Shown: positions 1 to 64,000 of the stretch, piece by piece
Position numbering within the stretch: position 1 is the first letter of the stretch
How the letters are laid out: every line of letters begins with the position of its first letter
Assembly (NCBI GenBank): GCA_029855935.1
Contig: JAGSHN010000025.1
Coordinates: 128,001-192,000, forward strand
DNA length: 64,000 nucleotides
DNA from: Candidatus Thorarchaeota archaeon
Lineage (GTDB): Archaea > Asgardarchaeota > Thorarchaeia > Thorarchaeales > Thorarchaeaceae
Reading direction: 5' to 3'
The notes under the pieces: generated by a model
What the model was told of the DNA's origin: nothing
Database searches by the model: none
Seen by the model: only the letters and a program-made list of their open reading frames with translations
Made by a program: the position numbers and the translations under genes

Positions 1-1479
1 CACGTTGAGAGCAAACTGACCGTTCGTGCCATTACTCAGATGACTGTTGTCCATCCAATTCATATCCGCTGAGACCACAATCCGGCCGGAGCCAGCGAAT
101 GCTGCAGCGACCGGATAGCCGCCCGAGGTATTCCACACTGGGAAGGCACTGGGACTGATCATATCCACATAGCCGTAGAAGTTACCGATTGACAGCTGTG
201 GTGTAGTCCAGGCCTCGGTGAGAAGAGAATCAAGTGGCTCTGCCGTGTCGTAGGTATGGGCTGCAAGGGTCATGTTGACCTCTACCCCGAGTGTGGTGAT
301 GATCCGATTGATCTGGTCAGCCTGAACAGCGAATACAGGCGAAACTCCTGATTCGGTAAGTGCGAACAGTGTGCCACCATCAGCAACCCAGTTCTGAACA
401 GCAGTCACCTCAGCCGCCGTATAGTTGAAGTCAGGACTGACAAGAACCAATACGTCGTAGGGGGCAAGCCGCTCAGCCGTGAGATTGGCGGACGAAGTGG
501 GGTAGAGCTTGTCAAAGGTGTGGTCTGCCGCGACCCATTTGTCACGAACATTGCTATAATAGTCGGGATAGCTTGAGAGGTTGTCCCAAGCATCGACTCC
601 AAGGCGCGGAGAATGACTAAGGTCAAACACAATTCTGCCCTTCGGCATTGGCGCGAGCCACTCCACTGAGTCAACGACCAGGTTTCTCAGATCCACCTCG
701 GGGGTGGTCACGTTGAGAGGAAGCTGGATGACTTTTCCGCCCCTCTCTGAGGGGTCATAGGCAACAGCTGCAGTATCAAAATCGGTGGTTGTGCTCCGGT
801 TCAGTAGTGGAATCATTCGATTGTGATCCGCTGACTCCTTCAGCGCACTCCAGTTGAAGAGTGCATAGTCGAACCCGCCTGGCTTGATGGAAAGGCTCTG
901 TCCAAGGACGTAGTGACGTGTCGGTGGAGCTATTGTCTTGACAGTGTAGTTGTACTGCCAGGCATAGCGCCAGGTACTCAGGTAGCCCTCGGAGCCCTCG
1001 GACTCCTGCGGCAGAATGCCGGCATAAGTGATGTAGCTGATTGCACTGTCAATACTCAGGATGCCTCCTCCTCCGAGCCAGAACTCCTTGATATATGACA
1101 CAATACTCTCTCGCGGAAGGACATCGGGGATAATCAGGACATCATAGTTGCTTGTGAGCAGCTGGTGATCCACAATATCCTCAAGTGTGATGTTGGTCAA
1201 CAGATAGCCATTGGCCTCCAACAGGTCCCACAGACCTGTGAAGTCCGGAGTGGTCAGACCAGACGTGACATAGTCAGGCCTTGTCAAGTTCGGTTCGAAG
1301 TACACTGCAACCCTCACCGTCCTTGGTGGTAGGTCCGCAGGGACTTCCTGTGTGCCTCCGTCAGGCGCGGGGCCTGCTACGATGCCGTCACTACTGTTAA
1401 ACGGCGTGACCCCGACTGGAGCCAACACAAGCGAGACTAGAAACAGAGCGCCGAGTAGCAATGGCGCTGTCTTCTTCAT
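1..1479 (-). CDS. Secreted/surface protein with GATase-like/GIFT (GldG/IFT52-type) domains; runs off the left window edge
   Basis: Not in the ORF track. I read an open frame from ATG 1479 to base 1. Signal peptide MKKTAPLLLGALFLVSLVLA; motifs RIVFDLSH, YDVLVLVSPDFNYTAAEVTAVQNWVADGGTLF and GSGRIVVSAD; many N-x-S/T sequons. Confidence 0.75.
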   Translation of the reverse strand, partial: MKKTAPLLLGALFLVSLVLAPVGVTPFNSSDGIVAGPAPDGGTQEVPADLPPRTVRVAVYFEPNLTRPDYVTSGLTTPDFTGLWDLLEANGYLLTNITLEDIVDHQLLTSNYDVLIIPDVLPRESIVSYIKEFWLGGGGILSIDSAISYITYAGILPQESEGSEGYLSTWRYAWQYNYTVKTIAPPTRHYVLGQSLSIKPGGFDYALFNWSALKESADHNRMIPLLNRSTTTDFDTAAVAYDPSERGGKVIQLPLNVTTPEVDLRNLVVDSVEWLAPMPKGRIVFDLSHSPRLGVDAWDNLSSYPDYYSNVRDKWVAADHTFDKLYPTSSANLTAERLAPYDVLVLVSPDFNYTAAEVTAVQNWVADGGTLFALTESGVSPVFAVQADQINRIITTLGVEVNMTLAAHTYDTAEPLDSLLTEAWTTPQLSIGNFYGYVDMISPSAFPVWNTSGGYPVAAAFAGSGRIVVSADMNWMDNSHLSNGTNGQFALNV

Positions 1480-1612
1480 ACTCAATGTTACAAACTCCAA
1501 CAATGCGCGGGTGTGGCGCTCGGAACGCTCCGTCTGAACGCTAATTAACTTGCCGATGGAGTGACTGTTCCAACAGGACGAGTGAATTCAGCCTCCTGGG
1601 GTTTCTCCAGTG

Positions 1613-2449
1613 TCACTCGGTCCCCATCTCAAGGTCCTGTGAACCGTTCGTTGTGGCATATCCCTGCGCAATGACATCGTGCTTGTGGATGCTCTCCAAC
1701 GATGTCGCCTCTGCGAACATCTCAAGCTCGCGGTCAGCGTAACGTTCCCTCGCAATCTGCAGGATGTTGCGACAGACATCCTCAACGAACTGGGGGTTCT
1801 CATGCATTGCCTTTGTGACGAACTTCTCATCTTCGAGCTTGAGGAGCGAGTACGTCCTCCCCGAGAACGACTCTTCCACTATCTCAATCATCGACCCGTA
1901 TGTCGGAATCTGGTCGATGGTACCTGTCACCCTGAGCGTTCCAATCGCCCGTTGCATATGCGTGAGCCCATCGTTGTTGGCCATACAGTGTGGACAGACC
2001 GTGTTGCCCACCACCCTGACCTCCGCACTATGGATGACGGGACAACCCTCCTCAACCACAGTGACGGCCGTGACGTCACAGACCTCCCAAGTCCGTTTCT
2101 TGGACACAGGCGTCCTGCTGGCGTACCCGAACTCGAACTCGAACTTGACCTCGCCCCTCTTGAACGGGTGCTTCTGACGCAGTGCCTCAAGAATGCGCAC
2201 CTGCAGCTGCTCGACCGACGGGTACACACTAAACTCGTCGCTGATGACTTCGGTCATCGACTCAACGAGTCTAGACATATGAACCCCTTTGAGGTCGGCA
2301 GGAAGGTCAATCACAATCTCAACCCGCGGAATCAGATGCTGTCTCAGTCCGCTGCGCTCAATTATGACGAACGTCTTCAGATTGCGCACGCCGACACGGC
2401 TGAGCCGGATCTTGTGCCTCGGCTCCTCGTTCTGTGTGTCGAAGATCAA
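1613..2449 (-). CDS. mptA: GTP cyclohydrolase, FolE2/MptA family (type IB/IV)
   Basis: RVGV, KGVHMSRL, TVCP, HMQR, ENPQFVED and ESIHKHD motifs. Confidence 0.9.
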   Translation of the reverse strand: MIFDTQNEEPRHKIRLSRVGVRNLKTFVIIERSGLRQHLIPRVEIVIDLPADLKGVHMSRLVESMTEVISDEFSVYPSVEQLQVRILEALRQKHPFKRGEVKFEFEFGYASRTPVSKKRTWEVCDVTAVTVVEEGCPVIHSAEVRVVGNTVCPHCMANNDGLTHMQRAIGTLRVTGTIDQIPTYGSMIEIVEESFSGRTYSLLKLEDEKFVTKAMHENPQFVEDVCRNILQIARERYADRELEMFAEATSLESIHKHDVIAQGYATTNGSQDLEMGTE

Positions 2450-2616
2450 GTCCTTCGCCTCAAGAGGGTGATTGGTGCTCCGTTGGGGGCACGCCTCTGG
2501 GGCTGGCGCGTCGGTCTGTGCTTTTAGGTTTGCGCCATATGGAGATTCCTGTTGCCAAGCAGTGAACTGTTGCCCTCAGACCACGCGTTGGGTCGCTGAA
2601 CTCAGAAACGAACCAT

Positions 2617-3072
2617 CTAGCCAGGTGAGGCATAGCAGGCAGTAGAGCCGGGGCTCTCGCTGACGCAGACGGTCATCCTCAGGCCGGGGGCGAGTTCTAT
2701 TCGAGAGTAGATATACTCCGCCAGTAGCTCTGCGGTCGTCGCGCCAATGGGGAGAATCACACAGTCGTCAGCTGGAAAGACGTACCGCCGTCCTTGAGAT
2801 CTGACCGTCACCTCGGTCCCTTGGCTCCTGACTTCGATGACGTGGGAGTCCGCGGGGAGCAGGACTCGATGATCGAGCTCCTCACAGATAGATATGACCT
2901 GTCGCCTCAGCTCACGAAAGTCAATCACCATACCGTGCCCGTCAAGAGGACCCTCCACCTCTACAGTCACGCTGTAGTTGTGGCCGTGGAGTTTCTCCAC
3001 ACCTCTCTCGTCAGCCACAAAGTGCGCTGAGCTGAAGGACATCCTCTCATCAGTCACGACAACGGAGTGCAT
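2617..3072 (-). CDS. 6-pyruvoyl-tetrahydropterin synthase family protein (ExxHGH, PTPS-III-type motif)
   Basis: FSSAHF, EKLHGHNY, LDHRVL, TTAELLAEYI, VSES; adjacent to GTP cyclohydrolase. Confidence 0.85.
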   Translation of the reverse strand: MHSVVVTDERMSFSSAHFVADERGVEKLHGHNYSVTVEVEGPLDGHGMVIDFRELRRQVISICEELDHRVLLPADSHVIEVRSQGTEVTVRSQGRRYVFPADDCVILPIGATTAELLAEYIYSRIELAPGLRMTVCVSESPGSTACYASPG

Positions 3073-3078
3073 CCTAGG

Positions 3079-4833
3079 TCACCTCAGTCCCCGCTGCATC
3101 TCGAAGAGATCAATGAGGTCCGCGACAGTCGTGGCCTGCGTCGGATTCTTGTCATCGCGAAATCGTCCGGTGAACCGGGGGAAGCGGATTGCAAGGCCCC
3201 CTGTCCCAATCTTCTCACGACCCGCAGGATGAGTCGGGCTGATTGTGACTTCATCACCTACGACCTCTACCACCAGACGTGGCTCGAACCAGACGTCCGC
3301 CTCAAGGTCAGAAACAACCCTTGGATCACGAGCGTCGAGAACATAGTCAGCAAGCCGTCGCTTGAATTCCTCAAGCATCTCATCGGTGAAGCCGGTGCCA
3401 ATCTTACACACGGTGGGAAAGGTATCCGTGTCCTCATCATACACAGCAGCAAGGATTGCGCCATACACGCCAGTCCGTTTGCCGCGACCGTGAAACGCGC
3501 CCACGACGACGAGGTCGAGGGTGTCCATCATCCCCTCCGAATAAGATGCCTTGAGCTTTATCCAGAGCCAGCTACGGGAGCCCGCCTGGTATCTTGAGCC
3601 CTCATGGACCGCCTTTGCCATTATCCCCTCGTGGCCGGTGTCGAGAGCCGTCATAAAGATCTCCCGCAGCCGTTCGGCACTGTCCGTCACCTCACCAACT
3701 GTGAGCCCTATGTCTTCGCATTTGTCGACAATCTTCTCAAGAACGGACCGCCGATCGAGCATTGGGCGGACACTGATGTCCTCGCCATCAGCATAGAGGA
3801 CATCGAAGAGGAAGACCCGAACGGGCACCTCCTTTGTCATCTCCTCGATGTCGAACTTGCGCCGACGCCGCATCAGTTCCTGGAACGGACGCGTCTCGCC
3901 TGTCCCCGGGTCGTATGCTACAACTTCTCCCTCGATGATACAGGAGCCCGTTCGCACATGGTCGCGGACATATTCCACAACGTCAGGATATTGATCGGTT
4001 ATGCGCTCCTGTCGGCGTGAGAAGAGAACAATCTCATCACCCTTCTTGTGCGCTTGGATTCTCTCTCCATCGTACTTGTACTCTACAAGTGCCCTTCCGC
4101 CGACCTTCTCCATTATCTCCTCGGGACTCGAGAGTTTCTTGGCGGCCATCATCCGTATTGGCCGACCGACCTCGATTGACACGCTACGCACAGCCTCTAT
4201 CCCCTCCTCTGCGAGGAGTCTGGCCACATATCCGAGGTCACTGCAGAGGTTGAACGCGTGCTCAATGTCAGACCTGTTGTCGCGGCTGCCGGTGAAGGCG
4301 AGCGCAAGCGAGTCTACAATCATCATATGCCCCAGACCAAGTCGGAGGCTCCCTGTGACCGTCCGCATAATGTAGCGCGCCTCCAGAGGTTGGGCCTCGG
4401 TCAGGAGACCGACAAGGAGTGACGTCTTCATCTTACTACTCCCCGAGCCCGACGCACGTGCGACAGAGTAGAGTGTGTCAAAGACCCTACTGACCGTCAG
4501 CTCCTCACTCAGGAGGGTCATCTGAACGCTGGACTTGAGGAGTTCCTCGGCGGCTGCGCCAATGTCACCCAGCCGTTTCACTACTTTCTTGACCTCGTCA
4601 TCAGGCACTGATGCGGCCTGCGCTACGACCTGTACGGCCATCTTCTCAGCAATTCCAATCTCGGGCTCGCCCTTCCAGTCCGGGAAGAGCTTTCCCAGTG
4701 TCAGAGCAATGACCTTCTCGATCTCAGAGGCCTCGGCCTCGCGCAGTAGCTCGGCAAGGATTGCAATCTTGTCGAGAGAACCGGATGTGTTCTCAATCTT
4801 CTCGTACGCCTCAGCAAGACGCTGATAGAGCAT
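3079..4833 (-). CDS. lig: ATP-dependent DNA ligase
   Basis: Motif I EYKYDGER, EGIMAK, WLWIKLK, DLVVVGA, RFPRF. Confidence 0.97.
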   Translation of the reverse strand: MLYQRLAEAYEKIENTSGSLDKIAILAELLREAEASEIEKVIALTLGKLFPDWKGEPEIGIAEKMAVQVVAQAASVPDDEVKKVVKRLGDIGAAAEELLKSSVQMTLLSEELTVSRVFDTLYSVARASGSGSSKMKTSLLVGLLTEAQPLEARYIMRTVTGSLRLGLGHMMIVDSLALAFTGSRDNRSDIEHAFNLCSDLGYVARLLAEEGIEAVRSVSIEVGRPIRMMAAKKLSSPEEIMEKVGGRALVEYKYDGERIQAHKKGDEIVLFSRRQERITDQYPDVVEYVRDHVRTGSCIIEGEVVAYDPGTGETRPFQELMRRRRKFDIEEMTKEVPVRVFLFDVLYADGEDISVRPMLDRRSVLEKIVDKCEDIGLTVGEVTDSAERLREIFMTALDTGHEGIMAKAVHEGSRYQAGSRSWLWIKLKASYSEGMMDTLDLVVVGAFHGRGKRTGVYGAILAAVYDEDTDTFPTVCKIGTGFTDEMLEEFKRRLADYVLDARDPRVVSDLEADVWFEPRLVVEVVGDEVTISPTHPAGREKIGTGGLAIRFPRFTGRFRDDKNPTQATTVADLIDLFEMQRGLR

Positions 4834-4929
4834 TGGTCACACTCCCAACACCTAGTTGGCGCACCACATTGTTTATAAACGCAGCCTAGGGCGATGCTCA
4901 CTCAGTCAGCCTGAGAAACGGTGAAGAAC

Positions 4930-5184
4930 TTGGGATGTATCAGACCTCGCTACATCAAGAATGCGGCCCGTGAACTGTTGATGCACTACCCAGACGAGTT
5001 TACGACCGACTTTGAAACGAACAAGCGCCTCGTCGAACAGTACACGGACGTTGACAGCAAGAAAGTGAGGAACCGTATCGCGGGCTACCTCGTCCGTCTG
5101 GTCAAGAACCGAATGCGGATAGAGGCCCAGATGGCGACCGATGAGGAGGAGATCGACACCGGCACTGATTTTGCAGCAGAGTAG
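4930..5184 (+). CDS. rps17e: 30S ribosomal protein S17e
   Basis: GCIRPRYIK...FTTDFETNK...SKKVRNRIAGY; TTG start at 4930 (alternative GTG 4921). Confidence 0.95.
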   Translation: MGCIRPRYIKNAARELLMHYPDEFTTDFETNKRLVEQYTDVDSKKVRNRIAGYLVRLVKNRMRIEAQMATDEEEIDTGTDFAAE

Positions 5185-5350
5185 TGAGGCGTTCGTCCTC
5201 CTGCCAGCTTACAGCCGGTCCCACGTAGGGCTGCAACATCTTGTATTTGCTCACTACCCATATGGTCGCAAGATAGCATACCGTTTGCCTGCCCTGCCCA
5301 ACTCTTGCCGCTGGAGCCACATCCTGCGATGGCTACAGGCGGGAGAGAGA

Positions 5351-8062
5351 TCATATCACGAGCTTCTTCTTCTCTCTAGTCAACTCCTCTGCCTCTCTCA
5401 TCGCCTCGTCATAGATGTCGATTGGAAATCTATTGTGCAGCGGTGAGATTCTCGCTCCGAGTGCCACAGCCCCGTAGAACCTGCGCGAGAGCCATCCGAT
5501 GCCGCGCATCCTCACCATCTCCGAGGCGCGCTTGAACTCCGCCATTGTCCTGTCGTCCCAAGTGCCCGAGAGGCCGCTCACAAAGGAGTACACATACAGA
5601 GAGGGCAACGTGCCAAGGAAGAACAGCACGGCAGAGGAGAGGATGTCCCCAACGCCGCCCCAGATCACGCGCGCGACCATCTCAAGACATACGTAGTTCG
5701 CCACCGCTGCAATTGAGGGCCCGATATAGCTCTGCCAGACATAGAACTTCGGCGCCGAGATCGTACGCCGAATCAACACCCAGGCCACAATGTCCTTCAC
5801 AAACAGACCTATGCAGTATCCCACGATGATTCCAGGCATCCCTCCGAGATAGATGCCGAAGACTACCGGCTCCGTGACGACAAACCACGTCATTGCAACA
5901 GCACGAATCGACTGCTCAAGAATCCAAACTGCCGCAGCCAAGCCAGTCCGCTCAGCACCAGCGAACATCCAGTCTCCTAGCCAACTCCAGAATCCCAAGA
6001 CCTGAAACACAAGGAAGAACTGCAGCAGGACGGCGGCGTAGGCCCATTCAGGACCAGCCGCACCGAGTATCGCTCGAGCGCCAATTGCTGCGAGCATGGA
6101 GACCAGCCAGAAGACGAAGAAGGCGCCGTACTTGAGGCCCTGCGCCGTATAGAGCTCGGTGAGGCGCTTCTTGCCGTGTGAATAGGCCTCAGAGATGCCT
6201 CCGAGCATTCCCTCCATGAACAGACCCACAACACTGACCATGATGGCGAGATCCCACGCCAGTTGATACTGACCCTGCAGTGCAGACCAGTTGAGAAGAT
6301 GCGTGCTGATCAGGAGCATCTGGTAGAACCAGACCAGCGGAACGGCAGCGGCGCCGACCGTCCACTTAGCACCGAACTTCAGCGCCTTGGCGACCTGTTC
6401 GCGACCATAGTCTATTCGAAACAGGGTCGTCAGCTTGAGGCCGAGACGCCGGAAGAGAACGACAGAGACCCCGAACACCATCCACTCGGAGAGGTACGAC
6501 CCGATGGCCTGACCAATGGCTGCACCAAGAGCCTCTCCGAAGATGGGATTCTGGGCGCCCCACCAGCGAAAGATCATTATGAGCGAGTAAGGGCCGATGG
6601 TGTCAAAGACGATGTACTTGGCCACTGTGAGTATCTGTTGGTAGTCTATACGGTTCATCCCGCGAAAGACGTGAATGAGGAGTAGGGTGAAGCCCGGAAA
6701 CTGGAACAGCGAATGTGCGATAAAGACGTATGATAGATGTGCGAGATACGTGTGAGGAAAGACTATCGAGCCGATGAACGCAACAAGGGTGATCTGGACC
6801 ACGCCGGTGATGCACTGGAACCATATGAAAATCTGAGCGTACTTCACGGCCTCCTCGGGATGTTCGACTCTATACTCCGCGAAGTACTTGGCTAGTGCAA
6901 CACTGGTGCCCAAGTCGAACACGGTCCACAGACCAAGGAAGAGATTCACACTGAAGGAATACCAGCCAGCAGCCTGTGGGAAAGGCATCACATAGCGGGG
7001 GTAGATCATAATGGCCATCACGACTCGGGGGATGACTAGCAACAGCGTCACAAAGAGCTGTATCAGAAAACCACCCAGCTGGCGGTGCATACCCACTTCC
7101 TCCCACTCGTCAATCTCCTCCGAAACCTCGACGAGCAGCTCGGCCCGTTCCATCTCATCAAGTATCTCCCTGTGCCGTGCAGAGTAGCGCTTCATAGAGC
7201 GATACGAAACGGCAGTCAGGACGGCGATGGCGAACACGATGATACCGATGACCATCTGCTGCTCCGTGTGAGGGACGGGCGAGTATGCCCACTCGGCGTA
7301 GGTGAGCGGACTCCCGCCAGCCAGATAGACAGCAGACGAGTAGAGGAAGTAGTTGTAGTAGGGCCAGAGTGTGAGCTCCAGATTCGTCTGTGTCTCCTCG
7401 GCAGAGGCATTGACAGTCAGCCACGGAGTGAAGACCAAGACCTCACCAGAACCGACCCGGGATGACACGAGCAGGGGGACACCATAAGTCCCGAACCCTG
7501 TGTCGTTCGCGAGGAGAATCTCTGCGCCCGGCGCGACATTGGGAAGGACTGTGATCCTGTCAGTGGGCGGTGCAGAGGACCAGTCAAAGCTCATCACGGG
7601 ATGCTCCGTATTGACCATTCTCGTGACGATGGCAGCTCGCGGCCGACTCGCGGTCAGGTCGTTCGAGACAGTGACGCCCAGCTCAGACATTCCCGTGCCA
7701 TTGACCGTCATCTCGGGGCCCAGCAAGACCAACGCGCCGTGCCCGGATCCCAAGAAGGCCTGAAGCGAAGACACATCAGATGTGGAGAGAGGAGTATCCA
7801 CAATGACAAGAGCGTCAATATCACTGTCCCCCAGTGCCTCTTCGACTGTCGCGTGGCGGGCAAGTGAGATTGAGTTGTGGTCCAGCTCGAGGGCTGTGAC
7901 TACAGATGGTGCACGCTCGTAGCCGACAATTCCAACAGTCACGGGCGATGTGTCCTGAAGTGGCATTGTTGGTTGTGCGAGGACACTGGCCATGACGACA
8001 CCTGGCAGAGCCATCACGAAAAGAAAGAGTATCAGGGGTAGATAGGCAGACCGCGCGTGCAC
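5351..8062 (-). CDS. Signal peptide + GATase-like extracellular domain fused to a MOP-superfamily (flippase/Wzx/MurJ-like) multi-TM domain
   Basis: N-terminal signal and DALVIVD...LQAFLGSGHGALV; C-terminal about 12-14 hydrophobic segments with DLGTSVALAKYFAEY. Confidence 0.65.
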   Translation of the reverse strand: MHARSAYLPLILFLFVMALPGVVMASVLAQPTMPLQDTSPVTVGIVGYERAPSVVTALELDHNSISLARHATVEEALGDSDIDALVIVDTPLSTSDVSSLQAFLGSGHGALVLLGPEMTVNGTGMSELGVTVSNDLTASRPRAAIVTRMVNTEHPVMSFDWSSAPPTDRITVLPNVAPGAEILLANDTGFGTYGVPLLVSSRVGSGEVLVFTPWLTVNASAEETQTNLELTLWPYYNYFLYSSAVYLAGGSPLTYAEWAYSPVPHTEQQMVIGIIVFAIAVLTAVSYRSMKRYSARHREILDEMERAELLVEVSEEIDEWEEVGMHRQLGGFLIQLFVTLLLVIPRVVMAIMIYPRYVMPFPQAAGWYSFSVNLFLGLWTVFDLGTSVALAKYFAEYRVEHPEEAVKYAQIFIWFQCITGVVQITLVAFIGSIVFPHTYLAHLSYVFIAHSLFQFPGFTLLLIHVFRGMNRIDYQQILTVAKYIVFDTIGPYSLIMIFRWWGAQNPIFGEALGAAIGQAIGSYLSEWMVFGVSVVLFRRLGLKLTTLFRIDYGREQVAKALKFGAKWTVGAAAVPLVWFYQMLLISTHLLNWSALQGQYQLAWDLAIMVSVVGLFMEGMLGGISEAYSHGKKRLTELYTAQGLKYGAFFVFWLVSMLAAIGARAILGAAGPEWAYAAVLLQFFLVFQVLGFWSWLGDWMFAGAERTGLAAAVWILEQSIRAVAMTWFVVTEPVVFGIYLGGMPGIIVGYCIGLFVKDIVAWVLIRRTISAPKFYVWQSYIGPSIAAVANYVCLEMVARVIWGGVGDILSSAVLFFLGTLPSLYVYSFVSGLSGTWDDRTMAEFKRASEMVRMRGIGWLSRRFYGAVALGARISPLHNRFPIDIYDEAMREAEELTREKKKLVI

Positions 8063-8230
8063 CTGCTCGCCTCCGGGTTGAAGGACCTCTGGCGCGGTGG
8101 CTAATATTCGTTCCTAGCGTAGGAGCACCAGTGTTCTGACTTCTCGCACCACTGGCAGAGCATACTTATGTACGGCGTTTTCATACGGAGACCGACAATG
8201 AACAATTCTAACAATGTGTGGTGACTGACC

Positions 8231-8842
8231 TTGATGGACAGGGGGTCGGCTCACGGCAAGTACCTGATATGCCTGGGAGTCCTCTGGTTGACGTTCCTCG
8301 TTGTGACAGCGCACATCATCACTCGACCCCCGACGACAGATTCGCCTGAATACCTGGCCATCTTCTCCGCTCGTCTAGTTCTCAACCTTGTTGTTGTAGC
8401 CGTTGGGTTGCTCTATGCGTGGATAGGCCGTCGCCTGTCGTCGCTCCCCATCGTAGTGGCGGGCATCGCAGTTGCCATAGTCCCACTGGCATTTGGAGGC
8501 AACACTACAGTCACCATCATCGTGGGCGTCCTGTTTATGCTGCTCATAATGGGAGCCAGAATCCCGTCGAACGAGTTGAACGTCCTAGAGACTACCCATA
8601 TGGGCAGGGTGATCTCCTACCTGCTAGTCATTGGTCCTACGGGATTCATCACTACTGCTATAGTATCAGTCGTCATCATGGCCCCTCTGGAAACTCTGGG
8701 TCTGCTCTTCATATACATCATAGTACTCGGATTGTTCTCAGTGCCTGTCGCCTACGTAGAGCGGGGCATCCAGTTCGTATCTGGCGACGACGACATCGGA
8801 TCGTATCCTGCAGACCATTCCACACACACGCTCAGCCTCTAG
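8231..8842 (+). CDS. Hypothetical integral membrane protein (about 6 TM)
   Basis: Repeated hydrophobic helices; divergent from the upstream gene. Confidence 0.6.
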   Translation: MMDRGSAHGKYLICLGVLWLTFLVVTAHIITRPPTTDSPEYLAIFSARLVLNLVVVAVGLLYAWIGRRLSSLPIVVAGIAVAIVPLAFGGNTTVTIIVGVLFMLLIMGARIPSNELNVLETTHMGRVISYLLVIGPTGFITTAIVSVVIMAPLETLGLLFIYIIVLGLFSVPVAYVERGIQFVSGDDDIGSYPADHSTHTLSL

Positions 8843-8967
8843 GTCCACGCGTCTCCGCTCGCAGGCATCGTAGCCACATTGCCAAGATTGCAAGTGACGC
8901 GGCAACGTAGGGAACAGCTGCACGGTGAAACGCACCATACTTAAGAGGGCTGTCAGAAAAGAGTAGT

Positions 8968-10041
8968 ATGGGCCAGTGGGTGAATAGACTCTTCCACGGA
9001 GACAGCCTTGAAGTGATTAGTCAGTTGATGGAAGAGCTGAGAGGGAGGGTCAGGCTCATCTACATAGACCCGCCATTCTACACGGGGACGGACTACTCAA
9101 TCAGGAGAAAGAAGGGGGGTAGTGCCGCCGCTGCACCAGCAGTCGCGGAAACAGCGACATTCAGTGACCGATGGGACGGCGGCCTCGGGGAGTACATCTC
9201 GTTTCTCCGAGAGAGGCTTGAACCAATCCGGGAGATTCTCTCGGAGACAGGAAGCCTCTGGCTACATCTGGACTGGCACGTCAGCCACTATGCCAAAGTG
9301 ATGGCTGACGAGATCTTCGGACGGAGGAACTTTGTCAACGAGATCATCTGGAGAAGGACCAACAGTCCGAAGGCTCAGAGTGTTGGACTTGGTAGCCAGC
9401 ACGACACGATCCTCCTGTACGCGAGGGACAGAGCGAAGTTCAGACTCAAGCCCATATACAGAGAACACGATGCTCACTCGCTGAGGCCCTACAGATACAG
9501 GGATGAGAGAGGCAGATTCAGACTGATAGAGATCGAGGCTCACGGTATCCAGAGAAGCGCCTCAAGAAGACAGTTTGAGTGGCGCGGGAGGACCGCTCCC
9601 TATCTCTACAAGAGAGAGACCTTGGAGAAGTGGTGGAGGGAGGGATTGATCTACAGAAGCAGGAACGGCAGGTACTCAAAGAAGCAGTACCTCGATGAGA
9701 CGAGGGGTGTTCCGGTTTCAGACTTGTGGCTTGACATACCTCCGCTACAGGGGGCATCTGCGGAGTACACGGGCTTTCTCACTCAGAAGCCTGCTGCATT
9801 GCTGCGAAGGATCATAGAGTGCGCCAGCGACCCAGGGGACATAGTGGCCGACTTCTTTGTAGGCTCCGGCACCACTGCTGTCGTGGCTCAGGAGTTAGGC
9901 AGGCCGTGGGTCGCCTGCGACATCTCAGAGGCAGCCCTGGTAACCACGCAGGAGAGGCTCCTCAGCGTCTCAGACTCCACGCAATTCACCGTGATTGACC
10001 TGATGGCAAGGGACGAAGAGGAATCTTCAATTGTGTGTTGA
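8968..10041 (+). CDS. Site-specific DNA amino-methyltransferase (N6A/N4C, beta class), orphan
   Basis: LIYIDPPF (motif IV) precedes TQKP and DFFVGSGTT (motif I). Confidence 0.9.
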   Translation: MGQWVNRLFHGDSLEVISQLMEELRGRVRLIYIDPPFYTGTDYSIRRKKGGSAAAAPAVAETATFSDRWDGGLGEYISFLRERLEPIREILSETGSLWLHLDWHVSHYAKVMADEIFGRRNFVNEIIWRRTNSPKAQSVGLGSQHDTILLYARDRAKFRLKPIYREHDAHSLRPYRYRDERGRFRLIEIEAHGIQRSASRRQFEWRGRTAPYLYKRETLEKWWREGLIYRSRNGRYSKKQYLDETRGVPVSDLWLDIPPLQGASAEYTGFLTQKPAALLRRIIECASDPGDIVADFFVGSGTTAVVAQELGRPWVACDISEAALVTTQERLLSVSDSTQFTVIDLMARDEEESSIVC

Positions 10042-10062
10042 GTCTCGGGTGGGGGTCGGACA

Positions 10063-11352
10063 ATGATGGCTGAGAGTACGGAAGTGGCCACGAGGTTTGA
10101 GAGAGGAACGCTCGTTGCGAAGCTGTCCACAGCAGCAATGGTCTTCCTGACGGTCATCAAGGGGTATGTGGGCCTAGTGTATGGAAGTGTCGCACTTGTG
10201 GCCGATGCACTCAACTCCCTCTCAGATATTCTTGCCTCGGCGCTGATATGGTCCGGGCTTGTGATGGTGAGCAGACCTCCCAACGAGAGGTTTCCGTATG
10301 GATACTACCGCGTGGAGTCGATAGCCACGCTCCTCGTTTCCCTGATGATTGCCGCCTCCGGTGTTGAGATAGTGATTCAGGCGGTTCATAGGCTGCTCAA
10401 TCCCCAGCCGCTAGTGGATGCCGGAGTACCGCTTGTGGCTGCAGCGATATCTATGTTCACCTACTACATTCTCTCGGTCTACAAGAAGCGTGTGGGAAGG
10501 GACATAGGGAGTTCCAGCCTGGTTGCAGACAGTACTCACTCGATGGTGGACGTGTACGCCGGACTACTGGTGTTTGTGGGAATAGTCTTCTCATCGATGA
10601 AGATGTCGATAGTTGAGATTCTTGTGGCATTCGGACTTGGAGTCTACGTCATCCTGCAGGGTGCTGATTTCGCCAAGGGTGCTGTCCTTGCCCTGATGGA
10701 CGCCGGAGTGCGACCCGAGGTGGTCGACGAGGTCAAGAGAATAGCCGGACAGATAGACGGTGTGGTAGACGTCCACGATGTCAGGGTGAGATACGCCGGA
10801 CCCGTGTGCTTCGCTGAGATGCACCTCACGGTGACGCGCGACCTGACGATTGACGAGGCACACGAGATTGCCGACATTGTGGAGGAGAGGCTCCGTGAGA
10901 GAATTCCTGAGATGGAGACCGTGACGATACACACGGAGCCAGACGGGAGGGTCAGAAAGCGGCTTGGCGTCCCTGTGGACGGGGGCGAAGACCTCAACGC
11001 TACGGTGAGTCATCACTTCTCCAAAGCCCCCCGGTTTGTGATAGTTGAGGTGGGACCTGAGGGCGTCAGGAGTACACAGCCCATCGACAATCCGGCCGTC
11101 ACGATGGAGAAGAGAAGAGGGGTCACCACTGCTAACGTGCTGACACAGAAACACGTCACCGCAATCGTCGTGGACAGAATAGGGGAGGGACCATTCGACA
11201 TCCTTCAGGGGAGGCACATCGTGATATACGCACTCCCAGAGGGCGCCACGACAGTGGGGCAAGTGGTGGAGGCCTATCTTGAGGGACGCCTGAAACGACT
11301 GAGGTCCCCAACGCAGACCCACGACCAGCAAGTGCCGCACGAGGGTGAGTAG
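10063..11352 (+). CDS. Cation diffusion facilitator fused to a C-terminal NifB/NifX-type (FeMo-cofactor-binding fold) domain
   Basis: ADALNSLSD, FPYGYYRVE, DSTHSMVD, ZT-dimer EAHEIAD...IHTEP, then VSHHFSKAPRF...IGEGP. Confidence 0.88.
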   Translation: MMAESTEVATRFERGTLVAKLSTAAMVFLTVIKGYVGLVYGSVALVADALNSLSDILASALIWSGLVMVSRPPNERFPYGYYRVESIATLLVSLMIAASGVEIVIQAVHRLLNPQPLVDAGVPLVAAAISMFTYYILSVYKKRVGRDIGSSSLVADSTHSMVDVYAGLLVFVGIVFSSMKMSIVEILVAFGLGVYVILQGADFAKGAVLALMDAGVRPEVVDEVKRIAGQIDGVVDVHDVRVRYAGPVCFAEMHLTVTRDLTIDEAHEIADIVEERLRERIPEMETVTIHTEPDGRVRKRLGVPVDGGEDLNATVSHHFSKAPRFVIVEVGPEGVRSTQPIDNPAVTMEKRRGVTTANVLTQKHVTAIVVDRIGEGPFDILQGRHIVIYALPEGATTVGQVVEAYLEGRLKRLRSPTQTHDQQVPHEGE

Positions 11353-11423
11353 AACACTCTCGAGACCAATGCCCAAAAGAACGGCATAGAGCCAGTGAAA
11401 CAGACGATGCCGCGACTGTCTCG

Positions 11424-12158
11424 TCACATCAGATCCTTGATCTTGCGGATGGCTCCGCCTGGAGCAACGCCCTTGGGGCAGACCCGTACGCAGTTCATGA
11501 CAAGGTCACATAGTGGTGCCCCATTCGGTGCCTTTGCCGCTTCAAGATAACGTTCCGGCTCGGCGACCCTAGTGTCATTGTAGAACCGCCACGCCTTGGC
11601 CAGTGCGGCAGGACCGACATACTCCGGATGCTCCGCATTGACGGGACACGAGCCGTAGCACAACGCACATAGAATGCAGTTGACGTACCGGCTGATGCGC
11701 TGCCGGTCCTCTGGACTCTGACTGCGAGGGCTATCACCCTCTTCGGGCTCGACCCATAGACGCATCTTGCGGAGAGCCTTGAAGAATGGCTCCATGTCCA
11801 CGACGAGGTCCTTCAGGAGGGGCAGGTTCGGCAGCGGCTCCACCAACACCTCGTTCTTCGGGTCCCATCCGGAGGGGATATTCTCAAGAGCAGAAAAGGG
11901 ACGCAGTCTGACTGACAGATCTGGGAGTTCCAGTATCTGGGTTCTACAGGCCAGCATTGGGACCTTGTTGATCAGCATCGCACAGCTGCCGCAGACAGCG
12001 CCCCTGCACGAGTATCTGAATGCCAGTGACGGGTCCATCAGGTCCTGAATCTGAAACAAGGCGTCAAGGACCGTCATACCCTTCTCAGCACTGACCTTGT
12101 AGAGGTCATAGTGGGTCACCTGGCCACCCTTGCGACTTCTGGCAACACGGAACATCAT
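11424..12158 (-). CDS. sdhB: Succinate dehydrogenase/fumarate reductase iron-sulfur subunit
   Basis: SCRGAVCGSC, CILCALCYGSCP, CDLVMNCVRVCPKG; DLVVD. Confidence 0.93.
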   Translation of the reverse strand: MMFRVARSRKGGQVTHYDLYKVSAEKGMTVLDALFQIQDLMDPSLAFRYSCRGAVCGSCAMLINKVPMLACRTQILELPDLSVRLRPFSALENIPSGWDPKNEVLVEPLPNLPLLKDLVVDMEPFFKALRKMRLWVEPEEGDSPRSQSPEDRQRISRYVNCILCALCYGSCPVNAEHPEYVGPAALAKAWRFYNDTRVAEPERYLEAAKAPNGAPLCDLVMNCVRVCPKGVAPGGAIRKIKDLM

Positions 12159-13838
12159 CTAGTACGTCCTCTCCTTTACCTCGAATCTTCCCAGTGTCAC
12201 ATCCTTGTATGTGACTTTCAGTCCCTCAGCGGTCTTTGTTATTAGCGTGTGCTTGAGGAACCTCTTGTCATCGCGTGCAGGAAAGTCGGTTCTCCAGTGT
12301 GCTCCCCGGCTCTCCTCGCGCTTCAGTGCCCCCAGTACTATCGTTTCGGCAAGGTCCAGCATATTGCCAAGCTCAAGAGTTCGAATGAGGGCGTAGTTGA
12401 ACCGCTCATCACTATCACCGAGTGCCACCTTCTGGTAGCGCTCTCTCAATCGACCGATCTCTCTGAAGGCGTGGGTCAGCCCCTCAGCGTCTCTGAAGAC
12501 ACCAGCATACTCATCCATAGCCCTGTGCATTGCCTTCCGAATGGTGGCCGGACTCTCACCTCGTTCCCGCATCAGGATACGCTGTAGCCGTTGACGCTCT
12601 GAGAAAACCTGTTCGTCCACTGCTGCGGAGTCGGGAGAAGACGCAGACTTGAGATATTCGCCAACAGCCTGACCGACGACGCGCCCGAAGACAAGGGTCT
12701 CCAGCAGAGAGTTGCCGCCAAGACGATTGGCACCGTGGACACTCATACACGCCGTCTCACCGACTGCATAAAGCCCGGACAGGACGGTCTCCCCGCGCAC
12801 ATTGCAATCAATGCCACCCATCGAGTAGTGCTGACCCGGTACAACAGGGATAGGCTCGTCAATCGGATCGATGCCCGCAAAGTGAATGCATATCTCACGG
12901 ATGCCGGGCAGACGCTCCTTTATCCTGTCAGCACCGAGATGACGGAGATCGAGATGTACATAGCCATCCTCGAATCCACGACCCTCGATTATCTCAGTTC
13001 TGATGGCCCTGGCAACTATGTCTCTGGGTGCGAGCTCCATCTTCTCGGGGGCGTACCGTTGCATAAACCGCTCTCCATCTGCATTCAGCAGATGACCACC
13101 CTCACCGCGCGCGCCCTCAGTGATGAGAATGTTCGAGCCATACAGTGTAGTGGGATGGAACTGGACAAACTCCATGTCCTTCAGCGGAACGCCCGTACGC
13201 AGACAGACGGCCGCACCGTCGCCCGTGTTGATCAGTGCATTGGTCGAGTTGCCGTAGATTCTCCCGAATCCGCCCGTCGCTATGACAACCGCACGGGCGC
13301 CTATACCATGTACCTGACCCGTAGGTATCTTGAGGGCCGTGACACCGCACACACGATCGCCACACCTCACCAGTGAGGTGACGAACCACTCCTCGTAGAA
13401 GTGTACTCCTCTACGAAGCGCCTGCTCATATGTGGTGTGAAGCAGATTGTGGCCAGTCCTGTCAGCAGCGTAGCAGGTCCTTGGAAATCCGGCGCCACCA
13501 AAGGGGCGCTGCGCAATCCTGCCATCCGGTGTCCGTGAGAAGGCTGTGCCCCATCTCTCGTTCTCAATCACAGCAAGGGGAGCATTCCTCGCAAGCACCT
13601 CGACTACGTCCTGGTCGGCGAGATAGTCTGATCCCTTGACAGTGTCGAACGCGTGGCTCTCCCACGAGTCGTCGGGACGGAGAGCAGCATTGATTCCGCC
13701 CTGAGCAGCAACCGAGTGTGACCTGAGTGGATGCACCTTTGTCAGAACAACAACGTCGAAGCTGTCTGCCAGCTCTATCGCCACGCGCAGACCGGACAGG
13801 CCAGCACCGACCACCACTACGTCATGAAGATAGTCCAT
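12159..13838 (-). CDS. sdhA: Succinate dehydrogenase/fumarate reductase flavoprotein subunit
   Basis: GAGLSG, RSHSVAAQGG (covalent-FAD His), QFHPT, TEGARGEG, HYSMGG, HGANRLGGNSL, ESRGAH; start set at MDYLHD. Confidence 0.95.
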   Translation of the reverse strand: MDYLHDVVVVGAGLSGLRVAIELADSFDVVVLTKVHPLRSHSVAAQGGINAALRPDDSWESHAFDTVKGSDYLADQDVVEVLARNAPLAVIENERWGTAFSRTPDGRIAQRPFGGAGFPRTCYAADRTGHNLLHTTYEQALRRGVHFYEEWFVTSLVRCGDRVCGVTALKIPTGQVHGIGARAVVIATGGFGRIYGNSTNALINTGDGAAVCLRTGVPLKDMEFVQFHPTTLYGSNILITEGARGEGGHLLNADGERFMQRYAPEKMELAPRDIVARAIRTEIIEGRGFEDGYVHLDLRHLGADRIKERLPGIREICIHFAGIDPIDEPIPVVPGQHYSMGGIDCNVRGETVLSGLYAVGETACMSVHGANRLGGNSLLETLVFGRVVGQAVGEYLKSASSPDSAAVDEQVFSERQRLQRILMRERGESPATIRKAMHRAMDEYAGVFRDAEGLTHAFREIGRLRERYQKVALGDSDERFNYALIRTLELGNMLDLAETIVLGALKREESRGAHWRTDFPARDDKRFLKHTLITKTAEGLKVTYKDVTLGRFEVKERTY

Positions 13839-13901
13839 CGTATCGACCTCGACCGAGATGAGAAGTCTATGCAAATGGCCTATTAGGCGTTTCCGGAGGG
13901 C

Positions 13902-15287
13902 TCACACCATCTTGCGGGGGTCGAGCAGCTCGTCCAGACCCTCCACCTCAAGGCCCATTTCTTCTACGACCTTGCGTACGCTGTGGCCCGACCTCAGAGC
14001 CTCCTGTGCGATCTCCGCCGCCTTGTCGTATCCGATGACCGGTGCAAGACGGGTCACAATCATCAAGTCTTGATCGAGCGTCTGCTCGATTCGTTCGGTG
14101 TTTGGCTTAAGGCCATTGAGGCACCTCTCAGCAAAGGACACCATGGCATTGCTCAGGATGTGAAGGGACTCGATGATCGCAGTGATGATGAGGGGCTTGG
14201 CCACGTTGAGATCGAGATTACTGAGGACGCCCTCACCAAGGGAGATACAGAGGTCGTTCGCCATCACCCTCAGACACACCTGCGCCAACATCTCGGCCTG
14301 AGTTGGGTTGACCTTTCCAGGCATGATTGACGAGCCGGGCTCATTCTCTGGCAGAACCAGCTCCGCCAGACCAGCTCGTGGCCCCGAGGCCATCAACCGG
14401 ATGTCATTGGCCATCTTCAGCAGGGCAAGGGCGAGTGACCGCAGAGCGCCGCCCAGCCGGGCAAAGACGTTATGCGAGGCGATGGCCTCGGCCCTCAGGC
14501 CAGACGCGCGAAGAGGCAGTCCGGTCTCCTTCTCAAGATGACGCACGACAGTCTCGCCGAAGTCCTCTGGCGCATTCAATCCCGTGCCAAGGGCGGTCCC
14601 GCCAATCGGTAGAACAGACAGGTCGTCCCGCACGTGCTGAATGCCTGCTAGAGCGGAGAGCACATGATGGTGGTACACTCTGAACTCCATAGCCAGTGGT
14701 ATCGGCACGGCGTCCTGAAGATGGGTACGCCCCACCTTCACGATCCCCTGGAACTCCTCAATTTTCTTCTCAAGCACATGTATGAGATGTTCAGCCCCCG
14801 GGATGAGGTCGTCCGACAACATCTCAAGAGCACAGAGATGCATGGCAGTCGGTATCACATCATTCGACGACTGGCTCATATTCACGTGATCATTGGGGTG
14901 GACTGGCGACTTGGTTCCAAGAGGCTGCCCAAGTATCTCGTTTGCCCGGTTTGCCACGACCTCATTCATATTCATGTTTGTCTGAGTCCCAGAGCCGCTC
15001 TGATAGATGTCCACCGGGAACTGACTGAGGAGTTTCCTCTCCTCGATTATCTCGTCCAGTGCCTCAAGAATCGCCTGACCGAGCTCAGGATCCAATCTAC
15101 CCAGCTCCATATTGGCCAGCGCGCACGCCCTCTTGACGCGGGCGAGGGCAATGATGAATCTCTCAGGCAGCCCCTTGCCGCTTATGTCAAAGTTCTGCCG
15201 CGCACGCTCCGTGACAGCCCCCCAGTATGCGTGAGCGGGGACCCTCACCGGTCCAAGAGAGTCCCTCTCCTCGCGTTCCCGTCTCAT
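13902..15287 (-). CDS. fumC: Class II fumarate hydratase
   Basis: GSGTQTNMNMNE, SQSSND, GRTHLQDA, signature GSSIMPGKVNP. Confidence 0.92.
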   Translation of the reverse strand: MRREREERDSLGPVRVPAHAYWGAVTERARQNFDISGKGLPERFIIALARVKRACALANMELGRLDPELGQAILEALDEIIEERKLLSQFPVDIYQSGSGTQTNMNMNEVVANRANEILGQPLGTKSPVHPNDHVNMSQSSNDVIPTAMHLCALEMLSDDLIPGAEHLIHVLEKKIEEFQGIVKVGRTHLQDAVPIPLAMEFRVYHHHVLSALAGIQHVRDDLSVLPIGGTALGTGLNAPEDFGETVVRHLEKETGLPLRASGLRAEAIASHNVFARLGGALRSLALALLKMANDIRLMASGPRAGLAELVLPENEPGSSIMPGKVNPTQAEMLAQVCLRVMANDLCISLGEGVLSNLDLNVAKPLIITAIIESLHILSNAMVSFAERCLNGLKPNTERIEQTLDQDLMIVTRLAPVIGYDKAAEIAQEALRSGHSVRKVVEEMGLEVEGLDELLDPRKMV

Positions 15288-15312
15288 TGTGAGTCCCCCG
15301 GTCAGCTGACCA

Positions 15313-16179
15313 TCACACTCGCAGACGGTCGATGATCTCCTCCAGCAATTTCAGGTCGGTCGCGTGGTCGCGAAGGCGCCCCTCGGGGACGGAGAGCCCC
15401 TCGATGAGCAGTGGCCCCTCTCCACGGTAGAAGACCCCCACTGGAATACGTTCGCTGCTATCCATTGCACGCTGTAGCGCAGCAATGCGGTCGCTGGGAT
15501 CATGACCATCCTCTTCTAGCCGATAGATGCGTTCGTTGTAGTAGCGCCACGTGAGCTTTCGGTTCCACGTGACGCACGGCTGGATGATGTCCAGCACGGC
15601 AAAGCCGCGATGCGTGATGGCCTCCTTCATCAGCCCGACCAGTGACTTCTGATCTCCGGCGTAGCCTCGCGCAACAAAGGTGGCACCTGCAACTATCGCG
15701 TGAGCGACACCGTTCACCGGGTCCATAGGCGCGCCCGGTGGCGGCGGCGAGGTCTTTGAGACGTATCCGCGCGGCGATGAGGGCGAGTACTGGCCCTTTG
15801 TCAGAGCGTTGACGCCGTTGTTGTGAACGAACACCGCAATATCGACATTCCTCCGGGCTGCGTGAATGAAATGGCCCAGACCCTCGGCGTAGCAGTCGCC
15901 GTCACCAGTATGTACTATGATACGCAGGTCCCGGTTGGCCATCCGCAGACCAGTCGCTACCGGGATTGGCCGACCGTGAAGAGTGTGGAAGGAGTTCAGG
16001 TTGATGTAGTGCGGGGTCTTGCCTGAACATCCGATGCCCGAAACGAGGACGTAGTCATGACGCGGGATGTCCAGCTCCATCACAGCCTTCTTCAGTGCTG
16101 CGAGTATGCCGAAGTTTCCGCACCCTGTACACCACGTGATCTTCTGCGGCGGTGCGAGCTCTTCTGCTGTGATTGTCAC
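15313..16179 (-). CDS. korB: 2-oxoacid:ferredoxin oxidoreductase beta subunit
   Basis: WCTGCGN, GIGCS, TLHGR, GDGD, TKGQYSP, QPCVT; GTG start overlaps the alpha-subunit stop after GGAGGTGA. Confidence 0.92.
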   Translation of the reverse strand: MTITAEELAPPQKITWCTGCGNFGILAALKKAVMELDIPRHDYVLVSGIGCSGKTPHYINLNSFHTLHGRPIPVATGLRMANRDLRIIVHTGDGDCYAEGLGHFIHAARRNVDIAVFVHNNGVNALTKGQYSPSSPRGYVSKTSPPPPGAPMDPVNGVAHAIVAGATFVARGYAGDQKSLVGLMKEAITHRGFAVLDIIQPCVTWNRKLTWRYYNERIYRLEEDGHDPSDRIAALQRAMDSSERIPVGVFYRGEGPLLIEGLSVPEGRLRDHATDLKLLEEIIDRLRV

Positions 16180-17891
16180 GCGATCACCTCCCTGACCCGG
16201 TCCATCACCCATCGAGGCGTCATGGGTCGCCCATCGAACTTGTTGATGTGGCCGTCAAAAGTATGACCTGTCTCCATCGTGACGAGATGGGCGAACTGAG
16301 ATGTTGCGTTCTGTTCGACCGAGACGACACGCTCGGACGACGCAAACATCTCTTCAAGACGACCCGTCCGCAATGGGTAGATGTCCGTGAAGTGAAGATG
16401 GGCGATGGTACGGTCCTCCTTCTCATTGAGTATGGTGACCGCCTCCCGGATGGCGCCCCAGGTCGTGCCCCAAGATACTATCGTCAGCTCAGGATTGTCC
16501 GGTCCGTAGAGGTCAGGCTCGCGAAGCGACTCCCGGATGGCAGGTATCTTCTTTATGAACTTCTCGACCATTGCATCTCTAAGGCTGGGGTCCTCCGTTA
16601 TGTGACCGTTCTCGAGATGTGCATTGCCTGAGGAGACTACCACCACTCCCGGGTCACCCGGGAAGGCACGTGGAGAGATGCCGTCCTCAGTCAGCAGGTA
16701 CCTCTGGTACTGGTCTTGAGAGCCATCATAGAGCTTCCCCCGGTCGATCGTGACGCCTGGGACATCGAGCCCCTCGATGTTCATAGCCGAGTCGGCCAAG
16801 TACTGATCGCCCAGCACAATGGCGGGGACCTGAAACCGGTCAGCCAGATTGAAGGCCCTCACTACCGCCTCGAAGGCGTCCACAGGATCCCTCGGTGCAA
16901 ATACCACTCTCGGAAACTCTCCCTGACTGGCAAACAGAGTGAACAGAAGATCAGACTGCTCGGTGCGTGTGGGCAGCCCCGTACTGGGGCCGGGTCTCTG
17001 AGCATTGTAGATCACCACAGGCGTCTCGGTCATACCTGCTAGGCCGAGAGCCTCGACCATGAGCGAGAACCCCCCGCCCGATGTTGAGACAAAGGAGCGT
17101 ACGCCGCCGTACGATGCGCCAATTGCCATAGCCAGCGCAGCTATCTCATCCTCCGTCTGCAGTACGCCAATGCCGAGTTCGCGCGCGTGACTCACTATCT
17201 CCACAAAGGCACCAGTCGAGGGGCTCATGGGATAGGCGGCCACCCACTTGGCATTCGCAGCCATCGCACCGAAGGCCACAGCCTGATTTCCAGTGACGAC
17301 TAGGCGTGCGGTGGCCTTCCCGGGCCTCAGGTCACGGAGGAGAGTTCGACAGCTCCCCGTAAATCGTTCTGCCGTGAAGTCGTAGAGAGCCTGCGCCACC
17401 CGGATGTTTCTCTCGACGACATCCGAGCCCTTCGCACTGAAGATGTCACTCAGGACCTCCTTCGCAAGATCAAAGGGAAAGCCGACAACTGACAGCAGAG
17501 CGCCAAGGGCCGCTGCATTTGTCATCCGTGTCGAACCGCCCACAGACTTTGCAGTCTTGGACAGAGGAGCTGGAAAGTGACACTGCTCTGAGGGCTCGAA
17601 GTCGAGCCGATCGTCGTAGATGATCACCCCGTCTGCGACAAGCTGGTCCCTCTTTCCGGTTATGGCATCCTTCGAGAGCGCAACGATGACGTGAATATCA
17701 TCCACCGGGCAGTGAACAGGCCTGTCAGAGACCCGTATCTGGGTGAAGTTATAGCCGCCACGTATCCGTGACTCGAAGTCCTTCACCGTGAAGGTGTACA
17801 GCCCATTCCGGACGAACACCTTGGTGAGAAGATCGCCGATGGTGTCAATGCCCTGTCCGGCCATGCCACCAATGTTGAACGTGATATCCAT
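16176..17891 (-). CDS. korA: 2-oxoacid:ferredoxin oxidoreductase alpha subunit (gamma-alpha fusion)
   Basis: GGMAGQG, SRIRGG, AYPMSPS, EDEIAA, STSGGGFSLM, QRPGPSTGLPT. Confidence 0.93.
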   Translation of the reverse strand: MDITFNIGGMAGQGIDTIGDLLTKVFVRNGLYTFTVKDFESRIRGGYNFTQIRVSDRPVHCPVDDIHVIVALSKDAITGKRDQLVADGVIIYDDRLDFEPSEQCHFPAPLSKTAKSVGGSTRMTNAAALGALLSVVGFPFDLAKEVLSDIFSAKGSDVVERNIRVAQALYDFTAERFTGSCRTLLRDLRPGKATARLVVTGNQAVAFGAMAANAKWVAAYPMSPSTGAFVEIVSHARELGIGVLQTEDEIAALAMAIGASYGGVRSFVSTSGGGFSLMVEALGLAGMTETPVVIYNAQRPGPSTGLPTRTEQSDLLFTLFASQGEFPRVVFAPRDPVDAFEAVVRAFNLADRFQVPAIVLGDQYLADSAMNIEGLDVPGVTIDRGKLYDGSQDQYQRYLLTEDGISPRAFPGDPGVVVVSSGNAHLENGHITEDPSLRDAMVEKFIKKIPAIRESLREPDLYGPDNPELTIVSWGTTWGAIREAVTILNEKEDRTIAHLHFTDIYPLRTGRLEEMFASSERVVSVEQNATSQFAHLVTMETGHTFDGHINKFDGRPMTPRWVMDRVREVIA

Positions 17892-18128
17892 TCATCCTCA
17901 CCAGTCCATCTCAGATGAGGGTCACATAGGGGGCGTTGGTTATTGCCCTTTTGGTAGCGACCAATTGCGAAGGCCAACACTGAGAGGAACACATGGATAT
18001 GGGGGCAGCGAGTCCTGGTCTGTCCGAACAAGTTTCGGTTCTGCGACGGCCGTCATCCTATGACTCGAAAGGTCTGCCGAGCCCCGCAACCAAAAGGTAA
18101 TATCGTTCAGACACACCCATCATCTGGA

Positions 18129-20474
18129 ATGACCGAGCGCACGGAACGTCTCAAGAGGCATGTCTTGGACGCACAACCGACAATATCTGCGGAGCGGGCG
18201 AGGCTCTTCACAGAATATCTGAGAGAACATGAGGACCAGCCCACTGTCCTCCGACTTGCCGGAGCCTTTGCCCACGTACTTCGAAACATGACGGTCCGGA
18301 TTGAGCCGGGCGAGATCATAGTGGGCAATATGGGCCCAACTCCTCGTTCCTGCTAGGTCTTCCCAGAATACAGCTGGACGTGGATTGAGAGCGAGCTGGA
18401 CCGCTTTGAGAAACGTCGTACCGAGAGGTTCGCAATATCGGAGGAGGACAAAGAAGCTCTGAGAGAGATGTTCCGGTACTGGAGAGGCAGGAGCATCGCA
18501 GAGATCGCGCAAGAGAAGATGCCTCCCGAGTCGATAGCTGCGTCAAAGACGGGTCTGTTCACCATCGGTGCGCCTGGGACAGGAATAGGTCACGTAATCG
18601 TGAACTACAAACGAGTCCTCCAGAGAGGTCTTGAGGCGATCATAGAAGACATCAGAGCCATCAAGGAGTCGGCGGTGGACGACCACAAGAGGATGGTCTA
18701 CGAGGCGATGGAGATAGAGCTCCGCGCCGCAATTGAGTACGCTGAGAGATTCGCCGACCTCGCTGAGCGAATGACTGGTGGGGAAGAAGGCGCACAGAGA
18801 AGAGAGGAACTCCTCTAGATAGCACGCGTATGCAGACACGTCCCAAGACGTCCTGCACGAACCTTCCACGAGGCTTTGCAGTCATTCTGGTTCATTCACT
18901 TGCTCGTGCAGACAGAGTCGAATGGCCACTCCATCTCCACGGGCCGATTCGACCAATACATGTACCCGTTCTTTCAAGAGGATGTGAACAGTGAGATGCT
19001 CACTAGGGAGGAGGCCATCGAGCTCCTTGAGTGCCTGTGGATAAAGTTCACCTCTCTGATCAAGCTCCGTGACGAGTACTACAGCACAGCCTTTGCTGGC
19101 CATCCGATGTTTCAGAACTTGACAATTGGCGGGGTCGACGCTGACGGAAATGACGCCTGCAACGAACTCACGGAACTCATTCTGGTAGCCACTGGGAATA
19201 TCAAGGTCACCCAACCCACTGTGTCATTCAGATGGCATAGAGGCACCCCTGAGAAGATGAAGCGACTTGTGGTCGATGTCATCTCAAAGGGCCTTGGCAT
19301 GCCCGGCCTCTTCAACGATGAGGTCATAATCCCGATGATGCTGAGGAAGGGGACCGACCCCGAAGAGGCCTGGAACTATGCGATACTGGGTTGCGTGGAG
19401 CCGATCATTGCTGGCAAGACCGATGCGCGCCCGGACATCGGCTACATCAACATCCCCAAGATCCTTGAGATCACACTGAACAATGGTCACGACCCAAAGA
19501 CAGGCAGGCTGGTCGGTGTCGAGACAGGTGACCCGAGAGAGTGGACCTCGTTCGAACAGCTATGGGACGCCTTCGTCCGGCAGATGGACCACGCTGTCGA
19601 GCTCCTGACACGCGCTGACAGAGTCGCCGCAGGACTTCACGCGGAGCTGAAGCCGACACCCTTCAGCTCAGCACTGATTGATGGATGCATTGAGTCAGGT
19701 AAGACGATGCAGGAGGGTGGTGCAGTCTACAACTCAGGAGGAATAATGGGCGTCGGAATCGGCATCGCAACAGACTCACTCGAGATGGTCAGGAAGCATG
19801 TCTTTGAGAACCGTGATGTGAGTATGGACACGCTTCTTGATGCACTGTCAAAGGACTACGAGGGTTATGAAGAACTGCAGGCGAGACTCCAGTCGGATCC
19901 CTCCAAATACGGCAATGACATAGAGCGGGTTGATTTCCTCGCTTGAGATGTGGGCAGGGCATTCTGTGAGGCTGTCCAGAGCCGGGAGACTACGCGCGGC
20001 GGACCGTATCACGGTGCGCTATTCTCAGTGTCCACGTACATCCCGCAGGGAGAGGTGGTCGGTGCGACGCCTGATGGACGACTCACCGGCTATATGCTGT
20101 CAGACGGTGTGTCGCCAACACAGAATCGCGACACTCACGGCCCGACAGCCGCTACGAGATCAGTGGCACGTCTTGACCACGGACTGTACTTCGATGGCAC
20201 ACTGTACAACATGAAATTCACACCTGATATGTTCTCGACTCCAGCCAAGAGAGAGAAGTTCATCGGCCTGATAGATGGCTACTTCAGACTCGGTGGGCTA
20301 CACGTCCAGTTCAACGTGGTCTCAAGAGAGGTACTTGAGGATGCGAAGGTACATCCGGAGAGCCACCGTGATCTCATAGTCCGTGTTGCTGGCTACAGTG
20401 CATACTTCATCGAACTCGACCCGTTCGTACAGGACAGGATCATCGCCCGGACGGAGTTCTCCTCCGCTAGATGA
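18129..20474 (+). pseudogene. Glycyl radical enzyme (glycerol/propanediol dehydratase-like) interrupted by three in-frame stops; pseudogene or recoded
   Basis: Four ORF fragments share one frame. Stops are TAG 18354-18356, TAG 18816-18818 and TGA 19944-19946. Read-through gives 781 codons with VFPEYS, ESNGHSIS, GRFDQY, GCVEP and RVAGYSA. Confidence 0.88.
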
Positions 20475-20662
20475 GAGAGACCAGCTCGACCTCTCCGTCC
20501 CGGGAGCGGACGCGCTACCCTATGCGAACTGCGTTACCTCTGCCCCAATGTTTTTAAGCACTTCAGAGGCGAGAAGTGCATGTACAGTTTTGTTGTAGAC
20601 GACTGGAACTATGCCAATGTGAGAAGGCAGGTTCCAGAACAAGACTCAGATGGTGATAGAAA

Positions 20663-22321
<1,659 letters not shown>

Positions 22322-22361
22322 TAGGCCTAGTGCCCGAAACGCACAGTCGCACAGAATAGAG

Positions 22362-22393
22362 GGAGCCAATCGGCTCCTCCTAGTTCCTTTTTT
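22362..22393 (+). terminator. Putative terminator after the thermosome gene
   Basis: GGAGCC-AATC-GGCTCC hairpin followed by a pyrimidine/T tract. Confidence 0.45.
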
Positions 22394-22410
22394 CCACGAG
22401 GCTGAGTACG

Positions 22411-23328
22411 TTGAGTCACAGAGTCCTAGTCTTAGGGATGAGCCCGTTCGACTCAGGCAAGACGGAGATGTCAATCCGCCTGGCCAAGTTCCTTCAACAG
22501 GAGGGCCATACGGTAGAGTATTTCAAGCCGGCCAGCGGTAGCAATTACTGGTACAAGTACGACCACATCAGGCACTGTGTCCGAACGGGTCACCTGATCT
22601 CCGTCGACGCCACACGTGCACGGAAGCAGCTGGGTTCGCATGTCTCACCGCTGATGACGAATCCTGTGCACTCGCTCTTTGTGCCGAGCAGACTGACGAG
22701 ACCGATAAGACCATATCCCAATACCTTGGGACTTGCTGGTTGGGACTCGTTCCTCGTGCTTCAGCGGTTCAGCAGACCCGCGGGAGGCGTCGTCCAGTCT
22801 ACAATGCTGGTCGCCGACGCGCTGATTGACAACTCGACTGTAATCATCCCCAGAGAAGAAGTGGATGCTCTTACGCAGTTTGCGAGAACGATATCCGTCA
22901 ACTCTCTGGAGGAGGCGCAGGCGTACGAGAGAGACCTCTACGAAGACTCTGTCACCGCATCGTTTGCAGTCGTTGAGAAACACGCCGACGTGGTCGTGAT
23001 CGAGTCGTTCAACAACTCGGCCTGGCCGTGGGACGGTCTTGATCAGGTGGATGTCGTGCTTGTCGTTGGACCGGGACAGGCCTTCACCTACGACCCGTGG
23101 AAGTTCCGGCGTGCTGTCGAGTTCACCAGACGTGGAAAGGAACCTATAGGGCAGGTCACCGTAGGTCGGGTTGTCGACCTTGTGAGTCCGCTGAGGAGGC
23201 TTGAGCTGAGGCCCGGCATCGGCCTTGGGGAGGAGGAGATTGGCATCCTAGTAGAGTGCATTGAGGAAAGAGTGATTAGCAAGAAATACGCAGAAATTGA
23301 GAGCAAGGCAGGGAGGATGACAACTTGA
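22411..23328 (+). CDS. Archaeal P-loop NTPase of the dethiobiotin-synthetase/CobQ-like fold
   Basis: VLVLGMSPFDSGKT, YFKPASG, NPVH, VVIESFNN. Confidence 0.7.
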   Translation: MSHRVLVLGMSPFDSGKTEMSIRLAKFLQQEGHTVEYFKPASGSNYWYKYDHIRHCVRTGHLISVDATRARKQLGSHVSPLMTNPVHSLFVPSRLTRPIRPYPNTLGLAGWDSFLVLQRFSRPAGGVVQSTMLVADALIDNSTVIIPREEVDALTQFARTISVNSLEEAQAYERDLYEDSVTASFAVVEKHADVVVIESFNNSAWPWDGLDQVDVVLVVGPGQAFTYDPWKFRRAVEFTRRGKEPIGQVTVGRVVDLVSPLRRLELRPGIGLGEEEIGILVECIEERVISKKYAEIESKAGRMTT

Positions 23329-24260
23329 GCAACGACGAAGAATGGGACCTGATTATCATCGGTGGCGGGCCCGGAGGAATGACAGCCGCAATCTACGGCG
23401 CGAGATACGGACTCAGGACACTGCTCCTGGAGGGAGGAGTCCTCGGAGGAGCACAGGCAACAAGTCCGGCAATTGAGAACTATCCGGGCTTTGTGTTCAT
23501 CACGGGAATGGAACTCGCTGAGAAGATGAAGCAACACGTCAAGAAGGCGGGAGCCACTATCAAGGAGATCACAGAGGTCAGCAGTGTCGAGAGAGACGAC
23601 AATACGGGTAAGTTCATTGTGACCACGAGGCGTGGTGACTACGTGGCAAGAACCATCGTGTTCGCCACAGGCGGTGGTCACCGGAAGCTGGGTGTCCCTG
23701 GAGAGGAAGAGTTCACAGGCAGAGGCGTATCATACTGCGCCACCTGCGACGGGCCGCTGTTCAGAGGAAAGACCGTCGCCATTGTGGGCGGCGGTAACAG
23801 CGCCGTGACAGAGGCGCTATACCTGGCAGAGGTCACAGGCAAGACATATCTCATTCACCGCAGGGACGAGCTGCGTGCCGAGAAAGCACTGCAGAATCAG
23901 ATTCTCAACAGCAGTGTGGAGATACTCTGGAGCACAATCCTCAAGGAGATACGTGGCGACCAGCTTGTCACAGAACTCGTTCTCGAGAATGTGAAGACTG
24001 GCGAGCAGATGACTCTGAAGGTGGACGCCGTGTTCATCTCCATAGGCGTCGAGCCCAAGAGTGAGCTGGCAAAGGAGCTCGGTGTGGAGACAAACGAATA
24101 CGGAGAGATACTCGTCGACAAGCAGCAGAGGACCAACATCCCAGGCGTCTTTGCAGCCGGAGACGTGACAGACGCTATGAAGCAGATTGTTGTCGCGGCT
24201 GCGGGCGGAGCGGTGGCAGCGGATTCCGCACACAAGTACATCATGCAGATGGAATCATAG
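23325..24260 (+). CDS. trxB: Thioredoxin-disulfide reductase
   Basis: GGGPGG, ENYPG, GVSYCATCDG, GGGNSA, HRRD, FAAGD. Confidence 0.95.
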   Translation: MSNDEEWDLIIIGGGPGGMTAAIYGARYGLRTLLLEGGVLGGAQATSPAIENYPGFVFITGMELAEKMKQHVKKAGATIKEITEVSSVERDDNTGKFIVTTRRGDYVARTIVFATGGGHRKLGVPGEEEFTGRGVSYCATCDGPLFRGKTVAIVGGGNSAVTEALYLAEVTGKTYLIHRRDELRAEKALQNQILNSSVEILWSTILKEIRGDQLVTELVLENVKTGEQMTLKVDAVFISIGVEPKSELAKELGVETNEYGEILVDKQQRTNIPGVFAAGDVTDAMKQIVVAAAGGAVAADSAHKYIMQMES

Positions 24261-24425
24261 GCCTGACAATTGCAGGAGGGGGTGGAGCTGACCCTCATGC
24301 CCCCTCCCACCTGTTGTCTTGATGATGTTCGACACAGCACCCACGGTCTCTACTTCTTGGGAAACGTTAATAACTGCCCCATTGTCCGAGGCTGAATGCG
24401 CTGAGCATACTTCCTCAGCGACAGC

Positions 24426-25664
24426 TTGGATGAGATGTCCTCCATGACAAGAATGAAGGCTGCAGGACTACTACTTGCGATGATGTTCGTGTCCATGGCG
24501 CTTCTCACACCGCCTGTCTCAGCGAACCCCGCCACTCGGCTGGAGTCTGTACACTCGTACCTCAACGACCATTACGACACCACCGAGGGAGGATACTCGC
24601 TGAAGGCCGAGAAACTCTCCCGTGCAGAGCCGACGTTCTCAGCACTGTTTGCGCTCAACGAGTTCGGTGACATTGCGACGCGACCCCCATCGATCAACCT
24701 CACGAAGACAAAGGAGTTCATCAATCACCTGCAGTGGACGAGAATCAAGGAGAAGGAGGACAAGTACGGAGGGTTCTCAAGTGCAATCGCAGTCACGCCC
24801 TCTGTGATGTCAACATACTATGCTCTGAGGGCTTGGCAGATACTGAGCCTGCACAACGACTACATCGGAATGACAGAAGTCGAGATCAACGAGACAGCTG
24901 CGTTGGTCTACCTGAATCGCACCTTCACGGACGAGGGATCCTTTGCCTCGAACGTCGGCGAACAGGGCAGCCTCTTGACAACCTATATGGCAGTGTATTC
25001 TATTGACTACCTCGCCAGGCTGATTGAGGAGGAGGATGGCACTCCCTATCAGAAGACGATGGACAAGTGGCTCAACGAGTCCGCCGTTGTCGACTATGTC
25101 CTCAGTTGTCAGAGCGGGGACGCCTTCAAGCCGACGCCTGATGCAAGTGTCCCAGGGGTCACGCCCACTGCGGCCGCACTGCTGACTCTCGACATCCTCG
25201 ACAGACTGAATGCCGTAGGAGATCTCCAGGGCGTTCGTGACTGGCTGCTCGCACGACAGGTGGTCACCCCCACTGCAGGCGAGTACGTCGGCGGGTTCAC
25301 TGAGGGATATCTCACTAACGACACCAACCTGATGAGCACGTACTACGCACTCAAGGCACTTGATGTCCTGAATGCCATTACCAACTACGTGAACGTGAGC
25401 CTCGTCGAGGACTTCGTCATCAGTTGCCAGGCTGCAGACGGCGCGTGGGCACTGAGTCCAGACAGTCCCGAGGGCGAGACCACATACATCGGGATTGCAA
25501 TTGAGGCACTGACACTGCTTCCTGACGTCAACGTGGTGACAGCGCTGAGCGTGGAGGATCCGAATAACCGCTCGCCGCCAGCGATAGACTGGCGTTGGAT
25601 TGCTGTAGCGGTCCCGCTGGTGCTGGCACTCGTAGCCGGGCTTGTTGCCCTGAGGCTTGACTAG
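24426..25664 (+). CDS. Membrane-anchored secreted protein with prenyltransferase/squalene-cyclase-type alpha/alpha repeats
   Basis: Signal peptide; repeats of YGGF...STYYALRA and CQAADGAW; C-terminal TM helix. True start may be 24444 or 24453. Confidence 0.7.
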   Translation: MDEMSSMTRMKAAGLLLAMMFVSMALLTPPVSANPATRLESVHSYLNDHYDTTEGGYSLKAEKLSRAEPTFSALFALNEFGDIATRPPSINLTKTKEFINHLQWTRIKEKEDKYGGFSSAIAVTPSVMSTYYALRAWQILSLHNDYIGMTEVEINETAALVYLNRTFTDEGSFASNVGEQGSLLTTYMAVYSIDYLARLIEEEDGTPYQKTMDKWLNESAVVDYVLSCQSGDAFKPTPDASVPGVTPTAAALLTLDILDRLNAVGDLQGVRDWLLARQVVTPTAGEYVGGFTEGYLTNDTNLMSTYYALKALDVLNAITNYVNVSLVEDFVISCQAADGAWALSPDSPEGETTYIGIAIEALTLLPDVNVVTALSVEDPNNRSPPAIDWRWIAVAVPLVLALVAGLVALRLD

Positions 25665-25755
25665 CCAAGATTCTTAAGAATCCCTGCAGGGACGTACACA
25701 TGAGCGGCCCAGCCAGTGCAGTGAGAGGCGGCCGCTTCACGAGGTGCCTCCGCCA

Positions 25756-27234
25756 ATGAGCAGGGTCGAGCTGAACGGGTCAAGATACGTCCGGGGGTTC
25801 GAGTGGTTCCTCCACCTAGCAGAACACCATCTGACAAGACGTAGATGGAGAAGGCTCGGATTCCTCTCGTTCTACGATGCGCCCTACATAGATAGCGATG
25901 CACTCTATCTTTCGCCGAAGCAGACAATGCTTGTGATGGCCAAGCTGGCCAAGAAAAGTGACAACGCCCTGATCATAGTGGCGGACGCACTTGAGAAGGG
26001 CGAGATGGGTCTGAGCAGCAGAGAGGGCTTCGACCAGTTTATGTCGATCTTTGACCGTGTCTTCCCGAATGCTGCAAAGTACTATTTCGGACCGAAGACA
26101 TCGGACCGCGCCTGGCTTCACGAGGCGCGACCATTGAAGATTCCGCTGAAATGGCTCGTGGAGCATCCGAACGTATTGGCTGAGGTCCTCTCTGACGCGT
26201 CACCCGTTGGTGAGATTATCGGACCGGGCGATGCTGCCTTCGAGGACCTGGAGGGGATGAGAGAGGTTCTCATCGAGAAGCTCGGACCGCCCTCGCTCAC
26301 AGAAGAGGTACTGGGCAAGATCAGAACCGCTGAGGCGAGCGAGTACGCGGGAGAGGCTGTGGGACTGATGACCGTATTCATCAGCCCCGCCACCGCTGTA
26401 TCCCGCGGGATGAAGTACCTCGGCAAGTTCGTCAGCATGGTCAAGGAGCGACGACGGCAAGAGGTCAGAGAGATCTACGAGGAGTGGCAGCAACGAGTCG
26501 AGAACGGATACTCTGTCGACAACCTCCGCAGATTCCTCGATGAGGACCCCAACGCGAGACTTGATGTCGTCGACCATGTCAAGAATCGCGGGACCGTGCT
26601 CATTATCACAGAGACTCGAGACACTCTCTACGACCTCTTCCTGCCGCTACTTCTGAGACGTCTTGTAGAGGAGATCGGCTATGTGCCTCCGCACCTGCGA
26701 CCAAGACGCGAACCGTCATCAGAGGGGGCAGGGGATAGCGAGAGCGGAGCGACTGGCCAGACCTCAGAGGACGATGGCGGGGGTATGCAGAAGGAACCGT
26801 TTGAGGGAAAGCCCGAAACTGTGCTCTTCCTCGATGCGGCGACTCATCTCTCCAAGTTCACGAGGTCGTTCGAGTTCGCCGTCGGAATCCCCGACAGAAT
26901 GCCCAATGTGTCCGTTGCAGCATCGTTCTTCACAAATCAGCAGCAGGTGACGGAGTCACTAGAGAAAGGAGTCATCGAGTATATGAGAAACTGGGCATTC
27001 GTGTTCGACCTACATCCCCAACTCTTTGACATAGTCACGAGCAATCTGCCAATCTCGAAGAAGGCGTGGCTGATGCTGCAGCTTCAAGAGCTTGAGCGTG
27101 TCAGGTCGGAGGGCGGTGTCGGTTTCCTTGAGTACTACGCTGACTCAGAGATGCCGTGGCACCTGCACGTGGTGGAGAAGCCGGAGAAGGGCCTCCTTGG
27201 TGATGTCAGGGCATGGTTCCGCAAGATCCGCTGA
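25756..27234 (+). CDS. Hypothetical protein, possibly a degenerate HerA/FtsK-like P-loop protein
   Basis: GAGGTG RBS before the ATG. LIIVAD...GE, PLKIPLKWL and VLFLDAATHL resemble HerA elements; no Walker A. Confidence 0.5.
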   Translation: MSRVELNGSRYVRGFEWFLHLAEHHLTRRRWRRLGFLSFYDAPYIDSDALYLSPKQTMLVMAKLAKKSDNALIIVADALEKGEMGLSSREGFDQFMSIFDRVFPNAAKYYFGPKTSDRAWLHEARPLKIPLKWLVEHPNVLAEVLSDASPVGEIIGPGDAAFEDLEGMREVLIEKLGPPSLTEEVLGKIRTAEASEYAGEAVGLMTVFISPATAVSRGMKYLGKFVSMVKERRRQEVREIYEEWQQRVENGYSVDNLRRFLDEDPNARLDVVDHVKNRGTVLIITETRDTLYDLFLPLLLRRLVEEIGYVPPHLRPRREPSSEGAGDSESGATGQTSEDDGGGMQKEPFEGKPETVLFLDAATHLSKFTRSFEFAVGIPDRMPNVSVAASFFTNQQQVTESLEKGVIEYMRNWAFVFDLHPQLFDIVTSNLPISKKAWLMLQLQELERVRSEGGVGFLEYYADSEMPWHLHVVEKPEKGLLGDVRAWFRKIR

Positions 27235-27426
27235 GGGCGCAACAAGACCACTTCCAGTCTGTCAGCGATTCGCCCTCTCTGCCACTCTGAGAACCGACAC
27301 TGGGGAGAACATAGGAGGCACCTGCAGGGGCAATCTTGCCTTGCGCGTGGGGAGTAGTAGTTTCTGGCAGAACTGGCGCTGCAGGCTCCATCCCACAAGA
27401 AATATAATCGGGGCCTGACAAAAAGC

Positions 27427-27870
27427 GTGATTGTCAATCTGGAGGCAAGAGAAGTGTCGAACACTGACCTGACACAGGCGCGCGTGATGAGAGTCGAGGC
27501 GGGGAATGTAGTAACGCTGCCGCCAGAGTTTGTGGAGGGTATAAAGAAGGAGTATAGTCTTGTCATCCTAGTGAAGAAGGACGGCAACGTCAAGATCTAC
27601 CCTGTCGAGGGGAAGGAGGTTCTCTATCTGAAGCTTGACATAGAAAAGCTCAGCAAGAGCTTTCTTGAAGAGCTGACAGGGGTGTTCGCCGACGCCGGCC
27701 TAGAGGACATACTCTTCACAAGCGGCATCTGTCAGACCAAGAGCCAGTGCTACTATGAGTGCTATTTCACGCCCCAGCAGCTCACAGTGGACAGGGAGAA
27801 CCTGAGGGACCAGCTGGAGAAGATATCAGGGGTACAGAAGGTCGTTCTGGAGCCGGTACCGACATCGTGA
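27427..27870 (+). CDS. Probable AbrB/SpoVT-like + ACT-domain regulator
   Basis: N-terminal RVEAGNVVTLPPEF (AbrB-like); C-terminal ILFTSGIC...LEKISGVQKV (ACT-like). Confidence 0.55.
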   Translation: MIVNLEAREVSNTDLTQARVMRVEAGNVVTLPPEFVEGIKKEYSLVILVKKDGNVKIYPVEGKEVLYLKLDIEKLSKSFLEELTGVFADAGLEDILFTSGICQTKSQCYYECYFTPQQLTVDRENLRDQLEKISGVQKVVLEPVPTS

Positions 27871-28057
27871 CACAACGGACGAGTGCGATCAGGCCTGTGA
27901 TAGCAGACAGGCTCTGTTGTCCAATCTTCTCCCTTGCATTCCTTGTGGAACCATCCGGAGGCCGAGGCCCCCGGCGTTGGCGCCGAGGGAACTGAGAGGA
28001 AAACATGACCGACAAGACCAAGAGGACCCTATCTTCACACATCACTTGTGAACCGTC

Positions 28058-29512
28058 GTGACAGGTATGAGCATCGTCGTTGGTCGCGGTGATGAGGCTG
28101 TCGTAGAGGATACTGCCAGATACGTGGCCCGGAGGCTCACCCGACGCGGCACACCAGAGATCTCGTTCTACACGAGGGAGGGGCTACAGGTGGCTGTCGT
28201 CATTCACCGACACGAACGCCGTGGCTATCTCTCGCCGCTACTCGGCCCATGGGTCTTCGACGACAGCGACGACCGCCTCTCGGTCACGATGCGCTGGCCT
28301 CTGCCTGATGAGGATGCAACAAGGACCAACCTGTGTCACCAGATTGAGAATGGTCGACTCACGAGCGCTCGTGGGAACCTGTTCATGTGGCGCGTCCACT
28401 ATGGTCTGACCAGTGACGTTGTCGTCGTGACCCACGACCCCTTTGCACTGGAGAACGTAACCGACGACGTGCACCGGCTTGAACCGGGGGAACGACTCGT
28501 ACTCGATGACGGAATAATCGGTGTACAGGAAGTACAGCCGCTCCAGAAACCAGCCCATCCGAGATTCGACTCCGAGCAGAATGCTGTGGCGCTCCTCGCC
28601 GCAGTGCTCCCGAGATGCCTCTCGCCGTTCTACGGAGTCGACGTGGGTGTCCTCTTCTCTGGCGGCGTTGACAGTAGCCTGATTGCACTGCTCCGTTCCC
28701 ACTCGAACGCCCGCACAATCCTCTTCGCTGTCATCGGTCCCGATTCGCGAGATGTGGATGCGTCGCAGCGCGCAGCTGAGAAACTCAATCTCAATCTTGT
28801 CACGGTCCCAATCGATCATCACATCGTCTGGGAGATGTTGCCGGAGCTGATCTACGCAACAGGCACCACCAGCCAGATGGACATCGCGATATCGATTCCA
28901 ATGTACGCAGCTGCAAGAGAGGCCGTGAAACGCGGATTTGTCACGCTGCTGTCAGGACAGGGGCCGGATGAGCTGTTTGGAGGCTATGCCCATCACGTCA
29001 AGATTCTCAGGGAGAGAGGGCCCGAGGCACTCGACGAGACGCTCTGGTCGCAGGTCTCCACGACCCACAGAAACAACCTTGAGAGAGACGAAGCTGTCGT
29101 CGCGTGGGCTGGGGGCGAGTTGTGGTTTCCCTACGTCGCCCCAGAAGTCGTCGACCTCGCACTCTCAATCCCACCCTTGTGGAAAGTGGACCCGGGCGGC
29201 AAGCCCGAGAGGAAGGTCATCTTCCGCAGAGCGGCTGTGGCACTAGGCCTAGATAGAGAGATTGCAGAGGCGCCCAAGAGTGCCGCACAGTTCAGCTCGG
29301 GATCGGACAGGCTGCTCATTGAGGCCGTACGGCATCACTGCAGGAGTGGAGAGAATCTTAGTCTACGCCGGGCCCGAAGACATGTACAGGACGTGCTCGA
29401 CGACATAGCCAGATACTTGCACAGCGGTGGCGTGGAGGGCGGGGAACCGGGGTTTGATACATCTGCCGCCGACAGACTACTTGCAGAACTGGACAGAATG
29501 CGCGGAGCGTAG
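28058..29512 (+). CDS. Asparagine synthetase B-related protein (degenerate glutaminase domain)
   Basis: PP-loop LFSGGVDSS, SGQGPDELFGGY, RKVIFRRAA, KSAAQFSSG; the N-terminus lacks the catalytic Cys. Confidence 0.8.
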   Translation: MTGMSIVVGRGDEAVVEDTARYVARRLTRRGTPEISFYTREGLQVAVVIHRHERRGYLSPLLGPWVFDDSDDRLSVTMRWPLPDEDATRTNLCHQIENGRLTSARGNLFMWRVHYGLTSDVVVVTHDPFALENVTDDVHRLEPGERLVLDDGIIGVQEVQPLQKPAHPRFDSEQNAVALLAAVLPRCLSPFYGVDVGVLFSGGVDSSLIALLRSHSNARTILFAVIGPDSRDVDASQRAAEKLNLNLVTVPIDHHIVWEMLPELIYATGTTSQMDIAISIPMYAAAREAVKRGFVTLLSGQGPDELFGGYAHHVKILRERGPEALDETLWSQVSTTHRNNLERDEAVVAWAGGELWFPYVAPEVVDLALSIPPLWKVDPGGKPERKVIFRRAAVALGLDREIAEAPKSAAQFSSGSDRLLIEAVRHHCRSGENLSLRRARRHVQDVLDDIARYLHSGGVEGGEPGFDTSAADRLLAELDRMRGA

Positions 29513-29751
29513 ACTTGCTAGACAGTTGCCGAATTGCGCTTCAACTCTACGCGGTGGACATGTAGCTAGAGATAAGTAGGATGGTAGTGCCTTGGAACTC
29601 GTCATTGAACGATGTTGGCCCACCCCTTTCGGTGAGAGCCGTTTGGGCCCCAGAGTCGGACGAAAACCTTTATGAACGCCTCCGGGGCCACAGGTGAGCC
29701 AAATGTCGTAAGACAGTTCGGCGTTTAACGAACACAAGGGGTTGAAATCTG

Positions 29752-30795
29752 ATGGTTGGAATCATCGGCTACGGAGTGTACATACCAAGATACCGCATCA
29801 AGACCGAGGACATCGCAGCGGTCTGGGGCGAGGATGGTCCAAAACTCGCCAAGGGTCTTGGTGTGTATGAGAAGTCAGTGCCGGGTCCCGATGAGGACGT
29901 CGCCACAATTGCGACCGAGGCGGCACGAAACGCTGTGAAATACGCACGGATCGACCCAAAGGACATCGGCGCGATATATGTCGGTTCCGAGTCCCATCCA
30001 TACGCCGTGAAGCCCACAGGAACGATAGTCCTTGAGGCTATCGATGGGAGCCACGAGAGCACATGTGCGGACTACGAGTTCGCCTGCAAGGCAGGCACGG
30101 CCGCGATACAGACGTGTATGGGCCTTGTCCAGTCCAAGATGATAAAGTATGGACTGGCAATTGGCGCTGACACCGCGCAGGGCAGACCTGGTGATGCACT
30201 GGAGTACTCGGCTGCAGCCGGAGGGGCGGCCTACATCATTGGAGAGGACAACCCCGTCGCAACCATTGAGACCACCGTGTCCTTTACCACGGACACGCCC
30301 GACTTCTGGCGCAGGGAGGGAGAGGACTTCCCATCGCACGGTGCACGCTTCACTGGAGAACCAGCCTACTTTAGGCACATCGGCTCTGCAGCACGACTGC
30401 TGCTGGAGAAGACGAACACGACCATTGAGGACTACGACTATTTTGTCTTTCACATGCCAAACGGCAAGTTCCCGGTCAATATGGGACGGCAGCTCGGCGT
30501 ACCGAAGGAGAAGTTGCAGGAAAGTCTTGTTGTGAGAAAGATTGGAAATACCTACTCCGGGTCGGCAATGATTGGGCTGGCCCGAATCCTTGACATCGCG
30601 GAGCCCGGCTCCAAGATATTCGCGGTGTCGTACGGCTCGGGCGCTGGTAGCGATGCCTTTGTGATTCGTGTTGAGAAGGAGATAGAGAAACACCGCGGAG
30701 AGGTGCCGACAGTGGACGACTACATCGAGAGGAAAAAGTACGTCGACTACGCCACCTACGCCAAGTACAGGCGTAAGATCAAGGCGCTTGCTTAG
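29752..30795 (+). CDS. mvaS: Archaeal hydroxymethylglutaryl-CoA synthase
   Basis: [42 protein letters not shown]. Confidence 0.95.
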
Positions 30796-30810
30796 GGAGG
30801 GAAGAGACGA

Positions 30811-31971
30811 ATGGAGAGAGATGTTGCAATCATTGGCGTTGGAATGAGCAAGTTCGGAGAGCTCTGGGAGAAGAGCCTGAGAGACATCACACTCGAGGCA
30901 GGGATGTACGCCATATTCGACTCTGGCGTCAGCGGCAAGGACATAGATGGTATAGTGATTGGAAACATGAGCGCTGGCAGATTCACCGGACAGGAGCATC
31001 TCGGTGCAATGGCCGCGGATATGGGCGGTCTTGCTGGAGTACCTGCGTACAGCGTTGAGGCGGCCTGTGCCAGTGGCGGTGCTGCAGTGAGACAAGCGTA
31101 TATGGCAATCAAGTCTGGCGAACACGACCTGATGCTCGTTCTGGGCTGCGAGAAGATGAGTGATGTGACTCAGGGCGAGGCCATAAACACGGTATCTGTG
31201 GCCACGGACTGGGAGTGGGAGGGCATGTTCGGTGCGACGTTCCCCGCACTCTATGCATTTATGGCCCGCAGACACATGCACCAGTACGGCACAACAGAGG
31301 AGCAGATGAGCTTGGTGACAGTGAAGAATCACAAGAATGCCCAGTGGAACCCGTGGGCACAGTTTCAGAGGCCTGTACCACTGGAGATTGTGATGAAGTC
31401 GGGTCTCATAGCCGACCCCATAAGAGTACTCCACTCCTCTCCGGTGACGGACGGCGCCGCTGGACTTGTGATGTGCTCAGCAGACCTTGCCAAGAAGTTC
31501 ACGGACACGCCCATCTACATTCTGTCATCCGAGCAGGCGAGTGACACGCTCTCCCTCCACGACAGGAGGGATATAACGACGATGGACGCCGTAGTCAGGT
31601 CGACCAAGTCGGCCCTGAAGGAGTCCGGCCTTGAGATAAAGGACATCGATGTGTTCGAGCTTCACGACAGCTTCACGATTGGTGAGATCATCCTCACGGA
31701 GGACATCGGCCTCACCGAGAAGGGCAAGGGTGGGAAGCTCGTCGAAGAGGGTGTCACTGAGATAGACGGGAAGTATCCTGTCAACCCGTCCGGAGGGCTG
31801 AAGGCCAGAGGCCATCCCATTGGCGCCACGGGAGTGGCACAGATAGTGGAACTTGCCCTGCAGCTGCGGGGCGATGCTGAGAAGCGACAGGTGGATGGTG
31901 CGGAGAAGGGCCTCGCCGTGAACATCGGGGGCACTGGCGGGACCTCGATTGTCCACATTCTAGGGAGGTGA
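30811..31971 (+). CDS. Acetoacetyl-CoA thiolase (archaeal, SCP-x type)
   Basis: EAACASG, ELHDSF, NPSGGLKARGHPIGATG, NIGG. Confidence 0.93.
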   Translation: MERDVAIIGVGMSKFGELWEKSLRDITLEAGMYAIFDSGVSGKDIDGIVIGNMSAGRFTGQEHLGAMAADMGGLAGVPAYSVEAACASGGAAVRQAYMAIKSGEHDLMLVLGCEKMSDVTQGEAINTVSVATDWEWEGMFGATFPALYAFMARRHMHQYGTTEEQMSLVTVKNHKNAQWNPWAQFQRPVPLEIVMKSGLIADPIRVLHSSPVTDGAAGLVMCSADLAKKFTDTPIYILSSEQASDTLSLHDRRDITTMDAVVRSTKSALKESGLEIKDIDVFELHDSFTIGEIILTEDIGLTEKGKGGKLVEEGVTEIDGKYPVNPSGGLKARGHPIGATGVAQIVELALQLRGDAEKRQVDGAEKGLAVNIGGTGGTSIVHILGR

Positions 31972-31976
31972 CATGA

Positions 31977-32405
31977 GTGGCAGAGAAGCCAGTAGCACAG
32001 TTCTGGAGAAAGATCAGGTCGGTCTACAATATCGTCGGTACGCACTGCAAGACCTGCGGCGAGTACTACTTCCCGCCGAGGCCAGTCTGCCCGAACTGCA
32101 GGCGGAAAGGCGAGCTGGAGGAGTACAAGTTCAAGGGACTCGGCAAGGTCTACACCTTCTCTGTGGTCCGTCAGGCGCCGCCGGAGTTCAAGCGTCAGGT
32201 GCCCTACGTGATAGCGCAGGTGGAACTGGATGAGGGTCCCCGTCTGACGGCGCAGATTGTCAATTGTGACCCCGAGGACGTACACATCGGGATGCGCGTC
32301 AGAGCGTGTTTCAGGAAGATCCGCGAGATGGGTGGCGGTGGCATCATCGTCTACGGCTACAAGTTCGAGCCCACCATGAAGGTCACCGGCCACAACAAGG
32401 AGTGA
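31977..32405 (+). CDS. DUF35 Zn-ribbon/OB-fold scaffold of the thiolase-HMGCS complex
   Basis: CKTCG..YFPPR.VCPNC, YGYKF; canonical gene context. Confidence 0.92.
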   Translation: MAEKPVAQFWRKIRSVYNIVGTHCKTCGEYYFPPRPVCPNCRRKGELEEYKFKGLGKVYTFSVVRQAPPEFKRQVPYVIAQVELDEGPRLTAQIVNCDPEDVHIGMRVRACFRKIREMGGGGIIVYGYKFEPTMKVTGHNKE

Positions 32406-33107
32406 TCAGTCGTCGGTCCACAGCTCAAGTTGCGTGATCCTCCCGGTGGCAGGGAGCGACACGTTGCGTACGAGCGTACCATCAATCCAGGCCTCGTGTA
32501 CCACGGAGTTGTGCGCGTGACCGTGGATCACGAGGTCTGGACTCTCTCTTCTTATCAGCTCCTCAAACCTACGGCTCCATGTCCACGGTACTACTCGCTC
32601 CGGCTCGCCTCGGCAAGTCGCCAGACAGGGGCTGTAATGCATCAGCAGAATCACCCTGTCCACAGACGGGCGGATACGCTGTAGTAGAGACTCAGCACGC
32701 CTTGCCCGACGCTCAAACTCTGTTCTCACACGCGGGATGTTCCGCCGTTGCCAGCTCGTCGGCTCGGTGAGAGACCCCTGCGTGCCGACTATTCCAATAC
32801 GGATGCCTCTTATAGTGAGGATGAGGTCGCGTTCGTCGAGCATCACGACGTGATCTCTCACGCGTGAGGCTATTGCCTTTCGCAATTCAGTGTACTCCTG
32901 GTTGCCGTAGCAGCCGACAATGGGAAAGGCCGTGCCGAGCCGATCGCGAATCATAGAAACGACTGCCGCAAACTCCTCCGGAACGCCCTGGTCAACAATG
33001 TCTCCGGCCAGTAGGAAGAGATCTGGCGGGCTGCAGTCGTTCAGTGCTCTACCAAACTCGCCCAGATAGCGCGGACTGTGTACATCGCCAACGGCTGCGA
33101 TCTTCAT
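32406..33107 (-). CDS. Calcineurin-like metallophosphoesterase
   Basis: GDVH, AGDIVD, GNQE, MHY, HGHAH. Confidence 0.88.
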   Translation of the reverse strand: MKIAAVGDVHSPRYLGEFGRALNDCSPPDLFLLAGDIVDQGVPEEFAAVVSMIRDRLGTAFPIVGCYGNQEYTELRKAIASRVRDHVVMLDERDLILTIRGIRIGIVGTQGSLTEPTSWQRRNIPRVRTEFERRARRAESLLQRIRPSVDRVILLMHYSPCLATCRGEPERVVPWTWSRRFEELIRRESPDLVIHGHAHNSVVHEAWIDGTLVRNVSLPATGRITQLELWTDD

Positions 33108-33191
33108 AGCCTCTACTCGTGTGACTTTTGGTCAAGTCACTGAAACATTGATTTAAGCGTTGGGTGCCAGAGATGGCAGTGTGCATCGGCA

Positions 33192-34184
33192 ATGACCGGG
33201 TCCTGGGCGCTCAATCTGTTCGACAGGTTCCATCTGGGCCACCAAGTACTCATTGAGAGGCTCCTTGAGTTGCCGGAGCCAAGGACTGCCTGTGTGGTGG
33301 AGGGGGAGTTTGTCGGACACAACCTTGAGCTGCCCCAGCTCATACAGCCCATCGACCTACGTGTCAAGAACCTCAAGCGGTATCTTGCTGAGACCGACGG
33401 TGGCGACACAATTGACGTTGTCACGATGTCGCAGTTCGACGACCTGTTGCGGATTGAGGGTTCCACGACGTTCCTGGTGTTTCAGGGGCCCTGCTGTGCA
33501 GAGATTGACGAACTGGGTCTTGCGAGACGTCAGCAGGTACTCGGCACGGAGGATGAGAGAGTGTATCTCAAGCCGGTCATGGCACGAGATGGTGGCAAGC
33601 TCTCGTCCGCACGCATCAGGCTCGGCGAGATAGACAGAGAGGGCCGAAGACTGAAGGGAACTGACGAGCCACCACGACGGCTCCCCGAGACCGGTAGAGG
33701 GTCTCTCAAGACGCCCAAGGGAATCCTGTTTGACGTCTGTGACGGCCCGCCGGAGGCACGTGTCGGGCAACGACTTGAGGAGGAGAAACCACCTGTCGTG
33801 ATAGCGGTTGGAGACGTCACCAGTACGACTCTCCTCGATGTCGGGGTCCAGCCAGACGTGTGCATCGTCGATGGGGCCACAAAGAGAGGGGCCTTTGAGA
33901 GAGAAGTGCGGACGCGTGAGAGGTTTGTCATATACAACCCGCCAGCCACAATCTATCCGGAGGCATGGTCAACGATTGCCACAGCCATCGAGTGCGATGC
34001 TCCGGCCGTCATTGCTGTGGAGGGCGAGGAGGATCTACTCGGCTTTCCTGCGGTACTGCTCGCTCCTGAGGATGCCGTGATGCTGTACGGTCAGCCTGAC
34101 CGCGGCATTGTATGGGTACCCGTCAACACAGATAGCAAGGCTGCAGCGAGGGCACTCCTTGAGCAGATGCCCGTCATCGAATGA
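33192..34184 (+). CDS. Phosphopantetheine adenylyltransferase-like domain fused to GTP-dependent dephospho-CoA kinase (DUF359)
   Basis: FDRFHLGH and KLSSARIR (HxGH nucleotidyltransferase); VGDVT, IVDGATKR, VEGEEDLL and YGQP (DUF359). Confidence 0.85.
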   Translation: MTGSWALNLFDRFHLGHQVLIERLLELPEPRTACVVEGEFVGHNLELPQLIQPIDLRVKNLKRYLAETDGGDTIDVVTMSQFDDLLRIEGSTTFLVFQGPCCAEIDELGLARRQQVLGTEDERVYLKPVMARDGGKLSSARIRLGEIDREGRRLKGTDEPPRRLPETGRGSLKTPKGILFDVCDGPPEARVGQRLEEEKPPVVIAVGDVTSTTLLDVGVQPDVCIVDGATKRGAFEREVRTRERFVIYNPPATIYPEAWSTIATAIECDAPAVIAVEGEEDLLGFPAVLLAPEDAVMLYGQPDRGIVWVPVNTDSKAAARALLEQMPVIE

Positions 34185-35703
34185 AGACCCCTCTCATAGC
34201 CTCAGGTATCTGACCGATACAGTCGGTAGCAGTGATATGATCACCGAGCTGGGAATGCGCAATCTCTCCGGCAAGTCCCGAGATGAAGGCCGCAGCAGAT
34301 GCCGCAAGAAAGGCACCGCGCCCTCGGGCGAGAAGTGCGGCACAGATTCCGGTCAGCACATCACCAGTGCCTCCAACTGTCATCGCAGGGACACCAGTCT
34401 TGTTCAACTTGTGCCTGCCGTCCGGTGATGCAATCACATCAATGGGACCCTTGAGCAGAACCGTTGAGTTGTACTCACGTGCACCTTGAACTGCGTGCTC
34501 GACTCTGTTGTCAATATCGTCCGCCGGGCCGAGATCGTCTCCGAGGAGTATGCCCAGCTCGCCCCAGTGTGGTGTGAGAATCACCGTCTCCGGGTCGAGT
34601 CTCAGACCGGATCCGGCAATTGCCTTAAGACCGTCAGCGTCTATCACCATCAATGTCCCCTCAGCCGTCAGCGTGCCCACAATCTGTCTGACAGCCCGCA
34701 CGGTCGTATCATCTCTCCCCAGCCCGGGTCCAATCGCCACCACATCGTTGGCCCTCGCCGCATCCAGAACCACATCCACGCAATCTGGACTGAGAACTGT
34801 CGTGCCCGTACTGCGGACCATCAGATTGGGGCTGAACGATCTGATGGCCCCAACAACAGGCTCGGGAGCAACCACACTCACGAGGTCCGCGCCCGTACGC
34901 AGTGCGCCAAGCGCCGAGAGAGCAGGCGCGCCCGAGAATACATTGCTCCCGCCCACCACGAGAACTCGTCCGTAGTCCCCCTTCTTTGACATCGATTTGC
35001 GAGGTCTGTTGAAGACCCAGAGGTCGCCGTCTCCGCATATCGTGTACGCCTCCGGAGGGATTCCAATAGGTACCACGACGAGCTCACCGACATACTCGCC
35101 TGCCTTCAGCAGTCCCGGCTTTGGAGCGTGAAGTGTGATTGTGACATCAGCCCGCACGGCCTCACCAAGTACCTCTCCACTGTCTGCATTGATCCCGGTG
35201 GGGACATCAATGGCGTACTTCCGGCCGCCTGCAGCATTAAAGGCACGCACCGCGGACAGAATGGGCTCTCTGAGAGGCGAACGCAGACCAAAGCCGAGCA
35301 TAGCGTCGACAAGAATATCAGCAGCCCTCAGGGCCTCACAGTCTCGGACAGCGCTCTCCGTGCGGAGGGTGTGAACAGGGATACCGTCCAGATTCTTCAG
35401 AATGCTCCAGTTGAATCGCGTGTCCTCGCTTGAGATGCTGTGTTCCGACCCGATGAGATAGACGTCCACTGTCGCCCCTGCCTCGTGGAGATGCCTTGCC
35501 GCCACCATCCCGTCGCCACCGTTGCCACCACCGCCACATAGGATGACTACCCTCTTCCTGTCGACACCCTTCTCGTGATCCGTGACTACGCGAGCGACCT
35601 CGCGGCCCGCTGCCTGCATCAACATACTAAGGCTCACTCCGAGGTACTGGGCGTTAAGCTCGAGGACTCGCATCTCAAGAGTTGACAGTGGTTCCTTCTG
35701 CAC
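34174..35703 (-). CDS. nnr: Bifunctional NAD(P)HX epimerase/dehydratase
   Basis: GGNGGDG, DAMLGFG, DVPTG, KGDYGRVLVVGGS, TPHWGE, GGTGDVL; GTG start after GAGGTGA. Confidence 0.92.
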   Translation of the reverse strand: MQKEPLSTLEMRVLELNAQYLGVSLSMLMQAAGREVARVVTDHEKGVDRKRVVILCGGGGNGGDGMVAARHLHEAGATVDVYLIGSEHSISSEDTRFNWSILKNLDGIPVHTLRTESAVRDCEALRAADILVDAMLGFGLRSPLREPILSAVRAFNAAGGRKYAIDVPTGINADSGEVLGEAVRADVTITLHAPKPGLLKAGEYVGELVVVPIGIPPEAYTICGDGDLWVFNRPRKSMSKKGDYGRVLVVGGSNVFSGAPALSALGALRTGADLVSVVAPEPVVGAIRSFSPNLMVRSTGTTVLSPDCVDVVLDAARANDVVAIGPGLGRDDTTVRAVRQIVGTLTAEGTLMVIDADGLKAIAGSGLRLDPETVILTPHWGELGILLGDDLGPADDIDNRVEHAVQGAREYNSTVLLKGPIDVIASPDGRHKLNKTGVPAMTVGGTGDVLTGICAALLARGRGAFLAASAAAFISGLAGEIAHSQLGDHITATDCIGQIPEAMRGVFIR

Positions 35704-35943
35704 AGGTATCACCTCGCTCGTACCACATCCGAACTCACACTGTCTAATGAACCCTTTCGACACGTCTGACGACGGAGTGCCCGTAGCACGACCGGACAAT
35801 TCCCTGAGACCTTGTGAATGGAAGAGGACAGGATGAGAGAGGACCGGAGAGTACATGGGGGGTCACGATAGAAGAGAGAGGAGGACGCTAGCTATGAATG
35901 CCAGCGCCCATCGACCTATGTACAGCGACCTGTACAAGTGCTG

Positions 35944-38216
<2,273 letters not shown>

Positions 38217-38321
38217 CAAGCTACGCCTCGCGCCCTTGTGACGCCGCGTGGGCCGACTTGAGGCGGTCATAAAGGTTTGGGTACCCACCTAATATCAGAA
38301 GCGCAATGGTTGCACAGACGC

Positions 38322-40049
38322 CTAGAAGACGGCACGGACAGTGTTCAGTACAAGACCCACGAGATCCCTTGCCCGAGAGACCCTGATGACCGTCGCGCCC
38401 GCCTTGGTCAGAAGGGCCATCGACGGAGGATCAGAGCCCTCATCAAGCCATATGTGGAACACGAACAGGCTATGGCCGCGCTGTGTCAACCTCCTCACGC
38501 AGCGGACCATCTCTCCCCAGTTAGAGACTTCAGCGTCCGTGACCATCAGCACGACGGTCCTGTGCTCTGAGAGCAGACCCATCGTTTCGATTGCCTCGGC
38601 GGGAAGGACAGTGCCCTCCCCTTGGTACCTGAGCAGCACACGTTCGAGCAGGCTTCGTTCCCTCGTCCATCTCGTCTCAATCCAGTCTGAGGAGAAGTTG
38701 ATGACAGCAACCCTGGACCCGCGACGCAACACATAGTCGATTGCGGCAAAGGCGGATAGGAGAGCAAGATGAAATGCTCCCGAGAGCGAGGAGGTCCTGA
38801 CATTCCAGGTCATCGAGCCACTGGAGTCAAGCACAAGCAGAAGGTCTGGGAGGACCTTGGCCTCCGTGTCGGAATAGGACTCTACCCGGTGCCACCTCCG
38901 CGTTGATAGGTTCGGTATGAGGACGGGAAATGCCTGCAACGACTGGACCACATCAAGCTCCTCAATTGGATCACCAATCCGCCATACAATCGGAGCTAGC
39001 GGCAGGGCACCAGTGTGGCTACGCTCTCGTATCTCAAGCCTGACTAGCTCGCGAGCAAGGGCACGATACCAGAAACGGAGCCAGTCACGGCCTGAACCAG
39101 TGACCCCGCGCAGTACCATGGCCGCGCGAAAGTCCTCAAGATTGCCACCACGTTCTCTGATACTCGCAGCAGTGGCCTCAATCTCGGCCTCACTGGCGCG
39201 ACGCAACGGGTCTGTGCATTCTCTCACACGCTCGCCGTTGCGAATCTCGACGGGACTGCCCATCACCCTGTCTACATCTTGTGGGACACGAACAACATCC
39301 TCCTTGCCCTCACCACGCCACGGCAGGCGCACCATCTTGATGCTCTCGCCCGAGCCGCTGCCCGGCAGGCCCTCTTCCCCTGAAGTCCCCCCGAGTCTGG
39401 CAATGATCTGAGCAATCTTTTCGACTGCCAAGGGCCATCTGCGTTCACGATGACGATACTGGCGGAACACCTCCACAATCTCGGAGGCTGCAGCCAAGAT
39501 GTCTCTACCGAGCTTCACGGACTCCGGAACGGGGAGACCCCACTGGACTCGGTAGGTCGCCACGATGAGCGACCAGAGGACTGACCGCTGGGCGCCCTTC
39601 ATTGCGGAATAGTAGACCGAGTGTACGATCCGATTGTGGGTCAGACGAGGATACTGCTCAAGAAGTAGGGAGTCGACGACGAGGTCCGCGAACAGGTTAC
39701 ACGCGAACATAGCGGTCTCGTCATTCAGATGTCGTCGGGCACGGGAGAACATCATCGCACTGGTCACGTTGTCATAAGGACAGGTCAGGTAGTGCTGCAG
39801 CTCATGATGGCACACTGACCTGACAAAGGCGAAGGTCTCTTCGCTCGTCAGATAGTCGGGGACACTAGCGAGGTTGAGATGGACAGTCCACGTCTCGGTG
39901 TCGATGTAAAAGTGGCTGGGACGCTCGTCGTCGATGTCTATGACAGGGTCAGGGACAGGCGGCGAGTACAGGTCAGCCAGTGCCCGTGACCACGCACGCT
40001 CTGCGACCTCTATGATATGAGGCATGCCAGATCTGCTGTCGGACACCAT
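38322..40049 (-). CDS. vWA-domain protein with N-terminal HExxH zincin-like domain
   Basis: HHELQH; MIDAS LVLDSSGSM...GEGT...VTDAE; TGATG coupling to the upstream ATPase. Confidence 0.8.
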   Translation of the reverse strand: MVSDSRSGMPHIIEVAERAWSRALADLYSPPVPDPVIDIDDERPSHFYIDTETWTVHLNLASVPDYLTSEETFAFVRSVCHHELQHYLTCPYDNVTSAMMFSRARRHLNDETAMFACNLFADLVVDSLLLEQYPRLTHNRIVHSVYYSAMKGAQRSVLWSLIVATYRVQWGLPVPESVKLGRDILAAASEIVEVFRQYRHRERRWPLAVEKIAQIIARLGGTSGEEGLPGSGSGESIKMVRLPWRGEGKEDVVRVPQDVDRVMGSPVEIRNGERVRECTDPLRRASEAEIEATAASIRERGGNLEDFRAAMVLRGVTGSGRDWLRFWYRALARELVRLEIRERSHTGALPLAPIVWRIGDPIEELDVVQSLQAFPVLIPNLSTRRWHRVESYSDTEAKVLPDLLLVLDSSGSMTWNVRTSSLSGAFHLALLSAFAAIDYVLRRGSRVAVINFSSDWIETRWTRERSLLERVLLRYQGEGTVLPAEAIETMGLLSEHRTVVLMVTDAEVSNWGEMVRCVRRLTQRGHSLFVFHIWLDEGSDPPSMALLTKAGATVIRVSRARDLVGLVLNTVRAVF

Positions 40050-41803
40050 CAACGCCTCGCTACTTGTCCCAGTCCCTCCTCAATTATCCTCCTCAGTCTG
40101 ATTGCAGGAGTACCACCCGACACCTCAAGAAACACGGATGAGTCCGGTGAATCGCCAGTGACATAGATGACCAGGGTCAGTTGATCCATTCGAATGACAC
40201 GTCGCTTGGGCGGATGTAGGGTCTCCTTTAGGAAGGGCGTCATCTCGGGGAATGCCATACTGATGGTCGTCCACAGCTCACTCCAACGACGGAAGTCAAG
40301 GGTGTACTGCGACAGCGTAAGCCTGTGAAGGGCATCCGAGACCCGGCCAATCAGGGCGGCGCGGTTCGGTATTGTAGATGACCGTACAAGTTCCGCATAC
40401 ACCTTTGAGAGCCTCTTGACATCACCTGCAGCAATAGCAGCATCAATACGATGCACCATCTTCTCGTACGAGGCCTGTATCATCTTCTTTGCCACAGGGA
40501 GATAGTCGAGTCTGACCAGTAGATCGCTCTTGGCAATCTCCTGGAGTTTCTGGATGTCATCACGAGACCCATCACCCGTCTGTAGGCGGGCCATTATCTT
40601 ACGGGCTGGCTCCCGGGCCACGAATCGGGCAGTGGCCAGCTCCACAAGGTGGCACGTGAACTCGTATCTGTCACCATAGAAGGGCGATGCAGCCAGCCGG
40701 TCACGTACAAAGCGGGTGCGATGCCAGAAGACGAGCGGTGCAATCGACTTGACGATGTCCACACTCACTTCATCCGCACCGACAAGCCACGCTAGCGCCT
40801 TGCTGTAACGATTCAGGTCCTTTGCAGCCCTGACGCTGAGTGGGATGACCACTTTGTTGCATACCGTCTTGGCGATGTTGTAGTGACATCCATCACAGAG
40901 TCCCGAGTCAACTGTCAGCTCTCCAGACTGGCTCTTGTCGACACGCACACAGGCGTCGAACTCCCTCACCAATGACCGTATGTACTCGGAGGCCCCGTGC
41001 GATACCGCCATCTTATCCGCAAGATTCCAGATTGTGAGGAGGTCCTCCTCTGTCAGGATCCCCGGCACCTGCCAGAGCTCGTCGTAGCCGAAGAGCCTCT
41101 CATCACGGGTACCCAGGATGATCTCAAGGTCAGAGATTCGAGGCATTGTTATTGGTACGGCAAGGCCAAACCTGTCGAGAAAGGGTGGCGCCAGCTCAAA
41201 GGTCCCCGAGTCGGTTGGATTCATAGTGGCAAACAGGCAGTATTCCTCGCATCGGCGCACCTCATCATAGTACTTGAGTTCGCCCTCCGCAAGCATCGAC
41301 AGGAGTATGTTCTGTGCATGCGGAGTGAGACGATTGACCTCATCGACTATTTTCCAGAAGTCCGTTACAAACCGCCGCCAAACAACAACCTCGCGACCCT
41401 CCTTCATCAACGGGCCAGGACGAAGCGTCGCCACCATCTTCTCCTCGGTCAGCTGTGGGTGTCCACGGAGAATGGCATCCTCGATCTCGGCTATGCTCCG
41501 CCCCGTCATCATCCGGCCAAGGAGTTTCACAAGGGTGGTCTTGCCGCCGCCGTGGCCTCCAACAAGCAGCATCGCAGAGCGAGGGACCAGGGCATTAAGA
41601 ACACAGCTACCAGCAATGAGCGGCAGTCGAATCGACTTCGCACGACCCGCTCCCGCTGGCTGATACTTCACGGTCAGCTCCCCGGAGTGAACGAACAGGC
41701 CGTGGCTCTCGACCGTCGTGATGACCTCCATCACCTTGCGCCTCAGCTGTTCGTTCCTGCTGACCATTGCGATCACATCGCGTACTCTTATCGGAGTCTC
41801 CAT
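40049..41803 (-). CDS. MoxR-family AAA+ ATPase
   Basis: Walker A GGHGGGKT, Walker B IVDEVNR, ATMNP, FLDRFG, SVRA; Cys-rich insert. Confidence 0.85.
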   Translation of the reverse strand: METPIRVRDVIAMVSRNEQLRRKVMEVITTVESHGLFVHSGELTVKYQPAGAGRAKSIRLPLIAGSCVLNALVPRSAMLLVGGHGGGKTTLVKLLGRMMTGRSIAEIEDAILRGHPQLTEEKMVATLRPGPLMKEGREVVVWRRFVTDFWKIVDEVNRLTPHAQNILLSMLAEGELKYYDEVRRCEEYCLFATMNPTDSGTFELAPPFLDRFGLAVPITMPRISDLEIILGTRDERLFGYDELWQVPGILTEEDLLTIWNLADKMAVSHGASEYIRSLVREFDACVRVDKSQSGELTVDSGLCDGCHYNIAKTVCNKVVIPLSVRAAKDLNRYSKALAWLVGADEVSVDIVKSIAPLVFWHRTRFVRDRLAASPFYGDRYEFTCHLVELATARFVAREPARKIMARLQTGDGSRDDIQKLQEIAKSDLLVRLDYLPVAKKMIQASYEKMVHRIDAAIAAGDVKRLSKVYAELVRSSTIPNRAALIGRVSDALHRLTLSQYTLDFRRWSELWTTISMAFPEMTPFLKETLHPPKRRVIRMDQLTLVIYVTGDSPDSSVFLEVSGGTPAIRLRRIIEEGLGQVARR

Positions 41804-41875
41804 TCTGCCTTATGGTTGATGCGGTGAACGCGCCAAAGAGTGCCCCGCCCGAAGATGTAATAAACGTAGATTCCG

Positions 41876-42982
41876 ATGCCGGATGAAGGGCAGGTACCTA
41901 CAGTGGGCGAAGAGACCTCATTTGCTGACGCGATAAGGCTGGTGTCGCGGGAGGACATCAGTCCCAGTGGACTAGCACAGCGGTCAGTCGTCGAGATGGC
42001 AGAGTCTGTAGCCGAGGTCATTTCTGGCACCCTAGCCGCACGAGAGCAACTCGAGCAATTGGGCCTCTCCCCATGCACAAGGATACTATTCACGGGCCCC
42101 GTAGGAACGGACTTTGAGGACTTTGTCCTCTCTGTCTGCAGAGAGATGTCGCTGAATCTCGTAAGACTTCGAGTCGAGAGAACATTGCAATACGAGAGAG
42201 AGTTTGACACACTTGTTGCAGCAGCACTGGACACTGCACGCAGAGAGGCACCAGCCCTCCTGCACATCTCGTCACTGCATCTCTTGAGGGCCGTTGGAGA
42301 ACGTTCTGAGGTCCTTCTCCGAGAACAGCTGGCACAGTCGTCTATGGATAGCCAGTCTCTCGTCGTCATTGTGGGCACCACTCACAGGCCACAGGATCTC
42401 GACCCACAGACCCTGCTTGCCTTCGACAGAGTGTTGTGCGTCGGTCCCCCGGACGGAGAGGACCGGCAGAGTCTGCTCGTCCAGGCCCTTGCGTCACACG
42501 AGGACATTGATATTCCTCGTCTCGTAGACCTCACCGACGGGTGGTCCTACGCGTCACTCAGACATCTTGTTGCGGCCGTATTGGCAGAGGGCGGAGAGTC
42601 GGGCGAGGCGCCATCCATAGACCGCATCGAGAAGATGATAGAGGAGGGGCTGTTCGTCCCAGTTCTTGCCACAGGCAGCACAACCGAACTGGAAAAGAGG
42701 CTTGTCGGCGGGGGACGGGGGATCACACACGTCATTGAGGAGGTGTATCCTGATGACCTCCTCGACCAGCTCTACCTGATGGTCGTTACGGAGGACTATG
42801 GGACAGCACAGCAAGTCATCGAGGCCCTAAACGAGGGACTCCCGCTCTCTGATGAGCAGGTGAGGTTCCTCAACCGTTTTCCGTTTCTCCTCTCAGGAGA
42901 GCCCCGTGAGAGGCTCGCCCGTCTGATAAGGGCGAAGAAGAATAGAGACCGTCTGATGCGCGTGATGGGAAGGGAGGAATGA
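41876..42982 (+). CDS. Degenerate (probably inactive) CDC48/classic-clade AAA domain protein
   Basis: LGLSPCTRILFTGPVGTDFE, APALLHISSL, GTTHRPQDLDP, FDRVLCVGPPD, LTDGWSYASL. Confidence 0.75.
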   Translation: MPDEGQVPTVGEETSFADAIRLVSREDISPSGLAQRSVVEMAESVAEVISGTLAAREQLEQLGLSPCTRILFTGPVGTDFEDFVLSVCREMSLNLVRLRVERTLQYEREFDTLVAAALDTARREAPALLHISSLHLLRAVGERSEVLLREQLAQSSMDSQSLVVIVGTTHRPQDLDPQTLLAFDRVLCVGPPDGEDRQSLLVQALASHEDIDIPRLVDLTDGWSYASLRHLVAAVLAEGGESGEAPSIDRIEKMIEEGLFVPVLATGSTTELEKRLVGGGRGITHVIEEVYPDDLLDQLYLMVVTEDYGTAQQVIEALNEGLPLSDEQVRFLNRFPFLLSGEPRERLARLIRAKKNRDRLMRVMGREE

Positions 42983-42986
42983 CTGA

Positions 42987-45900
42987 TTGAGCGTGATCGT
43001 GAGGTCAATCAGACTCAGGAACTTCATGCCCTTCGTGGACGAGACAGTCCCGCTCGACCGCGGACTGACAGTCATTGTGGGGAGGAACGGCGCTGGCAAG
43101 AGTGCGATACTGCACGGACTGAAGTTCTGCCTGGGCTCAAACCAGCGAGAGAAACGATTTGGTAGCTGGGAGGGCTTCATCAGATGGGGCGCGGAAGTTG
43201 CAGAAGTTGAAGTGACGGTTGAGCATCAGGGTGAGACGATCGTCTTCGCGCGCAGGATTGGCAAGAAGGGAGTCCCACTGGCCTACATTAACGGCCGAAG
43301 GGTCCGTGCATCGGAGCTGCGGCGCGAGGTCGAGCGCCTCGGTTTCAAGGTTGACAACCCTCTTGTCTTCCTCCCACAGGAACGTGTCATTCAGCTGAGC
43401 AGTGCATCAGCAACCGACATCAGAGAGATGGTCGAGGATGGTACGGGACTCTACAGACTGAGGGACCGGATCCTCCTTCAGGAGACAGAACTGCGTCACG
43501 ACAGGATGAGATTGGAGGCCGCGCTTCTGGAGGCCCGCTCCATTCAGGGAGAATTGAAGCTTCTCGAGGGCGACCTCAAGCGCCTGAAGAAGAAGCAGGA
43601 TCTGCAGAGGACCAGAGAGAGCCTTGAGATCGAGTTGAAGTGGGCCGAACTCGAACTTGTGGAGAGGAACATCGAGAGAATCGACCAGGAGATTCAGGAA
43701 GAGGAGGTCAGCCTAAGACAGGCCAGTGCAAAAGTCGAGGAGATTGAGAACAAGATAGAGAGTGAGACCCAGACGGCCAAGGCGATCGAGTCGCAGACGC
43801 AGCTAATAAGGACCGAACTCGGCCGACTGAGAGAGCGGCTGGATTCGGAACGAGACCGGTTGAAAAACCTGAAGGAGAGCAACAAGCAGGCTGTGATAGA
43901 GCTCGGGGAGATTGACAAGCGCATCAAGAGAGACAGAATGGAGATGATGGCGCTACAGAGTGACATCGAGGCGAAGAAGAAGGAGATATGGAACACCACG
44001 GAGGAACTCGAGGAACTCAGGGAGAAGGAACAGGCGGCGAGAGAGGAACAGGAGAGACTTGAGGAGGCGCTAACACGCTACGTCGAGTGGAACACGCGTA
44101 GGATGGACATTCGGAGTAGACTGACAGCCGCACGAGGTCGGCTGAAGGACAGAGAGATAGATCTGAGAGCCTATCGCCAGAGGCTTCAGACAGACAGAGC
44201 CGATCTTGAGGAGATTGAGAGACAGTGGAGTGATCTGTGGGAGACGCTCGAGACCACAAGCGAAGAGGAACTACTATCTCAAAGGACCGAGACCAACAAT
44301 AGGATTGAAGAGCTGGCACAGAGGAGGGTGGCACATCTCAGCCGTATCGCTGAGCTGAAGAGGGAACTCGCGTTCACTGAAGAGTTGATAGCAGAGAGGT
44401 CAAAACGGATACCGAAGACTGTTCGTGCCCTCAGGTCTGAGGTAGAGAAGCACGGACTAGAGGCCATCGGTCCTCTCGTAGAGGTCGTGGGCGAGAACGA
44501 GGAGATGGCGGGCGCACTGGAGGCTGTACTGCGTGACCAGCTGGCCTTCGCATTCATAACGACAGACGCTGCGGACTTCCAGCTACTCTGTAGAATACGG
44601 GACGAACTTGAGGCGCCTGCACCAGTATTCCTAGTCGAAGATTCAACAGACGAGCGTGCCAAGGGGGCCCCCGAGATAGGAGGGAGGGAGGGGGTCCTTG
44701 GTGATCTGTGGCGGATGGCCGGGGTGACAGAGGAGCTTGCCCGCCTGCTGCGCAGGAGCATCGGATCGTTCTTGGTAGTCTCTGACGCAGGAGATGCAAT
44801 GCGCATCGCCCGCACAGCAAGGGTAGCCACCGTCACACCTCAAGGCCACGTCTTCATCGTTGGGAATGGTTTCGTCTTGAGCAGGCCCCAGAGTGGGCAG
44901 GCTGGACTCCTCTCGACAGCGCCTCTTCGAGCCAAGAGAGAGGTGCTGAGAAAGCAACTCATCGAAAGCGAACAACAGCTCGCGGAAACAGTCAGAGAGA
45001 TTGCGAATCTGGAGCGACTGCGCGACGAGCTGACCCAGCTTCTCGAGCGCTACGCGGAAAAGGACAGGATATGGGCCAGACGGAGCGAACTCGCAGAGGA
45101 TATCGAGCGGACCGAGGAGGCCATCCGCAAGATCGAGGAGGAGATTCTCCCTCTGAGGGAGGAGATTGAAGAACTCGTGTCCGAGCTGAGGAAGATGGAT
45201 AGCAAGCAGCCTCCTGAGAGGAGCCGGATTCAGGGCCAGCTCGTTGCCGTGCGTCAGCAGATCGCCAAGCTCGCCTCCGACATCTCCGCACGCAGGGGCC
45301 AGGTGGAGCGTGCAAGAGCTATCTTGAGGGCAGATCAGGACAAGGTCGGTACACTGGAAGAGAGCATTGCTGCACTGCAGCAGCATCGTGATGAGCTGAA
45401 GGAGATTCTCAGGCTGGCTGCCGAACAGTCCGACGAGATACTTGAGAACATAGAGGGCCTTGAGAGACGTATAGAGGAACTCTCTTCGAAGGAGGAGTCC
45501 CTGTCGCAGGAGCTGAGCGAACACCAGACAAAGCTGTACGCTCTGAACAGGGAGCTCGCGGAACACAACGTCCGTAGTCAGGACCTCATCAGAGAGGTGC
45601 GGCGCAAACGGCTACAACTGGGAAATCTTGAGACTCGCAGGAAGGAGATACAGAGTCAGGTCGCCTCAATCGCACGACCAGCCCGGGTGAGACCCCTTGC
45701 AGATGTCACCCGCGAGCTGGAGAGCGTGACCTCGCGGTTGGACGAGTACAGGGATGTGGATGATGACCTTCTTCGCGTCAGGTCCGAGCTTGCCCAGCGA
45801 CTGGCGGAGGTCGAGGCCAAGGCCGACCAGATACGTGACGAGATGTCAGAGGCTGAGAGCACGCTGGAGGACATCAAGGCGCAGTACTACAGTGAGATGG

Positions 45901-46424
45901 CAAAGGTGCTGGAGCGTCTCGGCAGAGACATCAACACTATTCTGAGGACTGTCGAGCTGGAAGGGGAGGTACGTCTGGAGATGGTCAAACAGGACGAGGA
46001 GTACGGGGTCGAGTTCCTGACGAGAATCAAGGATGGTACGTTCAAGGGCGTGAGACCGGGATCCGGCGGAGAGCGCACCCTGATAACAATTGCACTGATC
46101 ATCGCGCTACAGCAGCTGAATCCAGCCCCGATATACTTCCTCGATGAGGCGGACATGGCATTGGATGCTGTCTATGCGGACCGCGTCGGCCGACTGTTCA
46201 AGGCGGCTGCGGCCGACAAGCAGATTGTCATTCTGACACCGCTCCGGAGCGTCAAACTTCTCAAGCACGCAGACACTCTTCTGGGAGTTGCAACACCTGA
46301 CGGTCGCACCCCAGTCATCATAGAGGCCCCAGAGGAGGACAAGAACGAAGAACAGAACGAGAGGAAAGAGGGAGATGCCAAGAGGGAGGGAGGCGACGAT
46401 GACGATGGGAGGCAAGAGGAATGA
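42987..46424 (+). CDS. smc: SMC-family ATPase, SMC5/6-like
   Basis: LRNFM, Walker A GRNGAGKS, Q-loop VDNPLVFLPQERV, two long coiled coils around a hinge (IGPL...FAFITTD), GSGGER, YFLDEADMALD. Confidence 0.9.
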   Translation: MSVIVRSIRLRNFMPFVDETVPLDRGLTVIVGRNGAGKSAILHGLKFCLGSNQREKRFGSWEGFIRWGAEVAEVEVTVEHQGETIVFARRIGKKGVPLAYINGRRVRASELRREVERLGFKVDNPLVFLPQERVIQLSSASATDIREMVEDGTGLYRLRDRILLQETELRHDRMRLEAALLEARSIQGELKLLEGDLKRLKKKQDLQRTRESLEIELKWAELELVERNIERIDQEIQEEEVSLRQASAKVEEIENKIESETQTAKAIESQTQLIRTELGRLRERLDSERDRLKNLKESNKQAVIELGEIDKRIKRDRMEMMALQSDIEAKKKEIWNTTEELEELREKEQAAREEQERLEEALTRYVEWNTRRMDIRSRLTAARGRLKDREIDLRAYRQRLQTDRADLEEIERQWSDLWETLETTSEEELLSQRTETNNRIEELAQRRVAHLSRIAELKRELAFTEELIAERSKRIPKTVRALRSEVEKHGLEAIGPLVEVVGENEEMAGALEAVLRDQLAFAFITTDAADFQLLCRIRDELEAPAPVFLVEDSTDERAKGAPEIGGREGVLGDLWRMAGVTEELARLLRRSIGSFLVVSDAGDAMRIARTARVATVTPQGHVFIVGNGFVLSRPQSGQAGLLSTAPLRAKREVLRKQLIESEQQLAETVREIANLERLRDELTQLLERYAEKDRIWARRSELAEDIERTEEAIRKIEEEILPLREEIEELVSELRKMDSKQPPERSRIQGQLVAVRQQIAKLASDISARRGQVERARAILRADQDKVGTLEESIAALQQHRDELKEILRLAAEQSDEILENIEGLERRIEELSSKEESLSQELSEHQTKLYALNRELAEHNVRSQDLIREVRRKRLQLGNLETRRKEIQSQVASIARPARVRPLADVTRELESVTSRLDEYRDVDDDLLRVRSELAQRLAEVEAKADQIRDEMSEAESTLEDIKAQYYSEMAKVLERLGRDINTILRTVELEGEVRLEMVKQDEEYGVEFLTRIKDGTFKGVRPGSGGERTLITIALIIALQQLNPAPIYFLDEADMALDAVYADRVGRLFKAAAADKQIVILTPLRSVKLLKHADTLLGVATPDGRTPVIIEAPEEDKNEEQNERKEGDAKREGGDDDDGRQEE

Positions 46425-47137
46425 TCAGGGACGCACTCAGGAGTAGGGTGAGACGCCTTGCCCGGAGTGTCGAGTCCGGAGAGGTCGACCCCCTCGAAGT
46501 TGAACTCGCGAGATTGTACAGAGAGCTGCAGGAACTCTCGCAACAACTCCCAGTGAAGATGGAGATCGATGAGGCACTGAACGAACTCCTCAGTGCAAAG
46601 GTGGGTCGGGTGCAGGAACTGGCACGCGCCGTGGTGGACCCAGAACTGCTGGTAGACCGTGTGGCACACATGTCAGCCAGAGAGCTTGCCCGCCTCTTGA
46701 GGCTGAAGCGACCTCTGTTGGTCCCGGGGCTGTCGCATCAGCATATGCATCAGGCAGCGGAACGACTCAGACTTAGAGAACCGAGGAGGCAGTGGGACTT
46801 TGGGCGGGTCGAGCCAGTCGAACGGCCGACAAGGATGGACCTGAGGCTTGAGCCGGAGATCACGGAGGAGGAGGTTGAAGAGTTCCTCACCTCAGTCCCA
46901 GTGGGAGAGCCACTACGACTGAGTGACCTCCTGCGGAGCGAGGACGTGGAGGAGTTCCTGCGTAGGTTCCTGATGGTGGTTCTTCTTGTGGCCAGCGGCG
47001 ACCTTCAGTACGACGCGACCGCCAGAACCCTGACCCGAGTAGAGAGGAGTCCGGACAGTACTTCTTCGCGTGAGCAACAACAGGTCGCTGGCCAGCCAGC
47101 GGACCGAGGGAGGAGATGGAGGAGGCGGTCCCGATGA
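46421..47137 (+). CDS. Kleisin (ScpA/Nse4-like) subunit
   Basis: ATGA overlap with smc; N-terminal GEVDPLEVEL (cf. ScpA DPWDIDI); C-terminal winged helix RRFLMVVLLVASGDL. Confidence 0.7.
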   Translation: MIRDALRSRVRRLARSVESGEVDPLEVELARLYRELQELSQQLPVKMEIDEALNELLSAKVGRVQELARAVVDPELLVDRVAHMSARELARLLRLKRPLLVPGLSHQHMHQAAERLRLREPRRQWDFGRVEPVERPTRMDLRLEPEITEEEVEEFLTSVPVGEPLRLSDLLRSEDVEEFLRRFLMVVLLVASGDLQYDATARTLTRVERSPDSTSSREQQQVAGQPADRGRRWRRRSR

Positions 47138-47655
47138 ACAACGAGTTCTCTGTCTTGATGAGCGCACTGACGAGGCCCGGAAACCCCCCGGGGGCAAATA
47201 TCTCAGACCTGATCGAGGTGCTTGGCTATCCAGTCGACCCGGGACGGACAATCGTATTCAGGCTGCTCGCCGGGCTGGATCGCATCCTGCATCAGGTGGG
47301 CCTGAGGATAGCGTTCAATCCGGTCGAAGATGTCTTCTTCATCGATGTCACTGCAAGGGGCAAGGAGGACAGGACAAGACTCCCCGACCGCCTTGCGGCT
47401 ACACTGCTTGCCGTGATAGCACTGTCCTATCGGGAGCGCGACTGGGTCCAGGTGAGCCAAGTCAGACGCGTCCGCAGAAAGACGATGAGATCGGTCCGTG
47501 CGGACCTCCGTGAACTCCAGGTCCTCGGGTACGTAGAGTTCAGTGACGACGGGACCCGCGTCAGACCGGGTATTCGTGTGTCCTTCGAGGTCGACCACGA
47601 TGAGTTCTTCCGTGCGCTGAGCAAGGGAAAGTACGGCGCGAGCAGTGACGAATAG
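47134..47655 (+). CDS. KITE (tandem winged-helix; ScpB/Nse1/Nse3-like) subunit
   Basis: ATGA overlap with the kleisin gene; two WH-like units (LDRILHQVGLRI; LRELQVLGYVE...RPGIR). Confidence 0.65.
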   Translation: MNNEFSVLMSALTRPGNPPGANISDLIEVLGYPVDPGRTIVFRLLAGLDRILHQVGLRIAFNPVEDVFFIDVTARGKEDRTRLPDRLAATLLAVIALSYRERDWVQVSQVRRVRRKTMRSVRADLRELQVLGYVEFSDDGTRVRPGIRVSFEVDHDEFFRALSKGKYGASSDE

Positions 47656-47733
47656 GTCCCCAGGACGACAAGGAGAACAACTGTTTCAATATGTTTATCT
47701 TGTGTGGGAGGGCGGGATGCACGGTCCTGAATC

Positions 47734-48093
47734 ATGTCGCACAGGAAAGCATTGAGATTCGCAAAGACTGTCTGTCCCATCTGCGGTAGCAAAGAGGTTG
47801 CCCGTGATGACCTGAAGGGCGACCTTCTGTGCACGAACTGTGGCCACATAATCACAAGACATGAGACCCGGGCCGTTGGAAAGTTCGAGATCGCGCAGCA
47901 TCTGAAACGCGAGGGCAAGCTCACGTTCGAGCAGCTCAAAGAGATCACAAAGTCATCGGACGACCGACTGTTTGGCGTGCTGCAGAGCATGCTCAGCATG
48001 GGGCTCATTGACGAACTGGGTGGCAAGTATCACCTGACCAAGCGTGGTCAGCGCTGGTACCGCCAGAGACTGGGACAAGAATGGGGATATTGA
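47734..48093 (+). CDS. TFIIB-type Zn-ribbon fused to a winged-helix domain
   Basis: CPICGSKEVARDDLKGDLLCTNCGHII; C-terminal MLSMGLIDELGGKYHLTKRG. Confidence 0.75.
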   Translation: MSHRKALRFAKTVCPICGSKEVARDDLKGDLLCTNCGHIITRHETRAVGKFEIAQHLKREGKLTFEQLKEITKSSDDRLFGVLQSMLSMGLIDELGGKYHLTKRGQRWYRQRLGQEWGY

Positions 48094-48298
48094 GATCACG
48101 GCGGTGACCTGCTGCCTGCTCACCGGGCAGAGGACACTCCCTCTGACAAGATGGCGGCGTGGCTCTACCGTCACACACACTCCCACGGTGTTCTGACCGC
48201 CAATCGTTTTGCGGCGAACCTCGTCCAAGACTGAGCACGGCTGCCGAATTTCTGCAGTAAGCCCAATGTTTATTTGAAAAATCGCCGGAATGAGTGTG

Positions 48299-48396
48299 CG
48301 GTCCGAGTAAGAATACACATCTCCTCATGGAGAACAATCTCCCCCCACCCCTCCTAACCACGCGAATACAACCTACTTCTTTTCTCACTCGGACCG
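48299..48396. repeat. 15-bp imperfect inverted repeat in intergenic DNA
   Basis: CGGTCCGAGTAAGAA (48299-48313) vs TTCTCACTCGGACCG (48382-48396), 14/15 complementary. Confidence 0.75.
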
Positions 48397-48450
48397 TAAC
48401 CCTCTCTCGCTCTGCCACTACAAGGCCATTCATATTGAGCCGACAAGAGG

Positions 48451-48882
48451 ATGGCTCTTGTTCCGGAGGACAACATTTTGAGCACGAGCAGCAAGGAACC
48501 CGGACGCATAGAATGGGAGAAAGATGTCGTCAGCGATATGATCAACCTGTACTGCAGAAAGAGACACAATACCCCCAAGGGTGAGCTCTGCAGGGAATGC
48601 GCCGACCTCCTCTCGTACTCCCTAGAACGACTTGACCGATGCAGATACGGTGAGGAGAAACCAACGTGCAAGAACTGTCCTACTCACTGCTACCGTCCGG
48701 TGGAGCGCGAGAGAATCAGGGCAGTGATGAGATTCAGTGGTCTGCGGTTGTTCCTCAGGGCTCCGGTAAAATGGATGGTCCACGCTTTTCACGATAGAGT
48801 AAGACTGAGAGCAATCGAACAGAGAAAAATAGAGGGAGAGGCGGGTGGCCAAGAGGACCACCCATCCTCTGGGTCTAGCTGA
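48451..48882 (+). CDS. YgbA family (nitrous-oxide-stimulated promoter) Cys-rich protein
   Basis: MINLYCRKRH, LCREC, RLDRC.YGEEKPTCKNCPTHCY, VMRFSG. Confidence 0.85.
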   Translation: MALVPEDNILSTSSKEPGRIEWEKDVVSDMINLYCRKRHNTPKGELCRECADLLSYSLERLDRCRYGEEKPTCKNCPTHCYRPVERERIRAVMRFSGLRLFLRAPVKWMVHAFHDRVRLRAIEQRKIEGEAGGQEDHPSSGSS

Positions 48883-51208
48883 CCGTGACCTGTGCTACCT
48901 CTTCTTCAACTGGCGCAGTGAAGTCCGCAGGTTTGCGGCTCTTGGCAATCGCCCACGCCGTCACCAGCATCAGGACCAGCGCCGCGCCGAGGAGAGCAAT
49001 GTCAGTCTGCAGACTCTGCCCGAACTGGTACTGTACCAGCACGGGTGCAGCTATGAGCGAGATCAGGTTGATGACCTTGATCATCGGGTTCAGAGCAGGT
49101 CCAGCAGTGTCCTTCAGCGGGTCGCCGACAGTATCACCGACAACACTTGACTTGTGACGCTCAGAGCCCTTGCCAGTGTTAGCGGCAGGATTGCTCTCTT
49201 CGTCCTCAATGGACTTCTTAGCATTGTCCCAAGCCCCACCAGTGTTGGCCATAAAGACAGCAAGAAGTTGGCCAGACAGAATCGCTCCCGCGAGGAAGCC
49301 TCCAAGAGCCTCCACGTTGAGCAGAATACCGACCACAAGCGGGATGGATATCGTCATCACGGCCAGGCTGACAAGCTCCTTCTGTGCGGCGGCAGTGGAG
49401 ATTCCGACCGCACGTCCATAGTCGGGCTTTGTCGTGCCCTCAAGCACACCAGGAATTCTGAACTGGCGTCTGACCTCCTGGACCATCTGACCCGCAGCAC
49501 GTGACACAGCTTTGATGTTCAGCGCTGCGAACAGCCACGGAACAGCGCCACCGACAAGCAGGCCAGTGAACACGAGTGGCTCATTGAGCCTGAGAAAAGC
49601 GTACCCGGTGATGTTGACGAGATTCGTGTCCACAGTGTAGCTGTAGAAGAGGCTCACCGCAGCAATCACAGCCGAGGCAATCGCGACACCCTTAGTGATA
49701 GCCTTGGTGGTGTTGCCAACAGCATCGAGGTCGGCCATTATCTGCCGGGCTTCCTTGTCAAAGTCGCCTGGAGAGAGTTCACCGATGCCATTTGCGTTGT
49801 CGCTGATGGGACCGTAGGAGTCCATCGCGACATTGTTGCCAGTGTGAGAGAGCATTCCAATACCGACCAGCGAGATGGCATAGAGGACGTACAGAGCGCC
49901 ATCAGCAGCATAGAGTGCTGTTGCTATGACAAAGCTGGTCACGATTGCCATCAGGGCGGCCACCGTGGACTCGTACCCAGAGGCCAAGCCCTGAAGGATG
50001 ACTGTGGCCGTGCCAGTGTCGGATGCCTTGACAATCTCCTGCACTGGAGCCTTGTACGGAGAGGTGAAGTAGCTCGTTATCGGGTTGAACGACACAGCGA
50101 GCATCACACCTGTCGCAATCAGAGCTCCGAGCCGCCAGTCACCAGCATACACCATACTGATGACGAAGGCGGACAGGATTGTGATTGCACTCGATACCTC
50201 GTACGACATGAACATTGCGTGCTCAGCGTCGTCCGTCTTCCAGACCGCGACCATGAAGGTCCCGACCATCGAGGAGATCACACCAATGGCACGAATCACC
50301 AGCGGGAAGACAATCCAGAACATCGGGGCGCCGCCAGCGAGTCCGCCCATAGCGTGGTAGATGGCCAGACCCAGAATCAGAGAGGAAACAATAGTTACCT
50401 CGTAACTCTCGAATATGTCGGCGGCCATTCCGGCACAGTCGCCAACGTTGTCTCCGACGAGATCCGCTATGACGGCCGCGTTTCGGGGGTCGTCCTCTGG
50501 GAGGCCCTGCTCGACCTTACCGACAAGGTCGGCACCCACATCAGCAGCCTTTGTGTAGATGCCTCCGCCGACTCTCATGAACAGAGCGAGGAGCGTGCCA
50601 CCGAGGCCGAAGCCCAGGAGCGCATCAGGCGCTGCAAGGCCAAAGAAGATGAAGATGGACGTACCACCTAGAAGGCCAAGACCATCAGTGAGCATACCGG
50701 TGAAGGTGCCACCATGATACGCAATCTCAAGGGCATGATTGAACCGGTTCTCACCCTCGCGAGTCGCCTGAGCCACCCTCACGCTGGACTCAACCGCAAT
50801 CCTCATTCCAAGCTGGCCGACAATGAGCGAGAAACTCGCGCCGAGGATGAATGCGCATGTGCGGCCCACGGCGACAATGAATCGCACATAGTCCGGGTTG
50901 TTGCCAAAGACCTCGATTGCCTCCGGAGTCGGCTGGACTATGTAGACGCTCAGAAAGAGAAAGGCGGTGAGTACAACAAGCGTGGGGACGATTGACCTGA
51001 GTTGCTTGTTCAGATATGAGAGAGCACCTTCCTTGATGGCACCCCACACAGCCTGCATCTGCTCTGTGCCCTTGGGCTTTGCCTTGACGCCCTGCCAAAG
51101 CCAGTGTGCGTACACAAGGGAGATTATCGCTGCAACGATGACGAAGAGTAGCATTCCCTGTTCCAGCAGTGTGAAGTGATGAAGGAACGTGTCGAATAGT
51201 CCTTGCAT
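48875..51208 (-). CDS. hppA: Membrane-bound ion-translocating pyrophosphatase (K+-independent signature)
   Basis: GGIYTKAADVGADLVGKVE, DNVGD, DSYGPISDNA, GNTTKA, GGAWDNAKK, GDTVGDPLKD. Confidence 0.95.
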   Translation of the reverse strand: MQGLFDTFLHHFTLLEQGMLLFVIVAAIISLVYAHWLWQGVKAKPKGTEQMQAVWGAIKEGALSYLNKQLRSIVPTLVVLTAFLFLSVYIVQPTPEAIEVFGNNPDYVRFIVAVGRTCAFILGASFSLIVGQLGMRIAVESSVRVAQATREGENRFNHALEIAYHGGTFTGMLTDGLGLLGGTSIFIFFGLAAPDALLGFGLGGTLLALFMRVGGGIYTKAADVGADLVGKVEQGLPEDDPRNAAVIADLVGDNVGDCAGMAADIFESYEVTIVSSLILGLAIYHAMGGLAGGAPMFWIVFPLVIRAIGVISSMVGTFMVAVWKTDDAEHAMFMSYEVSSAITILSAFVISMVYAGDWRLGALIATGVMLAVSFNPITSYFTSPYKAPVQEIVKASDTGTATVILQGLASGYESTVAALMAIVTSFVIATALYAADGALYVLYAISLVGIGMLSHTGNNVAMDSYGPISDNANGIGELSPGDFDKEARQIMADLDAVGNTTKAITKGVAIASAVIAAVSLFYSYTVDTNLVNITGYAFLRLNEPLVFTGLLVGGAVPWLFAALNIKAVSRAAGQMVQEVRRQFRIPGVLEGTTKPDYGRAVGISTAAAQKELVSLAVMTISIPLVVGILLNVEALGGFLAGAILSGQLLAVFMANTGGAWDNAKKSIEDEESNPAANTGKGSERHKSSVVGDTVGDPLKDTAGPALNPMIKVINLISLIAAPVLVQYQFGQSLQTDIALLGAALVLMLVTAWAIAKSRKPADFTAPVEEEVAQVTVS

Positions 51209-51490
51209 GTTGATATCACCACATCTGGGGGTCAGGGCCGTGAAACCTACTCCATGCTCTTGTTTCAGGTCCTGAATTCCCCTTTGCACTGTGCTGTCCC
51301 GCAAAGACAAGGCCCTTTAAGCATTGCCTAGACAGCCATCAAGCAACGGGATACGCAATGGGTGCTGGTTGTGAACAGACTGCAGGACTCCCGCCCAGAG
51401 CGACAATGACAGACTACGGTCCTGCACCCCGGCCCGCGAATCTATTGTGCCACTGCGACCTAGAGGAGCCCAGGACGTGAGAAGGAAAGA

Positions 51491-51567
51491 TGGTGGACCG
51501 GGCGAGATTTGAACTCGCGACCTTCTGGATGCAAACCAGACGATCTACCGGGCTAATCTACCGGCCC
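51491..51567 (-). tRNA. tRNA-Ala(TGC), intron-less, CCA encoded
   Basis: GGGCCGG...CCGGTCC-A-CCA acceptor with G3:U70; anticodon arm TCTGG-TTTGCAT-CCAGA; T-loop GTTCAAATC. Confidence 0.96.
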
Positions 51568-51595
51568 ACGTATTGAGACTGTCTGAGGGGGCGTT

Positions 51596-52201
51596 TTAAC
51601 CCTTGCGCTCTCGATACTCCCTTCTGGCCATATCGATCCACGCGGGCGCACCCTTCAACATAGATGCCTCCTCGGATGTGAGTTCCTCATATTTGACCAG
51701 CGTCATGTCGTCTGGAAGGATGCCACTCACTCCAGCGGGGTCCTCAATAACTAGGGTGAACTCAAGCTGACCATCGATTGCCCGGTCAATCATAGCGAGA
51801 ACCTCCGCCCCCCGTGCCTTCTGCTCAGGCCGCTGTGCGAAGTTGATTGCGGTCTGAACAACTGGTCGCACTCGTTGCAACACGCCCTCGACATTGGAGA
51901 TGAACGAGTCGGCCGCGGGGCCCGGCTCGACGTCGATACCAAACTCCAGCAACCTGATAGTCCCGGAGCTAGACCGTATCACGCGTACTCGGAGCATCGA
52001 TGGATCTTTGACGCGCAGCGTCCACCGGCTAGGCTGATGCTGCTCTGTTGAGAAGATGTCATTGTGCCGGAAGCTACAGGAGGGGCACCGCATCGTGAAC
52101 ATTGCTATCTCATTGAAGAAGGGGACAGTGTAGAGAATCGATTTCACCTCAAGGTCGGCCTTGCCACATATCGGGCATCGTATCTTCATCTCATCACTCA
52201 C
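51596..52201 (-). CDS. ZPR1 zinc-finger protein (single-domain archaeal type)
   Basis: CPICG...VPFFNE...CPSC, VIRSSSG, PGP, SNVEG, IEDPAG. Confidence 0.9.
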   Translation of the reverse strand: MSDEMKIRCPICGKADLEVKSILYTVPFFNEIAMFTMRCPSCSFRHNDIFSTEQHQPSRWTLRVKDPSMLRVRVIRSSSGTIRLLEFGIDVEPGPAADSFISNVEGVLQRVRPVVQTAINFAQRPEQKARGAEVLAMIDRAIDGQLEFTLVIEDPAGVSGILPDDMTLVKYEELTSEEASMLKGAPAWIDMARREYRERKG

Positions 52202-52380
52202 GTCATACTCCTCCAGTCACGGTTCATGCTCTCGACGCGCCCGACGGGACCTCTGCGTCATCGTTCTCTCGCTGATATGGCTCAATGTATCACATCCAAG
52301 CAGTACATCCGTGTAACACTCAAAAGGAATTCGACAGAGGATACTTGTGGTCAATAGCTGCGGCACTGGAGGCCCGCCTG

Positions 52381-53592
52381 TTGGACGCAAAGAGCTTGTA
52401 CATCATAAAGAGAGAGAGTGGCGTGTGCCTTTATCACCGCGACTTCAAGGAGCCTATGTTCGATCCACACCTCATATCCTCATTCATCGCTGCGATGACC
52501 TCTTTCTTCACGGAGTCAAACTACTCCGTGATGTCGACAGCACGTGCGTTCGAAGGGGCCGACTACAAGATCGTTCTAGAGTTTGGAGAGTGGACCGTCG
52601 GAGCGCTGGTTGTGAACAAGGACACTGAGGCGCTCCGCGAGAAACTCAGGGCAATCATCCAGGAGTTTGAGAAGCAGTTCTCCATTCTGCGCTACATTGA
52701 CCTTGACCTTGCAGTCTACACCAGGTTTGAGAAGACTGTGATGAGCGAGTTCATCTTCAACGAGATCACGCCAGAGACAATCATCCGCAAGAAGTTGAAC
52801 TGGGACCTTATCACGGACAATCCCGACGTGAGGTCTTTCCTGCAGCTCCTGCCAGAGAAATGCTCCGTGAGGGACGCGGCTGAGTTTCTTGAGATGCCCG
52901 TGGAGGTTGCAATGAAGCTGACGGCTGAGGCCCTGTGGGAGAGAGCTATCACAGTCTCAGAGCCAGTCCGACCCGACGACATATTCTCAGCGACAGTGCG
53001 CGGCCTCATAGGCGGGCAGACGGATGACGTTTCTCCGGACACCGCCCGTGCCATCAGGGAGCTCGATGGTGAGACACCTCTGGCCATCGCGGCAGAGAGG
53101 GTGAAGACTTCTGATCTTCAGAGGTTCCTCGAGGAGGTCGCAATGCTCGCACGCCGGAGAGCCATTGAGAGAGTCTCGCCATCGCAGACAGCCATGATAC
53201 TGTGGACCTCTCTCATTCAGCAGCTGCTCAACATCGGTGCCAAGATTCTTGGTACTGAGAGAACAGCCCGCGTGTTCACCGAGGCGCGTCGCGAACTGCT
53301 GGGCGTCTATCCGTGGCTGGCCTTTGTAGACCTTGAGAGAGAAGTCGATGTCGACATTCGAAGTGGCCTGATTGCCTCTGCTGTGAAGGGAGAGATCTCA
53401 CCAGTGATAGTCAATGACGGGTTCAGGGCATTGACGCAGTTCTTCACAAAGCGGCTGAGTAGGTATGTGAATATGAAACGGGTCAATGAGGCTATTCTCA
53501 CCGTGAAGGACACAATGGAGAAGGAATTTCCGACACGGTGCTACGACATCGAGTGGGAACTCCTCAAGGTGAGCGAGGAGTCCGTCATCTAA
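52381..53592 (+). CDS. Longin-domain protein with tandem winged-helix-like and helical C-terminal domains
   Basis: LYIIKRESGVCLYHRDF...DPHLISSFIAAMTSF (longin); TTG start after GGAGG; the ORF is open back to 52285. Confidence 0.7.
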   Translation: MDAKSLYIIKRESGVCLYHRDFKEPMFDPHLISSFIAAMTSFFTESNYSVMSTARAFEGADYKIVLEFGEWTVGALVVNKDTEALREKLRAIIQEFEKQFSILRYIDLDLAVYTRFEKTVMSEFIFNEITPETIIRKKLNWDLITDNPDVRSFLQLLPEKCSVRDAAEFLEMPVEVAMKLTAEALWERAITVSEPVRPDDIFSATVRGLIGGQTDDVSPDTARAIRELDGETPLAIAAERVKTSDLQRFLEEVAMLARRRAIERVSPSQTAMILWTSLIQQLLNIGAKILGTERTARVFTEARRELLGVYPWLAFVDLEREVDVDIRSGLIASAVKGEISPVIVNDGFRALTQFFTKRLSRYVNMKRVNEAILTVKDTMEKEFPTRCYDIEWELLKVSEESVI

Positions 53593-53740
53593 ATCGTAAG
53601 TGTCATATCCCACAATGCGCTTGAGACGTCTGTCTCTTCACACCTAGGGGGCCCAGAGCCTGACTGAGAGAAGAACTCCACAAGTCATCGCCTACGTCGC
53701 AATTGCCATCATCGTGCCAGTTGTGGGCGGGCTCCTCCAA

Positions 53741-54424
53741 ATGACCGGGCTCACCAGCGTGCTCCTCCTCTTGATAATCGTTCTTGGCCCGGCCATCGCC
53801 ACCATAACAGGGGCTCTCGGAATAAGGAGATATGCACGAGGAGGGTTCGTCGGACACGATCAGTTCACCGCAATGAATCTACTCGTTGCACTGGGCGTCG
53901 GTGTACTGGTACTCCCTGAGATCCTTGCCTCAATCATCACTATCGTGCCCTCAGCGACAAGTGACGTGATGGTTGTCATGTTGCTTCAGTTCCCGGGCGT
54001 TATCCTGTGGACACTTGGAACGATGAGCTACTACAGTGCTGCCATTAGCGCCCTGAAACGTCGTAGCGTCCGTGGGGACATAGCGACGATGATTGTTGTG
54101 GCAGCGATCGTGACTGTGACTCCTACTTGGCTATCTGTCGACTCTCCTGCGTCAAGAGATGTCATTCGAGCACTGGCCTACTTTCCCACAACAACAGCAC
54201 TCGGTGCCACAGTCATTGCACTGGCTGCTCTTGCATGGTCATTCAGAGGGGGGAGGATTGGAATCTTCATCATTGTCCTCTTGGCCGGCATGATAGTCTA
54301 TCTGGTCCAGAGCCTGATGTGGGGGGCGCTCGGCATACTCCCAACAGACATCATCACACGTCTTCTCTCAGTCGAGGCATACGTTCTGCTGGGGCTAACA
54401 CAGAGCATCGAGGAGACTCTCTGA
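53741..54424 (+). CDS. Hypothetical membrane protein (about 7 TM)
   Basis: Seven hydrophobic segments; co-oriented with the longin gene. Confidence 0.6.
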   Translation: MTGLTSVLLLLIIVLGPAIATITGALGIRRYARGGFVGHDQFTAMNLLVALGVGVLVLPEILASIITIVPSATSDVMVVMLLQFPGVILWTLGTMSYYSAAISALKRRSVRGDIATMIVVAAIVTVTPTWLSVDSPASRDVIRALAYFPTTTALGATVIALAALAWSFRGGRIGIFIIVLLAGMIVYLVQSLMWGALGILPTDIITRLLSVEAYVLLGLTQSIEETL

Positions 54425-54429
54425 CCGAC

Positions 54430-56409
54430 CTAGTGGGACGGAGGACCGCGACCACGTCCGGTGCCGCGCATTGGTGGACCTCCAGCATGTCCTCTGCGAG
54501 CACCAAGGCGATGTGGAGATACGGGCGGGCCACCTGGGCCGTGCTCGACCGCTGCCTCTCGCTGAACCTCCTGTTGAGCCACCTCCACGACCTCCTCACT
54601 GATCTCCTCTACACCCTGATGCGCATAGTACGTGTCGTACAGGCGCTTGAAGATTCCGCCCGCGGCCAGTAGCTCCTCGACCGTTCCCTGCTCCACCAGA
54701 CGGCCGTGGTCAAAGACAAAGATCCGTGAGGCATTGACAATCGTTGTCAGCCTATGAGCAATGACCACCGTGGTCCTTCCTGCAAACAGGCGCTGTTGCG
54801 CCTCCTGAACCAGTGCCTCGCTGTACGCATCGAGACGACTTGTGGCCTCATCAAGAATCAGTATGCGCGGGTTGGCAAGCATCGTCCTTGCAATGGTAAT
54901 CATCTGCCTTTGACCAGCGCTCAGGTTCTTCCCGTTCTCCACAACGCGAGTGTTGTAGCCGTCAGCCAGCACTTCAATGAACTCGTCAGCACCTATGAGG
55001 CGACACAGCTCGACAATCTCCTCGTCCGTGGCGTCCTCGCGGCCATAGCGGATATTCTCGATTATTGTGCCGTCGAACAGATATGGCTCCTGCGAGACGA
55101 GCGACACAACCCTGTGAAGAGACTCCAGGGTCACGTGCCTTATGTCCTGATCGCCGATGAGGACGCGCCCCTCCTGCGGGTCGTAGAACCTGTTTATCAG
55201 AGCGGCCACAGTGGTCTTGCCCGCGCCCGTGTGACCCACAAGCGCGACCGTCTCACCGGGCATCACCCTGAAGCTCACGTCCTTCAGAACCTCAGTTCCC
55301 TCAACGTAGGAGAAGGTCACGTGGTCAAAGGCTATCCCGTCGCTGTCCTCGCGGAGTGGTACGGCATCAGGAAGGTCTCTGACGGAGGGCTTCGCCTCCA
55401 AGACATCCGAAACACGGTCCATCGCAGCAAGCGACGCCTGCACCTGGGATGCCATCATCGTGAGCATCAGTAGCGGCCAGAGGAACTGTCGCGTCAGCAT
55501 AATGCCCATGAAGACCTCACCAAGCGTCATCACCGGAGCAGCGCCCACAGCAAGAGAACCACCAACAAAGAGGAGTGCAGCAATGACGAGAGAGCCAATG
55601 CCACGCATCAGGGGCTGCATCGATGTCATCAGGACCATCATTCTCTTGCCGTAGTTGTACGCCTTCTGGTTGAGGCGACAGAGAGTCTCAGCAAGCTCCT
55701 TCTCACGATTGAATGACTTTGCGACGTGTATGCCGCTGAGCGACTCGGCAATCTGTCCAGAGACCTGTCCGGTGGCCCTCTGTGAGGCGAGCATAAACTT
55801 CTGACCGACCGTGCCAAACAACAGTGCTATGAGCGCAATACCCGGTACGATGAGCAGGGATGTCAGAGCGACCATCTCTGAGGTGATCCAGAGAAGCGTG
55901 AACGACACTGCCAGCATCAGTACCTGCCCCGCAAAGTCTATGATCATCTGCACACCTGTTGCCAGAGACACTGTGTCAGATGTGACACGCGAGGTGACGT
56001 TGCCGCTCTGTTCCCTCTTGTGATAGAGCAGGTCGGCGTCGACCAGATGGTCGTAGACATCCTGTTGGACCGACTGGACGAACCCCGCCTGCGCACCTGA
56101 CAGTATCCACGTGTAGGCGCCCATCAGTGCCCACGCTGCAACGCGTAATCCGATATACAGCAGTGTCAGAAACACAACACCGTCCAACGCGCCACCGTAG
56201 AAGGCGAGGTCTATGCCACGTGCTATCACAAGAGGCGATACTGCGCTCATCACTGTGGCCAATAGTGACAGGACCGCACCGACAGCCACTATTCTCTTGA
56301 ATGGACCGAAGTATCCAAACATCCGTCTCAGCAGGACTCGCACTGGGCGGCTCGGCTTCTGACGCCTCATCGCAAGGGCCCGTGGACCACCGTGACCTCT
56401 CATTGCCAT
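54430..56409 (-). CDS. ABC exporter permease/ATPase, consensus-catalytic half of a heterodimer
   Basis: 6-TM domain + GHTGAGKT, LSAGQRQ, ILDEATS, AHRL. Confidence 0.92.
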   Translation of the reverse strand: MAMRGHGGPRALAMRRQKPSRPVRVLLRRMFGYFGPFKRIVAVGAVLSLLATVMSAVSPLVIARGIDLAFYGGALDGVVFLTLLYIGLRVAAWALMGAYTWILSGAQAGFVQSVQQDVYDHLVDADLLYHKREQSGNVTSRVTSDTVSLATGVQMIIDFAGQVLMLAVSFTLLWITSEMVALTSLLIVPGIALIALLFGTVGQKFMLASQRATGQVSGQIAESLSGIHVAKSFNREKELAETLCRLNQKAYNYGKRMMVLMTSMQPLMRGIGSLVIAALLFVGGSLAVGAAPVMTLGEVFMGIMLTRQFLWPLLMLTMMASQVQASLAAMDRVSDVLEAKPSVRDLPDAVPLREDSDGIAFDHVTFSYVEGTEVLKDVSFRVMPGETVALVGHTGAGKTTVAALINRFYDPQEGRVLIGDQDIRHVTLESLHRVVSLVSQEPYLFDGTIIENIRYGREDATDEEIVELCRLIGADEFIEVLADGYNTRVVENGKNLSAGQRQMITIARTMLANPRILILDEATSRLDAYSEALVQEAQQRLFAGRTTVVIAHRLTTIVNASRIFVFDHGRLVEQGTVEELLAAGGIFKRLYDTYYAHQGVEEISEEVVEVAQQEVQREAAVEHGPGGPPVSPHRLGARRGHAGGPPMRGTGRGRGPPSH

Positions 56410-56410
56410 C

Positions 56411-58264
56411 TTACAGTGCACCTCCTGATACACTGGCTCCCGCCAGCAGTCGCTCAGCACCAGGCAGACGCTCGAAGATTCGCCGGTAGTGCTCCGACGT
56501 CTCCACGAGCTCACTGTGAGGACCGACTGCGACAACTCGTCCGCGGTCAACAATGACTATGAGATCCGACTCCAGGAGGGTGCGCAGTCGCTGTGTGACC
56601 GTGATACTAGTGCGCCCCTCCATCACCTTGTCGAGAGCCTTTCGCAGATAGTACTCCGTCTGAGCGTCAACAGCACTGACGGAATCGTCGAGAAGGAGAA
56701 TCTTCGGGTCCTGAATGATAGCACGTGCGATGGCAAGGCGCTGACGCTGACCACCGCTCAGTGTCATCCCTCTCTCACCAATGACCGTGTTGTAACTCTC
56801 AGGGAGCTGAACGATAAACTCGTGGGCCTGAGCCTGCTTCGCTGCCTCCACTATCTCCTCGTCGGTCGCGTCGGGCCGTCCGAACGCGATATTCTCTCGT
56901 ATCGTCCCCCGGAACAGAAAGATGTCCTGTTCGACCAGTGCCACAGCATCCCTGACCCTCTTTGTGCTGACGCGCCTCAGGTCTACACCACCAATCCTTA
57001 TGCACCCCTCCGTCGGGTCATAGAAGCGCAACAAGAGCTTGAGGATTGTACTCTTCCCGCCCCCGGGGCCACCTATCAGGGCCACCCGTGAGCCCCCGGG
57101 GATTCGGACTGTTATGTCCCGAAGGGCGTAGTGATTGTTCTTTGTATTGGGGTATCTAAAGCTCACATGGTCAAAGACTATGTCGCCAAGCCAGTCAACC
57201 TCAGGCTCGTCCTCCTCGTGAGGCTCGATGAGAGGATCTTCCCAGTTCAGAATGTCCACAATCCGCTGAGCATTGACGTACCCGCCGCGCAGCATCAGCA
57301 ACATTCGTGGCAGCTGAAAGTTGAGAAACTCAAGAGATAGTATTAGACCCAGGATTGACACGAGAGAGCCCACGGTCATCCTTCCAAGCAGCACTGCATA
57401 CGCACCATAGGCAAACGCAGCAGCGACCATAGAGATGAATATCAACACAGGGAGGTAGAAGGCCGCCAGTCGCCCCTCCCGTGCCACAAGCTGTGCATAT
57501 TTCGTGCTGACGTTCCTGAACTTCTTCTTCTCTCGCTCCTCAGCGCCGAATGCCCTCACCACCTCGATACCAGTGAACACTCCCTGAGCAACTGACGTCA
57601 GCTGCTCCATCCACTCCGATCGAGCGCGCCTCACAGGCTCAATTGTCTTGGCGTACCTGTAGGCAAAAAACAGGTAGAGCGGAGAGCCTATGCCAAGAAT
57701 GAGCGTGATCATTGGCAGGTTGACTCCCCAGACCGTCACAATGCCAAGAACCTCAGGGCTCGTGTCATAGGGAATGAGCAGAATGATTGTGACGGCCATC
57801 GAAGATAGGCCAGCCACGACGTTTCTCAGAGCAGGATTGATGGAAAAGCGGACCCAGCTGATGTCCTGCATCGCCACAGAGAGCAGCCTCTTGCTGTCAA
57901 TGGAATCGTGAAACGCCATACTGAAGTCCTGGAGACGCTCAACAAAGTCCTGTCGGGCATCTCGTTCCCATCTGAGTGTGACGATTGCCCAAGAATAGCC
58001 GACGAGAAAGTAGGAGAGCATATAGACGATAGAGATCACCACTATCAGCTCGGTGAGGCTGATGAACTCTGGCGACAGTCCTGAGGCCACAAGGACATCC
58101 ATGGCATCACCCACCAGAACGTTGGGGATGGTGAGCAGATAGGACGACACGAATGTCAGTAGCGTGGCACCGACTATCACAGCCTTGTTGCGGAGCAAGC
58201 TGCTGAGCATATATCTCGTGGCCGTTGCACGATGGCTGGCAGCACCGTTCTCGCTTCTTGACAC
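56411..58264 (-). CDS. ABC exporter permease/ATPase, degenerate half of a heterodimer
   Basis: GGPGGGKS, LSGGQRQ, LLDDSVS (E to D), TQRL (H to Q). Confidence 0.92.
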   Translation of the reverse strand: MSRSENGAASHRATATRYMLSSLLRNKAVIVGATLLTFVSSYLLTIPNVLVGDAMDVLVASGLSPEFISLTELIVVISIVYMLSYFLVGYSWAIVTLRWERDARQDFVERLQDFSMAFHDSIDSKRLLSVAMQDISWVRFSINPALRNVVAGLSSMAVTIILLIPYDTSPEVLGIVTVWGVNLPMITLILGIGSPLYLFFAYRYAKTIEPVRRARSEWMEQLTSVAQGVFTGIEVVRAFGAEEREKKKFRNVSTKYAQLVAREGRLAAFYLPVLIFISMVAAAFAYGAYAVLLGRMTVGSLVSILGLILSLEFLNFQLPRMLLMLRGGYVNAQRIVDILNWEDPLIEPHEEDEPEVDWLGDIVFDHVSFRYPNTKNNHYALRDITVRIPGGSRVALIGGPGGGKSTILKLLLRFYDPTEGCIRIGGVDLRRVSTKRVRDAVALVEQDIFLFRGTIRENIAFGRPDATDEEIVEAAKQAQAHEFIVQLPESYNTVIGERGMTLSGGQRQRLAIARAIIQDPKILLLDDSVSAVDAQTEYYLRKALDKVMEGRTSITVTQRLRTLLESDLIVIVDRGRVVAVGPHSELVETSEHYRRIFERLPGAERLLAGASVSGGAL

Positions 58265-58265
58265 C

Positions 58266-58817
58266 TCAATCGACCTCCACGTCTACGCCGCTCTCAAGCC
58301 GTTTGAGAATCTCGTCAATCCTCTCACGTGCCGTCCTGAGATATCTGACAAGACGTTCTCTGTCACGTGCGCGAAGCTCGTCCGTCAGCGAACCGACGCA
58401 GTCGATGAGAGTGACCAGCGCATCCCGATAGAGGGAGACTTGATCACGCGGGTCGAGAATGAGGCCCCATATCCGGGGCAACATCTTCGCCTTGCTCCTG
58501 AACATCCGCTGATGGACCCTGTAGGCCGAGAGCGTCTGCCGACCAAGGTCTGTCAGGCGGTAGGTCTTCGTCCGTCCCTCGCGTGCGACAGCCTCAATCC
58601 ATCCCAGTTCCTCCATCTGGGAGAGAAGAGGATAGATTGACCCCGGACTGGGACGCCACGCACCTCCGCTCTGCTGTTCGAGCGTGTCCATGATGTCCAT
58701 TCCCGACATCTCATTGTCACGTAGGAGACGTGCAATGGCGAGCTTGAGCAGCCCGCGTGGAATCGAATGCAGACGGATGTGCTCCGACCTGCCTCTCTGG
58801 GTCGACCCTGCGCACAT
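58266..58817 (-). CDS. PadR-family transcriptional regulator
   Basis: WRPSPGSIYPLL..MEE.GWI...KTYRLTDLG. Confidence 0.9.
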   Translation of the reverse strand: MCAGSTQRGRSEHIRLHSIPRGLLKLAIARLLRDNEMSGMDIMDTLEQQSGGAWRPSPGSIYPLLSQMEELGWIEAVAREGRTKTYRLTDLGRQTLSAYRVHQRMFRSKAKMLPRIWGLILDPRDQVSLYRDALVTLIDCVGSLTDELRARDRERLVRYLRTARERIDEILKRLESGVDVEVD

Positions 58818-58833
58818 ATCATCAACTCATCTC

Positions 58834-58873
58834 ATATCGAATACGATATTTGAATCGATATCGAATGCGATAT
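58834..58873. promoter_or_regulatory. Tandem palindromic operator ATATCG-N4-CGATAT (x2) at the padR promoter
   Basis: ATATCGAATACGATAT 58834-58849 and ATATCGAATGCGATAT 58858-58873; overlaps minus-strand TTTATA at 58871-58876. Confidence 0.75.
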
Positions 58874-58992
58874 AAATGAATCGGCGGCTGCAACGGGGCC
58901 GAAGAGCACTCTGGAGCAAGCAGCCCGATGCGACTGACCCTCACGACAAGCTTGATAAGAAGACATCAGAGGGTTGCAGAGAACACCGGAGG

Positions 58993-60840
58993 ATGTCACC
59001 TTTGGGCGAGAAGGCCAAGGTCAAGGAGACGGTGCGGCTCTATACGAAGTTATGGCAGTTGCCCTCCTTCGCGGGCATAGTGGCACGACTCGCTATGGCC
59101 CTCCTCGTGGTCAGTGTCCCCATCGCCATCATCAAGACGTTCCCAAGTCTTGGTCTTGAGACTGCGAACGCATTTGCAGAGTATTGTCTCCTCTTTGCGA
59201 TCCCCATTGGTGTTGGGGTGGGCGGCCTCTACCTGACGGTACGACAGCCGGGCTCGCCGCTTGACCTCCGGAGGACGACAGGAGCATCTCTCGTAGCCTT
59301 TGCAGTCTGGCTCATCCTCTCTGCGATAGGTGTGGTCGTGGATGCTGCTGCAGGAACGCAGTACTTCGAGAGCAGGCTCGTCCTGGCAGGGATGGCGCTG
59401 TCGTTCTTTGCTCTGAGTTTCTTGGTCACGGGGCTCAGCACTCTGCATCCGCTGCGGCACTTTGTCGGGACCCTCTTTGCACCAGCCCTTCTGCTACTCA
59501 TGTATGTGGCAGTGACGTGGACCTATGTGCAGCAGCCGTCCGCCACGAGTGACATCGTGCTCGTCGCGCTGGTCGTGGTGGGAGCAATGTCCGTGCGTCA
59601 CATCTTCCGCTCTGTGTCAATGCCGTTTGAGAGAGACCTTGGTATCAATGGTCCCGCTCTCCTCAGGGCGTTCGGTTACTCCTATCTGGTCGACAACCCG
59701 CGACCGTTCGAAGAGATAATGACCCAGATTGCCGAGCAACAGGATGTCCCGATAGAGGTCATCGTGATTCGAGATGCCGACGGCCTCAAGGCGATAGGGG
59801 CAATACTGTACGTCCATCCGGGACCGTTCAGAAACATTGGTAGCAGTGCTCTTCCGGCAACCCTGATTGAACATCTGGAGGACAAGTACGGTGTCACCGC
59901 GTTCGTCCTCCACGGGACCTGCACGCATCACCAGAACCTCACAACAAAGGAGGACTATGGTCCGGTCCTCAAGGAGCTTGATAGGCTGATCGACGAGGCT
60001 AGGACGACTGATCTCGCCTCTGGTCCGCACTGGTCGAACAATGGTCGGTTCAAGGCATGGACGCTCTTTGTAGATGATGACGTGCTTGTGATCACAACGA
60101 GTGCACCACACTACACCGATGACATTGCCCTTGAGGTGGGCAAGAGGGCGGCAATGGCCGTACGTGACAGGAACCCCGGGATCAGAAACGTGGCGATAGT
60201 TGATGCACACAATAGCATCGGCCATGACGCGGTCTCAGTGATGCCCGACGACCCTGATGCAGAGGAGTATGTCGGGACCGTGGCCGGAGCCGTGTTTGCG
60301 ACTGCCAGTGCCGAGAAGGGCCCGGTGTCCGTTGGGGTCTACAGGACCGTGCCTGAGGGGCTTGGTATCCCTGATGGCATAGGTCCTGGTGGCATCGCTG
60401 TGATCGTGATCAGATCCTCGGTGGGCGAGACCGCTATCGTGTCTGTGGACGGCAACAACGTAGAGCCCGGATTCAGGGAGGAGGTGATCAGCCTCTTGAG
60501 AGGACAGGGATTTGACCAAGTGGAGATAACCACGACAGACACGCACATCGTGAATGCAGTCTCACTATCTCACAGCGGATACCCACCAGTGGGTCGCGAA
60601 CGACGAGAGGATGTCCTGGAGGCAATAGGGGTGGCTGCTGTAAAGGCCAGAGAACGTGTCACGGAGGCGGAGATGGGGCTGGCATTCGGTGAGGTGAGGG
60701 GCATCAGGACGTTCGGGGAGAGAGGTTTTGACACGTTGACACAGGATGTCGCCGAGGCAACAGAGATTGCCAAGAGAGTAGGACTGAGGACGTCTGGCCT
60801 GTTTGCGCTGTTCACTCTATTGCTCTCACTTCTGCTGTAG
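58993..60840 (+). CDS. DUF2070-family membrane protein
   Basis: N-terminal TMs; VHPGPFRNIGS, HGTCTH, VDAHN, DGNN, TTDTH. Confidence 0.85.
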   Translation: MSPLGEKAKVKETVRLYTKLWQLPSFAGIVARLAMALLVVSVPIAIIKTFPSLGLETANAFAEYCLLFAIPIGVGVGGLYLTVRQPGSPLDLRRTTGASLVAFAVWLILSAIGVVVDAAAGTQYFESRLVLAGMALSFFALSFLVTGLSTLHPLRHFVGTLFAPALLLLMYVAVTWTYVQQPSATSDIVLVALVVVGAMSVRHIFRSVSMPFERDLGINGPALLRAFGYSYLVDNPRPFEEIMTQIAEQQDVPIEVIVIRDADGLKAIGAILYVHPGPFRNIGSSALPATLIEHLEDKYGVTAFVLHGTCTHHQNLTTKEDYGPVLKELDRLIDEARTTDLASGPHWSNNGRFKAWTLFVDDDVLVITTSAPHYTDDIALEVGKRAAMAVRDRNPGIRNVAIVDAHNSIGHDAVSVMPDDPDAEEYVGTVAGAVFATASAEKGPVSVGVYRTVPEGLGIPDGIGPGGIAVIVIRSSVGETAIVSVDGNNVEPGFREEVISLLRGQGFDQVEITTTDTHIVNAVSLSHSGYPPVGRERREDVLEAIGVAAVKARERVTEAEMGLAFGEVRGIRTFGERGFDTLTQDVAEATEIAKRVGLRTSGLFALFTLLLSLLL

Positions 60841-60898
60841 GACCAGATGGAACGACTTATTCGGTACAAGGGCTACTCTGACGAGATGTGGATGTGAT

Positions 60899-61486
60899 AT
60901 GTCCCGGAAGAGGTTCCTTGTCTGCATCACTGGAGCAAGCGGCGCGGTGTACGGCCTCAGGACTGTGAGAGCACTGCGAGAGCAGGGCCACTCTGTTCAT
61001 CTTGTTGTGACTAGGTGGGGCGCCAAGACCCTAGAGTACGAGACTGGAGTGACTGCGTCGGAGCTTGCGAGAGAGGTCGAGAGAGTCTATGATGAGGACG
61101 ACCTCTCAGCACCTCCTGCCTCGGGCAGCTTCCGTCCTGACGGGGTGGTGGTCGTGCCCTGCTCGATGAAGACCCTATCCGCTGTCGCCGCCGGTCTTGC
61201 AGACAACCTCGTTGTCAGAGCAGCAGACTGTACGCTCAAGGAACGACGACCGCTCATCCTCGTCGTGAGGGAGATGCCCTACAACCTCGTTCACCTGAGG
61301 AACATGGTCAGTGCCGCAGAGGCGGGGGCGATGGTCCTACCTGCGAGTCCGGCGTTCTGGCACAGGCCTAGGACGATAGACGACCTCGTGGACTCCGTCG
61401 TGGACAGGATACTGGCCCTGCTCAATGCCGGCAGCCTGCTGAATGCCACGTGGGGGGAAGGCGGGTACACGCTCGGTCAGGAATAA
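60899..61486 (+). CDS. ubiX: Flavin prenyltransferase UbiX
   Basis: ITGASGAVYG, ASGS, PCSMKTL, RAADCTLKERRPL, REMP, PAFWHRP. Confidence 0.93.
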   Translation: MSRKRFLVCITGASGAVYGLRTVRALREQGHSVHLVVTRWGAKTLEYETGVTASELAREVERVYDEDDLSAPPASGSFRPDGVVVVPCSMKTLSAVAAGLADNLVVRAADCTLKERRPLILVVREMPYNLVHLRNMVSAAEAGAMVLPASPAFWHRPRTIDDLVDSVVDRILALLNAGSLLNATWGEGGYTLGQE

Positions 61487-61512
61487 GCAGAGACGTGAGC
61501 GGCCGGGATAGC

Positions 61513-62790
61513 CTATTCAGTGGCACCAGCCGAGTCGTGGCTCTCCAGAAGTGCGTCGGCGACCTTCTTCACCCTCGGCCTGTAGCCACGAGTCGTGTAC
61601 ACCCGGATTGTCCGCATAGGGCTCTCCAGACCTCTCGCAATTGGGCTCACATCACGGATCTCCCAGAACTCGTATCCCCTGGAGCCTCGTTCATACATGG
61701 CAATCTGACTGAGAGGATAGCGGCCAGGATAGAACATCACAGAGGGACGGTCCGGGATGTCCACATAGACCCTCAGGGGATCGATTCCCACATCCTCTGC
61801 AATCTCTCGCTCCACGGCTCTCCGTCCCTCAGGAGTAGACAGCTGCTTGAGCATCTGAGGGTCGGAGATTGACCTCATGCTGGCGACCTTTATCAGGTCA
61901 CGCCGTCGGAAGGCATTGAATATGTCACTGGCGGTCAGAAAGTCCTCAGAGGCCTCACTCGGCGGGTCGAGCAGCACGTGATGAAATGTCAGATCATCAT
62001 AGGCGAAATATTCAGTCGGGTCCCGTTCAGGCGAGCCAACGAGCTCACGACCGGCCAGCTCGAGAATACGCAACAGCATAAGCTCCGCCGCCCGGACCGT
62101 CTTGTGGTAGTAGACCGCCTCGAACATGTTCGCGCCGGCCGACAGATATGAGTCGAGTGTATAGCGCGCGGCTCGGGAGATGACAAGCCGGTTTTTCGCG
62201 ACGCGAAGAGATGAGAATAACCTGTTGATCTCCAGAGGGGCATAGTCGACACCTGCAAAGTAGGCATCGCGCTCGAGGCTGTCCATCAACTCGGGGTTGA
62301 CGGGCACTGACTCAAGGTCGACGCGAATCGACCTCACAGGAATGCCCCTCTGGAGAGCGTCGATGACCTCCTCCCGCGACAGCGTGCTGTCATTGACTAT
62401 GTCTCCGGCCTCCGTGCCTCGGATGGCCTCCACAGCAAGGGACTTCCTGGTGGCGCCCAGACCGTTGAGGTATTCCTCCATAGGATTGGCCCACGCCCCT
62501 CGTGCGACACTGAGAAGTAGAGAGACAAGCCGCGCCAGCGCTATCACGTGGGCGTCGCGCGCAAGATGGTCGAAGAGGAGATGGCTGAGGTCAAGAAAGC
62601 CCAGCATATGCCCCATCAGCGATGTGTCCGCCCCGGGATACACCTTGTAGACGCCCGCTGGCCAGCGGATGTTTCGTAGACGCTGTGTGAGTCGCAGGTC
62701 TAGGATCTTCTCCTCAGTCTCTGTGAGTTCGATGTAGCCTCGTACAGGGTCCTTTATCTGTAAGGTCGTCTTGAGGTTAATCAGAGGCAT
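61513..62790 (-). CDS. HD-superfamily dNTP triphosphohydrolase (SAMHD1/YdhJ-like) homolog with degenerate active site
   Basis: IKDPVRGYI, QRLRNI, VYPGA, RDAYFAGV, VYYHKTVRAAE; the HD motif position reads LLLSVARG. Confidence 0.8.
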   Translation of the reverse strand: MPLINLKTTLQIKDPVRGYIELTETEEKILDLRLTQRLRNIRWPAGVYKVYPGADTSLMGHMLGFLDLSHLLFDHLARDAHVIALARLVSLLLSVARGAWANPMEEYLNGLGATRKSLAVEAIRGTEAGDIVNDSTLSREEVIDALQRGIPVRSIRVDLESVPVNPELMDSLERDAYFAGVDYAPLEINRLFSSLRVAKNRLVISRAARYTLDSYLSAGANMFEAVYYHKTVRAAELMLLRILELAGRELVGSPERDPTEYFAYDDLTFHHVLLDPPSEASEDFLTASDIFNAFRRRDLIKVASMRSISDPQMLKQLSTPEGRRAVEREIAEDVGIDPLRVYVDIPDRPSVMFYPGRYPLSQIAMYERGSRGYEFWEIRDVSPIARGLESPMRTIRVYTTRGYRPRVKKVADALLESHDSAGATE

Positions 62791-62953
62791 ATTGGCCTGC
62801 AGGCCTCCATCTGAGGATAGGCTCTCAGGGAACTGCTCACTCAGAGGGTCATCTTGTATATTACTCTTGGCAATGACGACTCTATGCGTGGTGACATCGC
62901 CACGTCGCCCACACTAGGAGATTCGTTTCGCAGCATAGTAGCCGGGTGTGGCA

Positions 62954-62983
62954 GGCCCAGGAAACTTGTCCCGCGCCTGGGCC
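62954..62983 (-). terminator. GC-rich hairpin downstream of porB
   Basis: GGCCCAGG (62954-62961) / CCTGGGCC (62976-62983). Confidence 0.35.
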
Positions 62984-63002
62984 CGACCTTCACCAGAGCA
63001 GA

Positions 63003-63908
63003 CTACGTGAAAGTGCGCAGCAGAATATCCCATCTGTGCTGGACGTAGGCCTGCAGCTCGGCAATCTTCTTCTCATCCTTCTTTGGCTTGAAGAGCCGAG
63101 AGAAGCGGCCCTGTAGTTTGAGGAACTCCTCTATCGGCTTTCGCTTCGAGGGATCCTGATACCTCTTGCTCTGCGGACTGAGTCTGAACTCGTCACCAAT
63201 CCGCTCCCAGAGGATCCAGTAGCCTGTCTCGACTGCGAGCTTGCCGACCTCGACGCCCTTCTCGACGGGATAGTTCCACGCCTGCGGACACGGGATGAAG
63301 ATATGGATGAACTTGGGACCGTGTATCTCGCGGGCGCGACGGAACTTGTCGTACAGATCGCGCGGATAGGCTGCATTTGCTGTAGCTTGGTAGGCTGGCT
63401 CGTGTGCAGCGACAACGAGGTCCAGCATCTTCTCAGGTTCAGTCTTGCCGTACCACGTGGTGGTCGTCTGCGCATAGAGCGGAGTTGCACCCGACCGCTG
63501 CGTTCCGGTGTTGGAATACACCTGATTGTTGTAGCAGACGTAGAGGAAATCGGTTCGACGCTCGAAGGCCCCGCTCAGTGCCTGAATTCCAATGTCGAAT
63601 GTGCCTCCGTCACCGGCCCAGACCATGACCTGAGTGTCATCACGACCCTTGACCTTCAGTGCTGCACGCACGCCGGACGCCGTGGCGGCTGCTGCCATAA
63701 AGGCTGTGTTCAGAACTGGGACACCCAGCCCGGACTTTGGCCAGAGCGACTGAATGACGCTGGTGCAGCAGGCAGGCACGACTTGGATGACGTCGCCCTC
63801 AAGCGCCTTCAACGCGTGACGCAGAGACAGAGTGTCCATACATCCCGCACAGGCGGCGTTGCCCTTGAGCACATATTCCTTCATCGGCATCTCTCTTATC
63901 GCTACCAT
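63003..63908 (-). CDS. porB: Pyruvate/2-ketoisovalerate:ferredoxin oxidoreductase beta subunit
   Basis: ACAGC, GDGGTFDIG, YSNTGTQRSGATP, PCP. Confidence 0.9.
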   Translation of the reverse strand: MVAIREMPMKEYVLKGNAACAGCMDTLSLRHALKALEGDVIQVVPACCTSVIQSLWPKSGLGVPVLNTAFMAAAATASGVRAALKVKGRDDTQVMVWAGDGGTFDIGIQALSGAFERRTDFLYVCYNNQVYSNTGTQRSGATPLYAQTTTTWYGKTEPEKMLDLVVAAHEPAYQATANAAYPRDLYDKFRRAREIHGPKFIHIFIPCPQAWNYPVEKGVEVGKLAVETGYWILWERIGDEFRLSPQSKRYQDPSKRKPIEEFLKLQGRFSRLFKPKKDEKKIAELQAYVQHRWDILLRTFT

Positions 63909-63914
63909 CTTGCA

Positions 63915-64000
63915 TCACTCCAGTAGGTCGTGCCACGTCTCCTCCGGACCCAACTCTCCGGTCTCGACGGCCCTGACAGTGGCGAGGATGATCTCCTTGA
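63915..64000 (-). CDS. C-terminal fragment of the upstream gene, probably the POR/VOR alpha subunit (partial)
   Basis: Open frame ...KEIILATVRAVETGELGPEETWHDLLE-stop ending 6 nt before the porB start; identity inferred from context only. Confidence 0.55.
   Translation of the reverse strand, partial: KEIILATVRAVETGELGPEETWHDLLE

Follow-up and report, generated by a model that had tools for sequence, protein, structure and literature searches.

What is encoded where an SMC operon stands back to back with a MoxR-vWA gene pair in an Asgard archaeon? We analysed such a locus in a 64,000-nucleotide window from a Thorarchaeota MAG, for which the initial annotation had claimed seven ORFs, all of which are present at the positions it gave. 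Our analysis makes it probable, though well short of certain, that the locus encodes an SMC complex of four subunits, one of them a pseudo-AAA accessory protein here called X, and a MIDAS-type AAA+ remodeller acting on SMC complexes. The minus strand carries a MoxR-partner vWA protein (38322..40052, 576 aa) and a MoxR-class AAA+ ATPase (40049..41803, 584 aa); the MoxR gene overlaps the vWA start, and the vWA gene overlaps the MoxR stop codon. On the plus strand, X (41876..42982, 368 aa) is followed after 4 nt by a second SMC paralogue (42987..46424, 1145 aa). A kleisin-sized gene (46421..47137, 238 aa) overlaps the SMC stop through ATGA, and the junction with the KITE subunit (47134..47655, 173 aa) is likewise ATGA. 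A TFIIB-type Zn-ribbon and winged-helix protein (47734..48093, plus strand, 119 aa) follows. The divergent intergenic region between MoxR and X (41804..41875), read directly from the sequence, has the 72 bp claimed for it, but it is only slightly AT-richer than its surroundings (GC 0.53 versus about 0.57 locally).

This layout was present in each of the 20 Thorarchaeaceae genomes fetched, and all 50 Thorarchaeota loci show it within the limits of their contigs; it is therefore not a chance juxtaposition. The chromosomal site is fixed among housekeeping genes (NAD(P)HX repair, oxidoreductases, H+-PPase, ZPR1). These metabolic flanks are equally syntenic within Thorarchaeaceae, so that synteny at the family level is uninformative on its own. 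In other Thorarchaeia genomes the two arms lie about 0 to 590 bp apart, and in about 10 of them an unrelated TauE transporter gene sits between them. Because of this insertion, the suggested co-regulation through a shared bidirectional promoter is doubtful.

The source genome carries its canonical SMC-ScpA-ScpB operon on another contig (C14; SMC at 82277-85837, with ScpA and a ScpB-sized gene beside it), which identifies the window operon as the second SMC-kleisin-KITE operon of Asgard and TACK archaea. Against the TIGR02168/9 models the window SMC scored 227 bits, far under the cut-off, compared with 938 bits for the canonical SMC. Its SMC_N match covers residues 5-1103 and its SMC_hinge match residues 494-608. 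The ABC-type head motifs and hinge of an SMC protein are all intact (Walker A, Q-loop, SGGE signature, Walker B DE), with G32, K38, Q131, S1026, G1028, D1053 and E1054 invariant in 18 orthologues. The archaeal SMC would presumably form a homodimer.

The 173-aa protein has the predicted tandem winged-helix fold of a KITE subunit. Its AlphaFold2 model (pLDDT 85) contains two winged-helix units, and nearly all full-length matches among the Foldseek top 25 were KITE proteins, led by ScpB, MAGE-A3, MukE, Nse1/Nse3 and JetB. ScpB (7e-5) came slightly ahead of MAGE-A3 (9e-4) and Nse1/3 (5e-3), with TM-scores that were all low. Two KITE orthologues weakly matched DUF4194 (JetB/MksE). The 238-aa protein is a candidate kleisin, whose position and size are kept in all lineages and whose final ~25 residues form a basic, non-conserved tail. 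Pfam and PDB sequence searches with it returned no match. Its nearest named ESM-Atlas look-alikes were two Nse4_C clusters (0.93 and 0.85) and ScpA (0.80), and hhalign gave a weak collinear match to the C-terminal region of ScpA from the same genome (E 0.005). The SMC5/6-like trio is not in itself new: van Hooff et al. (bioRxiv 10.1101/2024.01.07.573240) and Yoshinaga and Inagaki 2021 (PMC8665677) have described such a complex, related to SMC5/6, as the second one of archaea. The window operon shares with that published TACK/Asgard operon a second SMC with its own kleisin and KITE, alongside a canonical SMC-ScpAB elsewhere, and we take its kinship to eukaryotic SMC5/6, Nse4 and Nse1/3 from those papers. 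It differs in that X is a constant fourth gene here; neither an AAA-derived first gene nor MoxR-vWA neighbours are mentioned in the main text of either publication.

X has an AAA fold (PF00004, 1.2e-7) without working Walker motifs. The window protein has GPVGTDFE at Walker A and LLHISS at Walker B; in 13 of 13 Thorarchaeales orthologues these positions show GPPGTDFE and LYIxxLE, with neither the Walker A Lys nor the Walker B DE left. Freyarchaeum X alone retains GTGKT, with a Walker B of D-N. In other lineages the AAA part is degenerate or shortened, down to a heavily truncated core in Jordarchaeia and Baldrarchaeia, and Pfam AAA went unrecognised in Loki X proteins and in all but one of the 10 long family members tested. 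The D2 domain of Cdc48/p97 is the best match of the AAA part in both sequence (profile against PDB, Cdc48 D2 at 2e-38) and structure (AlphaFold2 model with pLDDT 81; Foldseek top match p97 D2, 1.7e-13). Unlike Cdc48/p97, X is a single AAA module that lacks the Walker A Lys, the Walker B DE and a conserved pore loop, and it is therefore probably no unfoldase. Since catalytic residues are missing in all lineages examined but Freyarchaeum, X most likely acts independently of ATP, in a structural or regulatory capacity.

The AAA part of X is followed by a C-terminal helical domain of ~85 residues (approximately residues 285-368, nt 42728-42979), whose family comprises 109 clusters among 1.84 billion proteins. 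This domain marks the gene directly 5' of the second SMC in Thor-, Jord-, Baldr-, Loki- and Freyarchaeia, the Loki occurrences including cultured MK-D1, and the metagenomic relatives sampled lay directly upstream of SMC in 5 of 5 cases. The claimed link of the degenerate AAA gene to smc is thereby borne out: it is the first gene of the SMC operon in five Asgard classes. Among the genomes sampled, 59 of 70 from Thor and 83 of 92 from Loki encode X. X and KITE occur together in families f1, f2, f7, f8, f9, f19, f23, f28 and f31; family f16 gave two weak KITE matches only (E ~1e-4), without X, and no X was found in any other family searched. X thus appears to be a previously unremarked conserved fourth gene of the second SMC operon. 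That it is a decaying AAA remnant without present function, kept through translational coupling to SMC, is what the loss of its catalytic residues, the truncated Jord and Baldr cores and the failure of Pfam to recognise most relatives might suggest. We consider this very improbable. More than 160 genomes, spread over five classes, keep the reading frame intact, 28 residues are invariant in Thor orthologues, the C-terminal domain is recognisable across all five classes and the model is confidently folded. In the Thor genus g4, moreover, X, KITE and vWA are missing together, rather than X decaying alone.

The minus-strand arm has the features of a MoxR-class AAA+ ATPase adjoining a vWA gene. The ATPase has an AAA_5 core (7.5e-14) and AAA_lid_2, with invariant Walker A (GGHGGGKT) and Walker B (DE) and an equally invariant Cys4(His) insert; its closest solved relatives are the MoxR-family protein 2r44 and Midasin. 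The 576-aa partner matches Pfam VWA_2 and VWA, with VWA_2 at the C-terminus (residues 404-507). Its MIDAS motif, DSSGS...T...D (D409, S411, S413, T481, D506), is invariant in 11 orthologues from Thor, Jord and Baldr, as is an HExxH motif (H83, E84, H87) within an N-terminal domain of ~380 aa. Searches of Pfam, NCBIfam and PDB with this domain gave no match and no recognised peptidase family; ESM-Atlas offers, as leads only, a cluster at 0.87 with DUF2201_N in 26% of its members and, among the nearest look-alikes, CobT-like clusters. In Thor, Jord, Baldr and Loki there is one vWA gene per genome. MoxR-vWA remodelling pairs include CbbQ-CbbO, NorQ-NorD, RavA-ViaA and CobS-CobT, with Rea1/Midasin as a further example. 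The Asgard pair resembles them in coupling an AAA_5-type ATPase translationally to a vWA protein with an intact MIDAS; it differs in the Cys4 insert of the ATPase and the HExxH domain of the vWA protein. We know of no MoxR-vWA pair acting on SMC complexes, and the linkage of the Asgard pair to SMC genes appears to be new.

Is this pair part of the SMC system? A refutation test set beforehand asked whether the AAA and MoxR-vWA genes are unlinked to smc elsewhere, and the linkage held, though for MoxR-vWA only in part of the lineages. In Jordarchaeia (3 of 3) and Baldrarchaeia (1 of 1) the genes form a co-directional overlapping string, MoxR-vWA-X-SMC(-kleisin)-KITE, and these six genes are the only ones common to the Jord and Baldr loci. 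In Thor, every informative locus has the pair divergent from the SMC arm. Two Loki families (f9 and f23) include genera in which it abuts the canonical SMC instead; the pair and that SMC are the only three genes these loci have in common, all other neighbours having changed. The orientation there is convergent, which means that no operon is formed. The pair adjoins no SMC gene in most Loki genera sampled (g24, g43, g51, g31, g73, g77 and g54) or in family f31. Of the 9 families with strong KITE matches, 8 combine the X/KITE operon with a vWA orthologue; Freyarchaeia have the X operon and no vWA orthologue. The associations between SMC and MoxR-vWA may trace to as few as two ancestral events, in which case they amount to few independent observations.

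Alternatively, the functional unit may be X-SMC-kleisin-KITE only, with MoxR-vWA an unrelated housekeeping chaperone pair (inserting metal cofactors, for example, as CobST, NorQD and CoxDE do) whose SMC adjacency is synteny inherited from a few ancient accidents. The seven Loki genera and family f31 agree with this, as do the TauE insertions, the CobT-like leads and Loki family f9, where the flank upstream of MoxR is syntenic whether or not SMC adjoins. Rates of evolution point the same way. Within the family, identity is 30-40% for X, SMC and kleisin, compared with 59-65% for canonical SMC and 65-76% for MoxR, and MoxR still retains 45-76% across classes; the pair thus evolves slowly, like housekeeping genes, and out of step with the SMC module. 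Such a chaperone pair fits poorly, however, with the single overlapping Jord and Baldr string that shares nothing else, with an adjacency to a different SMC paralogue that outlasts all other neighbours in f9 and f23, and with the 8 of 9 families. We regard it as possible but on the unlikely side.

The same rates bear on whether the locus is an SMC-based defence against plasmids or viruses (Wadjet- or SMC5/6-like), in which X and the MoxR-vWA-zincin would replace JetD as sensor or effector. Compared with canonical SMC, the X, SMC and kleisin of this operon show roughly double the rate of divergence, even inside one genus, as an arms race predicts; SMC5/6 and Wadjet are known restriction factors against extrachromosomal DNA (PMC10586767), and the weak DUF4194 matches recall JetB/MksE. 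Relaxed constraint would explain the fast evolution equally, however, and apart from that evolution the anti-plasmid or antiviral role put forward at the outset found no positive support. Wadjet (JetABCD) and MksBEFG do share with the Asgard locus an SMC, a kleisin, a KITE and a fourth gene. The extra gene is nevertheless 5' of SMC here and 3' in Wadjet, and the JetD/MksG Toprim nuclease is absent: as the initial annotation stated, no JetD/Toprim gene lies in the locus or its flanks, nor is there another nuclease or effector at the locus. PADLOC gave no JetA, JetB or JetD match on the locus, its models matching only generic SMC head and AAA folds. The operon is also chromosomal and present as a single copy, is passed on vertically and found almost throughout whole classes, and sits at a fixed site among housekeeping genes. 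A defence function therefore seems unlikely to us.

We thus return to a four-component complex with an associated remodeller as the favoured reading. From the genes, motif states and folds observed, and from the conservation of their linkage, we infer physical binding, a client and a direction of effect as follows. The plus-strand arm would encode an SMC5/6-related complex of X, SMC, kleisin and KITE. X would have descended from a CDC48-D2-type AAA ATPase, with the C-terminal domain as its conserved, defining part, and could use its lid and C-terminal domain to bind the SMC complex as a loader, an adaptor or a modulator of the ATPase cycle. In the minus-strand arm, an active MoxR-class AAA+ ring would work with its vWA partner. 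If the two behave like CbbQO, NorQD, RavA-ViaA and Rea1/Midasin, the vWA MIDAS may grip an acidic client residue while the ring pulls. The client would be an SMC complex, remodelled for loading, unloading or recycling, and the HExxH domain could contribute proteolysis. The roles of X as adaptor or loader, unloading and kleisin cleavage are purely speculative parts of this scheme.

The arrangement recalls eukaryotic Smc5/6 with its Nse5/Nse6 loader, which also combines an SMC-kleisin-KITE core with an extra non-catalytic subunit that could regulate loading or the ATPase cycle. Nse5/6, as van Hooff et al. describe them, are alpha-solenoids, whereas X combines an AAA fold with a small helical domain, and the archaeal locus is without the Nse2-like SUMO ligase of eukaryotic Smc5/6. 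X and the MoxR-vWA linkage point to as yet undescribed accessory machinery that would serve a relative of the eukaryotic SMC complex. A bolder version, which we hold only tentatively and judge rather improbable as a whole, is an Asgard ATP-driven SMC-ring remodeller, in which MoxR and the vWA MIDAS, possibly with HExxH, would open, unload or cleave both paralogous SMC-kleisin rings and X would serve as a docking adaptor on the SMC5/6-related complex. If true, it would be a prokaryotic counterpart of release or extraction by eukaryotic WAPL, separase and Cdc48/p97.

The Zn-ribbon gene (Zn_Ribbon_TF, 8.5e-8) is indeed present beside the trio, as had been claimed, but its place in the system found no support: it follows KITE in Thorarchaeales only, was not found at Jord, Baldr, Loki or Frey loci, and is a Thor-specific neighbour. 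It is at most a candidate member of the SMC system. Unlike the SMC module, the gene evolves slowly, at 63-86% identity, and 49% in the other Thorarchaeales family.

All seven reading frames proposed in the initial annotation were found at their positions in the window. The minus-strand arm consists of a gene for a MoxR-class AAA+ protein (40049-41803; AAA_5 at 7.5e-14, plus AAA_lid_2) and, coupled to it as had been claimed, a gene for a 576-aa vWA protein (38322-40052), whose start is overlapped by the MoxR stop. The 72 bp intergenic gap that follows (41804-41875) is indeed AT-richer than its surroundings (GC 0.53 versus about 0.57 locally). The plus-strand arm encodes X, an AAA-like protein of 368 aa (41876-42982), an SMC of 1145 aa that begins four bases past X (42987-46424), a kleisin candidate of 238 aa (46421-47137) and a KITE protein of 173 aa (47134-47655), the last two each overlapping the preceding gene by ATGA. 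A TFIIB-type Zn-ribbon protein of 119 aa lies downstream (47734-48093, plus strand). It had been listed as an operon partner; it is absent from the loci outside Thorarchaeota and was set aside.

Eukaryotic SMC5/6 is considered to descend from the second archaeal SMC complex, of whose loading, regulation or release no account is known to us. The canonical SMC of the window genome lies on another contig, where it scores 938 bits (TIGR02169) and is followed by ScpA and then by a ScpB-sized gene. The window SMC reaches just 227 bits, which identifies the window operon as the second SMC-kleisin-KITE operon that TACK and Asgard archaea carry. This operon is already called SMC5/6-related in the main text of van Hooff et al. 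(bioRxiv 10.1101/2024.01.07.573240), as it is in that of Yoshinaga and Inagaki (PMC8665677), and neither main text mentions an AAA gene or MoxR. A further literature search found no description of either with the second SMC operon. The core trio is already known. The novelty claimed for the system appears to lie in its partners: neither a conserved fourth gene derived from an AAA protein nor a recurrent linkage of MoxR-vWA to the two SMC paralogues seems to have been described.

The window SMC retains Walker A, the Q-loop, the signature motif, Walker B and the hinge. Pairwise PDB searches gave similar E-values for Smc, SMC3, SMC5 and SMC6, so this kind of search does not separate an SMC5/6 affinity from a condensin or Smc affinity. 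The 173-aa protein was modelled with confidence as two winged helices (pLDDT 85), and its full-length Foldseek matches were KITE proteins (ScpB, MAGE-A3, MukE, Nse1/Nse3 and JetB); the protein is a KITE, of a branch that structure does not show. Against PDB profiles its alignment found nothing relevant, a weak winged-helix regulator being the sole match (E 0.016). The profile of the 238-aa protein found no relevant PDB match, and a Pfam scan of its orthologues returned none. Its closest named ESM-Atlas clusters carry Nse4_C (0.93 and 0.85), above ScpA (0.80). Comparisons by hhalign with the genome's own ScpA and ScpB-sized gene gave weak matches only, that with the C-terminal part of ScpA being weak but collinear. 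From its position, its size and the Atlas and hhalign leads, we accept this protein as the putative kleisin. In some Thorarchaeota genomes, insertions of 2.0-2.4 kb separate kleisin and KITE, and in one genome (G016) the KITE and Zn-ribbon segment is inverted as one unit (loci L048:11150-13172, L057:1556-3984 and L058:11726-12651). The orthologous SMC frame at L051:5588-7981 (Thorarchaeota genome G035) is open for 797 aa only and may represent a frameshift or a split gene.

Residues 1 to about 250 of X match the Cdc48/p97 D2 module in a profile search (2e-38), and its model (pLDDT 81) matches the same module by Foldseek at 1.7e-13. X had been described as dead, and this was borne out in 13 of 13 aligned Thorarchaeales orthologues, which have GPPGTDFE at the Walker A position and LYIxxLE at that of Walker B, the Walker A lysine and the Walker B Asp-Glu being absent. 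Such uniformity indicates that the loss of these catalytic residues is old and maintained. The AAA part is cut down to the lid and C-terminal domain in Jordarchaeia, and Pfam fails to recognise it in the Lokiarchaeia proteins and in nine of the ten long family members tested. Freyarchaeum X alone has an intact AAA part (GTGKT, with Walker B D-N).

The best-conserved part of X is a helical domain at its C-terminus, about 85 residues long. Searches with this domain alone retrieved a single gene in each of five other Asgard genomes, from Jordarchaeales, Baldrarchaeia, Lokiarchaeota (including Harpocratesius repetitus and the cultured Promethearchaeum syntrophicum MK-D1, locus DSAG12_00496) and Freyarchaeum deiterrae. 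All five lie directly upstream of an SMC-kleisin-KITE string, so the proposed linkage of the AAA gene to smc recurs in each of these lineages. Among 301 Asgard genomes, the domain was found in nine families (f1, f2, f7, f8, f9, f19, f23, f28 and f31) and in none of the other families searched; these are the same families that give strong matches to the window-type KITE, while f16 gave two weak KITE matches only (E about 1e-4). When 1.84 billion proteins were searched exhaustively with a profile, only 109 clusters were returned, with the domain nearly always at the C-terminus; in the five metagenomic members looked up, the next gene downstream is in every case an SMC gene, and two small genes come after it. 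An ESM-Atlas search with the domain alone gave nothing usable. Word-index homologue searches returned mostly Thorarchaeota sequences or too few matches, and the operons of named lineages compared here are all from Asgard archaea; the small size of the domain family argues against X occurring outside Asgard archaea. On these comparisons, X is a constant fourth gene of the second SMC operon that has probably lost ATPase activity. The X-linked SMCs of the Freyarchaeum type are short (823-835 aa; L119:9070-11577 and L148:2484-4955), which points to much shorter coiled-coil arms. In H. repetitus, a 1154-aa HEAT-repeat protein matching the condensin non-SMC subunit Cnd1 (2e-11; L118:15-3479) is encoded about 4 kb upstream of the X operon on the same strand.

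That X is a decaying remnant appears highly improbable. Thorarchaeaceae orthologues were compared with the window at loci L045-L064, leaving out genome G037 of another family. Identity is 30-40% for X, 33-38% for the second SMC and 32-39% for the kleisin, as against 59-65% for the canonical SMC of the same genomes, pointing to fast joint evolution. KITE and vWA stand at about 48%, MoxR at 65-76%, the Zn-ribbon protein at 63-86% and the flanking genes mostly at 71-81% (44-61% in four loci with a rearranged flank). The pattern persists even within the genus. It would fit co-evolving partners, and the rate could stem from conflict with mobile elements or from relaxed constraint. X, KITE and vWA are jointly missing from four of five genomes of one Thorarchaeota genus (g4), which indicates that the locus is dispensable and lost as a block. 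A Wadjet-like defence system, to which such conflict and the JetB match might point, seems unlikely. As the initial annotation had stated for a JetD/Toprim nuclease, neither a nuclease nor a defence island was found among the flanking genes, which serve ordinary metabolism (NAD(P)HX repair, oxidoreductases, H+-pyrophosphatase, ZPR1), and PADLOC returned no match for vWA, MoxR, kleisin, KITE or the Zn-ribbon protein. The probable source sample of the genome is a hydrothermal-vent metagenome.

MoxR has intact Walker A and B motifs and an invariant Cys4(His) insert, and its closest solved structures are a MoxR-family protein and Midasin. The vWA protein has an intact MIDAS motif and an invariant HExxH within an N-terminal domain that received no family assignment apart from this motif. 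That the pair stands beside SMC genes by coincidental synteny is possible, if doubtful. In Thorarchaeaceae the entire neighbourhood is syntenic, unrelated flanking genes included, so conservation at this level proves nothing by itself. Linkage does recur elsewhere: in Jordarchaeales (3/3) and Baldrarchaeia (1/1), a single co-directional overlapping string comprises MoxR, vWA, X, SMC, kleisin and KITE, and these six are the sole genes that the loci of the two lineages share. In Lokiarchaeia the pair lies far from the X operon; in genera of two families (g40, g58 and g52; g47, and g66 at a distance of 5 kb) its neighbour, in tail-to-tail orientation, is the canonical SMC (828-832 bits, TIGR02169; L123:3177-11181, L125:4848-12543, L134, L135, L138, L139 and L144). 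MoxR, vWA and canonical SMC are the only genes common to the loci of the two families. A single-copy vWA orthologue occurs in eight of the nine families having X and strong KITE matches. Against tight coupling, the pair adjoins no SMC in most Lokiarchaeia genera sampled, no vWA orthologue was found in Freyarchaeia, MoxR evolves slowly, and a TauE transporter gene lies between the two arms in about ten Thorarchaeota genomes. A promoter shared by the divergent arms is therefore not required.

The best-supported reading is a second SMC complex of four subunits, with X as an ATP-independent accessory subunit whose lid and C-terminal domain would make the contact. Gene order suggests SMC itself as the partner of X; a complex prediction of X with the SMC head halves and kleisin scored 0.00, the mark being 0.32, and counts neither way. 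MoxR-vWA may be a MIDAS-type remodeller with an SMC complex as client, acting in loading, unloading or kleisin proteolysis. The earlier interpretation, a co-regulated machine with X as adaptor or loader and MoxR-vWA as remodeller, is partly supported. If correct, SMC complexes would join the short list of known MoxR/MIDAS remodeller clients, and X, as a conserved pseudo-AAA, would illustrate how an ATPase fold can be turned to a structural role. The conserved predicted fourth subunit and the linked MoxR-vWA are concrete, testable candidates for loading, regulation and release, and the genes also occur in cultured MK-D1.

Several loci carry further genes. A TauE/SafE gene separates MoxR from X in a Thorarchaeota subclade (L092:8924-9910, L096:6053-7024, L103:3106-4089 and L085:3094-4041), replaced in one genome by a gene with a caspase-domain match (L111:5750-7636). 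In G037, from another Thorarchaeales family, a CGGC-domain gene lies between X and MoxR (L063:9183-9620), and an opposite-strand gene of 1030 aa (L063:11656-14748) displaces the vWA gene by about 4 kb. Downstream of tRNA-Ala and ZPR1, the window contains two ORFs without Pfam match, at 52285-53592 (435 aa) and 53714-54424 (236 aa).
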